Shown here piece after piece: positions 1-64,000 of a DNA stretch of 64,000 nucleotides. Location of the stretch: NCBI RefSeq assembly GCF_963921235.1, contig NC_086097.1, positions 53,384,001-53,448,000 on the forward strand, read 5' to 3'. Origin of the DNA: Mobula hypostoma (lineage: Eukaryota). The notes beneath the pieces are model-generated. The model did not search any database and was not told the DNA's origin. It saw only the letters and a list, made by a program, of their open reading frames with translations. Every line of letters begins with the position of its first letter. Positions within the stretch are counted from its first letter, which is position 1. The position numbers were made by a program, and so were the translations under genes.

Positions 1-1841
1 ATGCAAGAATATGCAATACTCAAAGAATTTGTAGCAATCACTTAAAAGAAATGTATTAATTCAATTTCCTCCCCCTCCCCACAGTCTTTTAATTCTGGAA
101 TGTCTCTAACATTTCCCTACCATCATGTATAGAACTTAAATTAAAATGGGTTTAATAGCAAGCTTGGCAGCTTTAGATGGCTTTATGATAGCCAGCAATA
201 TATATTGACTGTATTTAAACGGTTATGGCAAAAGGAAGTTACTTCATTCCCACTTTATTATCTTCAATTTCTCTTAAACTAAGTGGCTTTAGATATCATG
301 CCAATAAATCTAAAATTGCTAAACACAAGGGATTCTACAGATGCTGGAAATCCAGAAAAGTACATACAAAATCCTGGACAATTTCAACACATCAAGTAGC
401 ATCTATGGAAAGGAATAAACAGCTGACATTTTGGTCTGGGATCCTCCATCAGGATACCTTTTGTGCACACAATCCTCACGATTTTTAATCTATAATCATT
501 AGAGACCACAAGGGATTAAGCTTCCAAGTTGTATCGCTCCAATTTACCAGTCTGGCCATTAATTCCATTTGACAGAACCAATAGTGAACTGCTCCACCGC
601 TTCTTTGAATTGTTGAGACCTAACAACATGTTTTTTAGTCAAAGCAGAACAGTCTCGAGTCAGCTTCTGTTATGCGGAGAAACTATTCTGGAGAGTTTTC
701 TGATGCCAAATTCTTCACCATGACTCAGCCATCTGTGATAGCTACAAGTCAGCCGCCTATTATAGCTATAACCCAGCTGCTGAGTGTGGCAAACTGCTTT
801 TCATAAATTTTCACAGTATCAGTGGAAAAGGCAGAAATAATATTTTAAAAGTACAACAGATTGTTAACCTTACAGATTGATTTTATAACCATTACAGAAT
901 TCCATTCCCCCTACACCTCCCCCCCCCCCCATTTCAGCAGTTTTAATAATTTGGGAAATGAAATTAACATTATATAATGCAAGAATTCTAAACTTAACAC
1001 CAAACAATGGCTTACAATTTTTTTTTGTGAAAGATTACATTAGTAACAATGTTGACTGTATTACACAAGTCATCTTGATCAAATTTGCAGATGTGGAAGA
1101 TAAAAAGAACGTGAGTGCACAATTTTGGAAGCAATTTGTGAGTCAGAATCACGATGGGTTTTTGACCATAAAGGTACACAGTAGATCAAATTTTTCAATA
1201 AAAATTTGACTGGTATCTTACTGATGCTAGGAATCTGTTTATTCTGAAACTAGTTTAAAAAAAAGTACTACCACCCCACAGGTCAAGGCTTACACTTCAA
1301 GACATAGGAGCAGAATTAGGCCATCTAGCCCATCAGGTCTGCTCTGCCATTCAATATGTTTGAGTTATTTTTCCCCCTTAACCCTGCCTCTCCTGCAACC
1401 TTTGACACCCTTATTACAAAACCGATTAACCTACGCTTAACCCATAAGGAAATAAGAGCAAACAGACTTTAGTGCAATTGACCAGCCTCATCTGCTGGTC
1501 AGGGAAGAAGGGGGATGCCTTACAGTGGTGAACCAGTCACTCATTCTGTGAAAACACAGAAAATTGAAAGGACCAGGAACAAGGAAAATAAAAGGCAACT
1601 TTGGACCTACCACAGCTGAACTCATCATTTGCTTGTCTGTTCACAGGGAGGTTGTGCAAATAACTGGGCAGGAGTAAAATAGATGTGTGCTTACTGAAAG
1701 TAAAGAATTATCCTAAAATTTCACTTTGAATCATTTGCTTCATTTAAGGATTGTAAAACTTATACTTTTACATGCACTCTTACATTGAGCTGCTCACAAT
1801 TAAGATACTGACATTCAGCAATTATTTTAATCATGCTGTAC

Positions 1842-1970
1842 CTTTGGAAAATCCCAATTTCTGGGTAACTGTCCTTGCAATTTTCGATGTGGTTGCATCA
1901 CTGTACAAATAAACTTCATCCACGCTATACCAGTCCACATGGTTGCGACTCAGCTTTAAGCTGTGTATGG
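1842..1970 (-). CDS. DDHD1: DDHD1 coding exon 3 (not in the ORF track)
   Basis: ttgcAG acceptor at 1972-1971 and GTACAG donor at 1841; 129 nt, phase 1-1; encodes (A)IHSLKLSRNHVDWYSVDEVYLYSDATTSKIARTVTQKLGFSK. Later exons were not found and presumably lie left of the window. Confidence 0.96.
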
Positions 1971-2663
1971 CTGCAACCGATAGACATTTCAAACATTAAT
2001 CAAAAATATTTAATACTTATAAAATTTGAAAAGTGCAGAGCTGCAGCAGGGATGTTTTGGAGTGGGAGGGGGAAGAGGGGGAAGGGGGGAGAGGGAAAAA
2101 AATGATAAAATTCTGAAAGAACATCAGAATGAGATAATCTTTTTCAAATACATCCTTTCTTAAAAAGATTTCAGATGATAAATATGCTCAGAAAAAGAGA
2201 GAAAGAAAGTAAGAATAAAGTCAAGCTTGTATATTGGAGGTAGCTTCGTAATACATGAGCAAAAAATGCTGAAAAATTAAAGTTACAGTGGGATGCAAAA
2301 GTCTGGGCACCCCAGTCAAAATTTCTGTTACTGTGAATAGTTAAGTGAGTAGAAGATGAACTGATCTCGAAAAGTCATAAAGTTAAAGGTGAAACATTCT
2401 TTTCAACATTTTAAGCAAGATTAGTGTATTATTTTTGTTTTGTACAATTTTAGAGTGAAAAAAGGAGAGAAGCACCATGTAAATGTTTGGGCACCCCAAG
2501 AGATTTGAGCTCTCAGATAACTTTTATCAAGGTCTCAGACCTTAATTAGCTTGTGAGAGCTATGGCTTGTTCACAGTCACCATTAGGAAAGGCCAGGTGA
2601 TGCAAATTTCAAAGCTTTACAAATACCCTGACTCCTCAAACCTTGTCCCAACAGTCAGCAGCC

Positions 2664-3686
2664 ATGGGCTCCTCTAAGCAGTTGCCTAGCACTCTGAAAA
2701 TTAAAATAAATGATGCCCACAAAGCAGGAGAAAGCTATAAGAAAATAGCAAAGCGTTTTCAGGTAGCCGTTTCCTCAGTCCGTAATGTAATTAAGAAATG
2801 GCAGTTAATAGGAACGGTGGAGGTCAAGCTGAGGTCTGGAAGACCAAGAAAACTTTCCAAGAGAACTGCTCGTAGGATTGCTAGAAAGGCAAATCAAAAT
2901 CCCTGTTTGACTGCAAAAGACCTTCAGGAAGATTTAGCAGACTCTGGAGTGGTGGTGCACTGTTCTACTGTGCAGTGACACTTGCACAAATATGACCTTC
3001 ATGGATGAGTCATCAGAAGAAATCCTCTCCTGTGTCCTCACCACAAAGTTCAGCGTCAGAAGTTTGAAAAGGAACAACTAAACAAGCCTAATGCATTTTG
3101 GAAACAAGTCCTGTGGACTGATGAAGTTAAAATAGAACATTTTGGCCGCAATGAGCAAAGGTATGTTTGGAGAAAAAAGGGTGCAGAATTTCATGAAAAG
3201 AACACCTCTCCAACTGTTAATCACGGGGGTGGATCGATCATGCTTTGGGCTTGTGTTGCAGCCAGTGGCACAGGTAACATTTCACTGGTAGAGGGAAGAA
3301 TGAATTTAATTAAATACCAGCAAATTCTGGAAGTAAACATCACACTGTCTGTAAAAAAGCTGAAGATGAAAAGAGGATGGCTTCTACAATAGGATAATGA
3401 TCCTAAACCCACCTCAAAATCCACAATGGACTACCACAAGAGGCGCAAGCTGAAGGTTTTGCCATGGCCCTCACAGTCCCCCGACCTAAACATCATCGAA
3501 AATCTGTGGATAGACCTCAAAAGAGCAGTGCATGCAAGACAGGCCAAGAATCTCACAGAACGAGAAGCCTTTTACAGGGAAGAATGGGCAAAAATCCCCC
3601 AAACAAGAATTGAAAGACTCTTAGCTGGCTTCAGAAAGTGTTTACAAGCTGTGATACTTGCCAAAGGGGGTGTTACTAAGTACTGA
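2664..3686 (+). pseudogene. Tc1 transposase pseudogene (340 codons, three in-frame stops, no frameshift)
   Basis: One frame from ATG 2664 to TGA 3686 with paired HTH, GRPR, LWTDE, DNDPK and SPDLNIIE; 34 residues between the second D and E; stops at 2976, 3006 and 3390. Confidence 0.93.
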
Positions 3687-3762
3687 CCATGCAGGGTGCC
3701 TAAACCTTTGCTTCAGGCCCTTTTCCTTTTTACTTATTTTGAAACCGTAAAGGATGGAAGTA

Positions 3763-4583
3763 CAGGTCCACAATCTCTTATCCGAAATCCCTGGGGCCAA
3801 TTGCATTTCATAATTCAGAATTTTTTGGATTTCAGAATCCCTCCTTATTGGTTACGGGACCCCTTGCCGATACCAAAAAAAACACGTATGCTCAAGTCCC
3901 TTATTTACCATCTCAATGCGGTGGACCTTAGGACCCAGCAGAGCTCCGGACCTATGCACATCCTCCCATATACTTTAAATCATCTCTAGATTACTTATAA
4001 TACCTAATACAATGTAAATGCTATGTAAATAGTTGTTATACTGTATTGTTTAGGGAATAATGACAAGAAAAAAAATTCAATAAAACATAAAAATATACAG
4101 CTTCAAATGAACCGAATCAATCACATGGTAAATGACTTATTGGAATAAATGTAGAACGTCACTGTAAAACTTCAGTAACTTGTCTTTCTGTTTATTTAAA
4201 TCATATACAGTGGTAGTTCCAACACCATATTCTTCAGTAAGACACCACACAGACACACCACGATCAAGCTTCTGCAATAACTCCACTTTCTGCATTATTG
4301 ATAACAATAGGTGCTTCCTTCTCTTTTTCTCATTGTTACCCATAGGGGTATCTGCAACTCTTTTTGACATTTTCACTTTTCACAGTGAAATTAAACACAA
4401 AGTCAACAGTGAACACAAAATATCAGCGAACAGCAAATGCACGTGTAACCAGTACGAGCGCTGAGCCACAACTGACGTCGTGCTGCCACGTCACACCTGA
4501 GTGACGTCAGCTGTTGGCGAAGAAAACTTCGGTTTTCAGAGCTTTTTGGATTTCAGAATTTCGGATAAGGGATTATGGACCTG
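3763..4583 (-). mobile_element. Tigger4/MER46-like pogo deletion derivative containing a MER2-like block
   Basis: TIRs CAGGTCCACAATCTCTTATCCGAAAT / ATTTCGGATAAGGGATTATGGACCTG; TA TSD at 3761-3762 and 4584-4585; ORF 4137-4376(-) encodes a CENP-B-type N-terminal HTH (KRKHLLLSIMQKVELLQKLDRGVSV..EEYGVGTTTVYDL). Confidence 0.88.
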
Positions 4584-6689
4584 TAAAAATGCGAACTTAC
4601 TTAAAATATTAAAGAAATGTGTCATCTTTAACTTTATGCCTTTTGGAAATCAGGTCATCTTTTACTCGCTTAGCTATTCACAGTAACAGAAATTTTGACC
4701 GGGGTGCCCAAACTTTTGCATGCCGCTGTATAAGAAAATTCATGTGGTGGTTAAATGAGTTCCTGTGCACAACAGAGTTTTTTGTCCATTGCTACCGAAG
4801 TTGTTCCGGCAGTGCAAATCTCTAGCTCTCCAATTATACACAATGCCATTGATAATGGACTTTCAGCCTGAAAGGATCTGTTACAATGGGTGACAAACAA
4901 ATTACAGATTTCAAGTTGAACAGATCATAATGTGTAGCTCTCTTTGCAAAAGGTTTATACCAATTAAAAAAAAATTCACTTGAGAGTTCTTATTTCTACT
5001 AAACTGATTTATATTTTCTAAAAAATTCTACAAATTTACTGGGGGAAGTATGCACTAATAAAAGGTGAACCTAGCTCTCAGTCACAGATTTTCTAAAGAT
5101 TGTCCCTCATGTCTATGAGAATGAATTCAAGGGCCAATTTTTGTTACATGGACAAAGCACTGAAGGCAGCAGGAAACACTTGAGATTCAGAAACAGTTCC
5201 ACTTTGGGCACTAGTCTAAGTTCAGCAGCAGAGGAAGAGAGTAAATGCTAATTGAAAAACTCTTCTAACCAACACTAGGTGTAGAGAACAATTCATACTA
5301 TACCTTGGGAACACTTTCTTTTGTAACATGCAGTGCCTGCAATTTTCTTACATCCTCTCCGTTTGAACAGAAAGGGAAAATAGAAGGAAGGGAGTTGGTA
5401 GAAAACTAACAAAGTAAAAAAAAAGGTCAACTTTATGGATATTGTGAACACTCTCTTGATCTCCAGAATGTATCGATCTCAAAATCAAAATATGTTCTAG
5501 GCTCTCCAATTAAAACAATTTTCCAATACTGAACAGGAAACCATTCACACCATTTTCTAAAGTATTTGCACCATATTCTGAACTATTTCTGAAACGACAA
5601 ATACAAATTAAAGACAGGATACAGATATGACTTTGTTTCAAGATCCATATCTGAAACTTTATTTGCTTATTTTTGTTGTCACATTATGACTTCAGTTCTA
5701 CAATTGCCAAGTCACTAGAAACAGTCCAAAATAATGGCTTCACAGAAAAACTATATTGATAAACTTGAAGATCTATTAGCAATAGCTAGTTAAAATAGAC
5801 ATTAATCAAAATCATATAATCAGCACATCAATAATCCAAACGAACACATCCTTAGCTATCTTGATTTCAACTTCTCTAAATAATACTCACTGAAAGAAAG
5901 GAATAGCAACAGGTTACATCAACCTATCTGGTACAAATATAAAAAATATTTTGATGTAGCTTTATACAAAATATGCAGTATCTTCCATTATGCAGAAACA
6001 GAAAATACTGGAAAACTAAACTGGGTAGATAGCATCTTCGAAGGAGAAAGAGTTAATATTCCAGGCCAAATGGTAGTTCATTGATACTTTTCAATTTCTT
6101 CCCTTCCATTCCCTTTTGTCAGCAGCCAGATTCTAAGAAATAAAGTAAATCTAGGAGCTAACTGATATTTCAATATATCAATTCCTGAGGAGAACAAGAA
6201 TTCATTTTTTTTTACTAAAAGGCAATGCATTATTTTTTTTCTTGCCTTTCAACTTTGCGTTGTCAATAAAATTAAAAACAAATCTGAAAATATAATGTAC
6301 ACCAACAGGGTTTTAACATCAAACAGAGCAAACTATGAAGACAAGACATGCAAGTTAGCAATGACAGATAGGGAAGCAACATTAAAAAGACATAATAATA
6401 GCCAAGCAATGGGTAACATTTAACAAAGTAATAGATGGTTTAAGGAAATGCTTATCCCTTTAAGGCATAAAAATAGTCGTGTCATGGCCAACGGGTTAAA
6501 GGTTGGATGCGTTAAGTGAAAACATGCAAGCAGAAAGACAAGGCATATAGAAAACTGGGAAAACTTAACAGTTGAAAAGGACCAAGGCATCGATGAAGGA
6601 AAGCACCTTATGAAAGTAGTCTATCAAGCAATGTTGAAGTTTCTTCAGATAGGTAATAAGGTAAAGATTAACAAAAAGATGAATGGATT

Positions 6690-7748
6690 CCTTTACCAAC
6701 TAAGTCAGGAGATATTATAATGGAGAATAAGGAAGTGGCAGAGAAATTAAACAACCGTTTATTGTCAGCCATCAGAAATCCTGTGAAACTGCAGAGAACT
6801 ACAGATCTAGTATGAATGAGCAACCCAAAGAAATTAGCATTGGTTAAAAATAATACATAGCATTGGAGAAATTAATGTGACTGGAAGATGAAAAAATACC
6901 TAGAATTTGATGACCTAATGTTCTGAAGGTGGCAGCTATGAAGATGGTGGATTCTTCAGCCATGAGCTTCCAAAGTTCCAAAGACTCTAGAATGGCTCCC
7001 ATAGATTGGAAGGCAATAAAACAGTGGGATAAAATTTAAGAAAGGGAGAAGGAAACAGGGAACAATAGACTAATCAGTCTGACGGAGGTGTATTAAGGAG
7101 AATGTCTGAATTTATTATAGTGGTTAAAAGGGTACTTAGAAAATATTGATAGGACTGGGCAAAAATCACCATGGAGTTATGAAAGGGGAATCAGATTTGA
7201 CAAATCTCTTATTTTTTTTTATGTTTGACCAGCAAAACAAATAGAGGTAAACCATTTAATGTGGTGTGTTTGGACTTTCAGCAATCTGTATCAATGATCT
7301 GGACAAGAGAATTAACTATAAGTCCAGGTTTGCTGAGGTTTAAAATTAGGTGGCAGGGAAATTAGGGGCTGTCATGAAGCAGATGGAATATGTCGAAAAA
7401 ATGAGGCTATCTAGCTTGGTAAACAAAACGTGAGAATTTGAAAGGTATGAAGTTCAGAAATACCTTGTGTACCTTATACACGAGTCACTGAAAGTTAACA
7501 TGCAGGTACAACATGATACAAAAACCTCACTGAAAGATACATAATTTTGAGGGAGCTTTGGTCACAAGTCTATTTAAGACAAGGAGGGAGATAACAAGAA
7601 GTTTCAGATATTATGGAAATCAAATTACAGGAGGTTAGTGTTGGAAGATGCACCAAAGTCAAGACCTCACAATCAGTCATGATCTCATTGATTCGTGAGG
7701 TAGGTTCAGGGAATGTATGGCCTACTCCTACTTCTTATTTCTTATGTT
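6690..7748 (+). mobile_element. Highly degraded CR1 LINE fragments
   Basis: Remnants of ORF2 motifs (IMENKEVAEKLN, DWKA, DVVCLDFQ) and a CR1-type 3' end (atggcctactccta...ttcttatgtt). Boundaries approximate. Confidence 0.6.
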
Positions 7749-8806
7749 TAATCTGGAGATGCGACTAAAAACATCAGTAAAAATCGATTCAGAAAAGAAA
7801 ACCACTTTCCTCCCACCCCCCAAAAAATGTTTCAAAATCATTACTAACAAAGGGACTTGGACCTGAACCTGAACCATTAACTCCATTTCTTTTCCCACAG
7901 ATGGTGCCTGACCTGCTGAGTCCTTCCAGCATTTATTTCTTAAACTTCAGATTTCTAGTCTCTGTAGTTTTTTTGATTAATGAAGCACAATTTATTCAAT
8001 CAGCAGCTAGATAACAATATTAAAAGGAACAAAATTCCTCTGGCCAGCAGATTAATTTGCCATTTTAAGGGACATCTCAGATTGAAATCCTAGGGGATGT
8101 TGATTATTTCTCTTGCAAAAAATGTTCTATTTTTCAAATGATGAAAATGAAGTCACAGGAATACACTGTCTTGTTCTCCAAGATTAGAACTCTTCACTCA
8201 AGTCAGAATAATTCTTTCCACAAGATACTTCAATTTATTCCTTAAAAAGGATGTCCAGATGTGCAAATATTGAGAAAAAGCAACACATCTGACAGATGCT
8301 CTTTCTACATTAATTACAGAAAGACAAGCTGCAAGATCAGCTTGCTATCTGATAGAATATTTTTACATATCATCTTGTAATAGGGTGCATGACAGGCTCA
8401 AGGAAGCTACAGAAGTGAGAGAGGTGTAGAAGATAGTAAAAAGTGTTAAATAAACTCCATAGCAAGTTAAATTATAATTGGAAAATGAGATGGATAAGTG
8501 CAAACTAGTTAGTAACTAATTTAGATCTAAATGTCAAGTTCCAATTTACACCAAGAGGAATGAAGACCAGATGAGCAAGATTTTGAAAACATTATTTAGC
8601 TGGAAGTTGTAATGGGGAACAAGAACCCTGCTAACTTAATAAGCCAAATAGGGTTATGACTACAGACATTTATTTTGAAAATGGCCTGAAAATAAATTAC
8701 CTAAAATTATGAAAACTGTAGATAGCTGTATAGGTCTGCATACAGTTTTATAGTCAGATTAGCTATGATGTTTTTCAAATCCAACTGGTAAAAATTATCC
8801 CTTATA

Positions 8807-10044
8807 CACTTAGTGGCCACTTAATGAGGTACCTCCTATACCTAATAAAGTAGCCACTGAGTGGCTATTCATGGACTTCTGCTACGGTAGGCCATCAATT
8901 TCAAGGTTTGACATGTTACGTGTTCAGAGATTCTGTGCTGCACATTACTGTCATAACAAGTACAACTATCATTTAAACATTCACATGAATACAGCCAAAT
9001 GAGCAGCTTTCCTCCAGGGACAAGGTGTAAAACACAGCACATCATGCACTATAACAGCCACAGAAGGATGGAATCCACTGACTGTACCCTGGGGGGGGGG
9101 GGGTGCAGCACCAACGGGAGGGGGCAGCTCCCAACCCAGCTCAGAGCAGCACTCTCCCACACCACCGCTGGTGTTTCCTTCTGTGGGTGGCTGCAATAGG
9201 CGACCCGCATCACGAGGACCAGGTCTGCGCAACAACCAAGGCCGTGCATTACTGGTTTCTCTCATTGATGAGCAATGTATCGTACTTCACCCAGCACATT
9301 CTGTACAGAAGTCTTTGCTAATGAACAGTGAACTGGACATGCAGTATTCCACATTACCAATGTCTAGCAGGGTCTCGTGATCACAAAATACATCCAAGGT
9401 GATCACTTATGCTGCCTCGGACACCTTCCTCCTTTAGTGGCTGTAGCAGGAGGCAACATGGTACACAACAGTTCCAGCTCCACTGCCATCGAACATCTCG
9501 CCAGTGGGGCAGAACTACAGCAACTGAAGTTCTCAATATCTAGGGAGTGTCTTAAGATAACACAAAAGACACAAAGGACGAACAATCACACCTTTGTTTG
9601 GACCTGGAGAGGCTGCTGCGACCAAACACGCCGTCTTACCAGAACACATGGTTATTTGTGTTGTCACCTTCATGTCTTCTTCAACTAGCCTGGCCATTCT
9701 CGTCTGACCTCTCATTAACAAAGCATTTCTGGCCACAGACTGCCGCTAACTGGAGTTTTCCTACCATTCTCTATAAACTCTCGAGATTGTTGTGCACACC
9801 AATTCCAGAACATTTGCATTTTCTCAGATATTGAAACACCCTACCTGGCACCAACCATCATTCCACGGACAAACTCACTTAGATCACATTTCTCCCCCAT
9901 TCTGTTGTTTGGTCTGAACAATAAATGAACCTCCTGACCATGTCTGCATGCTTTTATGCATTGATTTGCTACCACATGATTGGCTGATTAGATATTTGCA
10001 TTACAGCGGTGTACAGGTGTACCTAATAATGTGGCCACTGAGTG
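8807..10044. mobile_element. Non-autonomous Tc1-like element with internal retroelement-derived insertion(s) at about 8965-9645
   Basis: TIRs CACTTAGTGGCCACTTAATGAGGTAC / GTACCTAATAATGTGGCCACTGAGTG with TA on both sides (8805-8806, 10045-10046). Confidence 0.8.
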
Positions 10045-10140
10045 TATATGACAACTTAAAGGTTTACAGCACTTGTTGGAAAGATGGAATACCACCTTCA
10101 AGGGAGACTAATGTTATATCTTTGATAACTTTCAATTTCC

Positions 10141-10277
10141 AAAACACAAGAAAATCTGCAGCTGCTGGAAATCCAAACTAACGCACACAAAATGCTGGGG
10201 GAACTCAGCATGTCAGGCAGCACCTATGGAGAGGAATAAACAGTTGACCTTTCGGGTCGAGACCCTTCTACAGGATT
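10141..10277 (-). repeat. Penelope-type pLTR 3' end fragment with decayed hammerhead core (similar copy at about 321-455)
   Basis: Reverse complement reads cctgtagaagggtctcgacccgaaaggtcaactg...tccataggtgctgcctgac...ccagcattttgtgtg, homologous to 39560-39660. Confidence 0.7.
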
Positions 10278-10679
10278 ACATTAGAATTTTCTAATGCAAT
10301 TTTCGTTTTGTAGGCTAACAATATTATTCAAAAGGAACTAAATGCAGGGGGCAGAAAAATACAAGAAACTAGGTTTGATTTATTTCCTGTCTTGGTTTGC
10401 CCCTTAGGATTACTGTGATTATTATTTGGAAGATTTGTTTATGGTCTGTGTGCTAGCTGAATGAACACCCATAGCACTGCAGCAAAATATCTTGCTCAAC
10501 TTATTCCATATTCAATGACCTCAGACTTTTGAGAACTTTGAAAGAGGACTTCTGTACCAATGTGCTTGGTGAAGTATGATATAATACTCATCAACAAGAG
10601 AAACCAATAGTTATGTGAAGTACTGCTAAGAAAGGTGGATTTTATACACCCATTCTCTTACCAACTACCATCAACATGA

Positions 10680-11585
10680 TGCAGAACCAGATCACTTTTA
10701 CACCACCAAGAATGTTTACTGTACCATCCCATACTTACACGTTGGCAAGTCTGATCACTGGCTGCCATTCAACTCCTGGCTGAGGACTGCAAACGTATGG
10801 TCGAGAAGCAGAGTAGCATTTATAAGACTGCTTTGAATTGGCAGATTGGACCATATTCAGGAATTTACCTTCAGATCTGAATGAATACGCCACAGCTGTC
10901 ACCAATTTCATCAAGACCCGCGAGGATGAACGAGTGCCTTTGAAAGCATACCAAGGTTTCCAATCCAGAGGCTCTGGATGGACCAGGAAATTTGCAATCT
11001 GCTGAGGGCAAGACGCATGGCGTTCAAGACTGGTAAACCAGAATCTACAAGATATTCAGGCACAACCTGTGGAAGACCACTGTGAGAAGCAAAAGGTAAT
11101 TCCGTGTGAAGTTAGAGGCATAATCAAATGCATGATAGCTAGTGTCATGGTTTGCATGACATTACTTCCAACAAGGCAAAACCGAACAGTACAAATAGTA
11201 GTGATGCTTCACTTTGTAATAAGCTTAACTACTTTCATGCACACTTTGAAAAGGAGAATAACACATCATTGAGGACATCTTCAAGAGGAGCTGCCACCCA
11301 CCACCAAGGACTCTCACCATGCAGGACATGCCCTCTTTTCATTACTACCATCAGGTAAGAGGTGCAGGAACCCGAGACCCACACTCAATATTTTAGGAAC
11401 AGCTTCTTCCCTTTTGCCATCAAATTTTGAATGGTCCACAAACTCATTAACATCAGTTATTCCTTTTTGTTTGCACAATTTAGTTTGTAATTTAGAGTAA
11501 TTTTAATATCTTTGCACTGTTCTGTTGATGCAAAATACCAAGTTTCAAGTTAGATAAGTTAGTGATAATAAACCTCATTCTCATT
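10680..11585 (+). mobile_element. Degraded Rex1/Babar-type LINE fragments
   Basis: Remnants of the ORF (SDHWL, LWMDQEI, NYFHAHFEKEN) followed by a typical 3' UTR with aataaa. Boundaries approximate. Confidence 0.55.
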
Positions 11586-11799
11586 CCGATGGATAGAGGC
11601 TGAGAGGGATATGGACCAAACACAGGTAAATGGGAGTAACTCAGAGGTAGGTAGCTGGGTCAGCATTAACAAGCTGTGCCTAACAGATTGATTCTATCCA
11701 TTATGACTGTACAAATATCTTTCAATTCTGAAGCACAAATATAGTCACTATTCTCTATTTCATTGGAGTTAGAACTGTTTTTTTTATTGTCACACATCA

Positions 11800-12628
11800 G
11801 CAAGGGAGATGAGGTCGAGTACAGGGCTACTGTAGGAAACATTGTCACATGGTGTGAGCAGAATTATCTGCAGCTTAATGTGAAAAAGACTAAGGAGCTG
11901 GTGGTAGACCTGAGGACAGCTAAGGTACCGGTGACCCCTGTTTCCATCCAGGGGGTCAGTGTGGACATAGTGGAGGATTACAAATACCTGGGGATACGAA
12001 TTGACAATAAACTGGACTGGTCAAAGAACACTGAGGCTGTCTACAAGAAGGGTCAGAGCTGTCTCTATTTCCTGAGGAGACTGAGGTCCTTTAACATCTG
12101 CCGGACGATGCTGAGGATGTTCTACGAGTCTGTGGTGGCCAGTGCTATCATGTTTGCTGTTGTGTGCTGGGGCAGCAGGCTGAGGGTGGCAGACACCAAC
12201 GGAATCAACAAACTTATTCAAAAGGCCAGTGATGTTGTGGGGATGGAACTGGACTCTCTCACAGCGGTGTCTGAAAAGAGGATGCTGTCTAAGTTGCATG
12301 CCATCTTGGTCAATATCTCCCATCCACTACATAATGTACTGGGTGGGCACAGGAGTACATTCAGCCAGAGACTCATTCCTCCAAGATGCAGCACAGAGCG
12401 TCATAGGAAGTCATTCCTGCCTGTGGCCATCAAACTTTACAACTCCTCCCTTGGAGGGTCAGACACCCTGTGCCGATAGGCTGGTCCTGGACTTATTTCA
12501 TAATTTACTGGCATAATTTACATATTACTATTTAACTATTTACGGTTTTATTACTATTTATTATTTATGGTGCAACTGTAACGAAAACCAATTTCCCCCT
12601 GGGATCAATAAAGTATGACTATGACTAC
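11800..12628 (+). mobile_element. Young 5'-truncated Rex1/Babar LINE inserted in an older antisense LINE 3' end
   Basis: Open ORF to 12479 with RT C-terminus (LQLNVKKTKELVVD, YKYLG, LYFLRRLRSF); 3' tail aataaagtatgactatgact. Confidence 0.88.
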
Positions 12629-13539
12629 TAATGTACAGTGAAAAAGCCTGCATTGAGGTAGTACAAGGTAAAACAATTGCAGAAAGCAGAGTGAAGTGCA
12701 ACAGGTACAGAGAAATTGCAGTCAGGGACACAAGGTACAAGATAATAAAGTAGATTGTAAGACAAAGACTCTATCTTATCGTACTGAGGAGCCAATTCAG
12801 TCGTCATAACAGAGGGGTAGGTGTTCTAGAGCCAGGTGGTACCTGCTTTCGAGCTTTTGCATCTTATGCCTGATTGGAGAAGAATGTTCAAGATAGGTGG
12901 GGATTTTGATTACTTTGCTGCTTTACTGAAGCAGTGAGGAGTATAAACAGAGCCCACAGAGGGCAGCCGGTTTCCATGATCTGCTGAGTTGTGTTCACAA
13001 CTCTCTGTGGTTTTTTTGCGATTACTGGTCGAGCAGTTGCCTTACCAAGCTGTGAAGCACCCAGATAGGACGCTTTCTATGGTGCATCGACAAAAATTAG
13101 TAACAGTGGATGGGGACGTTGAATTTCTCAAAATTCTTAACCAAACAGAACCATTGACGAGGTTTTATGCCGGTTGATGTTAATATGGTTGGAGCAGGAC
13201 AGACTATTTGTGATGTTCACTCCAAGGAACTTGGAGTCTCATTCTCAGCCTTTCCCTGACCTTCCTGAAATTCAATTGTTTTCATGGGTCAAAGTTCAAA
13301 GTAAATTTATTACCAAAGTACATATATGTCACATATACAACCCTGAGATTCTTGTGGGCATACTCAATAAATCCACAAAATAATAATCATAATAGAATCA
13401 CTGGAAGACTGCACCAAATGGGGGATTCAACCAGTGTGCAAAAGACAATGAACTGTGCAAATACACAAAGAAAGAAACAATCATCATCTATCTCTGATCA
13501 TGTGCTGTCGTGTCGTATGACATGGACGATCAGTGGTGG

Positions 13540-14210
13540 GGGAGAGCTTTATCCGTGATGGACTGGGCTGCATCCACTACTTTTTGTAGGATTTTCTGGT
13601 TTCCTCCTCCTGAACTCAATAATCAGCTTCTTGGTCTTGCTGATACTGAGTGAGAGGGCACCATTCAAGCAAATTTTCACTCTTCCTTCTATATGCTGAT
13701 TTGTTATTGCCTTTGATTTGGCTTAAGGCAGGGGTGTCATCAACAAACTTGAATATGGCATTAGAGCTGTGCTTAGCCATACAGTCATAAGTGTAAAATG
13801 AGTAAGGCAAGGGCTAAGTACACAGTCTTAAGGTGCACTTGTGCCCACGGAAATTATGGAGGAGATGTTGTTGCTAATCCGAACTCTCTGAGGTCTGCAA
13901 GTAAGGAAATCAAGGATCCAATTGTACAAGGAGGTACTGAGGCCAAGGTCTTGAAGATTATTGATAGTTTTGTAGGGATGATAGTATTGAATGCTGAGCA
14001 GTAATTGATAAAAAACATTCTGATATATGCATCATTGCTGTCCAGATGTTCCAAGGTTGAGTGAAGAGCCAATGAGATGATGTCTGTTGCCGACCTGTCG
14101 CGCTGGTAGGCAAATTGGAATGGATCTAAGTCACCTCTCAGTCAGGAGTTGATATGTTTCATCAACAACTTCTCAAAACACTTCATCACTGAGGATGTAA
14201 GTACAACTGG
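13540..14210 (-). mobile_element. Rex1/Babar LINE RT fragment
   Basis: Minus-strand ALHSTLEHLD..YIRMFFINYCSAFNTII and YTYDC..IFKFVDDT motifs. Confidence 0.8.
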
Positions 14211-14213
14211 ACT

Positions 14214-14625
14214 ACAGAGCATGATTTATGAGAAAAGATTGAGTGAGCTAGGGTTTTTCTCTTTGGACCAAAGGAGAATGAGAGGTTACTTGATAGAGGT
14301 GTACAAGATAAATAGGAGGTGTAGATAGAGTGTACAAAGACTTATTCACAGAGCAAAATGGCTAATACAAGGGGGCATAAAGGAGGAAAGTATGGGGGAA
14401 TGTCAGAGATAGGGTTTCCTTTTGCAGAGAGAGGTGATTGCATGGAATGTGCTGCCAGGGTGGTGGTAGAGGCAGATACGGTAGGGACATTTAAGAGACT
14501 CTTAGATAGGCACAAGCATGTAAGAAAAATGGAAGGTCACATAGGAGAGAAGGGTTAGGTTGATCAAGGAGTAGGCTAAAGGGTCAGCACAACATCATGA
14601 GCTGAAGGGCCTGCACTGTTCTATC
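14214..14625 (+). mobile_element. CR1 LINE 3' fragment
   Basis: ELGFFSLDQRRMRGYLIEVYK, VVEADTVGTFKRLLDR and a CR1 3' UTR. Confidence 0.8.
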
Positions 14626-15923
14626 TCCCCGGCAGCAGTGATCCCCATCTCTTATATGGTCTGACACATGAACCATACATCAGGCAAGTAAAGATACTGG
14701 AATAATGCTACCAGTTCTGTCTCCACAAAATCCATCAAGCTTACTGGATGGATAGGTGAGTCAACTTCCATGTTCTTATATTAAGATGCATTGCCATAAA
14801 CATGTGCTTAGATAACACAAGTTCAAACTTTCAGACACTTTAATTTTGTCGATTTCCTTCTATATAGAGAGCCAACCAGTTCAATATAAATCCTAAAACA
14901 AAGATTCCTTGCATCAAGTGTAAAACTAGAATTTAATGTTATGCTAATTTATGATCATGAATTGATAATTAAAGTGTAATTGCTACTAGTGACAGTTAAA
15001 GCAAGAATACTACTAATTGATACCGTAACCTAGGCACTTTCGACCCAGAGGATCAACTCATGTGAATAGTCTTCTTGACAACAATTTCAGGTTGAAGAAG
15101 AGGAACTAATTTGTTGAGAGCTGGGTTAGGAAGCCATTTAACATAGTGCGTGAAAGTTAACACCATTAAGCATACATGTCTTCAGTACACCCCAATCCAG
15201 CACAGTACACAAAGATTGCAATGATTTGTGAATTGGTCTTTTTTTTTAAAATGGCAAATCAATGGATTAATATAAATTTCTAAAGAAATTCAAGAATTTC
15301 TCATCTCTACTTTCAGATTTATAAAATTATTGAACTACAAACTTGTTATATTTCTACCATTGTCCTAGGGCTTTGAGTGGCAAGGGAGCTTTAGCTGAGA
15401 AACCAGTAAACTAAATTAGTGAATCAAGAGAAGCCGGCCAAATTACTGGCCCAATAGGGTAATGAAGTCTGGAAGTCTGCAATCCATTTGTTTGCACTGG
15501 TGGGGGGGGGGGGGGGAGAGAAACAAACTGGAAAGGATGTTAGGACATAGAGATTATGATTTTCCTATTTCTTAACAATATTTTGTCAGTTAATAAAACA
15601 AGGCAAGAAAGTAAAGTTATTTTTGGTTAAAAATCAATGCGGGTTATATAAAGCCACATTAAAAAAAGAAAATAAATTCTATTTCACTAGTGGATTATAC
15701 TAAGCTACAATTCACATTTGTTGCCCTGTGTGGCTTTTAAAGTTTTACAGAAAACGTCTAACCTCATGGAATATTCAAAGGTCAGGACAACAACTTAAAT
15801 ACAGTAATTTATAAAGATTGAATGATTTGTATAGTCAAATAGCAAGCATAAATGAAAAATCTCTCTCCATTTCCTTCAGAATGGATTATGAAACAGGAAA
15901 TAGGATTATAGGCTTTGCCTTAC

Positions 15924-16097
15924 CATCTTTACTGTCCATAGATTTAGCTACATCCAGCTCAAATATATCCTGGATCTGTTGACCCCTAAATCGCTTTAGG
16001 TGTTCAGCTTCTATCAGATCACTGTCTTCCTCTTCCAAAGGCTGCCAGGTACCATCAATAAACCATTGGCCACGCATGACTAAAATTTTATCTGGTT
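15924..16097 (-). CDS. DDHD1: DDHD1 coding exon 2
   Basis: tttgtAG acceptor at 16099-16098 and GTAAGG donor at 15923; 174 nt, phase 1-1; encodes (Q)PDKILVMRGQWFIDGTWQPLEEEDSDLIEAEHLKRFRGQQIQDIFELDVAKSMDSKD, in frame with exon 1. Confidence 0.96.
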
Positions 16098-17194
16098 CTA
16101 CAAAATCAAACAGTACAGATATAATTAATAAAAATTTCAATAGAAACATGGTCAACAAAGTTAAAGAAAAAAAGATACAAATTTTGCATGCCACAAAACA
16201 AACTTAACATTTTTTTTCCTTAGTTGTACCGGAACAAGCTGCAAATTATTACAGATGTCTTTACATGGCTGTTTGATCTGAATGACATCTCCTTGATTTC
16301 CTGCATCTTTCATGCTAAAAGGACAATGGAAGAAAGAAAAGTAAAAAAGGAAAGCGATCGAAGGGGAATCACCAACCAAACTGCACTGTGTATTTCAAAA
16401 AATAGCAGAATAGTCAGTACAAATAACCTTTCTGTTCTAATCATTCCATTTTGATTTTAATGTGTTTGTAATATTTCCACAAACTATAGCAAGAGGCCTA
16501 AAGCTGCACTGCTTCAATTTATCATTAAAATTTCTTCCTATGTTCATGACAAGGTATATTATTTTAAATATAAGGGTAAGAAATGACTTTTCCATATATA
16601 AAAGTGCAAACTGGCGATCCTTTGAAGAATAATCTTCCAAAACATTGTTTCCTGATAAGAGGATTTTAAACTATATATACCATGTGTGGATGAGCTATCT
16701 TTCATCAACCAATGCAAAAAATGTCATCTTCAGATCTTTTCCTCAATATGTAGCATGGGGAAATTTGAAAGAGTGAGCTTCAGAACTCAGTTTGCAGATG
16801 CTTTGTAATGAACAGTATGCTGTAAGATTCTGCATCTTGGTACATGTGACAATAATAAACGAATGCCCATATTGTCTTTTACAGTAGAATTTTAAATTTT
16901 GGTGGAGAAAGATCAGTAACAGAGAAATGCAAAGAAACTCACAATACTGTATTATAAAGTGCATTAAAGGAGTATACAAATACTCAAAAATTGTGAATAT
17001 TAAAAATCACAAAGACGCAAGTAAAACAATCACTAAATTTGGAATCAAATTGAGGCTGACGAAATACTTGCAAAAATTACATATTAATGGCAAAGACAGA
17101 AAAGGAATTAGCAGCAGGAGCAACATAACAAAAAAAAATGTGAATGTTCCAAATAGGAGAAGTAAATAAGTAGTGCAAAAAGACAGCAAAAAGA

Positions 17195-18480
17195 AAAGTA
17201 CATGGGTTCATTGTCCATACAGAAACCCGATTGCAGTGGGGAGGAAGCTATTTCTAAAATTTTGAGTGTGTGTGTCTTCAGGCCCTGTAGGTCCTCCTTG
17301 ACATAGCAATGAAAAGAGGGCATCTCTCGGGTGATGGAAGTCCTTGATGACAGACCTTGCCTTTTAGTAGCATCACCTTTCGAAGAGGTCTTTGATACTG
17401 GGGAGACTAGCACCCTTGATGGAGCTGGCTTAGTTTGCAACCTCCTGCAGCTTTTTCCAAGTCCTGTGCAGAGGCCCCTCCATGCCAGTCAGTGATCCAA
17501 CCAGTTAGAATGCTCTCTACGTTACATCTGTAAAAATTTGCAAGAGTCTTTGCTGACATACCAAGTCTCCTCAAACTCCTAATGAAATATAGCTGCTGTC
17601 GTGCCTTCTTTGTAATCCCATCAATATGCTGGGCCTAGGATAGTTCATCAGATATGCTGACACTCAGGAACTTGAAACTGCACACCCTTTCCACTACTGA
17701 TCTCTTAATAAGGACTGCTGTGTGTTCCCTTGACTTCCCCGTTCTGAAGTCCACAATCAATTCCTTGGTCTTACTGATGTTGAGGGCAAGGTTGTTGTTG
17801 CAATACCATTCAACCAGCTGATCAATCTCACTCCTGTACGTTTCCCCGTTACCAAATGAAATCCCGGCAACAATAGATGGCAAATTTATATATGGCATTT
17901 GAGCTGTGGCAAGCCACACAGTTATGGGTGTAGAGAAAGTAGAGCAGTGAGCTAAGCACACATCCTTGAGGCTGATTCTCAGCAAGAGATGTTATTTTTG
18001 ATTTGCACCGATTGTGGTCTCCCGATGAGGAAGTTAAGGGTCCAGTTACAGAGGGAAGTACAGAGGACTAAGTTCTGGAACTTGTTGATTAGTACTGAGG
18101 GTATGGTGGTATTGAACACTGAGGTGTGACCAAAGAACAGCAGCCTGATGTTGGCATTGTTATTGACCAGGTAACCCAAGACAGAGTGGAGAGCCAGCGA
18201 GATTGCATCCACTTTAGACCTGTTGTGCCAATAGGCAAACTGTGAGGGTCCAGTTCCTTGCTTAGGCAGGAGTTGATTCCAGCCATGACCAACCTCTTGA
18301 ATCACTTCATCACAGTAGATGAGAGTTCCACTGGGCAATAGTCATTGAGGCAGCTCAGCCTGCTCTTCCTGGACCCTTTTTGAAGCAGATGGGAACCTTT
18401 GACAGCAGCAGTGAGAGGTGGAAGATGTCCTTGAACACTCCTGATAGTTGGTTGGCACAGGTTTTCAGTGCCCTACCAGG
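17195..18480 (-). mobile_element. Rex1/Babar LINE (RT region plus 3' end), degenerate
   Basis: Minus-strand ORFs with QFAY..DAISLALH, LCNWTLNFL, LALNISKTKELIVDFR and FKFL. Confidence 0.85.
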
Positions 18481-18684
18481 TACATCAAATCAATGGCTAT
18501 GATCTGTGCCAGTCTCTTTACATATTAACAAAATATTTACAAATTTATATTTTGCTTTTGAATATCTCGTTATTTATAGCAAAATGAGAATTTCTCCTTA
18601 GCCCAATTTGAAAGGGGTTCTGCGAGAAGACAATTAGATTTGCAAATTAATCAACCATGAATGAATAGTTATGTAAAAATGTGT

Positions 18685-19270
18685 GAAACATAGAAACACA
18701 AATCTACAGCACATTACAGGCCCTCCGGCCCACAATATTGTGCCGACCATGTAACCTTCTCTAGAAATTGCCTAGAATTTCCCTACCCTCTATTTTTCTA
18801 AGCTCCACTTACCTTTCTAAGAGACTCTTAAAAGACCCTATTGTATCTGCCTCTACCACTTTCGCTGGCAGTGCACTCTCTGTGTGAAAAACTTACCCCT
18901 GACATCCCCCTTGTAAAAGCCCCCTACTTCCAAGCACCTTAAAACTATGACTTCTCGTGTTAGCCATTTCAACCCTGGGAAAAAGCCTCTGGCTATCCAC
19001 GTGATCAATGCCTCTCATCACCTTATATACCTCTATCAAGTTACCTCTCACCATCCGTTGCTCCAAGGAGAAAAAGCCAAATTCACTCAAACTATTCTCA
19101 TAAAACATGCTCTCCAATCCAGGCAACATCCTTGTAAATCTCCTCTGCACTCTCTCTATAGTATCCACGTCCTTTCTGTAATGAGGTGACCCCAAGATCT
19201 CACTGATTCTCCACACTGCCAAGAGTCTTACTATTAATATTATATTCTGTCTTCAAATATGACCTACCGA
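18685..19270 (-). mobile_element. CR1 LINE 3' fragment
   Basis: SPHYRKDVDTIERVQRRFTRMLPGL; tttctatg-type tail at the left end (gaaacatagaaac). Confidence 0.85.
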
Positions 19271-20124
19271 AATGAACCACTATTGAGAAATACCTTGCTA
19301 AAATAGAAAAGCTTTCAATATAGTTTGATATTTAAGAAATTTTCCTTCTTTCCTTTTTACTTCCAAAAACAATTTCTAAGACGGTTGGGTACACAGATAG
19401 GAATGGTTTCAAAGTGAGACAAGAATGGATAAGCATTTGGTCAGCATGGAACAGATGGGCCAAAGGGGCAGCTCCCATGCTGTCTGACTGAAATAAATTC
19501 AGACATTGGTAACAAATGCACATTTACTTTTGTTAAGTTGCAGTATCCATCTGGTGAATGAGAATTAAACTTGCCATTAAAAGGTCTTAATCTTCACCTT
19601 TTCATGTGCATACCAGTTTAACAAAAAATATAGATTACTACCAATCCCAGCGCCAGTGTAAACTAACTTTTATATGTGTGGGTACTCTTGAAGTATTGTT
19701 CTTGAACACTTTTAAAATGCCATTTCTGACTGTACTTTATAAAATAAACTTTCACTGAATATGCATTTCCTTCTATGCTAACTTGACTTTGAATTAATAA
19801 CATTCATACACCGTTATTTCTCAGTCATTATGCTCAACTTTTTTTATGCTCTAACAGTGAAAATGGATTCTGCTTTCCCCACACCCCAGAAGATTAAACT
19901 AACACACGTTTGGTAAAAAACAGGACAAGAAAATTTGGTACAATTTTTCTTATTTGCCTTAAAGTTAGAAATCCAAGGTGAGCTAGTTAATTGGATTGAA
20001 AGTTGGCTTGGAAGCAGGGAGTAGTGGTGGAAGGATAATTTTCTGATTAAAAGCCCATGACCAGTGGTTAACATAAAAATTATTGCTGGTTCCTTTACTC
20101 ATTGTAAAACTTATGAGTCTTTCC

Positions 20125-22953
20125 CAACCAGAAGCCCTGAATGAACCAAGCGATCTGTAATCTGCTAAGGGCCATATTAGTGGCGTTCAGGTCTAGCGAC
20201 CAAATCAAAAACAAGAGGTCCAGAGCTTTGACCTCTGGAAAGCCATTTCACATGCAGAGTGGCATGGAATCACAGAAAGATGCTCGATATTGTGACAAGG
20301 CCGAATGCCATCTTTTCCTATGAAGTAAAACCAAGAGACATACATGAAAACAGGTTTTCATTCCTGGATGAGCTCAATGCCTTTTATGCTTGCTTTGCCC
20401 AACAAAACATGGAGGCACCTTCATGAACTCCCACAGCTCCTGAGTACCCTGTAATTTCAGTCTCTGAGGCTGATGTGAGAGCATCCTTCGGGAGGGTGAA
20501 CTCATGGAAAACATCTGGTCCAGATAGGGTACCAGGTCGAGTATTAAAGACCTCTGTTGATCATCTGGTTGGAGTGTGCACTGATATCTACAACCTCTCA
20601 CTTCAGCAGTCTGAAGTACCCACCTGCTTCAAGCAGGTCTCAATTATACTCGCACCCAAGGAGGTAGTAAACTGTCTCAATGACTATCGTCCAATTACAG
20701 TTACATCTACAGTGATGAAATGCTTTCAGAGGTTGGGGATAAAACATACCAACTCCTGCCTGAGGAATGGCTTTGATCTGCTCTTATTTGCCTATGATTA
20801 CAACAGGTCGACAGCAGATGCCATTTCATTAGCTCTTCACTCAACCTCGGAGCACCTCAGCAGTGAAGATGCCTACATCAGGATGCTCATCATTGACTAC
20901 AGCTCTGCATGCAACACCATCATCACCTCAAAATGTATCAATAAGCTTCAAGACCTTATAGGCCTCAGTACCACCTTGCGTAACTGGATCCCTGATTTCC
21001 TTACTTGCAGATACCAATCAGTTTGAATTGGCAACAACATCTCCTTCACAATCACCATCAGTACAGGTGCATCCGATGCTGTGTGTTTAGCCTCCTGCTC
21101 TACTCACTTTATACTTATGACTGTGAAGCTAAGAACATCTCCAATGCTATATTTAAGTTTGCTGATGACACCACTGTCTTAGGCTGAATCAAAGGTTGTG
21201 TGATAAGTCAGCATATAGGAGGGAGATTGAAAATCTAGCCAAGTATTGCCACGACAACAACCTCTTACTCAATGTCAGCAAAGTGAAAAAGCTCATTATT
21301 GAGCAGAGGAGGAGGAAATTGGAGGTCCGTGAGCCAGTCCTCATCAAGGGATCAGAGGTGGGAGATGCAATCATTTTTATCATTTCAGAGGATCTTTCTT
21401 GGGTCCATTACATAAGTGCAATTACAAAGAAAGGGCAGGAGCATCTGTATTTTCTTAGATGTTTGCAAAGATTCGGCATGTCATCTAAAACTTTTTGACA
21501 AACTTCTATAGTGGAGAGTATGTTGACTGGTTGCATCACAGCACGGTGTGGAAACACTAATGGCCTTAAACGGAAAATCCTACAAAAAGTAATGATACAG
21601 CCCAATCTATCATAGGTAAAGCCCTCCCACTGTTGAGCAGATCCATCTACAAGGAGCGCTGTCGTAGGAAAGCAGCACCCAAAGACCTCCACGCACCCTT
21701 TTCACTGCTACCATCAGGAAGAAGGTACAGGAGCCTCAGGACCCACACCATGAGGTTCAGGAACAGTTATTACCCCTAAACCATCAGGCTCTTGAAAGAG
21801 AGGGGATACCTTCACTCACCCCGTTACTAAACTGTTCCCACAACCTGTGGACTCACTTTCAAGGAGTGAAAGTGCTATTTACTGTTCTTTTTTTCTTCTG
21901 TATTTGCACCATTTGTTATCTTTTGCACGTTAGTTGTTTGCCTGTCTTGTTGTGTGTGGTGTTTCATTGATTATATTGTGTTTCTATGTATTTACTGTGG
22001 ATTTCCTGGAAGAAAAAGAATCTCAGGGTAGTGTGACAAGAATACACATAGATTAAGATGTTAGCTGTCCTGTGTGATCAGCAGTTGGTCTGCCACCTGT
22101 CTTCAGGAGAGAGAGAGAGATAAGGAAAACAATGGAGCAGCATTTGGAGATGTGTAATGAAGGGACGGGGGGGGGGGGGGGGAGAGAGAGAGTAACAGAA
22201 GGCGGGAGCTGTCGAGAGCGGCTCCCCCTTTGAACCCTGAACTGTCTGAAGTGATGGACAGGCGATACCCCAGCAGGGGGATAAAAAGGGACAGGTTCGC
22301 TAAGGCAGGACACACACGACACCCGAGGTAACAAGACCCTGGAAGCGGTGCGTCTCTCACAAGTCGGTGGAAAATACTGGGCCATAAATGCACAGGGTGG
22401 AAAGGCACGATTGGCGGGAACCTGGTGTGTGTCCACCCTTGCCTGGGTGCCAGGTTCAGTGCAGGGAAACAATCGTATCTGGAAACGGAGGGGTCACGGT
22501 CGGTGACCTCAGATGACATCACAAAGGACTCGCCCGACAGCTGACTGCGAAGGTCTGTGTGTGGAAGCCGTTTGAATATTCATTCGTTTTTGCTCTCTCT
22601 CTCCTTCCCCCACACTGTCCAACTCCCACGGCAGCGATTACTGCGAACTGAACTGAACCTTGCGTCACTTTGAAACTGGTCATTTGCCCCTAGACAACGA
22701 TAGAGCTTGATTGATCCTGTTATCTGAATTCTCTGTACATGTATGTTTATCATTGCCGAACTGTTGCATTCATTATCCTTTTGGTTAGAGTACTGTGTTG
22801 CTTGTTTCTTTAATAAAACTTTCTTAGTTCTAGTAATCCAGACTCCAACTGAGTGATCCATTTCTGCTGGTTTGGCAACCCAGTTACGGGGTACGCAACA
22901 GTAGTATGTAGTGACATACATGTACTTCGTTAATAAATTTATCTTGAACTTTC
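20125..22953 (+). mobile_element. Rex1/Babar LINE (degenerate, about 2 kb) with a solo LTR in its 3' UTR
   Basis: ORFs with GPDRVPGRVLK, NDYRPI, IDYSSACNTI and FKFADDTT; the 3' UTR resumes after 22904 (tatgtagtgacatacatgtactt..aataaa). Confidence 0.87.
22032..22900 (+). mobile_element. Solo LTR (869 bp)
   Basis: TG...CA termini (TGTGACA...GCAACA); 4-bp TSD GTAG at 22028-22031 and 22901-22904; TATA-like gataaaaa near 22280; AATAAA near 22812; many CpGs retained. Confidence 0.88.
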
Positions 22954-22989
22954 AACCTTGAACATTAATGACTTGGATGTGAATGTAGG

Positions 22990-23792
22990 AGGAATGACAC
23001 AGAAACTGGTGAAGTTGTGGATAGAAAGGAAGTTGTCTAAGGCTACAGCAGGATACAGCCTTGTAGTTGGAAAGCTGGATGGAATATTGGTAGATGGGAT
23101 TTAATCCCAACAAGTACAAAGTGATCGACGTTGGAAAGACAAATAAGGGTATGGCACATGTCATTAATGGCAGGCCACTCAGTCATGTTGATGTACAGAG
23201 GGATCCAGGAGTCCTAAGTTCATTTTTGCCTAAAAATGGCTGCACAGGAAGAGAGGGTGATGAAGAAATACTAACCTTAAAAGAGCAGGGCATAGAACTT
23301 AAAGAGTTGTAACTTTACAAACACACTGATTACACCGTACTTAGAGTTTTCTGTGCAGTTGTAGTCGACACACTACATGAAGAGTGTGACTGCAGGAAGT
23401 TCCAAGGTGATTGACAGGATGGAGAGGGATTAGATTGGCTATGCTCATTTTCCCTGTAGTGAATGAGATTGAAGGGTGACTGATAAAAATGTATAAGATT
23501 ATGAGAGGTATAAATAGGCAAGATAGTTTTAAACATAAGGTAGGAGATCTAAATGGAATGAGGGATAATTTTCTTTCTCTTCTTCCACTCCCCCCCCCCC
23601 ACCCCATATAGACTAGTTGGTATTTGGATTGTGCTGCCACTGGAAATAATTGCTAAGTTTAAGAGGCATTTAGTCAGACACTTGAATAGGCAAAGCATTG
23701 GAGGATGCAGGGCAAATGGGATGAGTGTAGATGGCCAAACAGATCTACACTGCCATAGTGGGCTAAAAGGCCCATTTCTATGCTGTACAACT
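22990..23792 (+). mobile_element. Degraded CR1 LINE 3' part
   Basis: MGFNPNKYKVI, VQRDPGV, FKRHLVRHLN and a CR1 3' UTR. Confidence 0.7.
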
Positions 23793-23851
23793 CTAAACCC
23801 TGAAATGATAAATAACAAGATATAATAAAAAACATACAGTATAAATTCACA

Positions 23852-23976
23852 CAAACAACAGGAATTCTGCAGATGCTGGAAATTCAAGCAACACACATCA
23901 AAGTTGCTGGTGAACGCAGCAGGCCAAGCAGCTGCTTAGCCTGCTGCGTTCACCAGCAATTTTGATGTGTGTTGCT
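23852..23976. mobile_element. Penelope-type pLTR-derived fold-back insertion
   Basis: 14-bp TSD AGTATAAATTCACA (23838-23851, 23977-23990); 90-bp spacerless palindrome at 23887-23976 with 2 mismatches. Confidence 0.85.
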
Positions 23977-25972
23977 AGTATAAATTCACAATTAGGAGGA
24001 AAATTACTCCAAAACAGCAATTCAAGAAGAAATGCTTCCGCCAAACTTGGGTTGTATCAAAAATGAGCCTCTGCAGAATTATGAAATGTGATTTTACAAT
24101 GACTCATTGAATGAATTTTTCAGCCGACACCAATATTGCAACCTTCACTTGACACCAATTTTGTACAGCACAATAAAATGAATGAAATAATTTTGAAAGC
24201 ATTATAAGGCTGTAACAAAAGTAGCAATTTCCAAAAGCCTCAATGAATTTACAGCCAGAGTTACAAGCAATTTTGAACACCATGCACTGCTGTTAGACTC
24301 TTAACAGTTACTACATCAAAGGCATTACCACAGCATAAATGGGTTGATTAACGAGTCAAAAGAGCAAACAAAAATCTGATGCGCTTCCACAGGAGTCTTC
24401 AGCACACTTACTAAAATGTGTTAACACTTATTTACATTTAAAATGGGATGATAATTTAAATATTAAGGGTATTGAAAGGTTATCTACTGTGCCAAATAAA
24501 TCACCATTAATATCTGACCTGCAAGCACACTGATGTTACAGAGACCAGTTTGGGGCGAGCCATTCTGTTTAAATAGCTGTACAGTATACTGGATGACAAC
24601 AATTTTACCATGCATATGCTTCAATTATTTATTTAACTGTTGCAAATTTCTTCTGCTGAATGTAGTCATTGAAGCATGACACCATCTCATGGATGCATTA
24701 CTTTGTCTACCTCTTTACTAATTTTAACAAATGTTATACAGGACAATGAACATTGCAAAACCAGTTACATAGTGCAGCTGTTGTGGGGCAGATAAAAACA
24801 ATCATTTGTATAAATTACAATGGATAGAATAACTCATATTGTATACACTGACAGTGACATTTTCAAAATTGTCATGTCTTCTGGCTCAAAATGAAAGAAA
24901 CAGTTCAATTCCCTATTAAAACAGAATGGAGTGCCTTCACATAGAAGACACTCCATTTTGTTAAACAAAAATAGTTTAAAAATTAGTTATTTACGTACTA
25001 ACACAATGTATTCATATTTTGCAATATTTAACAAATCATGAAAACAAAAATGGTTTTGAAGTCAGAAGTAAAAATCATTGAAGAACATTTACTCCATTGT
25101 CAGACAACAAGCATATTAAAGAAAAATTCTAGTTGCATCACGGCCAGTGTGCTTTTTTTAAAAAATACGACGCTCTCTTGGTTATCTTCATAGTGGTCCA
25201 TAATTTTCTTCAGATTCAGATTAATTGTGACTATACACACCCACATCAATTTCTCACTAATGGGTTTCCAGCATTATTTTCTATCTCTTATCTCTTACAC
25301 ATCTTATCCACCCTTAATCGTCTCCATTCTCATATTTCAACTCATCTGAAACATCTCTAACATGCACCCATCCTGACAATGGCAAAATCTTAATCTCCCC
25401 TGTAGATGGCAGGTGGCTTCTTATTCCCAAATTTGAAAGTATCTGGGATGGCTGTACAAAATCTTTAATCACAATTAAACTACCCCCTTCCCATCCACAT
25501 TTGCCATCTTAGTCTCCGTGTACAAGTACTGTACTTATGCATTTTAAGTCAGATTTCACACTAACAAGTAATGTATAATGGTGTCTTTTACCAATTATAC
25601 TTGATCTTCTTTAGATTCTGTTTTAAAAAGCATGGCAACAGCTGAAGGTGCAAATTTGGAATAGAATAGTAACAGAAGAAAAATTAATCTAGGATTTGAC
25701 TCAACAGGAAAAGCAAGAGTACATCTCATTTAATCAAGAGCAAATTAATTGATCATGGGCTTAGAATGGAATATAATGGTAAAATTCAAACATAAATAAA
25801 GAGGAAAAGGCTGGATTAAGAAACAGTGAGCAGAAAAAGATGGAAGGATAAGCTAGCCTGATGCCTTTGGTTGGAAAATTAATAGGCTTGCTTCCTGAAA
25901 ATGCCCATCCCTCTTCTTTTCCTGTGGCCACAATTACCAGTTGCAGCAGCATGGCTCCAATCAAGACCTGGC

Positions 25973-26079
25973 TGCCACGACCATCCTGCAAGAGGCATGA
26001 GCACTGATGCAGGACCAGGAAAAAGGTCGCGATGCCACGACCATCCTGCAAGTGTGAGCACTGGCTCAGGACCAGGAAA
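25973..26079. repeat. Two-copy tandem duplication, period 60 bp
   Basis: tgccacgaccatcctgcaag..tgagcactg..caggaccaggaaa starting at 25973 and 26033. Confidence 0.85.
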
Positions 26080-27482
26080 CAGAGAATATCTTTCATCACT
26101 AGATTTAAAAAATTTAAATACACTTATTTTGTAAAAATGTACTTAAATGTGACTCAAACTAGAAATTAATCAAGAAATAGTGAGTTAAAGTAAAATAAAA
26201 ATTAAATAAAACTCCTTTTGAAAACCAGTGCCTGTAAAGCCATTGAAATGAATAGTCTCACTTTGAATGCCCATCACTGCTGCCACAAATCCAAGGGACT
26301 GGATGTGTTGACTTTGACTCTTTAGCTCATGTCACTACACCTCATTGCATCTCCAGTCAAAGCAATCCTTCAGCCTCCTCCCACTGTTAATGTGCTTACA
26401 ATCAGATTCCTTTAAGGATTAAAGGAATCTTTTAAGATTAAGACATGTGTTTCTCAATCAGAAGTTGATCCAAGGATTATTTTGTTAATCCCTTGAGTTG
26501 TTGTCACCGTGGCCTATGGAACATTGCAACCAAAATTGATTGTTTTTCCCAGTTCCCCTTTCATTGACTTCTCACATCCAACAAGTCCACCAATCATCTG
26601 TGAAATTCAGCAAATCTTCTACAAAGCCTTAAGGATGCTTAAAGACCACCACTGAAGTGTGCTCTACGTAGGTGTTTGTTGTCCTCGCACATCACCTGCA
26701 CCAAAACTGCTGATCACTGGGTTTCTTTCACCAAACTATTTGTTACCTTTAATCACAGTATTTAAGTTTCTGTTCCTTTTCTTTAGATTAAGCAAAATTT
26801 CCCCATCTCCATGCATGATTGTTTCCTCCAGTTTGAAGCATGCAATGCAGCTGTTTTCAAACCTTTCCACCAAAGATGAACAACAAAAAAAACTTGCTGG
26901 AGAACTGTTCCCTCAGCAGTTTGTATTTTTACTCCAGATTTCAGTATCTGCAGTCTTGTATTTCCAAAATAAAACAGAAGTTATACTTTTACAATATGGC
27001 AAGTAATTGCACTTAGACCTAGCAGTAGCGTGTTTATCGGAGTCAAGTATGATATTCTCCTGAGGGGTTGTCTATCGGTGGTTGTGGAAGTCGATCTGGG
27101 ACCCACGTAACGGGGATGTTAATGGAGAACATCTGTGCGTGACTTTAAGGTGGAGAGGCTGATCCACAGGCAGTCACCTCCTGGTCCTTGACAGACTGGG
27201 ACCAGGGTCCAGTGGCATGGAATGCAAGACAACTGAGGACTCTTCACTGCTACTGCCCCTTCCACTGCCTTTGCTGCCGTCGTGATGTGTCATCATCTCC
27301 CGCCAGCTCCACTGTTGAGGGTTTGGTTAGATCACTCCGTCTGAAACCTCCTCCTTGACCTTACTGTCGCAGGTAACCCTACCAGGAGCCAAGTGCCAGA
27401 TGCCCAAATTCCAGACAGCATTGCTCTCAGGATCTCACAAGCCTCCCCACCACGACAAGGTGATGATTCCTGGAAGAAAGAC

Positions 27483-28140
27483 CATAAGGCACAGGAGCAG
27501 AAGTAGGCCATTCAGCCCATCAAGTCTGATCCACCATTCAATCATGGCTGATTTATTTTCCCTCTCATCTCCATTCTCATCCTCTCCCCGTAACAGTTGA
27601 CATCCTTACTAATCAAGAACCTATGAACCTCAACTTTAAATATGCCCGGTATTTGGCCTCCAGAGCCATCTAAGGAAATGAATTCCAGATTCACCACCAT
27701 CTGACTAAAGAAATACCTCTTCATCTCTGTTCTAATCCAACATCCCTCTATTCTGAGGCTGTGTCTTCTGGTCCTAAACTCCTGAAAACTAGTTCCTGAA
27801 AAGTAGATGGTGTCCAATGCTTTGTTTTTAAGAAAGGTATCAAGGACAGACCAGGGAACTACAGCTCAGTCAGCTCGATGTCAGTAGTGGGGAAATTACT
27901 GGAAAAAAATTCCAAGATCTACCATTATTTGGATAGATGGAGTGTGATTAAAATGAGTTGGTATGGATTTGAGAGTGGAAAATCTTGCTTGACAAACCTT
28001 GTAGAGATTTTTTTTGAGGTGGTAACCTAAGGGGTATTACAGTGGATGTTGTCTATTTAGCAAGGCCTTTAACAAAGTCCTGAATGACAGACTGGTCTGT
28101 AATGTTAGGTCCATGGAATCCAGGGAGTTAGATTGATTCA
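27483..28140. mobile_element. CR1 fragments in opposite orientations (3' end on minus to about 27790; RT fragment on plus from about 27800)
   Basis: Minus RTRRHSLRIEG..RTEMKRYFFSQ with a CR1 3' UTR; plus PGNYSSVS, GKSCLTNL and SKAFNKV remnants. Confidence 0.7.
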
Positions 28141-28474
28141 AGATTGACTGGAGAGTTTAGTCCCAAACCCTCGATGAAATACATTCCAGAAATTATAACA
28201 ACTCTGATTGAATGCCTTAAATGTTACATTTGTAATTCAGGTACCCTTAGAGTCAAGCAGGCGAGTTATCGCATTAAGCAAAAAAAGACAAGTACTAAGC
28301 CGGCCAAGCAGTATCAGTGGGGGCAAAGAGATAGACCTAAATCAGTTTTTAAAAATTGCTCCGGAGTTCAGCATCGGCAGGTTTAACGGAGGCCATGTAC
28401 TGCTTACTGCACATTTGAGAGGCACATTTTTCTGTAACAAGCAAGTGGAGTTCATAAGGAGAAGCAATACTTAC

Positions 28475-28997
28475 GAAGCCAATACACGGGATAACATTCC
28501 TTGTCTATCACGTTGACTTCATAGAGACCGCCGCGGACACACACGGTGTCGAGAGCGGGTCTGGCTGGATCTGACGAGCCAGTCTTGGCGACAAATTCGG
28601 TGTATTCTCTGTACATGAGCTCGATGCGCAGCGAGTCGTAGCCGATGAAGGGTTTCCAGGTCTTGCGATCCTCCTTGTAAAACCAGCGCACCTCCTCGGA
28701 GCCCAGCTCCCCCACCACGTCGTAGCGGTGCCGGATACTGCCCGAGTGACTGCGCTTGTGGGTGACCGAGATGTCGCTCTCGCTGAAGTCCACCTCCCCG
28801 CTGTCCAGGTAGGGCAGCGACGCCGCCGAGTCGGCCGTGAACAGGTCGAAGTTGGTGCCGCTCAGCGAGTGATACATTTCCAGGCCGAGACGACCCGAGC
28901 GCCGGCGCTGATGAGGCCGAGGTGAACCGGACGACATGTGCGGAGACGGCGGCTTGTCGCCGTGCTGGGGTGGTGGTGGTGGCGGCGGCGGCTCCAT
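28475..28997 (-). CDS. DDHD1: DDHD1 (phosphatidic acid-preferring phospholipase A1) coding exon 1
   Basis: ATG at 28997; translation contains RHRYDVVGELGSEEVRWFYKEDRKTWKPFIGYDSLRIE and VCVRGGLYEV..ECYPVYW, matching the vertebrate DDHD1 N-terminal region; GTAAGT donor at 28474-28469; 523 nt, phase 1. Confidence 0.95.
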
Positions 28998-29570
28998 CCT
29001 GCTCCTCAGACACTAAGCGACGTGCGGAGGCTGAGCCCTAGCCTACCTCGCTGCCCGTCATGAAGGCGGTGGCGGTGCCGTGCCGTGCCGGGGTGGGGTG
29101 GGAGGGGCAGAGCCGAGTAGCCCGGGGTGGGAGGAGTGCACTGCGCCGCCCTGCCCTGCCCTGCCCTGCCCTGCCCGTCCGGCTTTCCCACTCGGAGGCT
29201 GACACCGCTCCTCTGCTTGGGCTTCCTGTGCGCTCAGCCCGCCTCCGCCTGCGCCTGCAGAAACCGCCCCAGCTCCATCATACCCCCGCTCCTGCCCGCG
29301 TCACAACGCGCCGAACGTCAGTGCCTGGAGACCACAAACGGCGCGGACAAGCGGGCCGAGGCTCCCGGGCCCGACTCGCCGTGAGGCCGTGGCTGGGCTG
29401 GGGGTAACGGCCGAACTAGTGTCGGTTATGCCGCTGTGAGGCCGGTCCGGCCCGCAGTGGATGAATTGGGGCGCAGGGGGACCTCCAGCACACACCTTCT
29501 CCAGAATTCCTGCTGACTTAACTCGCCCGTGCGTTCTGACCGGCGCTGGCTCCCGTTTTCCCACCGTCTA
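28500..29570 (-). promoter_or_regulatory. CpG island / DDHD1 promoter and 5' UTR
   Basis: Abrupt GC- and CpG-rich block in AT-rich DNA covering exon 1 and about 570 bp upstream; GC box (ccgccc near 29265), NRF1-like tgcgcctgc near 29250, CRE-like TGACGT on the minus strand near 29315. The TSS cannot be placed from sequence. Confidence 0.85.
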
Positions 29571-30814
29571 CATTTAAAATTTCTACCCTGTTTTCAAAAC
29601 CCTTTATCTGTGTTATCTCATCCACCTCTCTGAAATTATACCTAATGTGCATCCACGAATTATGTCTTCATTGTCAACAGCGCAAATCGCATCTCTGAAA
29701 TTCCTCTACCCTTCTGCTCTTGACAGGTTCCCGGAAACTTGCTGCTTTTGGTCATCAACCCTATATCCTTCTGTGACTGTCAATTTTTTGGGTCATTCTC
29801 CTTATTACAGTATTAGAAAGCACTTTACGAAGGGAATATGTTGCGCCCTTTCAATTTTTATGAACCAACATGCTGTTAGAACGAGTTTAGGGATGGGTCT
29901 GGCACATTGCTGCAGTTTTGGCATTTTGACTGCTGATGTTACCAGCAAAACTGCTGACGATGGTCTTTATCAAGACATTTCCACGTAAAATGCAGAAAAT
30001 AAGTAAATTCTGCAAAAATATTATTATTGGACAGTTAATTGGTTAACAATCTTAAATTGACAGACCCATGCCTTTATTAAATAACTGGAAAAGTAATGAC
30101 TCTTTATCATAGTATGGTTACAGTAGAAAGGAAGCCATTTGGCCCGTTGTGACATGCTAGCTCTTGACCAAGCGACACTCTTTCATGCTGCCCATTACCT
30201 CGCGATCTTTTCTCACCATATTATTTTCTTTATTTCGCTATGACATAGAGGCCATTTAGCCCATCAAATCAATCCCATTCCCCAGCCTATTCTCTCTCAG
30301 ATGCCATTTACTCACAGGATGACCACAATGAAACCTGTCTCCACCACATCTGCAGGAGTGTACCTAACAAATATGTATTGTAGGGTTTTGTTTAAGTCAC
30401 TTTTAATTCCCCTCTTTATTTTGCACTTGTGACTTCTAATCCTCGGCCCCTTTAGCAACGGGGACAGCCTCCCATTATCAACCTGTCGGATCTTCCCCTC
30501 AGTTATAATGTGTTACAGCACATAAACAGTAGCTTCTGCCCAACTGGTCCATGCTGGCCAAGAAGCCCATCTAAGGTGGTGTTATTTGCCAGTATTGTTC
30601 CCATATCCTTATAAGCCTTTCCTATCCTTGTCCTTTAAAAGTTGTTAATATACCTGTCTCAACTTTCACCTGAAGTTCATTCCATTTACAAACCACCATT
30701 GTGTTTAAAAAAGAGTTGCCCTTAAGTTCTTATTAAATCATTTCCCTTCACCTTAAACCGATGCCCTCTTGTAAAATGCCAGAGTAAAAAAGTGAAGGGA
30801 AGGAGAATCTATTT

Positions 30815-31535
30815 TGGAGGACCTGACCTGGGCCCAGCATGTAAGCGCAATTAAAAAGAAAGCATAGCAGCACCTCCACTTCTTTAGGAGTTTGCGAAGA
30901 TTCAGCATAGCATCTAAAACTTTGACAAACCTCTATAAATATGTAGTGCAGAGAATATTGACAGGCTGCATCACAGCCAGGTTTGGAACCACCAATACCC
31001 TTGAATGGAAGGTCCTACAAAAGTAGTGGATATGGCCCAGACCTTCATGAGTAAAGCCCTCCCCACCATTGAGCATATCTACACAAAACGTTGTTGCAAG
31101 AAAGCAGCATCCATTATCAGGGATGCCCACCACCCATGTCATGCTCTCTTCTCGCTGCTGCTAACAGGAAAAAAGTACAAGAGCCTCAGATCTTGCACCA
31201 CTAGGTTCAGGAACAGTTATTACCCTCAGTCATCAGAGGAGATAACTTCACACAACTTGCTCAATCACTGAAATGTTCCCACAACCTTCAATGACTCTTC
31301 ATCTCATGTTCTCAATATTTCTTGTTTATTATTTTTTTTATTATTTCTTTCTTTTTGTATTTGCACAGTTTGTTTTTTGCACACTAGTTTTTCGCCCAAG
31401 TTGGTTTAGTCTTGCATTGATTCTATTATAGTTATTATTCTATTATGGAGTTATTGAGTATGCCCACAAGGAAATGAATCTCAGGGTTGTATATGTTGAC
31501 ATATATGTACTTTGAAAATAAATTTACTTTGAACT
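30815..31535 (+). mobile_element. 5'-truncated Rex1/Babar LINE inserted in an older minus-strand CR1 fragment (about 30515-31700)
   Basis: EDLTWAQH..., KKAASIIRDAHHPCHALFSLL, TTRFRNSYYP and the 3' tail aataaatttactttgaac. Confidence 0.8.
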
Positions 31536-33829
31536 GATTCCCCAACCATGGGGGAAAAGACTGAGCGCATTCTCATTATTATGTGCCTCATGACTTTGTA
31601 CACCTCTGTAAGATCACCTCATGCTCCAGGTGAAAAGAAAGTGCTAGCCTAACCAACCACTGCCTATAACTTGGCCCCTTAAGTCCTGGCAACACATCTC
31701 AAAAGAAAACAGTCTCAGCCCTTCAGTCTGTCCGTGTAATTGTAGTCACTCATTTACGCTGGACTATCCCCAAGGGCTCCCTCATTCTTTCTATGGAAGT
31801 CCATGAAAGAGTTTGAGAGGCAACCAGAAGTGAATGTAATACGGCACTCGAGGCTGGGCTAGGTCTTATAAAGGTTCAGCATTGCTTTCCTGTATTTACA
31901 CGCACAGCACTGTTGATCAAGTACAAGAATGTGTATGCCTTATTGAACACTTACTCAACTTTGCCTGTCTATTCTTTAACCCCAGGTCTCTCTTCCCCCA
32001 TATCTATATTATAGCTTATTCTATCAAAATGTAACACTTCATCTTTCTCTTCATTAAACTTAATCTGTGAGATGTCATTCTATTCTATAAACTGCTTTGG
32101 ATATTGCTGCAATTTTACGCTTCCTTGCCGTTGAAATTGTAGATTGCAACCCATGGCTGGATTATGGATATACATGAAAGAAAGTAACAGACTTTACACT
32201 GATACCTGGGGAAATGTGGCTCTTCACCTTCTTCCACATTGGGAAAATTAACCATTCAGGACCACCCTCTCCTATCTATTACTTAGCCAATGTTATATTG
32301 ATGATATTGTATTGCGTTCTGAAGAAGGGTCTTGACCTAAAGCATTGACTGCCCATTTCCCTTCATAGATGCTGCTGAGTTTTTCCATTTATTTGTTGTT
32401 CCAGATTTCCGGAATCTGCAGTCTCTCTTGAGTTTCCATTGAATCCATGCTTCAATGTCCCTTTTATCCCAAGCGCTTCAACTTTGCTAATAAGTTACAC
32501 CTTATTAGAGGCCTCCTGTATAACATACAGAGTTTGCATTATGCTTACCAACTATGTTATACATAAAAATTTATATTGGTTAAACATAGTTTACCCGTTA
32601 TAACTCTATGCTGGCTTGCCTTAATTAAACTTTTTCTCCAGTTTTATTGCAGAGCAAAGTTTCTAGAAGTTTTTTTAACAATATTTTAAGGGGAAACAAA
32701 TAATATTCACCATACTGCAGGCTTCTGGCAGCATCCCGTATTCAAAGAGCACTGAAATATTGTTAGTGTCCCTGCAGTTTCCACCTGCACTTCCCTCAAA
32801 GCCCTGGGATTCATCTTATTCCATAACAACAAATTTCCTACTTTAGAAAAGTTTACTGAACTTATTTAATACTTACATGCTATTAGTTTCTGATAAATCT
32901 TGTTTCTGTATCTCCTTCAGATTCACTTTGAAGTCAAAGACACCATAATTTTGAAATGGTAATTTTGAGCTAACCTTCATCGTGTGCTGAACCAACTCGT
33001 TCTCCTATCACCTATTTATAAAAATCTTGCCTTCTTTATAAGGTTTTGCAGCTTTTATTGGATAACATCAGATCTCTGAAGTCTTCTCAGCATTATAGAT
33101 GTCCAATATGTTTAAAACTATGGACACTTTAAAATTTGTCATGGAGTAGGTTAGAGCTCCTCAGGCCTTCATGGCTTTTGGGTGTTTCTTCCAAAATCTT
33201 CTCTTCATGTATAATCAATAATAATGAATACTGTTGCATATTTAATATTTAATGCTTCAGTAATATTTGTGTAATATTCTTAATATGTTATTGATGAAAC
33301 ATTATTTGTTTAAATAATTATGGGTTATATATAAAAAATAAGAGAATTGCATACATCATGACATACATGCGTGCCTTGCGTAAAGTAATTTTGAATTTGA
33401 ATTTATTTAAATTTTACATCCATTCCACAACGCAAGGGAGTAAAAATCTTTGCCTTTTGACTCCATCGCAATGTACGGACATGTGATTTTATAAGTCTAA
33501 TGGCTTGTAGAAAGAAGGTGTTCCATAGCCTGTGGGTCCTGGCTTTAATGCTGCGGTACCATTTGTAAAAACACGAAGTTAGAATCACATTTACGATTCC
33601 CATCTTTTCCTTTTAATTAGTTTAATGTTTTGGAGTTACAAAACATAACAGTGGCAATGAGATATTTTAAAAATGAACCCGAGGCAACTACCTACCTATG
33701 AGACATCCGAATTTAAAAAAGCACAACGACATGTTCGAATTTAAAAACGTAGCGCACTATGTGCAGAATCAGTCAGGTAAAAAAAAGACAAAAAACGTAA
33801 AAATTTACAGGTTTATGAACAGTGAGTAC

Positions 33830-34012
33830 AGGAGAAAATCTGCAGATCCTGGAAATCCAAAGCAACACACACGAAATGCGGGAGAAACGCAGCAGCCCAG
33901 GCAGCATCTATGGAAAAGAGTAAACAGTGAACATTTTGGGCCAGCCCGAAAAGTCGACTGTTTACTCTTTTCCGTAGATGCTGCCTGGTCTGCTGAGTTC
34001 CTCCAGAATTTT
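33830..34012. mobile_element. Penelope-type pLTR fold-back insertion in the Gypsy 5' leader
   Basis: 8-bp TSD GTGAGTAC (33822-33829, 34013-34020); inverted arms caggcagcatctatggaaaagagtaaacagt / actgtttactcttttccgtagatgctgcctg. Confidence 0.8.
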
Positions 34013-35248
34013 GTGAGTACTGGGTGATAATAATCATTAAAAAAAACAGAAATGGCTGGCGACATTGGGAAGATCGACTTGTTACACACCAGATAACTGG
34101 ATTTTATGTACTGAACGAATTGAACAGTATTTTAAAGCAAATGGAATAGCAATATAAAACAAGTACTAATTTTGCTGAGTGCATTAGGTTTAAAGGTTTA
34201 CAGTTTGCTTTGAAGTTTAACTGCTCCAACCAAACCAGCCGAAGTGAGCCTTGCCTATATTGTGAAAGTACTGCAGCAACATTTAGACCAAAACCGTTGT
34301 TGATTGCAGAATGCTTTAGGTTTCATAAATGGAATCAAAAGGAATGGAAGTCCATTGAGCATACATGGCTGAATAGAAGAGCTATCTAAGCATTGTCAGT
34401 ACAGTAATGATGCACCCAGAGATCATGTAGTTCGTAGAATCTTAAAAGAAAGCATTCAAAAACAGCTCCTAACTGAAGCACAACTTAAATTTAAAAGAGC
34501 AGCTGAAATAGCTTTATCAATGGAAACCACAGCGAGAGATGCAATTGAGTTGCAGTCAGGAATGAAAGTGAGCATGAACAAAATTGCAATGTCTAAACAG
34601 AAACCGGCCTGGCTGAGCTAATTGTATTACCATTGCGGCAGAAGCTCACATACACTATACCAATGCAGATTTAAAGGTAAAACTTGTAGAAAATGCAATA
34701 AAGTAGGACACATACAAAGGCATTGCAGGCAGACAAAAATAAACGGAAGGCATAGAAAAAGCTAAAACGTAAAGTTGCAGTTTCAAAAAGAGCTCAAATC
34801 TGCATGCTGGTGATGAAAAAGTTGATAATGATGAGAGTAACACAGGGCTGTATAGCCTTGAGATTTACAATGTGAAAAGTAACTATAGTCAAGCAACATG
34901 GCTTACACCAGAGATGAATGGCAAATTAATTAAAATGGAATTGTATATTGGCTCAGCTCTTTCAACCATTTCACAAAATTAGTTTGAATGGACTTCAATG
35001 ATACTGAACTGAAGCCTGTAGATACCCAACTAAAAACTTAAACTGGAGAAAAGATAACTCCTGTGGGAATGACATTCATAACAGTGAAATATAACAACCA
35101 ACAAACCATATTGGGCTTGTATATGGATAAAAAACAGGAGGGCCAGCAATGGGGGGACTTGAGTAGCTGAGACTCCAACTTGATTGGAGATCCATCAACT
35201 ATCTCCATCCTGTACACCATGAACCGTTGCCCAACAGATGGTAAATGG

Positions 35249-35812
35249 GTGTTGGCGCCAACCCCTGTGCCTCTGGTTGGAAAGCACATTGAACCAAGGA
35301 AGGACCACGCTGCTCAGAGGAATCATGAAAGTGACGAAAGCAGTGGTGTAACTACAACAGTTTTTGTAGGCAACATATCCAAAAAAATGCTCCTGATATG
35401 TTAATCAGGCAGTTGCTTGCGAAATGTGGCTTGGTTTTAAGCTGGAAGAGAGTTCAAGAAGGTTCAGGAAAGTTGCAAGCATTCATCTTTTCTGAGTATA
35501 AGGAACCAGAATTTACCAAGCTTGCATTAAGATTATTGCATGAACTTCAAGTGGAACTGCCTGTAAAAGTAGTTACAAAGACCAAAGCCCAGCTGGATGA
35601 ATGGAAGGCCAAAAAGAAAGGAGTCAATGAAGATGTGAAAACAGAGGATTCATCGGATGATGTTGTGAATGAGCAAACCAAGTGGGGGGTGGGGGAATCA
35701 GATCATAAAGGGAGTAATGGTAGGATCAACAAGTGAATTCTCCAGTGAACTAAATGCACCCTCCCAAGACCTTGATGCACCAGCTCGAAGATGGAAAAGG
35801 AAGGAGAAGAAA
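35249..35812 (+). pseudogene. RBM25: Processed (intronless) RBM25 fragment covering the RRM region
   Basis: VLAPTPVPLVGKH..RKDH..TTTVFVGNIS / MLIRQLLAKCGLVLSWKRVQEGSGKLQAF..EYKEPE..ALRLLHELQV..KTKAQLDEWKAKKK / QIIKG..SSELNAPSQD..KEKK match RBM25; frameshifts near 35387 and 35690; no introns and no poly(A). Confidence 0.93.
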
Positions 35813-36312
35813 AGTGTCCAGAGCTGTCAGGAGAATTTCCTGCAGTCTCAGAATGAACTCCTACAACCACCACAGAGGAGGACCCAGAACCTGAGATTGT
35901 CTTTACAGCCACAGGTCTCACCTGCCGAGCAGAGTGACCTGCCCCTCACCCCCAGTCAGGAAAGGTAGGAGTTGCATACTTGCATCAGTTTGGACTCTCA
36001 TCTTTTTATTGCAATTAGTTTTTATGTTTTGAAGTAACAAAACATTACAATCATGCTACCGTGTGATGTGTGCATGTCTCGCTTAAAGTAAAAACACAAA
36101 CAGGTGTTTTACTTTTAATTAGTTTAATGTTTTGGAGTTACAAATACTAGTAATCTATTTAATCAAGAGCAAGCCATTATTTCATAGCCAAATTAATGGA
36201 TTACATTTCATTTTTACAATATTTAGAATTATTCTTCTTTAGATAAATATTCCGGAATCAGAATCAGGTTTAATATTACTGGCACTTGTTGTGAAATTTG
36301 GAATTTTAAGTA

Positions 36313-37587
36313 CTGTGGATTTCGGTTAATTGGTCCATCAGTGAATCAGGAAAGCCACTTATTTGGGACAACTCTTAAAGATCAACAACAAATTGAGAAA
36401 GTAGTCAGGATTTCCATCATTTATTTGGGACACTCTGCCGCTTAATTGGGACTGGAGACCATCATTGAACAGTTTCTAACTAGTGTTAGTCACATAAACG
36501 TGTAGCTATTAGACATTACACGATGCTTAGAGTGAACAGTTTTTAAATAGTGTCAGTTGTATGTGTCTGTGTTCAAAACGCATGATTTGTCACTGACAGT
36601 TGGTGAGAAATAAGTAGTAAGCCAATTTAGAATAGTTTAGCTCACTATGGTTTCAAGCAATCAGGCTTGGAAATGCCAGAAATGGCCAGGTGTATAAAAG
36701 AAACTATTTCAGCACTTTAACAAGGTAGCAACTATAAAGACTTTGAAGGTATCTACAATCATCTTGAATGTTATAATGTAAGTGAGAATTTGGAGGATGC
36801 AATTGTCGATAGCAATGTATGAAGGCAGTCCATTATCTACACTAGGTGTCTGTCATATCTGACAATGACAGTGAAATCTGTTTGGGAGAATTTTTAAACT
36901 GGAAAAGCTGGGATAGGTTTACTCTCTTGACCTTGGAAGTCCAGGTCTGGTGGTATGAATAATCATCACAAACTGGGTTCTCCCATGGTTGCAGTGGATA
37001 ACTATGACTTCTTCTTTGCCTTATCATGTTCTTCACTCTCCACAGAGCATTGCAGAACAGCCCTCTTGGCTGTTGGGTCTCACAGCTGATCTCATCCACC
37101 CAGTTCACCGGAGCTGACTTCACCTGCTAGGACAGGCATGTCCCTATTTCACTGGGGTATGAGGCCCACCAGCTACCCTCACCTGGTGTTCCAGGGTGTG
37201 GCCACTGTCACATGCGAGCAGCTATTTGGAGCAACAGCTGAGGTGTCCAGTGGGGACCAAAGGTGAGTGAGCTGCTGCAGAGTAGACTAGACAGGCCCCC
37301 TCACTAAAGGCGCTACCCCTTCCTGGACACTCATACACGGCAGCATACACTGGATGAATTCCTTTGTCGATAATTATGCAGAACTAATACACAGTTTTAT
37401 AGTACTGTAATAGTATTGATAGTCTCCTAATTTGTTCTTTATTTCATAATTTGCTACTCGGTTAAACAGTACTTTGTCTTTTTTATACCTTTTTAACTAT
37501 TTCCATGAAACTGGCTAATTGGGGTGGCCGTTTATTTGGGTCAAAATGTACTGGTCCCGATGTGTCCCAATTAAGTTGAATCCAATG
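36313..37587. mobile_element. Old pogo/Tigger-like non-autonomous element with an internal insertion (about 36890-37340)
   Basis: Imperfect TIRs ctgtggatttcggttaattgg / ccaattaagttgaatccaatg flanked by TA; repeated subterminal ttaattgggac motifs. Confidence 0.62.
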
Positions 37588-39243
37588 TACATACAATGAA
37601 CTTGTTGGTTCATAATAAACACATAAACCAAGCTCATCACCATTATTAGATTGGTTTGTGATTTCTATCCCCCCCATACTGCTATTTTAATCAGTGCTTT
37701 GCAATACATTGTCTATTCTTTTTCTATTTAACCATGCTCTTGGGGACGCAGTCACCACTAAAAATTTGCATTTATATTGATAGCACTTCTAATATAGAAA
37801 AAGATGCACCATACCTCACAGAGACGTAGTCACAGTAAATTGAAAATGGATAGTCAGACAGTAAGCATAGGAAATCAGAAGGTTTTTAACTTTTGCTTAG
37901 GATTTAAAAATACATGCAGAGAACAAGTGGTGATTGAGGTGAGTTTTGAGCATTTTAAAAGGAAAAGAGGGACGTGGAGCAGCAGAAGGGCTCACCAAAT
38001 GGATCCTACAGCATGGAATTGAGCAATTGGAGACATTTGTGCCAGTGGTGACACAATGCAAACAAAGGCACAGGAAAGCGCTGTCTGAGGAGAATGTTTG
38101 TGAGGGAGGAAAGGAGGTAAATATCAATGATTCTTTACCCGAAAGTACCTCAGTGTTCATCAGCAGGGACAGAGCAGGCGGATGAGCAACACTTGCAGAA
38201 CTGGGCATGAGCAGTAGAGTTTTGAATGATGAACAGTAAAGTGGCAGAGCGAGTCGAGCCACTCTCACAGCGCCAGCAGCACACGCTCAATACTGACCTC
38301 TGGTGTTTATAGAGAGATACAACACAGAAACAGGACTTCTGGCCCATTGAATGATCAGCAACCCAGTTACTCTAATCCTCCGTTAATCCCTTTTTAAAAT
38401 TATAGGTGTAGTCTGTGTGGAGTTTGCAAGTTCTCTCATGGGTTTTCTCTGGATGCTGCTGTTCCTTTTCACTTCTCAAAAATGTCTGGGGGTAGACATT
38501 AAGTTAAATAGCCATCAATGTGTCAGTGAGTTGTGGAATCATTGGGAGGGGTTTCAATTGATGGGAATATGGGGAGGATAAAATGAGATTAGTGTAAATG
38601 AATGCTTGATGGCTGGTATGGAGTCAGTGAGCCTAAGAGCCTATTTCTTTTCTGTATGACTGTAGGCTTTGAGGCTGGGAGGATATGAGTCCACTGACAA
38701 AATTGAGTCTGGATGTGACAAAAGCCCAGGCAAAATTTCTGTCTGTGGTAAATTTTTAGTGGGATTTGCCATACTTCATCCTTCCTTACTACATAAATGA
38801 ATTTCCAAACGGAAAATGCTGCAGAATGGTTCATGTCCACATGATGAAATGAACCCTACTCACCAGTTTCTGCAGTTTTCCCATGACTCCCTCTCTCCAC
38901 TCATCCACAAGCACTAGAGTGACAACCAATAGAAGGCTACCTTTTGAGGATCAGATGAAGAAAGCATGTACAAGCCTGTCATGGTTTGGAAGGTGCACGA
39001 CACAAAATATCGATGCAGAATAATAAAGTATGTTTCCTTCTAGCTATGTGTCATTGGTCAAGTCCCAGTGGTCCCAGGCTCAAGGGGGCAATTGTGGAAG
39101 CAATTTGTTAGGTTGTACTGTGATTGAGTGAGCATTGTGTAGCTCAAGGTTGTCCCATCACACAAAAGAAGAGAGCATAGTAACAGTGGCAGAAGGCAGT
39201 CAACTAAATTGGAAACTTGGTGTTGGAAGGTTTAGTTATCTTG

Positions 39244-39671
39244 AACATTGACTTCTCAGACGCTAATGCCCCACCTCCCCCTTGTACCCCATCCGTTATT
39301 TATTTATATACACACATTCTTTTTCTCTCTCTCCTTTTTCTCCCTCTGCCCCCCTCACCATACCCCTTGCCCATCCTCTGGTTTTTCCCCCCTTCCCCTT
39401 TTCTTTCTCCGTAGGCCTCCTGTCCCATGATCCTCTCATATCCCTTTTGCCAATCAACTTTCCAGCTCTTGGCTCCATCCCTCCCCCTCCTGTCTTCTCC
39501 TATCATTTTGGAACTCCCCCTCCCCCTCCCACTTTCAAATCTCTTACTAGCTCTTCTTTCAGTTGGTCCTGACGAAGGGTCTCGGTCCGAAACGTCAACT
39601 GTACCTCTTCCTAGAGATGCTGCCTGGCCTGCTGCATTCACCAGCAACTTTTATGTGTGTTCCTCGTTTTT
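39244..39671 (+). mobile_element. 5'-truncated Penelope-like element (ORF end plus pseudo-LTR)
   Basis: 15-bp TSD with one mismatch, GGTTTA(G/A)TTATCTTG (39229-39243, 39672-39686); starts with an NIDFS remnant resembling PLE ORF ends, then a pyrimidine-rich tract and a hammerhead motif. Confidence 0.8.
39560..39601 (+). ncRNA. Minimal type I hammerhead ribozyme motif (Penelope-associated, partly decayed)
   Basis: CTGACGA (39569-39575), extra A, stem II GGGT-CTCG-GTCC, GAAA (39589-39592), short palindromic ACGT in place of helix III, GTC cleavage triplet ending at 39596. Confidence 0.65.
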
Positions 39672-41114
39672 GGTTTAATTATCTTGTTAGCTCTGAAAAG
39701 GTGATATGCAGCGGCAAACGTATTCCTGATTCTTCTTAAGCACATCTAGGAGCTAAAAGGAAATGGTGTTTTCCTTGCATACTTAATAAGTGTTTGAATT
39801 GCTTACCATCAACAATAGACAAGTCACACAGCATCTCTTAGTCACTTAACCTCCATTCAATGTGTTTCTTCAATCACTATCTTAAATTCCAACAAAAGTC
39901 TGAGTAGTTGTTCCTGAGCTGAGATCCATTACATTCTGCTTATTTGGTTTTGATATACCTATGGCAGGCTAAACCCATCATCACATATATTGTTACTTGG
40001 CAGTGATAGAGAAACTATCAAATCCAGGGTCTACACCACTTTAAAGAAAGATGCCCTTAAGATAATGTGGATCTTCAAATTAAAACTGGGGATGATGATG
40101 ATAATAATAATAACTTATTGATAGAGCACTTTTCATATAAATGATGTAGTTCAAAGTGCTTTATAGTAGGATAAAGTGCAAACATAACATTAAAGACAAA
40201 ATGATGTTAGTTAAAAGCAAGATTGAATTAACAGGGTTTGAGCAACTGAGTCTGCATCCCTTATAGTTCTAGATATTGAGTTCAATAGCTTCGTACTGCC
40301 TTGTTCACATCCTACTATAGCCCAACCCCCTTTACTTGTTAGCATGCTACACTCACAGGGTTGTTAGTGAAGTTTGCTCTTGAATTCTGCTTTTTTGGTA
40401 AACCATGCAAGCGGCATTTCCTTTTTCCTTCTAGATGCCCAAAGATGGAACAGAAAGAGCTTACCCACTCCACATACAGCATTTTCAATTACCAGAGCAA
40501 GTACGATACCATCACTCACTTTTTCCATTCCTATCATTCACTTTTTCAGTCCTTGTCAGTCCAATCATAATAGATGATCATTTCTGTAGTGCAAAACTAT
40601 TGACACCTTCAGCAGGCTCCTCTAGGGAAGACAATGAGCTAAAGTGCTTTATAATCATATAAATTCTGGAAGGGTGAAGGGAAAATAACCAAGGAAATAC
40701 TTTCAGCTTAAGCAAATATTGCCCCCTTTTGTGGGCTTTAGCAAAAAATCATATTTTAAAGCCTTTTAGCTTGTTGCAAATGAAAGGGAGAAACTAGAAA
40801 ACTAATAAGGAAAATAATCTAATTAATTAGTGCCTTGATAATGAATTGGGAAGTCACTAATTAAGACATGAGACGAGAAAGGCCATGCATAAGGGAATCA
40901 CTGATGGTTTATTTGCTCATCATAGAAAAGCTCATTAGGATATCTGTAGATCAATGATTGGTTTATACAGGAGTGACCTAATTAGAATGATGGACAGGAA
41001 ATATTTACCATCTACTCAGAATGGGTATTTAAGTGTTGTGAGTGAGGAGTAAGAGGGCAGCAGACAATCCAAAGCTTTGAGATGGATCCCAAAGAAAAAC
41101 CTTGAGTTAAAACT

Positions 41115-42361
41115 CAAAAGTCTTAGGTATGCTAGATTTTTTTAATAGGATTTCAGATGGTATGGCCTCCACAGAGCCCTGATCTCAACATCATCGAGGC
41201 TGTCTGGGATTTCCTGGAGAGACAGAAACAAGTGAGACAACCAAAGTCTGCAGAAGAACTGTGGCAAGTTCTCCAAGATGCTTGGAACAATCTACCAGCC
41301 AAATTTCTTATAAACCTACAGGACAGTGCACCTAAGACAATTGATGCACTTTTAAAGACAAAGGTTGGTCACACCATATATTGATTTGATTAATTTTTTT
41401 TTACCATTTACTGCTCTTTGTGGTATTTTTTAGTATTTAGAAACTTTCCATTATTTTTGAAAACATCTTTGCTTTATAGAATTTGCTTTATAGACATTGA
41501 TAGGATGCAGGAGTGGGCTGAGAAGTGGCAGATGGAGTTCAACCCAGAGAAATCTGAGGTGGTACACTTTGGAAGGACAAGGCTGAGTACAAAGTGAATG
41601 GCAGGATACTTGGTAGTGTGGAGGAGCAGAGGGATCTGGGGGTACATGTCCACAGATCCCTGAAAGTTGCCTCACAGGTGGATAGGGTAGTTAAGAAAGC
41701 TTATGGGGTGTTAGCTATCATAAATCGAGGGATAGAGTTTAAGAGTCGCGATGTAATGATGCAGCTCTATAGAACTCTGGTTAGGCCACCCTCGGAGTAC
41801 TGTGTCCATTTCTGGTCTCCTCACTGTAGGAAGGATGTGGAAGCATTGGAAAGGGTACAGAGGAGATTTACCAGGATGCTGCCTGGTTTAGAGAGTATGC
41901 ATTATGATCAGAGATTAAGGGAGCTAGGGCTTTACTCTTTGGAGAGAAGGAGGATGAGAGGAGACATGATAGAGGTGTACAAGATAATAAGAGGTATAGA
42001 TAGACTGGATAGCCAGCGCCTCTTCCCCAGGGCACCACTGCTCAATACAAGAGGACATGGCTTTAAGGTAAGGGGTGGGAAGTTCAAGGGGGATATTAGA
42101 GGAAGGTTTTTTACTCAGAGAGTGGTTGGTGTGTGGAATGCACTGCCTGAGTCAGTGGTGGAGGCAGATACACTAGTGAAGTTTAAGAGACTACTAGACA
42201 GGTATATGGAGGAATTTAAGGTGGGGGGTTATATGGGAGGCAGGGTTTGAGGGTCGGCACAACATTGTGGGCTGAAGGGCCTGTAATGTGCTGTACTATT
42301 CTATGTTCTATGTTTGTTCTAATTTTTTTTACATGTGCTTAAAGACTTTTGCTCAATACTG
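41115..42361 (+). mobile_element. Tc1 deletion derivative (transposase C-terminus) interrupted by CR1
   Basis: ORF 41157-41384 WPPQSPDLNIIEAVWD..ELWQVLQDAW; TIR remnants caaaagtcttagg / ttaaagacttttgctcaatactg. Confidence 0.75.
41491..42313 (+). mobile_element. Young 5'-truncated CR1 LINE
   Basis: 218-aa open ORF (EQRDLGV, LERVQRRFTRMLPGL, FFTQRVVGVWNALP) and tail ctattctatgttctatgtt. Confidence 0.92.
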
Positions 42362-43167
42362 TTGGTCAACTCAAACATGATGAAGAGGACCACGATCACA
42401 AGCTGTCAAATCTTAAGTATCCTGCTGCTTGTTAGTCACTTTATTTCATTTATTATAGGTACTTCTTAAATGTAATGATGTTCGTATTTTATGGTACTGC
42501 AACTGTTGTCTTTGTCTGTTCAATCTCCTGCATCTTGTAGGAGATACAGAAACTAGGACTGCAAGACCAAAAAACAGCTTCTTCCTGAGGGCAATTGTGA
42601 AGCTGAATAATGCTGCACCCCAGCTTGACAGTGGCCTTTGAGTGTTATGGACTATCGAAGTTACTTGCTGCCTGTAAATATGGGAATTTTTATTTGTTTA
42701 TTTATTTTTAATTAAGCCATCCCACATCCATTGTAAATATCTGTTTTGCACGGACTGGAGTAGTGGCGCAATCTCGTTTTGAGCAATTCTATTCTCTCAG
42801 CTAATGAGGATGGTATTCCACAGCACAGTCAGTGTAATCTGTTCTCAGAGTCAAATTCTTACCCTTGTATCTGGAAATTCCTGAGATTTGTGGGTTTCCA
42901 ATTCTCCAAAATGATTATGCTTTTTTCATTGTACTTGACTCCTTGTTTTAACTAAAAGAACCTCATAACAACATTTATGTCAAATATGAACCTTGCAAAG
43001 GCTGACAAACAGACTGAAAAATAGTTACTACAGATGCAATAAAAGCTGATAATTAATTTGCGTAAAGAATATAAGGAATGATCCTCTGATCAGGCATTTA
43101 CAACGTTAAGCTTCATTCTTGGAATTGGATGTCTGGAAAGCACAAACCTACGGTAATGCTCTTCCAC

Positions 43168-43343
43168 AAAAAATGCTGGTGAATGCAGCAGGCCAGACAG
43201 CATCAATAGGAAGAAGTTCAGTCGATGTTTCGGGCCCGAAACATTGACTGTACTTCTTCCTATAGATACTGCCTGACCTGCTGCGTTCGCCAGCATTTTT
43301 TGTGTGTGTTGCTTGAATTTCCAGCATCTGCAGATTTCCTCGT
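43168..43343. mobile_element. Penelope-type pLTR fold-back insertion
   Basis: 15-bp TSD GTAATGCTCTTCCAC (43153-43167, 43344-43358); palindrome centred on GTTTCGGG|CCCGAAAC at 43234/43235 with arms of about 68 bp. Confidence 0.87.
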
Positions 43344-43454
43344 GTAATGCTCTTCCACTTATTTGCAGCCTTGCACCTTTCGTCATGAGTACCTGATAGT
43401 GAAATCAAGAAAAGTGCAAGTGGAGTTAGAATAAAAATAATCAAACCTAGAACC

Positions 43455-43717
43455 ACGGTAGCGGAGTGGTTAGTACAACTCTTTGCAGTACAATTCCTAC
43501 CACTGCCTGTAAAGAGTTTGGATGTTCTCCCTGTGACTGTGTGGGTTTCCTCTGGGTGCTCTGGTTCCACCCCCCCCCCCCACATTCCAAAGACATACTG
43601 GTTGGTAGGTTAATTGGTTGTTGTAAACTTTCCCGTGATTGGGCTAGGATTGAATTGGGCGGTACAGTTCGAAGGGCAGGAAGGGCCTACTCTGCGCTAT
43701 ATGTCAATAATAAATAA
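43455..43717 (+). mobile_element. tRNA-derived SINE, V-SINE-like (similar fragment at about 38410-38660)
   Basis: A-box-like ggtagcggagtggttag; central gtttggatgttctccctgtgactgtgtgggtttcctctgggtgctctggtt..cacattccaaagac; (taaa)n tail. Confidence 0.65.
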
Positions 43718-46700
43718 GAGTATCATTGAAATTAGAAATTAGAAATTTTAATATGGTTGTTCTATCTTTTAGTCACATGGCTATTTTGTTTCAAAGTAAC
43801 TCTATGATAACTCTCAAAGTCCAACCTTTGGACCCACATTTCTGCTAAAGACCTGACATTTCAGCAGGTAGCTAATAACTTCTAACACTGTGTGGAAATT
43901 TTGTGCTGTCTCGTAAATATATAAAGTCCGGATCACCCCTCTCAAGCATTCAAAAAATGCTGCAACATTAGAATCCTTATTGAACCTGCTGTACCTGTGT
44001 TATCAGGGGCATCTGCAGATTTTCAACACTTACACAAATTCCCACAGGTACGGGTTTGTAATCCTTTTCACTTCAATGGAGATAGGGGAATTAACTGCAT
44101 CTGACTTTATCAAATGTTAACTTGGATATGTCTAATTTTTAATAACCTTTGAATGCTTTGGAATGTGAGGGACTTCAGAATCATTCAGTTTCTTTAAATC
44201 AGGGACCATAGCAAAACCAGCTGTCAATGTATTTTAGTGAAACTGTTGACAATGAGGTCCCAAACCAGTCAAGGTCTCAGCAGTCAAGTAAAGACAACAC
44301 ATGTGCAAGTTCACGCTGCGGGACCCTCTACACAAAGGATTGCATTTCAGAGTGAGTTCACCAGTGACATCTATATGGAATTTGTAATCCACATACTGAT
44401 TTTAAATTGCTGCTTTTCCTGACTCTCAAACATGGTATGAATTTGTTAAATCAAATAGAAACATTGCTGCATCTTCTTTGACATTTCCCCATTATCTGGG
44501 TTGCAGATCAGAATCTCTGCACCAAAGTCTTTATAGCCTGATCAACTATCTGTATCATGCACTACAATGAAACTCCTACCGCCCTCCATTCCTTACCCCA
44601 GTTACAGCTCTCTATTGACTGGCTTGCTATATTGCCACAACTTTATATCCTAATATCCTATTTTTACCAGTTGTTTAGAGCCCACTATCTGTTATACCCC
44701 TGTGGATTGTCAAGCAATAGCCAGTGCACACATTGCAGGAGGAAAATGAGAACAATTCTGAAATAATTTCTGATGGTCCTGGCAGTTACGTATTTGCATA
44801 GAATCTGTCTTAAGTGACAGTACAGAAGAAAATCACTGGAGATACTAATGCAAAATTAGTACACCACCCTGGCATCCAATAAGTACTGCTTTTGACAGCA
44901 ATTAATAAAAATGTCACATGACAAATTTTAGTGAGGAGCATTATGAATAAACCACATGCACAATATGACGAGAGTCATAGAATACAGAAGAGAGAAGGCT
45001 ATTTGACCACTGAATCTTAATTGCTCAAGACAGAATAAATGCACCCAAGTTCTTCACCTCCCCCTCCCACCAACCCTAAGTCAGTTCTCTTAAAGTATAT
45101 GTCCAATTATCTTTTATTAAAAAAAGCACAAATCTAATTTCACCACCAATGCGGAAGACTGTCTTTGATGTTAACAGCTCTTGTGTAAACAGTTATTCAC
45201 TTTGTTTTTCTAGATCGTTTGCCAATTATTTTATGACATCTGGATACTAATCCACTTACCAGCAGAAACCACTTCTCTTTGTTTGTTCAATTTTTCAATG
45301 TCCTTCTTATGCCTTTCTTTAACCTATGTTCAAAGGACAAAAATTCCAACTATTCCAATCACTTCACATAACTAGCTCTTCATCCATAATATAACCAAAG
45401 GCTCTGACATCCTACGTAGAATCATAGAAATTTACAGCAGTGAGAAGTCATTCGCCCTGTTGTGCTCATATTAGTTAAAAAAAAGCCCTATCCTTACCAC
45501 TTTCTAACTTTCAGTTAATACTCTTATAACTTATGACACACCAAAGATTCATCTAAGTACTTTTGTAATAGTGTTCCTACCTCCACTAACTTTTCAATCA
45601 ATAAAGTTTAGATACCTCTAATTAATTACCGTAAAAGCTATGCACCAGTTGTTATCATTCCTAGAATGTCATATCTAGAACTTGGCACCATCCGTAACCT
45701 GAAGCTTAAGGACGATTTGTAAAATATCTGATTTGTTTTTCTAATCAATGCTACTATTTACACGGATAATGTGCTTTTTTAACCCTGTTTTGCATTTGCA
45801 AAAGATTTGTTTATATCTACTAATGGACCCACGGATCTTGCATACTTCTCAGAATAGTATCATTTAGGTTACGTTCCCTCTCCAAGCTGTTTCTCTCAAA
45901 TTCTATCAAATCACTATTACCAATTTTAAAGTGCATTTATCATTTGACCACGGTTTTGCCCAATTCCATCTTCATTAACTCTGCCATAATCTAACCCACT
46001 ACACAGGCAAGTTTTCCACCACTCATAACCTTAAAAATGACACTTAAGGTGATTTAAATGACGATAGGGAATCAGTCCCAATACTGTGCCTGAGGACCAG
46101 CTCTCTGGTCAGAAAAGTACTTATCTCTACTCTCTTTCCCATCCTTTAGCCAACAACTTGATACCCAAGTTATTACCACCCTTTAATAAGATGTGTATAT
46201 ATATTTTTTTCTGAATAAACCTGTTACATCACATTTTATCCAATGCCTTTTAGAAGTCTGTTTGGTCATCATCTACCCACCATTTGCACTATTTAAATCA
46301 AGACCCCAATCAGATTACTCAGGCATGAATTCAATTGAATTGAATTGACTTTATTTCTTACATCCTTCACAACTTGAGGAGTAAAAAGCTTTATGTATGT
46401 CTCCATCTGAATGTGCAACCTTAACAAATCCACAATGGCTGTTGCAAACCATTCTCCAAATAAGATTTTTTTTTCATATTCTATGATCTTTGCTAGTTTA
46501 CCCAAGATGCATGCCTCACTTTGGTAACCACAAGCCAGATGTTTTGAACAGGAATAAAACATGCAATATTTCAGTTCTTTTGCAATGAAAGATAGTTACT
46601 CATTTTGTCCTCTTTTCTTCCCTCAGATTTCAAGAATGTTCTCCTTCTGTACTGTAACTTGCTAATTTGCTTCTCCTTTCCCTCTATTTATACAATACGT

Positions 46701-47195
46701 TTTATGCAATATACGTATCTATACTCTTCTTCTATGCTTCAATACCTTCGTCCTATTTCCCTGTGAAGAACAAAGCAAAGTTCTTAGATATCTCAGTTGT
46801 GCATTATTTCTTCACAAAAAAATTATTTTATGTTCCAAGTCACCCATGGTCTTCTTTGATATTTTATAGATAGATTTTCTTTTTATTATTTAGTTCAAGG
46901 GATGAATGTCACCGGCAAACCATTAACATTTGACCATGAATTGAGGTGGTTATCAATCAAGTAGATCAGTGTGCTAGGTGCCACATATAGATCAAATTGT
47001 GTAAGGATGCACATTTCAAAGCTATAGGCCTTCCCATCAATTAAGCAGGTTCATGGTTACCAGTCTGAGACAATTTATGTAAATTATGTAAATTCCAGTT
47101 CATTAAATTACTTAAAATTAATTGTGGGATAAATACCCATGTGTCTGAGTCAAAAGGCCAAGAACACTAACTGCTAGTTCTATAACCTAACAGTT

Positions 47196-47327
47196 ATAGA
47201 ATGTAGAATAGTACAGCACAGTACAGGCCCTTCAGCCCACATTGTTGTGCCGACCCTCAAGCCCTGCCTCCCATATAATCCCCCACCTTAAATTCCTCCA
47301 TATACCTGTCTAGTAGTCTCTTAAATT
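47196..47327 (-). mobile_element. Very short CR1 3' end, same subfamily as 41491-42313
   Basis: Near-exact reverse complement of about 42180-42310. Confidence 0.85.
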
Positions 47328-48099
47328 TATGCGATCACATGAACTTTAAATGTTACCATAAATCAAATGATGTGATGTTTTGTACATTTGTAGTGAACAC
47401 TTCGTGTTGACTATGAATGTAAGAAGGAAAAACAAGCAAAATGTAAACTGAAGCAACTTCCAAGCCATGCTATAATGTGAAATTTTGGTAAACCTTTTGC
47501 CTTTATTCAATATTCAGGCCTGCAGCAAATTGCTTGCATTTCAGTGATATATGTGGGGATTCAATCACGTTCCTACAGTTTGATGTATTTAGACTAATGT
47601 GTAGAAGAGAGAACATATATAACTTTGTTACATGAATATTCCCACATGTTGTGTATGCAAAAGATAAAATAGAAATTAAAGAAAAATACTACGGTTACTG
47701 TAATTGAAAGATACATTCGTTCAAGAAGTATAAATACAGAGGATTACAGTTAAGGGTCACGGTCATGAAACATTAATCGTATTTCTCTCTCCAGATGCTG
47801 CCTGATCTGTTAAGGGATTCCACAATTTCCTGATACAATAAAAGACTCTACAGCAACCTATAATTTGCATCTTCCAAACTTATAAAAAATTTGGTGTGCT
47901 CCTTTATGCACGGTGAACTGCCAGCTGCCATCATCCCTGAACAGCAGCTATAACAGCTGCTGTTAAAGGCACCAATTGCTTCCTTCTTTCTTCAGTCACT
48001 TGCCCCAGACTGGAGCACAGCATTCCCAATGAGATGCTGTCAGACAACTCATTTCTGAGCATGCCATTTTACTGTGCAAAGATGTTTGAGATTAGTCTC

Positions 48100-50440
48100 A
48101 ACAATGATGGCCCTGATGTATCTGCCTTTACCATCACCCCTGGCTGTGTGTCTGTGCAAAAAATATACCTCTGCTATCCTCCCTATATCTTCCTCCAGAC
48201 AACCTGAAGTTGTATCTCCTTGTATTAATGATTTTTGCCCAGGGAAACAGTCTCTGGTTGTCAACTTGATCAATGCCTCATCTTGTACACATCTATCCAG
48301 TCACCTCTCACCCTCTGCTCCAAAGAGAAAAGCCCTAGTTCACTCAGCCTTTCTTCACAAGACATGCCTTCTAATCCACAGCATCCTGGCAAATCTCTTT
48401 TGCACTCTCTCCAAAGCTTCCATATCATTCCCATAATGAGCGACTAGAAATGAAGACAATATTTCAAGTGTAACCTAACCAGAGCTTTATAGAGCTAGAA
48501 CATTATCTCATGACTCTTGAGCCCAGTGCCCTGTCTAATAAAGGCCAACGCACCATATGCCTTCTTAACCATCCTATCAACTTGTTCTGCAACTTCAATC
48601 TTTGATCTTTGGTCGTGGAGCTGGAAATTCTTCTGTTTGTCCACATAGTTAAGAATCCTACCAATAACCCTGTTTTCCGGCTTGAAATTTGACCTTCCAA
48701 AATAAATCACTTTAAATTTTCCTGTATTGAACTCCACCTGCTACTTCTCGACCCAGCTCTGCATCCGTTGACCCATTATTACCTACAACAATCTTCTACT
48801 CTGTCTACAACAGTACCGACGTTTGTGTCTCCTGCAAACTTACAAACTCACCCTTCCACTTCCTCATTGGAGGCACTTATAAAAATCACAAAGAGCAAGG
48901 GTCACAGAACAGATCCCTGTTAACACCAATAGTCATGGATCTTCAGACAGGATTCGCTCCATCTACTGCCACCCTCTGCCTTCTGTGGTCAAGCCAATTT
49001 GGAATCCACACAGTTAAGTTTCCTTGTGTAATCAATTCAAGTGCTCATCAAAACACTTCTAAAATGTTGTTGGGGGTCCCAGCTTCAACAATCTTCTTGG
49101 ATATTGCATGCCAGTACTTATCACTCTCTGAGTGAAGTGGGTCTCCCTCATATCCCCTTTAAATCACTATGCCCTTGCCCTAAACCCATGTTCTCTCATT
49201 TTATCTACACCTGAGTCATGAAATTGATTGCAGTCTTCCTTATTGATACTCCTCATAATTTTATAGTTCAATAGTTCCATATAACATCAGAGAAATGTAT
49301 GCAATATACATCCTGAAATTCTTGTTCTTTACAGACATCCACAAAAACAGAAGAGTGCCCCAAAGAATGAATGATAACCCTGAAGCCCCCCTACTCCCCT
49401 CACGCACAAGCAGCAGCAAACTAATGACCCTCCCCCACCCCCACCCACTTCCACAAAAGAAGCATCAGCACCCTCCACACATTAAGCAAGCAATAGCAAA
49501 GCCCCCAAGAAAGACCATGATCTGCAGTACAACAAAAAATAATCATTCACCTCACATTTCAACATACACAGACTTTATCTCCTTTTACAGAGGGAGGGGA
49601 GACATAACAAAACAACTCACTGATTTGTGATAATAACATCTGTCATGTCACTTCTTTCCAAGTTCTCCAACTTGAGAATCAGTAACAAATTCTCCCCCAC
49701 TAACGAGAGAGAGCGAGCGTGCGATTCGCTGAGTACAGGGCCATCAACAGCGATCCACTGCTCCTGATGTTCCGCTTTTCTCCCGCAATGCTTCATTCAG
49801 CAGCACTGGCATAGAATCAGCACATTCACAGGGTTGTGACATGCAGGAACCCCGAAGGTGCACTTATCTTCTAAGCTGCATCTTTAATTACGTCCCCTCT
49901 TAACTTCTTCTGCTCCAGGGACAACTGTGCTTCTCCACAGTCTCTCCTCATAACTGAAGCACTCCTCCTCAGGCAATACCCTTCTGAATCTCCTCTGCAC
50001 CCTCTCCAGCACAATCGCATCTTATCTGCAGTGGGAATTGCACTCAGTACTCCAGCTGAGATCTGACGAAGATTTTATAAAGTTGGAGCATAACACTCCT
50101 ACTTCTGCAGTCAATGCCTTGACTCATTAAGGCCGGAATCTCAAATGCCTTCCTAACCAGGTTATTCACCTGCATTGTCACCTTCAAGAATATATGACCT
50201 TGAAAACCAAGGTCCCACTGATACACAATACTCTGTAAGACCTTACCAGTCATGGTGCATCACTCTACTGTATTAGTGCTCCCAAAATGAATCTTGCCAC
50301 ATTTGTCTGTATTGAACTCAGTCTGTCATTTATCAGCTCATTTAACCAACACATTGATATCTCTCTGCAGCAGTCCAAGAGTACTTTCCACATTATTTAC
50401 AACTCCAACAATATCCATGCCATCCACAAGCTTACTGAAC
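48100..50440 (-). mobile_element. Cluster of degraded minus-strand CR1 fragments with a further insertion (about 49270-49890)
   Basis: MEFNTGKFKVIYFG, VKKAYGALAFI and VMLQLYKIFVRSQLEY remnants. Boundaries approximate. Confidence 0.65.
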
Positions 50441-50459
50441 CTCCCTCCTGCAACCCATA

Positions 50460-53143
50460 CCAGTGTCCTGAGCTGCCTATATTTCAATGCAAGAAGTATC
50501 ATAGGAAGGAGGGTGTGCTCAGGGCATGGATCAACACCTGGAAATATGATGTTCTGGCCATTAGTGAGACTTGGTTGCAGGAGGGGCAGGACTGGCAGCT
50601 CAATATTCTGAGGTTCCGTTGTTTTAGACATGACAGAGCGGGAGGGATTGAAGAAGGAGGGGTGGCATTACTAGTCAGGGAAAATGTCATGGCAGCATTC
50701 CATCAGGACAGACAGGAAAACTTGATGAGTGAGGTGTTATGGGTGGAACTGAGAAATGAAAAAGATATGACCACAGTATTAGGACTATAATACAGGCTAC
50801 CCAACAGTTCCTAGAGATTTAGAGGAAGAAATTTGTAAAGAGGTTGTAGACTGTTGCAAGAAACATAAGGTTGTTGTAGTAGGTGATTTTAACTTTCCAC
50901 ATATTCACTGGGAATCCCACATTGTAAAAGGTCTAGATGGGATAGAGTTTGTCAAATGTGCTCAGGAAAGTTTCCTTCATCAGTACGTAGCAGTCTTAAC
51001 GAAAGAGACTGTGATACTGGATCTGCTATTAGGGAGTGAGACAGGGCAGGTGACAGAAGTTAGTGTAGGAGAACACTTTGCATCCAGTGACCACAATGCC
51101 ATTAGTTTCAAAATATGCAAAAAGGTAGGTCTGCTCCGCAGGTTGAAATTGTAAATTGGAGAAATCAGAAATGATTTGGCACTGTGGATTGGGACAGGCT
51201 ATTTTGTGGCAGAGGTGTACTTGGAAAGTGGGAGGCCTTCAAATACAAAATTTTGAGAGTACAAAGATTGCCTGTCAGAATAAAAGGTAAAGATAGCAAA
51301 GTAGGGAATCTTGTTTTTCAAGCGATACTGAGGCCCTGGTTAAGAGAAAAAGGGAGATGCAGAGCAGGTTTAGGCAAGTAGGAACAAATGAGGTGCTTAT
51401 GGAGTACAAGAAATGCAAGAGAATACTTAAGAAAGAAATCAGAAAGGCTAAAAGAAGGCATGAGGTTGCTTCTAGCAGACAAGGTGAATGCGAATCCTAA
51501 GGGATTCTACAGATATGCTGAGCAAAAGGATTGCAAGGGACAAAATTGATCCTCTGGAAGACCAGAATGGTAATCCATGTGGGGAGCCAAAAGAAATAGG
51601 GGAGTTCGAAAATGAATTCTTTGCATCTGTCTTTACTTGGGAGACAGATACAGAGTCTATAGAAGTGAGGCAAAGCAGCATCAACTTCATGGGCCCTATA
51701 CAGATTACGGAGGAGGAGGTGTTTGCTACCCTGAGGCAAATCAAGGTGGATAAATCACCAGGGCCTGACAAGGTGTTCCCTCGGACCCTACGGGAGGCAA
51801 TTGCAGAAACTGATGAGGCCCTAGCAGAGATATTTAAAACATCCTTGGCGACAGAAGAGGTACCAGAGGAATGGTGGATAGCCAATGTTGTTCCATTGTT
51901 TAAAAAAAGGCTCTAAACATAAACCAGGAAATTATAGGCCAGTGAGTCTAACATCAGTTGCGGGAAAGATATTAGAAGGTATTCTAAGGGACTGGATTTG
52001 GAAGTATTTGGATAGACACAGACTGATTCAATATAGTTCACATGGCTTTGTGCGTGGTAGGTCATGTTTAACCAACTTTAGTAAGGCTTTTGACAAGGTC
52101 CTGCAAGGGAGACTGGTCAAGAAGGTTCAGTCACTCAGCATTCAAGATGAGGTAGTAAATTGAATTAGACATTGGTTTTGTGGGAGAAACCAGAGGTTTG
52201 TAGTAGAGGGTTGCCTCTCTGACTGGATGCCTGTGAATAGTGGTATGCCCCTGTTTGTCACCTATATCAATGATCTGGATGATAATGCGGTTAACTGGAT
52301 CAGCAGATTTGTGGATGACACCAAGACAGGGGTGTAGTGGATAGCGGGGAAGGCTAACTTCAGAAGGATCTGCTTCAGCTGGAAAAATGGGCTGAAAAAT
52401 GGCAGATGGAATTTAATGCAGACAAGAGCGAGTTTTTGCACTTTGAGAGGACCAAAAGGGTAGGTCTTATACAGTGAATGGTAGCACACTGAGGAGTGTA
52501 GTAGAACAAAGGGATCTGGGAATACAGGCCCATAATTCATTGAAAGTGGTGTCACAATAGATAGGGTTGTAAAGAAAACTTTTGGCACATTGGCCTTCAT
52601 AAATCAATGTATTAAGTACAAGAGATGGGATGTTATGTTAAAGTTGTATAAGATGCTGGTGAGGTCTAATTTGGAGTACTGTGCGCAGTTTTGGTCATCC
52701 TCCTACAGGGAAGATATAAAGAAGGTTAAAAGAGTACAGAGAAAAATTTACAAGGATGTTTTTGGGTCTGGAGGACCTGAGTTATAAGGAAAGGTTGAAT
52801 AGGGTATGACTGTATACTTTAGAATGTAGAAGATTGAGAGGAGATTTGACAAAGTTATACCAAGTTTTGAGGCATATAGATAGGGTAAATTTAAGAAGAC
52901 TTTTTTCACTGAGGTTGGGTGGGACTACAAGCAGAGGTCATGGGTTAAGGGTGAAAGATAAGAAGCTTGAGGGGAACATGAGGGGAAGCTCCTTCACTCC
53001 AAGGATTGTGAGAATGTGGAATGAGTTGCCAGTGCAAGTGATGCATGTGAGCTCAATTTCAATGTTGCAAGGAAGTTTGGATAGATAGGGGTATGGAGGG
53101 CTATGGTCCTGGTGTATGTCAATGGGAGTAGGCAGTTTAAATG
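50460..53143 (+). mobile_element. CR1 LINE ORF2 (APE endonuclease plus RT), degenerate; its 3' UTR is split by the Gypsy element and resumes at 58788
   Basis: YDVLAISETWL, GDFNFPHI, KSPGPD, GNYRPVSLTS, FSKAFDKV and FVDDT motifs. Confidence 0.9.
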
Positions 53144-53685
53144 TGTAACCCTCTCACCGATGCTCGTGACAATCTAGTTTTGTTAGCTTACTCTGGCTAT
53201 CAGCCACATGGCTCAGCATTTCATGGGTAACAGTGAGAAAGCCACGTTCAATAAGCAACACACATCTTGGGTCGGTTTGATTCAAGTTCAACCAAACAGG
53301 AAAGTTGTAAGGTTCCGATGAGGGAACGAATATTGTGGCGAATGCTGTGTAAATGCTGCCCCATGCAAAGTTATCATTCGCCAGGAAATAACATTGATTA
53401 CGCTGGAATAAAATTAAAGTGGAAGTATATTTAAAGGTATTTCAATTTTAACAACAGTTAATAGAACAAGAAAAGGGTCCATTACAGTTAAACTAGTCTA
53501 AATGTGCACATAAACACTGGAGCTCATTTCTGAAGTAGTCGGGTGCTTCACTTTGATTACTCACATGCTGAACCCATGCTCTGTGTTAAGAACACCAGTC
53601 ACAATTCAAACTTCCCTTGAAGATCATTATGAACAAACTGGCTAACTCAGGAGCAGTGGCATTTCCTCCTGGGAACCATTCATCT

Positions 53686-55291
53686 TGTTATGAACCAGCA
53701 GCAACAGAGATGAATTTGAGTTGAGTTTTTATAAAAGGATGCAGGCTGACTTGGATAGGTTAGGTGAGTGGGCAAATTCATGACAGATGCAATTTAATGT
53801 GGATAAATGTGAGGTTATCCACTTTGGTGGCAAAAACAGGAAAACAGATTATTATCTGAATGGTGGCTGATTAGGAAAAGGGGAGGTGCAACGAGACCTG
53901 GATGTCATTATAGACCAGTCATTGAAAGTGGGCATGCAGGTACAGCAGGCGGTGAAAAAGGCTAATGGTATGCTGGCATTCATAGCAAGAGGATTCGAGT
54001 ACAGGAGCAGGGAGGTACTACTGCAGTTGTACAAGGCCTTGGTGAGACCATGCCTGGAGTATTGTGTGCAGTTTTGGTCCCCTAATCTGAGGAAAGATAT
54101 TTTTGCCATAGAGGGAGTACAAAGAAGGTTCACCAGATTGATTCCTGGGATGGCAGGACTTTCATATGATGAAAGACTGGATTGACTACGCTTATACTCA
54201 CTGGAATTTAGAAGATTGAGGGGGGATCTTATTGAAACATATAAAATCCTAAAGGGATTGGACAGGCTAGATGCAGGAAGATTATTCCCGATGTTGTGGA
54301 AGTCCAGAACGAGGGGTCACAGTTTGAGGATAAAAGGGAAGCCTTTTAGGACCGAGATTAGGAAAAACTTCTTTACACAGAGAGTAGTGAATCTGTGGAA
54401 TTCTCTGCCACAGGAAACAGTTGAGGCCAGTTCATTGGCTATATTTAAGAGGGAGCTAGATATGGCCCTTGTGGTTAAAGGGATCAGGGGGTATGGAGAG
54501 AAGGCAGGTACAGGGTTCTGAGTTGAATGATCAGCCATGATCATACTGAATGGCGGTGCAGGCTTGAAGGGCCAAATGGCCTACTCCTGCACCTATTTTC
54601 TATGTTTAAAATAAACAACAATATTAACCTCTACTCAAATTATCATGGAACAGTAAATGAACGATTAACTTAAATGGATGTTAACAGCGTTATGCATCTA
54701 TAGTTATCAAACAGTTGAACTTAAAGATAATTCTTAACAGATCTTAATTAAGCACAGTCTTAAGGTGGTAATTTAATAAGTCCAAATGATTCCTGAAATA
54801 TTCGAGGGGAGAGACTTCACCAGTCCCCGAAGTAAAGATGTCACTGCTGATGCAGCTCCCAGCCGAAATGCCTTGTCTGAAGTTATGACGCAGAATACGA
54901 TTTCTCAAAGTAACTGACCTTTCAACAAAGTGATCATCGCACAACCCAAACCGTGTCAGGGATAACAAAACGTGCATGCCACGTATGGACGGTTCCAAAT
55001 GTCAGTCACACCCATAATGCACCGAATGGCGCTGGTTAACCCCAATCCTTTTGGGGTTTGTTTGGAGCTGGGGATTCTTCACTCTCACTCTTTCTTCTCT
55101 GATGGCGTAAGTACCAACGGTGGACTCCCAACAAAGCAAATTACGCAACAACTGTGGATTCCCCTTATATACCAGTCGGAACATGCTGTCACATGACATC
55201 ACGTCACCCTACTATCACAAGACAACTCCATCATTCCAATAGCATAAGACAATTACATCATACTTACAAGATACTCACGGGACAGGTAACA
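53686..55291. mobile_element. Solo LTR of a different family nested in the Gypsy 3' LTR
   Basis: TGTTA...TAACA termini; TSD ATCT (53682-53685, 55292-55295); removing it restores collinearity with the 5' LTR (ccattcatct|gcacaaagtg). Confidence 0.88.
53737..54606 (+). mobile_element. Young 5'-truncated CR1 nested in the solo LTR
   Basis: ORFs 53886-54185 and 54216-54521 (KANGMLAFI, EGVQRRFTRLIPG, FFTQRVVNLWNSLP); tail ctattttctatgtt; possible TSD TAAAA. Confidence 0.9.
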
Positions 55292-58200
55292 ATCTGCACA
55301 AAGTGCTTCTTACAATGGGGTCTCTGCTTTGGGTGGGATTGTGTGAGCATCTTCCCTTGTGTTCTCCTCACAGATCCTTCTTCTCCAACCCCTGCCAACT
55401 AAAAAAAACCCTAAACCAGCCCACTGTCCCTCAGAAATCTGATCCTGCCTAGCTCTCTCAAATGTTCCATGGCATCCCACCGGACAGAATGTTAACAAGA
55501 CAAACCTGATTGGCTGACACAACATTCCTAAGCTGAGCAAATGGTTCCTTATTTTAGCAGAAACCAAAGTACTGAACTGTGAAACTTGATTAGCAGAATA
55601 CACTGTGTTTTACAGGAAAGCTGCAGAAAATAGACATTTAATAGCACAACAGTAGTAATACAATAAAACATATTCTCACAGGGCATTACATTTTCCCCCC
55701 TTCAAAAACGGAACTTGTTAATACATTATTAATAAAACAGCATTAAATAGTTTTCATGATTTCAGGATCCCCAATCCATTTGTAAATGGAAGTAACTTAT
55801 CTCACCATTGGGACTGACACAACACTCTGTTTACCATGTGCAGCATATGCCAGTTTATCTGGGGGTTTCCTGACTCTCTGAGACCTCCTTATCCCATTTT
55901 CAGCTTCTTAAGTCACACTGCTTGTGACTCTTCTGGTTTACTTGGGGATGCCTCACGCTGTCTATCACCCACACAATCTGGCAACTCAGTTCCTCCTGCC
56001 CCCGAATGAGCTTCCTTCAGTTTAAGCAGGAGCTGCCAAACATCTTCAACCTCTGCTGGTGCTGACTGGCAGGGCCTCTCTCAGAAAGGGGTGCCCTCTG
56101 TCACTCTAGCTACTCCTCCAGTACATAACAGGACAGGTTTAGACTGTTAGTACCACATATTTCCTGCTCATCATCCTGCTTAGGAGCAACTTGTACCTTC
56201 TCAAAAGCAGCTCTGAGCATCGGATGAATGGACAAGGTTTTCAAAAAAATTCTCTCTATTCCTCACTTTGCATGCTCCCACAAACCTTCTCAGAATGGGA
56301 GTATTTATTCCCACAAGAATGGAAGCTTCACCTTTTTCGACCGGATCTGGGCAGAACAACACTAGTAATGTAATTTGAGAACCTGTGTCAAATGTGGCTG
56401 TAGCATAAATAGCTTCAATCCGTATGGATACATCAGAGCTTGGTCCCACTAAGCTTTCAGGAATAGTGTTTTGCACTTGAGTATTTCTGGTGATACACAG
56501 ATTGGGATGTGTTTGCTACAGGAAGTTAGGCTGTTCCTTTACTGGGTCCCTCTGTGGTTTTGCTTCTGTTTTTCTCTGTTTGATTAACTGCTGACTTACT
56601 TTTTGAAGATTTTCTTGCCCCTCACAGTTTCGCTTCTCCACAGTTGTAACAGAGAATACCAGTTGTCTCCCAGTCAAAAGACCTTTTTCAACAGTGTTCC
56701 TCTGTTTAGTAAGTCCTGTACGTGGGTTTAGTTTCTTAACTGACGTCATGTTCAGCTGAAATGTGAGCAGACATCTAATGAGTCAGTTTAGCTCGAAGGT
56801 TTTTCGGCTCATTCCTCAAAAGCTCTATCTCTGTTGCATCAGGGATCATTTTAGCAACAGAGGCTACCACTGAAGACATTACTCAGCTTTTGGAAACATT
56901 CCACTCCTCAATCATATTTTCCTCCTCTCTAATTTCTCTGAGTAACTCAGTGAAAGACGGAGGAGGACGCATCTTGCAGGTCATTCTAATATGTACAGCA
57001 ATCACATCACGTAACAGCATGCCCTTCGCAACTTACTCCACCCTCAAGCAATTTCTTGCAGGCAGTGCAGTACTTTCTCCAACCTGAAAAGTTAGGCAGA
57101 AAGCTTCTCTCCTTCCTTCTGGAATGTGTGCCTAAACTTCATCATAAGATCGGCTGAACTTTCAGTAGTGCCAAAAGCATTTTCCAGAGCTTGCATTTAG
57201 TTAGCTCTCCTGGCTAAAGGATTTTCTGCCTTTAAGAACCTCACTTTATCAGCCTCTGGACCCATTAAACTCTCTACCAGTCTCTGTTCTTCATATTGTC
57301 TGAGCACTGCCATTCATCCAGTAAATGAGCTGTCGGCTCAGATGAAGCCTCATATTCTTCTTCCCCTTTGGGTGTGGGCTTGACTCCAGAGAACATCCTC
57401 AGCCTACAATAACTTTGGCCTTCTGCAGGTACACTTGGCATTTATTGACCAGTGATTTAATAGCCTAGACCATCTCAGAATTTAAATCAAAAGCTGAAGG
57501 ACCTATTAGACTTATCACATCAGATAAAGTCTTTCCCTCACTCCACAGAAAAGAGAACAATTTGCCTTTAAAATCTTCACCCTTAGCTACATTCCCATCA
57601 ACTCTAAAGATAAGAACAGGACAGGGCCCTGTCTCTCCAGGTACCCCATCCTATTGAGCAGTGTGCCTTCAGTCATGTCATTGGTAGTCGTATTGCAGCA
57701 GAGCTTAACCTCTGCAACATCCATAATAAAGAACATTAATAGTGATGTACCTTATTTTCCACAGAACTCTGGCTCAAACACACAAATAAACTGCTTAATC
57801 AATTCTTATGCAGTATTTTATCCCAGATGAGCCCCCCAAAATTGTAGCACTCTTACTGAGGCTCATAACAAACTAGGCTTGTTAGCTAACTCTGGCCAAC
57901 AACCACATGACTCAGTATTGCATGGGTAATGGTGAGAAAGTCATTGTCAATAAGCAACCCATCTCTAGGATTGGTATGATTCAGGTTCAACCAAATAGGA
58001 AAGTTGGAATGTTCCGTTGAAGGAATGAAAATTGTGGTGAATGCTCTAGCAATACTGCCCCATGCAAAGTTGTCATTCACCAGGAAATAACAGACCTTAC
58101 ACTGGCAAAAAATTAAAGTGGAAGTATATATATTTTTACAGGTATTTCAACTTTATCCAACAGTTAATAGGGAAAAAGGAGCCCAGTACTGTTAAATGCC

Positions 58201-58803
58201 AGTCTAAACGTGCACATAAACACTGGAGCTCATTTCTGGAGCAGTTGGGTGCCTCGCTTTGATTACTCATGCGCTGAACCCACGTTCTGCATTAAAAACA
58301 CTAGCCACATTTCAAACTTCTCTTGAAGACCAATACGAATGAACTGGCTATCTCAGGAGTATTGGCACTTCATCTTTGGAACCATTCATCTGCACAAAGT
58401 GCTTCTTACAATGGGGTCTTTGCTTTGGGTGGGATTCTGCGATCATCTTCCCTTGTGTTCTCCTTGCAGCTCCTTCTTCTCCAACCCTGCCAACTAAAAA
58501 AAACCCAAACCAACCCACTGTCCCTCAGAAATCTGATCCCACCCAGCTCTCTTGAATATTCCATGGCATCCCACTGGACAGAATGTTACCAAGCCAAACC
58601 TGATTCCTGACACAGCATTCCTAACCTGAGCAAATGGACCCTTATGTTAGCAGGAGCCAAAATAGTGAACTGTGAAATAAATTTTAAAGAACACACTGTG
58701 TTTTACAGGAAAGCTGCAGAAAATAAACACTTAAAAGCACAACAGTAGTAATACAATAAAACATATTGTTTCAGGGCATTACAAATGGTTTTGCCAAAGA
58801 CTA

Positions 58804-60225
58804 GAATCAGAATCAGAATCAGGTTTATTATCATTGGCATGTGACGTGGATTTTGTTAACTTAGCAGCAGCAGTTCAATGCAATACATAATCTAGCAGAG
58901 AGAAAAAAATAATAAATAAAATAAAAAATTAATAAGAATAATACGTTTGTAAATAAACAAGTAAATCAATTATGTATAATGAATAGATTAAAAAATGTGC
59001 AAAAACAGAAATAATGTATGTTAAAAAAAGAGTGAGGTAGTGTCCAAAGATTCAATGTCCGTTTAGGAATTGGATGTCAGAGGGGATAAAAGTTGTTCCG
59101 GAATTGCTGAGTGTGTGCCTTCAGGCCTCTGTACCTCCTACTTGATGGTAACAGTGAGAAAGGGGCATGCCCTGGGTGCTGGAGGTCCTTAATAATGGAC
59201 GCTGCCTTTCTGAAACACCGCTCCCTGAAGAAGTCCTGGGTACTTTGTAGGCTAGTGCCCAAGATGGAGCTGACTAGATTTACAACCTTCTGCAGCTTCT
59301 TTCAGTCCCTCCATACCAGACAGTGATGCAGCCTGTCAGAATGCTCTCCACGGTACAACTATAGAAGTTTTTCAGTGTATTTGTTGACATGCCAAATCTC
59401 TTCAAACACCTAATAAAGTATAGCCGCTGTGTTGCCTTCTTTATAACTACATTGATTTGTTGGGACCAGGTTAGATCCTCAGAGATCTTGACACCCAAGA
59501 ACTTGGAACTGCTCACTCTCTCTATTTCTGATCCCTCTATGAGGATTGGTATGTGTTCCTTCATCTTACACTTCCTGAAGTCCCCAATCAGCTCTTCCAT
59601 CTTACTGACATTGAGTGCCAGGCTGTTGCTGTGGCACCATTCCACTAGTTGGCTTATCTCACTCCTGTACACCCTCCCGTCACCACCTGACATTCTACCA
59701 ACAATGGTTGTATTGTCAGCAAATTTATAGATGGTGTTTGAGCTATGCCTAGCCACACAGTCATGTGTATACAGAGAGTAGAGCAGTGGGCTAAGCACAC
59801 ACCCCTGAGGTGCACCAGTGTTGATCGTCAGCGAGGAGGAGATGTTATTACTAATCTGCACAGATTGTGGTCTTCCAGTTAGGAAGTCGAGGATCCAATT
59901 GCAGAGGAAGGTACAAAGGCCCAGGTTCTGCAACTTCTCAATCAGGATTGTGGGAATGATGGTATTAAATGTTGAGCTATAGTCGATGATCAGCATTCTG
60001 ACGTAGGTGTTTGTGTTGTCCAGGGGTCTAAAGCCGAGTGGAGAGCCGTTGAGATTTGGTCTGCCATTGACCTATTGTAGCGATAGGCAAATTGCAATGG
60101 GTCAAGGTCCTTGCTGAGGCAGGAGTTCAGTCTAGTCATGACCAACCTCTCAAAGCATTTCATCACTGTTGGTGTGAGTGATACTGGGCAATAGTCATTA
60201 AGGCATCCCACATTATCCTTCTGAG
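58804..60225 (-). mobile_element. Rex1/Babar LINE 3' half
   Basis: 238-aa ORF with [31 protein letters not shown] and KFADNTT; (GATTCT)n tail at about 58804-58821. Confidence 0.9.
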
Positions 60226-62439
60226 GCACTGGTATATAGATGGGCCAATGGGCCTGTTTCTGTGCTGTACTTCTCTATGACTCTCTGAAAAACAGTAGTG
60301 GTCCTAGCACTTTGTAACTGAACTGTACACAAAACTCCATGTCTTGCCTCACGACTGTTTTGTACAGATGTGAAAGATGTCCCAACTCTTATATTCAATG
60401 CTTCCACCTCTGGAGCAAGCATGCTAAATACCTTCTTCACCATCTTGCCATTTTCAGAGATATATGTCTGGCTCACAACAAACAAAGCCAAGTTAGTCAG
60501 AGAACAGAGGAAGCAGAACTTCTGACAGAAACTTTCTCAGTAAAAGATAGCCTTTAACATATTTCTTGCAGCATATTAATTCAAAAATACTTCTGATTAT
60601 CTTTTCAAGCTTATAAAATATGGCTCATCATTTTAGAATTTTAAAAATATATTTAAAAGCTTTGAAAGAAACTAAATTTTTAAAGCTTGACAGCAGTTTA
60701 GCTCTCTGAAGCAATTAAGGTTAATATTCAGCTCACATGACACTATTTTCAAGTCTGCTATGTTAAGGCACATTGCAAGCATGAAATTTGATGAATTGTG
60801 GCTGCTCGATATGAGAAAATAATTCAAAGTTAATTTATTTTCAAAGTACATATATGTGATCATATACAACCCCAAGATTCAATTTCTTGCGGGCATACTC
60901 AATAATTCCATAATAGGATAACAACCAAATAGAATTGATGGAAGACCACACCAACTTGAGCTTTCAACTGGCATGCAAAAGACCACAAACTGTGTAAATA
61001 CAAAATGAAAGAAATAATAATAATAAATAAATAAGCAGTAAATATTGAGAATAGTCTGCAGATGTACCCAAAGTACTTGTAATCATTGCTGCTTGGGCTG
61101 ACATTATGTACTTTGCAGATAGTTGGTCTGTTGGTAACAATAAGGCGACATAGCTGAAGGTTGCCAGATTGAGTAACAGAAAAGCAATCCTCAGCACCTT
61201 AATTGGATGGTAAATATTTTAATAAGCTTTTCAGAAAGGAAGGTAATTTATCTAATCTTCCTATGCATGTCATTCCAGCCTTTCAATATGACAATTTGTT
61301 TTCTTCAGTAAATGGTTCATAAACCAATTCTCTTTTGTATTTTCATATATTGTTTGGCCAGTTTTGACTTTACACAATGTGCCTCCCTTATAATAACTGT
61401 TATCAAATGTTTTCCACCCACCCATTCTGCATAAGTCATATTTCTTTATTCAGCTTCCTTCTTTTCATCCTTGCAGAAGAAGGCACAGAACTCCAGAAAG
61501 AGAGGGAAATCCAGAGGTGGCTTTCTAGTTACCTCATACTTGATGATTGCAGAATATGTTCCCAGAGATAAGGAGCATGTTGGAAGCTATTTTCTTCTGA
61601 GATGGGTAGAAGAGGGCAGGTTTTGATATAACCCTGACACACGGCATTCAATACCCATTAAAATTACAGTCATCAAAAATGACTGCATGCCTAATGTCAT
61701 AATCCTGGAGTGTATCTTGAGAAAAATAGTTTAATTTGGGAATAATCTAATGAAATTTACGTAAATAAGCTCCTTTAAAAATGTCAAAATTCTTATCTTA
61801 ACAGTTCTAGCCTCCTACAAAACTTTAATCTCTCATATAGGTCATACACTGTGGCTCAGGATTCAAGCCCCGTTCAGATATTGACACTTTGTTCATTCTT
61901 CAACAACAAGATTTAGGCTTTTACCTGATGGTTCAAGCATAATAAGCGAATAACGGCAGATAGGGAAAAAATTGAATGGTGGAAATTATTTTTATTTGGT
62001 TTTTAAATTCTTCTTTCAAAATGTGGACGTTGCTGGGAAGGCCAGATTATTTACTGCTGATCCCTAAATGTACCTGATAAGGTGATGGTGAGCCAACATC
62101 TTAACCATTGCTGCTGGGTTGCAAGTTCCAGAATTTAGGACCAGCTACAGTAACGGATAATGATTTATTTCAAATCTGGGAAGGTGTGTCTTAGTAGTGG
62201 TATTCATATGTACCTGCTGCTCTTGTCCTTGGAAGTAAAGACTAGTTTGGAAGGTAGAGTCAAAATAGCTACAGTATTCTTGGCAGATGGCACATGGAGC
62301 AGTCAGATGATGGTGGAGGGTGTGAGGGTGTATTCTGTAGTTAGGCTATCCACCAAATATTAATTCCATCAGCAAACAATCTTCAGATTGAATTTGAATT
62401 TAAAACACAGTGCAAACCAATTATACTTCAGATGCCTGC

Positions 62440-64000
62440 AAATCAGGAGGGAGGGCTTCATGTTTCTGGACAGTTGGGCTTTGTTTCAGGGAAGGTGGGA
62501 CCTGTTCCGATGGGAGGGTTTGCACCTGAACTGGAGGGGGACTAACATCCTTGCAGGTAGGTTAGCTAGTGCTGCTTCGGGGAGTTTAAACTAGATTTGC
62601 TGGGGGAGGGGAACCAGAGTGTTAGAGCAGATAGTGAGGTGGAGGAGGATAAAGGTCATGCGAGGACTGTATATGAAGACAGAAGTCAAAGGTTTGTACG
62701 TGATAGAAATGTTCTCAGGTGCATCTATATCAATGCAAGGAGTATTGTAGGTAAGGCAGATGAGCTTAGGGCGTGGATTGGCACAGGGGATTATGACATT
62801 ATTGCTATTAATGAGACTTAGTTGCAGGAAGGGCAGGACTGGCAGCTTAGTGTTCCAGGGTTCTGTCGTTTCAGACGTGATGGGGGGGGAGGGATGAAAG
62901 GGGGAGGAGTGGCATTACTAGTCAGGGAAAATATCACAGCTGTGCGTAAACAGGACAGCCTGGAGGGCTCGTCTACAGAGGCCATATGGGTGGAGCTGAG
63001 GAACGGGAAAGGTGTGACCACACTAATAGGGTTGTATTACAGACTGCCTAATAGTCAGAGAGAATTGGAGGAGCAAATCTGTAGAGAGATAGCAGACCGA
63101 TGTAAGCAACAGAAAGTTGTAATAGCAGGGGATTTTAACTTTCCACATATTGACTGGGACTCCCACACTGTGAAAGGGCTGGATGGCTTGGAGTTTGTCA
63201 AATGTGTTCAGGAAAGTTTTCTAAATCAATATACAGAGGTACCAACGAGAGAGGATGCAATACTTGATCTCCTATTAAGGAACCTGACAGGTCAGGTGAC
63301 AGAAGTATGTGTAGGTGAACATTTTGGGTCCAGTGATCATAATGTCATTAGTTTCAAGTTAATTATGGATAAAGATAGGTCTGGTCCTCGAGCTGAGGTT
63401 CTAAATTGGAGAAGAGCCAATTTTGTGGAAATGAGAAAGGAGCTAGGAAGAGTGGATTAGGATAAGTTGTTTTCCGGCAAGGATGTGTTCAGTAAGTGGA
63501 AGGCCTTCAAAGGTGAAATTTTGAGAGTGCAGAGTTTGCATGTTCCTGCCAGGGTTAAAGGCAAAGTTAACAGGCATAGGGAACCTTGGTTTTCAAGGGA
63601 TATTGGCGATCTGGTTAAGAAAAAGAGAGAGGTGTATAGCAGGTTTAGGCAACAAGGAACAAATGAGGTACTTGAAGAGTATAGAAAATGTAAGAAAATA
63701 GTAAAGAAGGAAATCAGGAAGGCAAAAAAAGAAATGAGGTTGCTTTGGCAGATAATGTGAAGGTAAACCCGAAGGGTTTCTACAAGTATGTTAAGAGTAA
63801 AAGGATAGGAAGGGACAAAATTGGTCCCCTAGAAGATCAGTGTGTCACCTATGTGTGGGGCCTCACGAGATGTGGGAGATCTTAAACAGTTTTTTGCATC
63901 AGTATTTACTCTGGAAACTGGCATAGCATATATGGAAGGAAGGGAAACAAGCAGTAGTGTCATGGAACATATAGAGATTAAAGAGGAGGAGGTGCTTGCG
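62440..64000 (+). mobile_element. CR1 LINE: ORF1 esterase C-terminus and ORF2 endonuclease, running off the window
   Basis: EGLHLNWRGTNILAG (SGNH-esterase end of CR1 ORF1); NARSIVGK, GGGVALLV, GDFNFPHIDW and SSDH endonuclease motifs, with stops. Confidence 0.9.

What the first reader, a model, noticed from the sequence alone, without database searches (positions are those of the whole stretch)
33232..36142. Gypsy (Mag-like) retrotransposon that has swapped its pol core for a spliced RBM25 mRNA fragment
Seen: LTR, PBS-like site, gag with two zinc knuckles and protease run to about 35200; RBM25 coding sequence follows (35249-35812); then a Pro/Glu/Thr-rich tail and LTR ends; the whole unit sits between a 5-bp AATAC TSD. 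The RBM25 piece has no poly(A) and no TSD of its own, and RT, RNaseH and the integrase core are missing exactly where it lies. Known: this part of RBM25 spans several exons in human, and LTR elements can capture co-packaged host mRNA by RT template switching. Inference: the chimera arose by double template switching and integrated as one unit, mobilised in trans; GAGAAGAAA at about 35804-35812 is a candidate microhomology. It may belong to an undescribed gene-carrying LTR family. This copy is decayed (frameshifts, stops).
Basis: partly seen in the sequence, partly recalled or inferred. Interest (0 to 1): 0.8.

Follow-up and report, generated by a model that had tools for sequence, protein, structure and literature searches.

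The report
Gypsy retrotransposon family carrying RBM25 exons
This is one decayed copy of a jumping gene whose copying enzymes are replaced by four spliced exons of the host splicing-factor gene RBM25, likely picked up during reverse transcription and then likely spread by intact relatives: a known kind of gene capture, seen here in many copies.

Summary
Confirmed, with corrections. A K02A2.6-like Ty3/Gypsy element (33232-36144) keeps its 5' LTR, PBS-like site, gag, protease and integrase tail. About 2.5 kb of pol is replaced by RBM25 sequence (35249-35812). Fish rbm25 genomic loci show this is four exons joined without three introns. There is no poly(A) and no own TSD. The 9-nt 3' microhomology is supported: a fish rbm25 gene has it, and non-chimeric contigs join the window exactly there. 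Dozens of diverged contigs in three related organisms carry the same cargo start, so this is a family copy, not the capture event. Corrections: the 3' LTR is broken and doubled, and the TSD overlaps its truncated end. The cargo also begins exactly at an exon start, behind about 40 unassigned bases, so that join looks spliced and the 5' switch point is unproven. The mechanism is published (Tan et al. 2016). The scan has already noted this RBM25 family elsewhere in this genome (32 notes fit 'RBM25'). I found no paper describing the family. No whole genome, parental gene or long reads were available.

The parts
33227..33231 (.). left target-site duplication AATAC
33232..33650 (+). 5' LTR (TGTTG...TAACA)
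   Evidence: family contigs end the LTR the same way (table 7)
33389..33564 (.). later insertion in the 5' LTR, flanked by a GTAA duplication; LINE 3'-end identity is recalled, not tested
   Evidence: absent from the 3' LTR piece
33652..33661 (+). PBS-like site; tRNA-Ser type is recalled, not tested
33827..34018 (.). later insertion: palindromic MITE-like repeat (75-nt arms, 84% complementary) with at least six other matches in the window
34052..34762 (+). decayed gag with two zinc knuckles (34625-34666, 34685-34726)
34779..35205 (+). decayed gag-protease spacer, aspartic protease and start of the protease-RT linker
35206..35248 (+). unassigned linker; 35210-35248 is 39 nt with an ATG (35219) in frame with RBM25; either a host exon or the element's own linker
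35249..35421 (+). RBM25 exon VLVPT...RQLLA (173 nt; 171 in fish locus L002; human exon 4 by recall)
35422..35479 (+). RBM25 next exon, 58 nt (58 in L001 and L002)
35480..35631 (+). RBM25 next exon, 152 nt (161 in L001; three codons missing in this copy)
35632..35812 (+). RBM25 next exon, cut 6 nt before its donor (186 nt in L001)
35804..35812 (+). GAGAAGAAA, shared by RBM25 and the element: 3' switch microhomology
   Evidence: same word at L002 2921-2929; 4 contigs of run X23 join at 35804 with other upstream letters
35804..35964 (+). integrase C-terminal Pro/Glu/Thr-rich tail, cut before the terminal RYP motif; out of frame with the cargo
35966..36049 (+). first partial 3' LTR end (81% to the 5' LTR end)
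36050..36144 (+). second partial 3' LTR, partner of the 5' LTR (37/38 at the end), last bases missing
36143..36147 (.). right target-site duplication AATAC (first two letters also fit the LTR)

Best explanation
This is a decayed copy of a non-autonomous Ty3/Gypsy family in which about 2.5 kb of pol is replaced by four spliced RBM25 exons, likely captured once by reverse-transcriptase template switching and then likely copied in trans by intact helpers. Steps: (1, inferred) a spliced RBM25 transcript was co-packaged with an intact element RNA. (2, supported) Minus-strand synthesis left the element at GAGAAGAAA just inside the integrase tail and continued on the mRNA. (3, inferred, about 55-60%) It returned to the element near 35203-35210, upstream of a 39-nt host exon spliced to the first recognisable RBM25 exon. 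(4, shown for the cargo start, supported for both junctions) The chimera kept LTRs, PBS and gag and multiplied into many copies shared by related organisms. (5, shown) This copy then gained two insertions, lost PPT and U3, and decayed. The cargo is out of frame with both flanks, so it is likely a passenger.
For: Intron loss: fish loci L001/L002 have GT-AG introns at the three positions where the window runs on, and exon sizes 171/58/161/186 match 173/58/152/181. 24 of 178 fetched RBM25 proteins read into the intron after RQLLA, among them P0273, the best hit of the window's exon. Replacement, not insertion: no pol-core hit among 122 homologues; about 800-860 aa expected. No L1 hallmarks. 3' switch: L002 has the same word; X23 contigs join at 35804 with upstream letters resembling the homologues' integrase C-terminus. 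Family: 20,077-23,750 contigs laid per DNA run over 1.5 kb (this count includes LTR and an unrelated flank repeat), half under 90% alike. 72-85 contigs per run carry sister letters at 35242-35247. Six listed non-identical contigs (X6 17-18, X9 25-28; 40-51 differences) bridge 35248|35249. Contigs join protease to RBM25 (X6 35126>35300, 35170>35557) and RBM25 to the tail (X23 35500>35803, side 79; X3 35768>35849). X1 contig 1 is identical to the window over 35091-35315. For a host linker: a 13-aa insert starting LYT at the same place in Puntigrus RBM25 (2 of 176 proteins), and RNA run X22 gains depth from 35208 on but not over the protease (weak hint).
Against: The parental gene of this organism and an intact helper were not seen; intron positions come from bony fish and tetrapods. 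No 5' microhomology was found. The linker also resembles the element's own protease-RT linker: a T[EQ] motif lies 17-18 residues after DW in 16 of 99 homologues, and the window has a Thr codon at that spot plus 1 nt. No listed contig identical to the window spans the 3' junction. The six bridging contigs do not reach 31 letters into the protease. The 3' LTR is rearranged, and only three TSD letters are independent of the LTR. The RNA depth step is unclear in X23, and contig depth is a poor expression measure.
Confidence: 0.82

Rival explanations
1. Retrovirus-style transduction: an element sitting in sense in an RBM25 intron was read through, a cryptic donor at 35248 in its own protease-RT linker spliced to the RBM25 acceptor, and a single template switch at GAGAAGAAA restored the 3' end. 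Everything after capture is as in the best explanation.
For: The cargo starts exactly at an exon start (L002 785; 8 of 178 proteins show an acceptor before VLVPT), chance about 1-3%. Sister contigs read CAG before it. Weak alignments of gag-pol homologues extend to 35214-35235, and T[EQ] spacing fits. Chimeric read-through transcripts as the route of oncogene capture: PMC515179 passages.
Against: It needs a family-wide +1 nt to fit the homologue spacing; no indel reaches 40% in 35130-35376. The RNA depth step in X22 starts at 35208, not 35249. The 13-aa LYT insert in Puntigrus favours a host exon.
Confidence: 0.27
2. A LINE-made RBM25 processed pseudogene landed in a Gypsy copy, and a later deletion removed pol, the poly(A) and the TSD; that locus was then amplified.
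For: LINE-type ORFs are abundant in the window (identity read by eye). Deletions also leave microhomology.
Against: No poly(A) or TSD. The cargo lacks RBM25's 3' 70%. It needs two deletions that end at an exon start and at a shared 9-mer.
Confidence: 0.06
3. The linker is a piece of a second host RNA, or the back-spliced end of a circular RBM25 RNA.
For: Multi-gene chimeras are described in Tan et al. 2016 (section 5). Earlier notes report two-gene cargo and circRNA capture in such families (unchecked).
Against: The exons are in normal order. A phmmer query including the linker found only RBM25 exon matches and two repetitive proteins among 23 hits; this is weak for 13 residues.
Confidence: 0.1
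4. Assembly artefact.
For: The region is repetitive, and no long reads were available.
Against: An identical contig spans the 5' junction, an X6 contig spans the 3' LTR end and flank with 7 differences, and many diverged contigs share the structure.
Confidence: 0.01

Closest known systems
LTR-mediated retrocopies / pseudo-LTR retrotransposons of animals (Tan et al. 2016, PMC5131818; abstract and sections 5, 6, 10 read)
   Same: Partial spliced mRNA replaces part of the internal ORF; microsimilarity at a switch point (median 6 bp there, 9 here); no poly(A) or own TSD; secondary retroposition with shared switch points.
   Different: Their amplified cases have a few insertion sites; here there are dozens to over a hundred distinct diverged contigs per position in three organisms. 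The 5' end sits on an exon start. Cartilaginous fishes were not among the species they list.
Maize Bs1 (as described in Tan et al. 2016 section 10; not read at source)
   Same: Host exonic sequence between LTRs; all copies share switch points.
   Different: Bs1 has 1-5 copies and three parental genes; here one recognised parent, and the cargo is out of frame with gag-protease.
K02A2.6-like Ty3/Gypsy elements of fishes and amphibians (Mag-like)
   Same: Gag 37-55% identical, two knuckles, protease, Pro/Glu/Thr integrase tail.
   Different: RT, RNase H and integrase core are absent; the element cannot move on its own.
Retroviral oncogene transduction (PMC515179, 7 passages read; two-step splice model otherwise recalled)
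   Same: Defective element with intronless host cargo that needs a helper; one junction at a host exon start.
   Different: No env, no in-frame fusion, no sign of selected cargo function; a donor inside the element is not shown.

Membership tests
LTR-mediated retrocopy (Tan et al. 2016) | internal host sequence flanked by a discontinuous LTR element, ORF replaced rather than interrupted | tested here: met
   about 2.5 kb of pol missing at the cargo
LTR-mediated retrocopy (Tan et al. 2016) | intron loss relative to the parental gene | tested here: met
   three introns absent versus fish loci L001/L002; a proxy, the organism's own gene was not seen
LTR-mediated retrocopy (Tan et al. 2016) | microsimilarity at the 3' switch | tested here: met
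   GAGAAGAAA in L002 and as the start of the match of 4 non-chimeric contigs
LTR-mediated retrocopy (Tan et al. 2016) | microsimilarity at the 5' switch | tested here: inconclusive
   junction not located; 35206-35248 unassigned
LTR-mediated retrocopy (Tan et al. 2016) | no poly(A), no TSD of the retrocopy | tested here: met
LTR-mediated retrocopy (Tan et al. 2016) | both LTRs present, one TSD round the unit | tested here: met
LTR-mediated retrocopy (Tan et al. 2016) | secondary amplification with shared switch points | tested here: met
   diverged contigs share the cargo start and link the cargo to protease and tail; separate TSDs of other copies not seen
LTR-mediated retrocopy (Tan et al. 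2016) | co-transcription from the LTR | not testable with these tools
   only contigs of runs guessed to be RNA were available
Ty3/Gypsy Mag clade | two CCHC arrays in gag | tested here: met
   feature per PMC2577118 passages, shared with Micropia/Mdg3, so not diagnostic
Ty3/Gypsy Mag clade | RT/RNase H/integrase phylogeny within Mag | not testable with these tools
   domains absent from this copy; no named Mag references on hand
Ty3/Gypsy | domain order PR-RT-RH-IN | tested here: met
   in the closest homologues P0303 and P0128; this copy keeps the PR start and the IN tail
LINE-made processed pseudogene | poly(A) tail, own TSD, intact mRNA 3' end | tested here: not met
Retrovirus-type splice transduction | 5' junction at a host splice acceptor | tested here: met
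   35249 = exon start in L002 and 8 of 178 proteins
Retrovirus-type splice transduction | donor site lies within the element's own sequence | tested here: inconclusive
   for; against

The most novel reading that the evidence does not exclude
The family was born by retrovirus-style splice transduction, or it preserves an otherwise unknown RBM25 exon with its own in-frame ATG. Either way it is one of several host-cargo families built on one Gypsy chassis, which would make this fish lineage a natural, repeated model of oncogene-type capture by an env-less retrotransposon, with hundreds of copies able at birth to encode or silence a truncated RRM-only RBM25.
Probability: 0.25. Interest if true: 0.68.

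Novelty: new member of a known kind. Interest (0 to 1): 0.45.

Why it matters
The mechanism is known, but published animal examples are young and low-copy. An old, high-copy vertebrate family with readable junctions lets one ask how cargo is captured (two template switches versus splice plus one switch) and whether cargo helps or merely rides. It also shows that apparent bursts of 'processed pseudogenes' can be one LTR family rather than many LINE events. The VGP retrocopy pipeline requires a junction counted from the mRNA 3' end and filters repeat-overlapping candidates (PMC13320880 passages), so it would likely miss such families.

Tried and rejected
No whole genome is held, so there is no copy count, no parental locus and no sister TSDs. 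The look-up of sequencing runs: no RNA holder listed; the best DNA holder shares 0.36 of the words; 12 small-share runs, of which only X9 was laid. An exact 22-letter linker pattern found 0 matches in metagenome contigs. The RRM piece in viral contigs: 77 candidates, 0 confirmed. Look-ups of earlier findings by sequence, by relatives and by 'alternative exon' words were empty. No protein with the linker joined to RBM25 was found among 23 phmmer hits or 176 fetched RBM25 proteins, apart from the LYT insert in P0026/P0244. No named cartilaginous-fish RBM25 or gag-pol came back. blastn of the linker against L001-L016 showed no linker hit in the visible part of a cut output. Rfam: 0 hits. Rejected: the 5' LTR ending at about 33640; 35970 as the start of a 3' LTR (it aligns to the LTR's end part); an in-frame Gag-PR-RBM25 fusion (67 nt from the DW motif to the exon start, i.e. 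+1); summed contig depth as a copy number. Diverged exon 3 as the linker was considered (a three-residue PVH match, out of frame) and judged unlikely. L001 lacks the intron before the first exon, so that boundary rests on L002 and the proteins. Literature searches listed no paper on an RBM25-carrying LTR family or on this RBM25 exon; the library lacks most subscription papers, and supplements were not read.
Full report
Scope. No whole genome was held. The evidence is the window, protein databases, fish rbm25 loci found in metagenome contigs, and contigs of public runs from related organisms laid on the window. That the host is a cartilaginous fish comes from earlier scan notes and my recall of the repeats; I did not test it.

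Anatomy. The unit begins TGTTG at 33232 after AATAC. The 5' LTR runs to 33650 and is followed by a PBS-like site. In each DNA run 266-320 contigs continue beyond 36144 as the 5' LTR does, which fixes the LTR end. Gag starts at 34052 and, with the protease, matches K02A2.6-like polyproteins (E 1e-52 to 1e-69), whose full-length members have the Gypsy order PR-RT-RH-IN. None of 122 homologues hits RT, RNase H or integrase core between 35233 and 36150. Full-length ones have about 800-860 residues between the post-protease DW motif and the integrase RRHxDQL motif (10 of 16 listed; P0319 and P0322 duplicate P0232's cluster, and the other six are shorter). About 2.5 kb is thus replaced by about 0.6 kb. 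A Pro/Glu/Thr tail follows. The 3' side lacks PPT and U3 and has two partial LTR ends; the second matches the 5' LTR at 37/38. AATAC recurs at 36143-36147 (chance about 0.0015 at one offset). Two of its letters overlap the truncated LTR; a 10-nt slippage would reconcile this (inferred). An X6 contig shares this end with 7 differences and no gap. Two later insertions lie at 33389-33564 and 33827-34018.

Cargo. 35249-35812 is RBM25 (221 proteins at E<=0.001; residues about 53-241), including the RRM but not the RE-rich or PWI parts. Fish loci L001 and L002 show exons of 171, 58, 161 and 186 nt with GT-AG introns. The window has 173, 58, 152 and 181 nt joined directly. Twenty-four of 178 RBM25 proteins read into the intron after RQLLA, including P0273, the best hit of the window's first exon. 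There is no poly(A) and no own TSD. The frame breaks near 35380-35388, 35555 and 35683-35700 are places where many sister contigs differ from the window, so they look private to this copy.

3' junction. RBM25 homology ends at 35812, 6 nt before the exon's donor. L002 has GAGAAGAAA at that point. Four contigs of run X23 start matching at 35804 and carry other letters upstream that resemble the homologues' integrase C-terminus. The 9-nt overlap therefore belongs to both parents. It is purine-rich: about 0.05 such matches are expected between two 50-nt purine-rich windows, so it is supportive, not overwhelming.

5' junction. Recognisable RBM25 starts exactly at an exon start (L002 785; 8 of 178 proteins show an acceptor before VLVPT), chance about 1-3%. 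Most sister contigs read CAG just before it, and there is no pyrimidine tract, so this looks like a spliced join. The 43 nt upstream are unassigned. For a host exon: 35210-35248 is 39 nt with an in-frame ATG; Puntigrus RBM25 has a 13-residue insert starting LYT at the same place (P0026, P0244; 2 of 176, one species); and run X22 shows extra depth from 35208 to about 35675 but not over the protease. The last is a weak hint: the tool warns that depth is a poor expression measure, X23 is unclear, and an expressed sister copy could explain it. For the element's own linker: weak homologue alignments extend to 35214-35235, and a T[EQ] motif falls 17-18 residues after DW in 16 of 99 homologues, matching a Thr codon here at +1 nt. 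I weigh these about 55-60% host exon, 27% element donor, the rest other. The cargo is out of frame with the protease (+1) and with the tail.

Family. On 34900-36400, runs of three organisms laid 20,077, 23,165 and 23,750 contigs, half under 90% alike; these totals include LTR and an unrelated flank repeat. Of the 32 pieces listed, six non-identical ones (40-51 differences) and one identical one bridge 35248|35249 by 31 or more letters. Contigs with internal deletions join protease to RBM25 and RBM25 to the tail. No listed identical contig spans the 3' junction. At 94 places in 766 bases, 40% or more of contigs differ from the window, mostly by transitions: an old, neutrally decayed copy. I cannot give a copy number; earlier notes claim 500 to about 2000, untested here.

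Known and new. Tan et al. 2016 (PMC5131818; abstract and sections 5, 6, 10 read) describe this structure, the microsimilarity, the double switch model and secondary amplification. The locus meets the testable features except the 5' microsimilarity. Two CCHC arrays fit Mag but also Micropia/Mdg3 (PMC2577118, 9 passages), so 'Mag-like' stays a lead. Seven searches listed no paper on this family. The scan has met it repeatedly in this genome (32 notes fit 'RBM25'), with other cargo families reported on similar elements. Verdict: a real, new member of a known kind, unusual in scale. The useful addition here is the exon-exact 5' join and the unassigned linker, which make the capture route directly testable.

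Noticed in passing
window 28452-29012, - strand: GC-rich first coding exon with a WWE_2 hit (E 1.5e-5); looks like phospholipase DDHD1 by recall. The element lies about 4.2 kb upstream of it, pointing away.
   Followed up: partly
window 33389-33564: 176-nt insertion in the 5' LTR with a GTAA duplication; resembles a LINE 3' end on the - strand by recall.
   Followed up: partly
window 33827-34018: Palindromic MITE-like repeat with further copies near 334-439, 7888-7934, 10149-10256, 23860-23932, 39584-39664 and 43165-43346.
   Followed up: no
window 35966-36144: Two partial LTR ends in tandem, 81% and 97% like the 5' LTR end; an unexplained rearrangement or nested LTR fragment.
   Followed up: partly
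proteins P0026/P0244 (Puntigrus RBM25): 13-residue insert between exon 3 and the VLVPT exon, starting LYT like the window's linker; possible undescribed alternative exon or acceptor.
   Followed up: partly
L001 406-624: This fish rbm25 paralogue lacks the intron before VLVPT that L002 has.
   Followed up: no
run X22 on window 35208-35675: Extra contig depth over linker and cargo but not over the protease; single contigs with loose ends at 35267, 35651 and 35808 look like diverged sister copies.
   Followed up: partly
protein P0124 (Metynnis, 652 aa): A predicted gag-protease protein joined to the integrase tail with only 196 aa between, i.e. another pol-deleted element of this group.
   Followed up: no
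window 36226-36400 and ORFs at 11745, 20427, 41558, 50239, 51488, 59280, 62822: High-copy repeat right of the element and LINE-type ORF fragments (read by eye).
   Followed up: no
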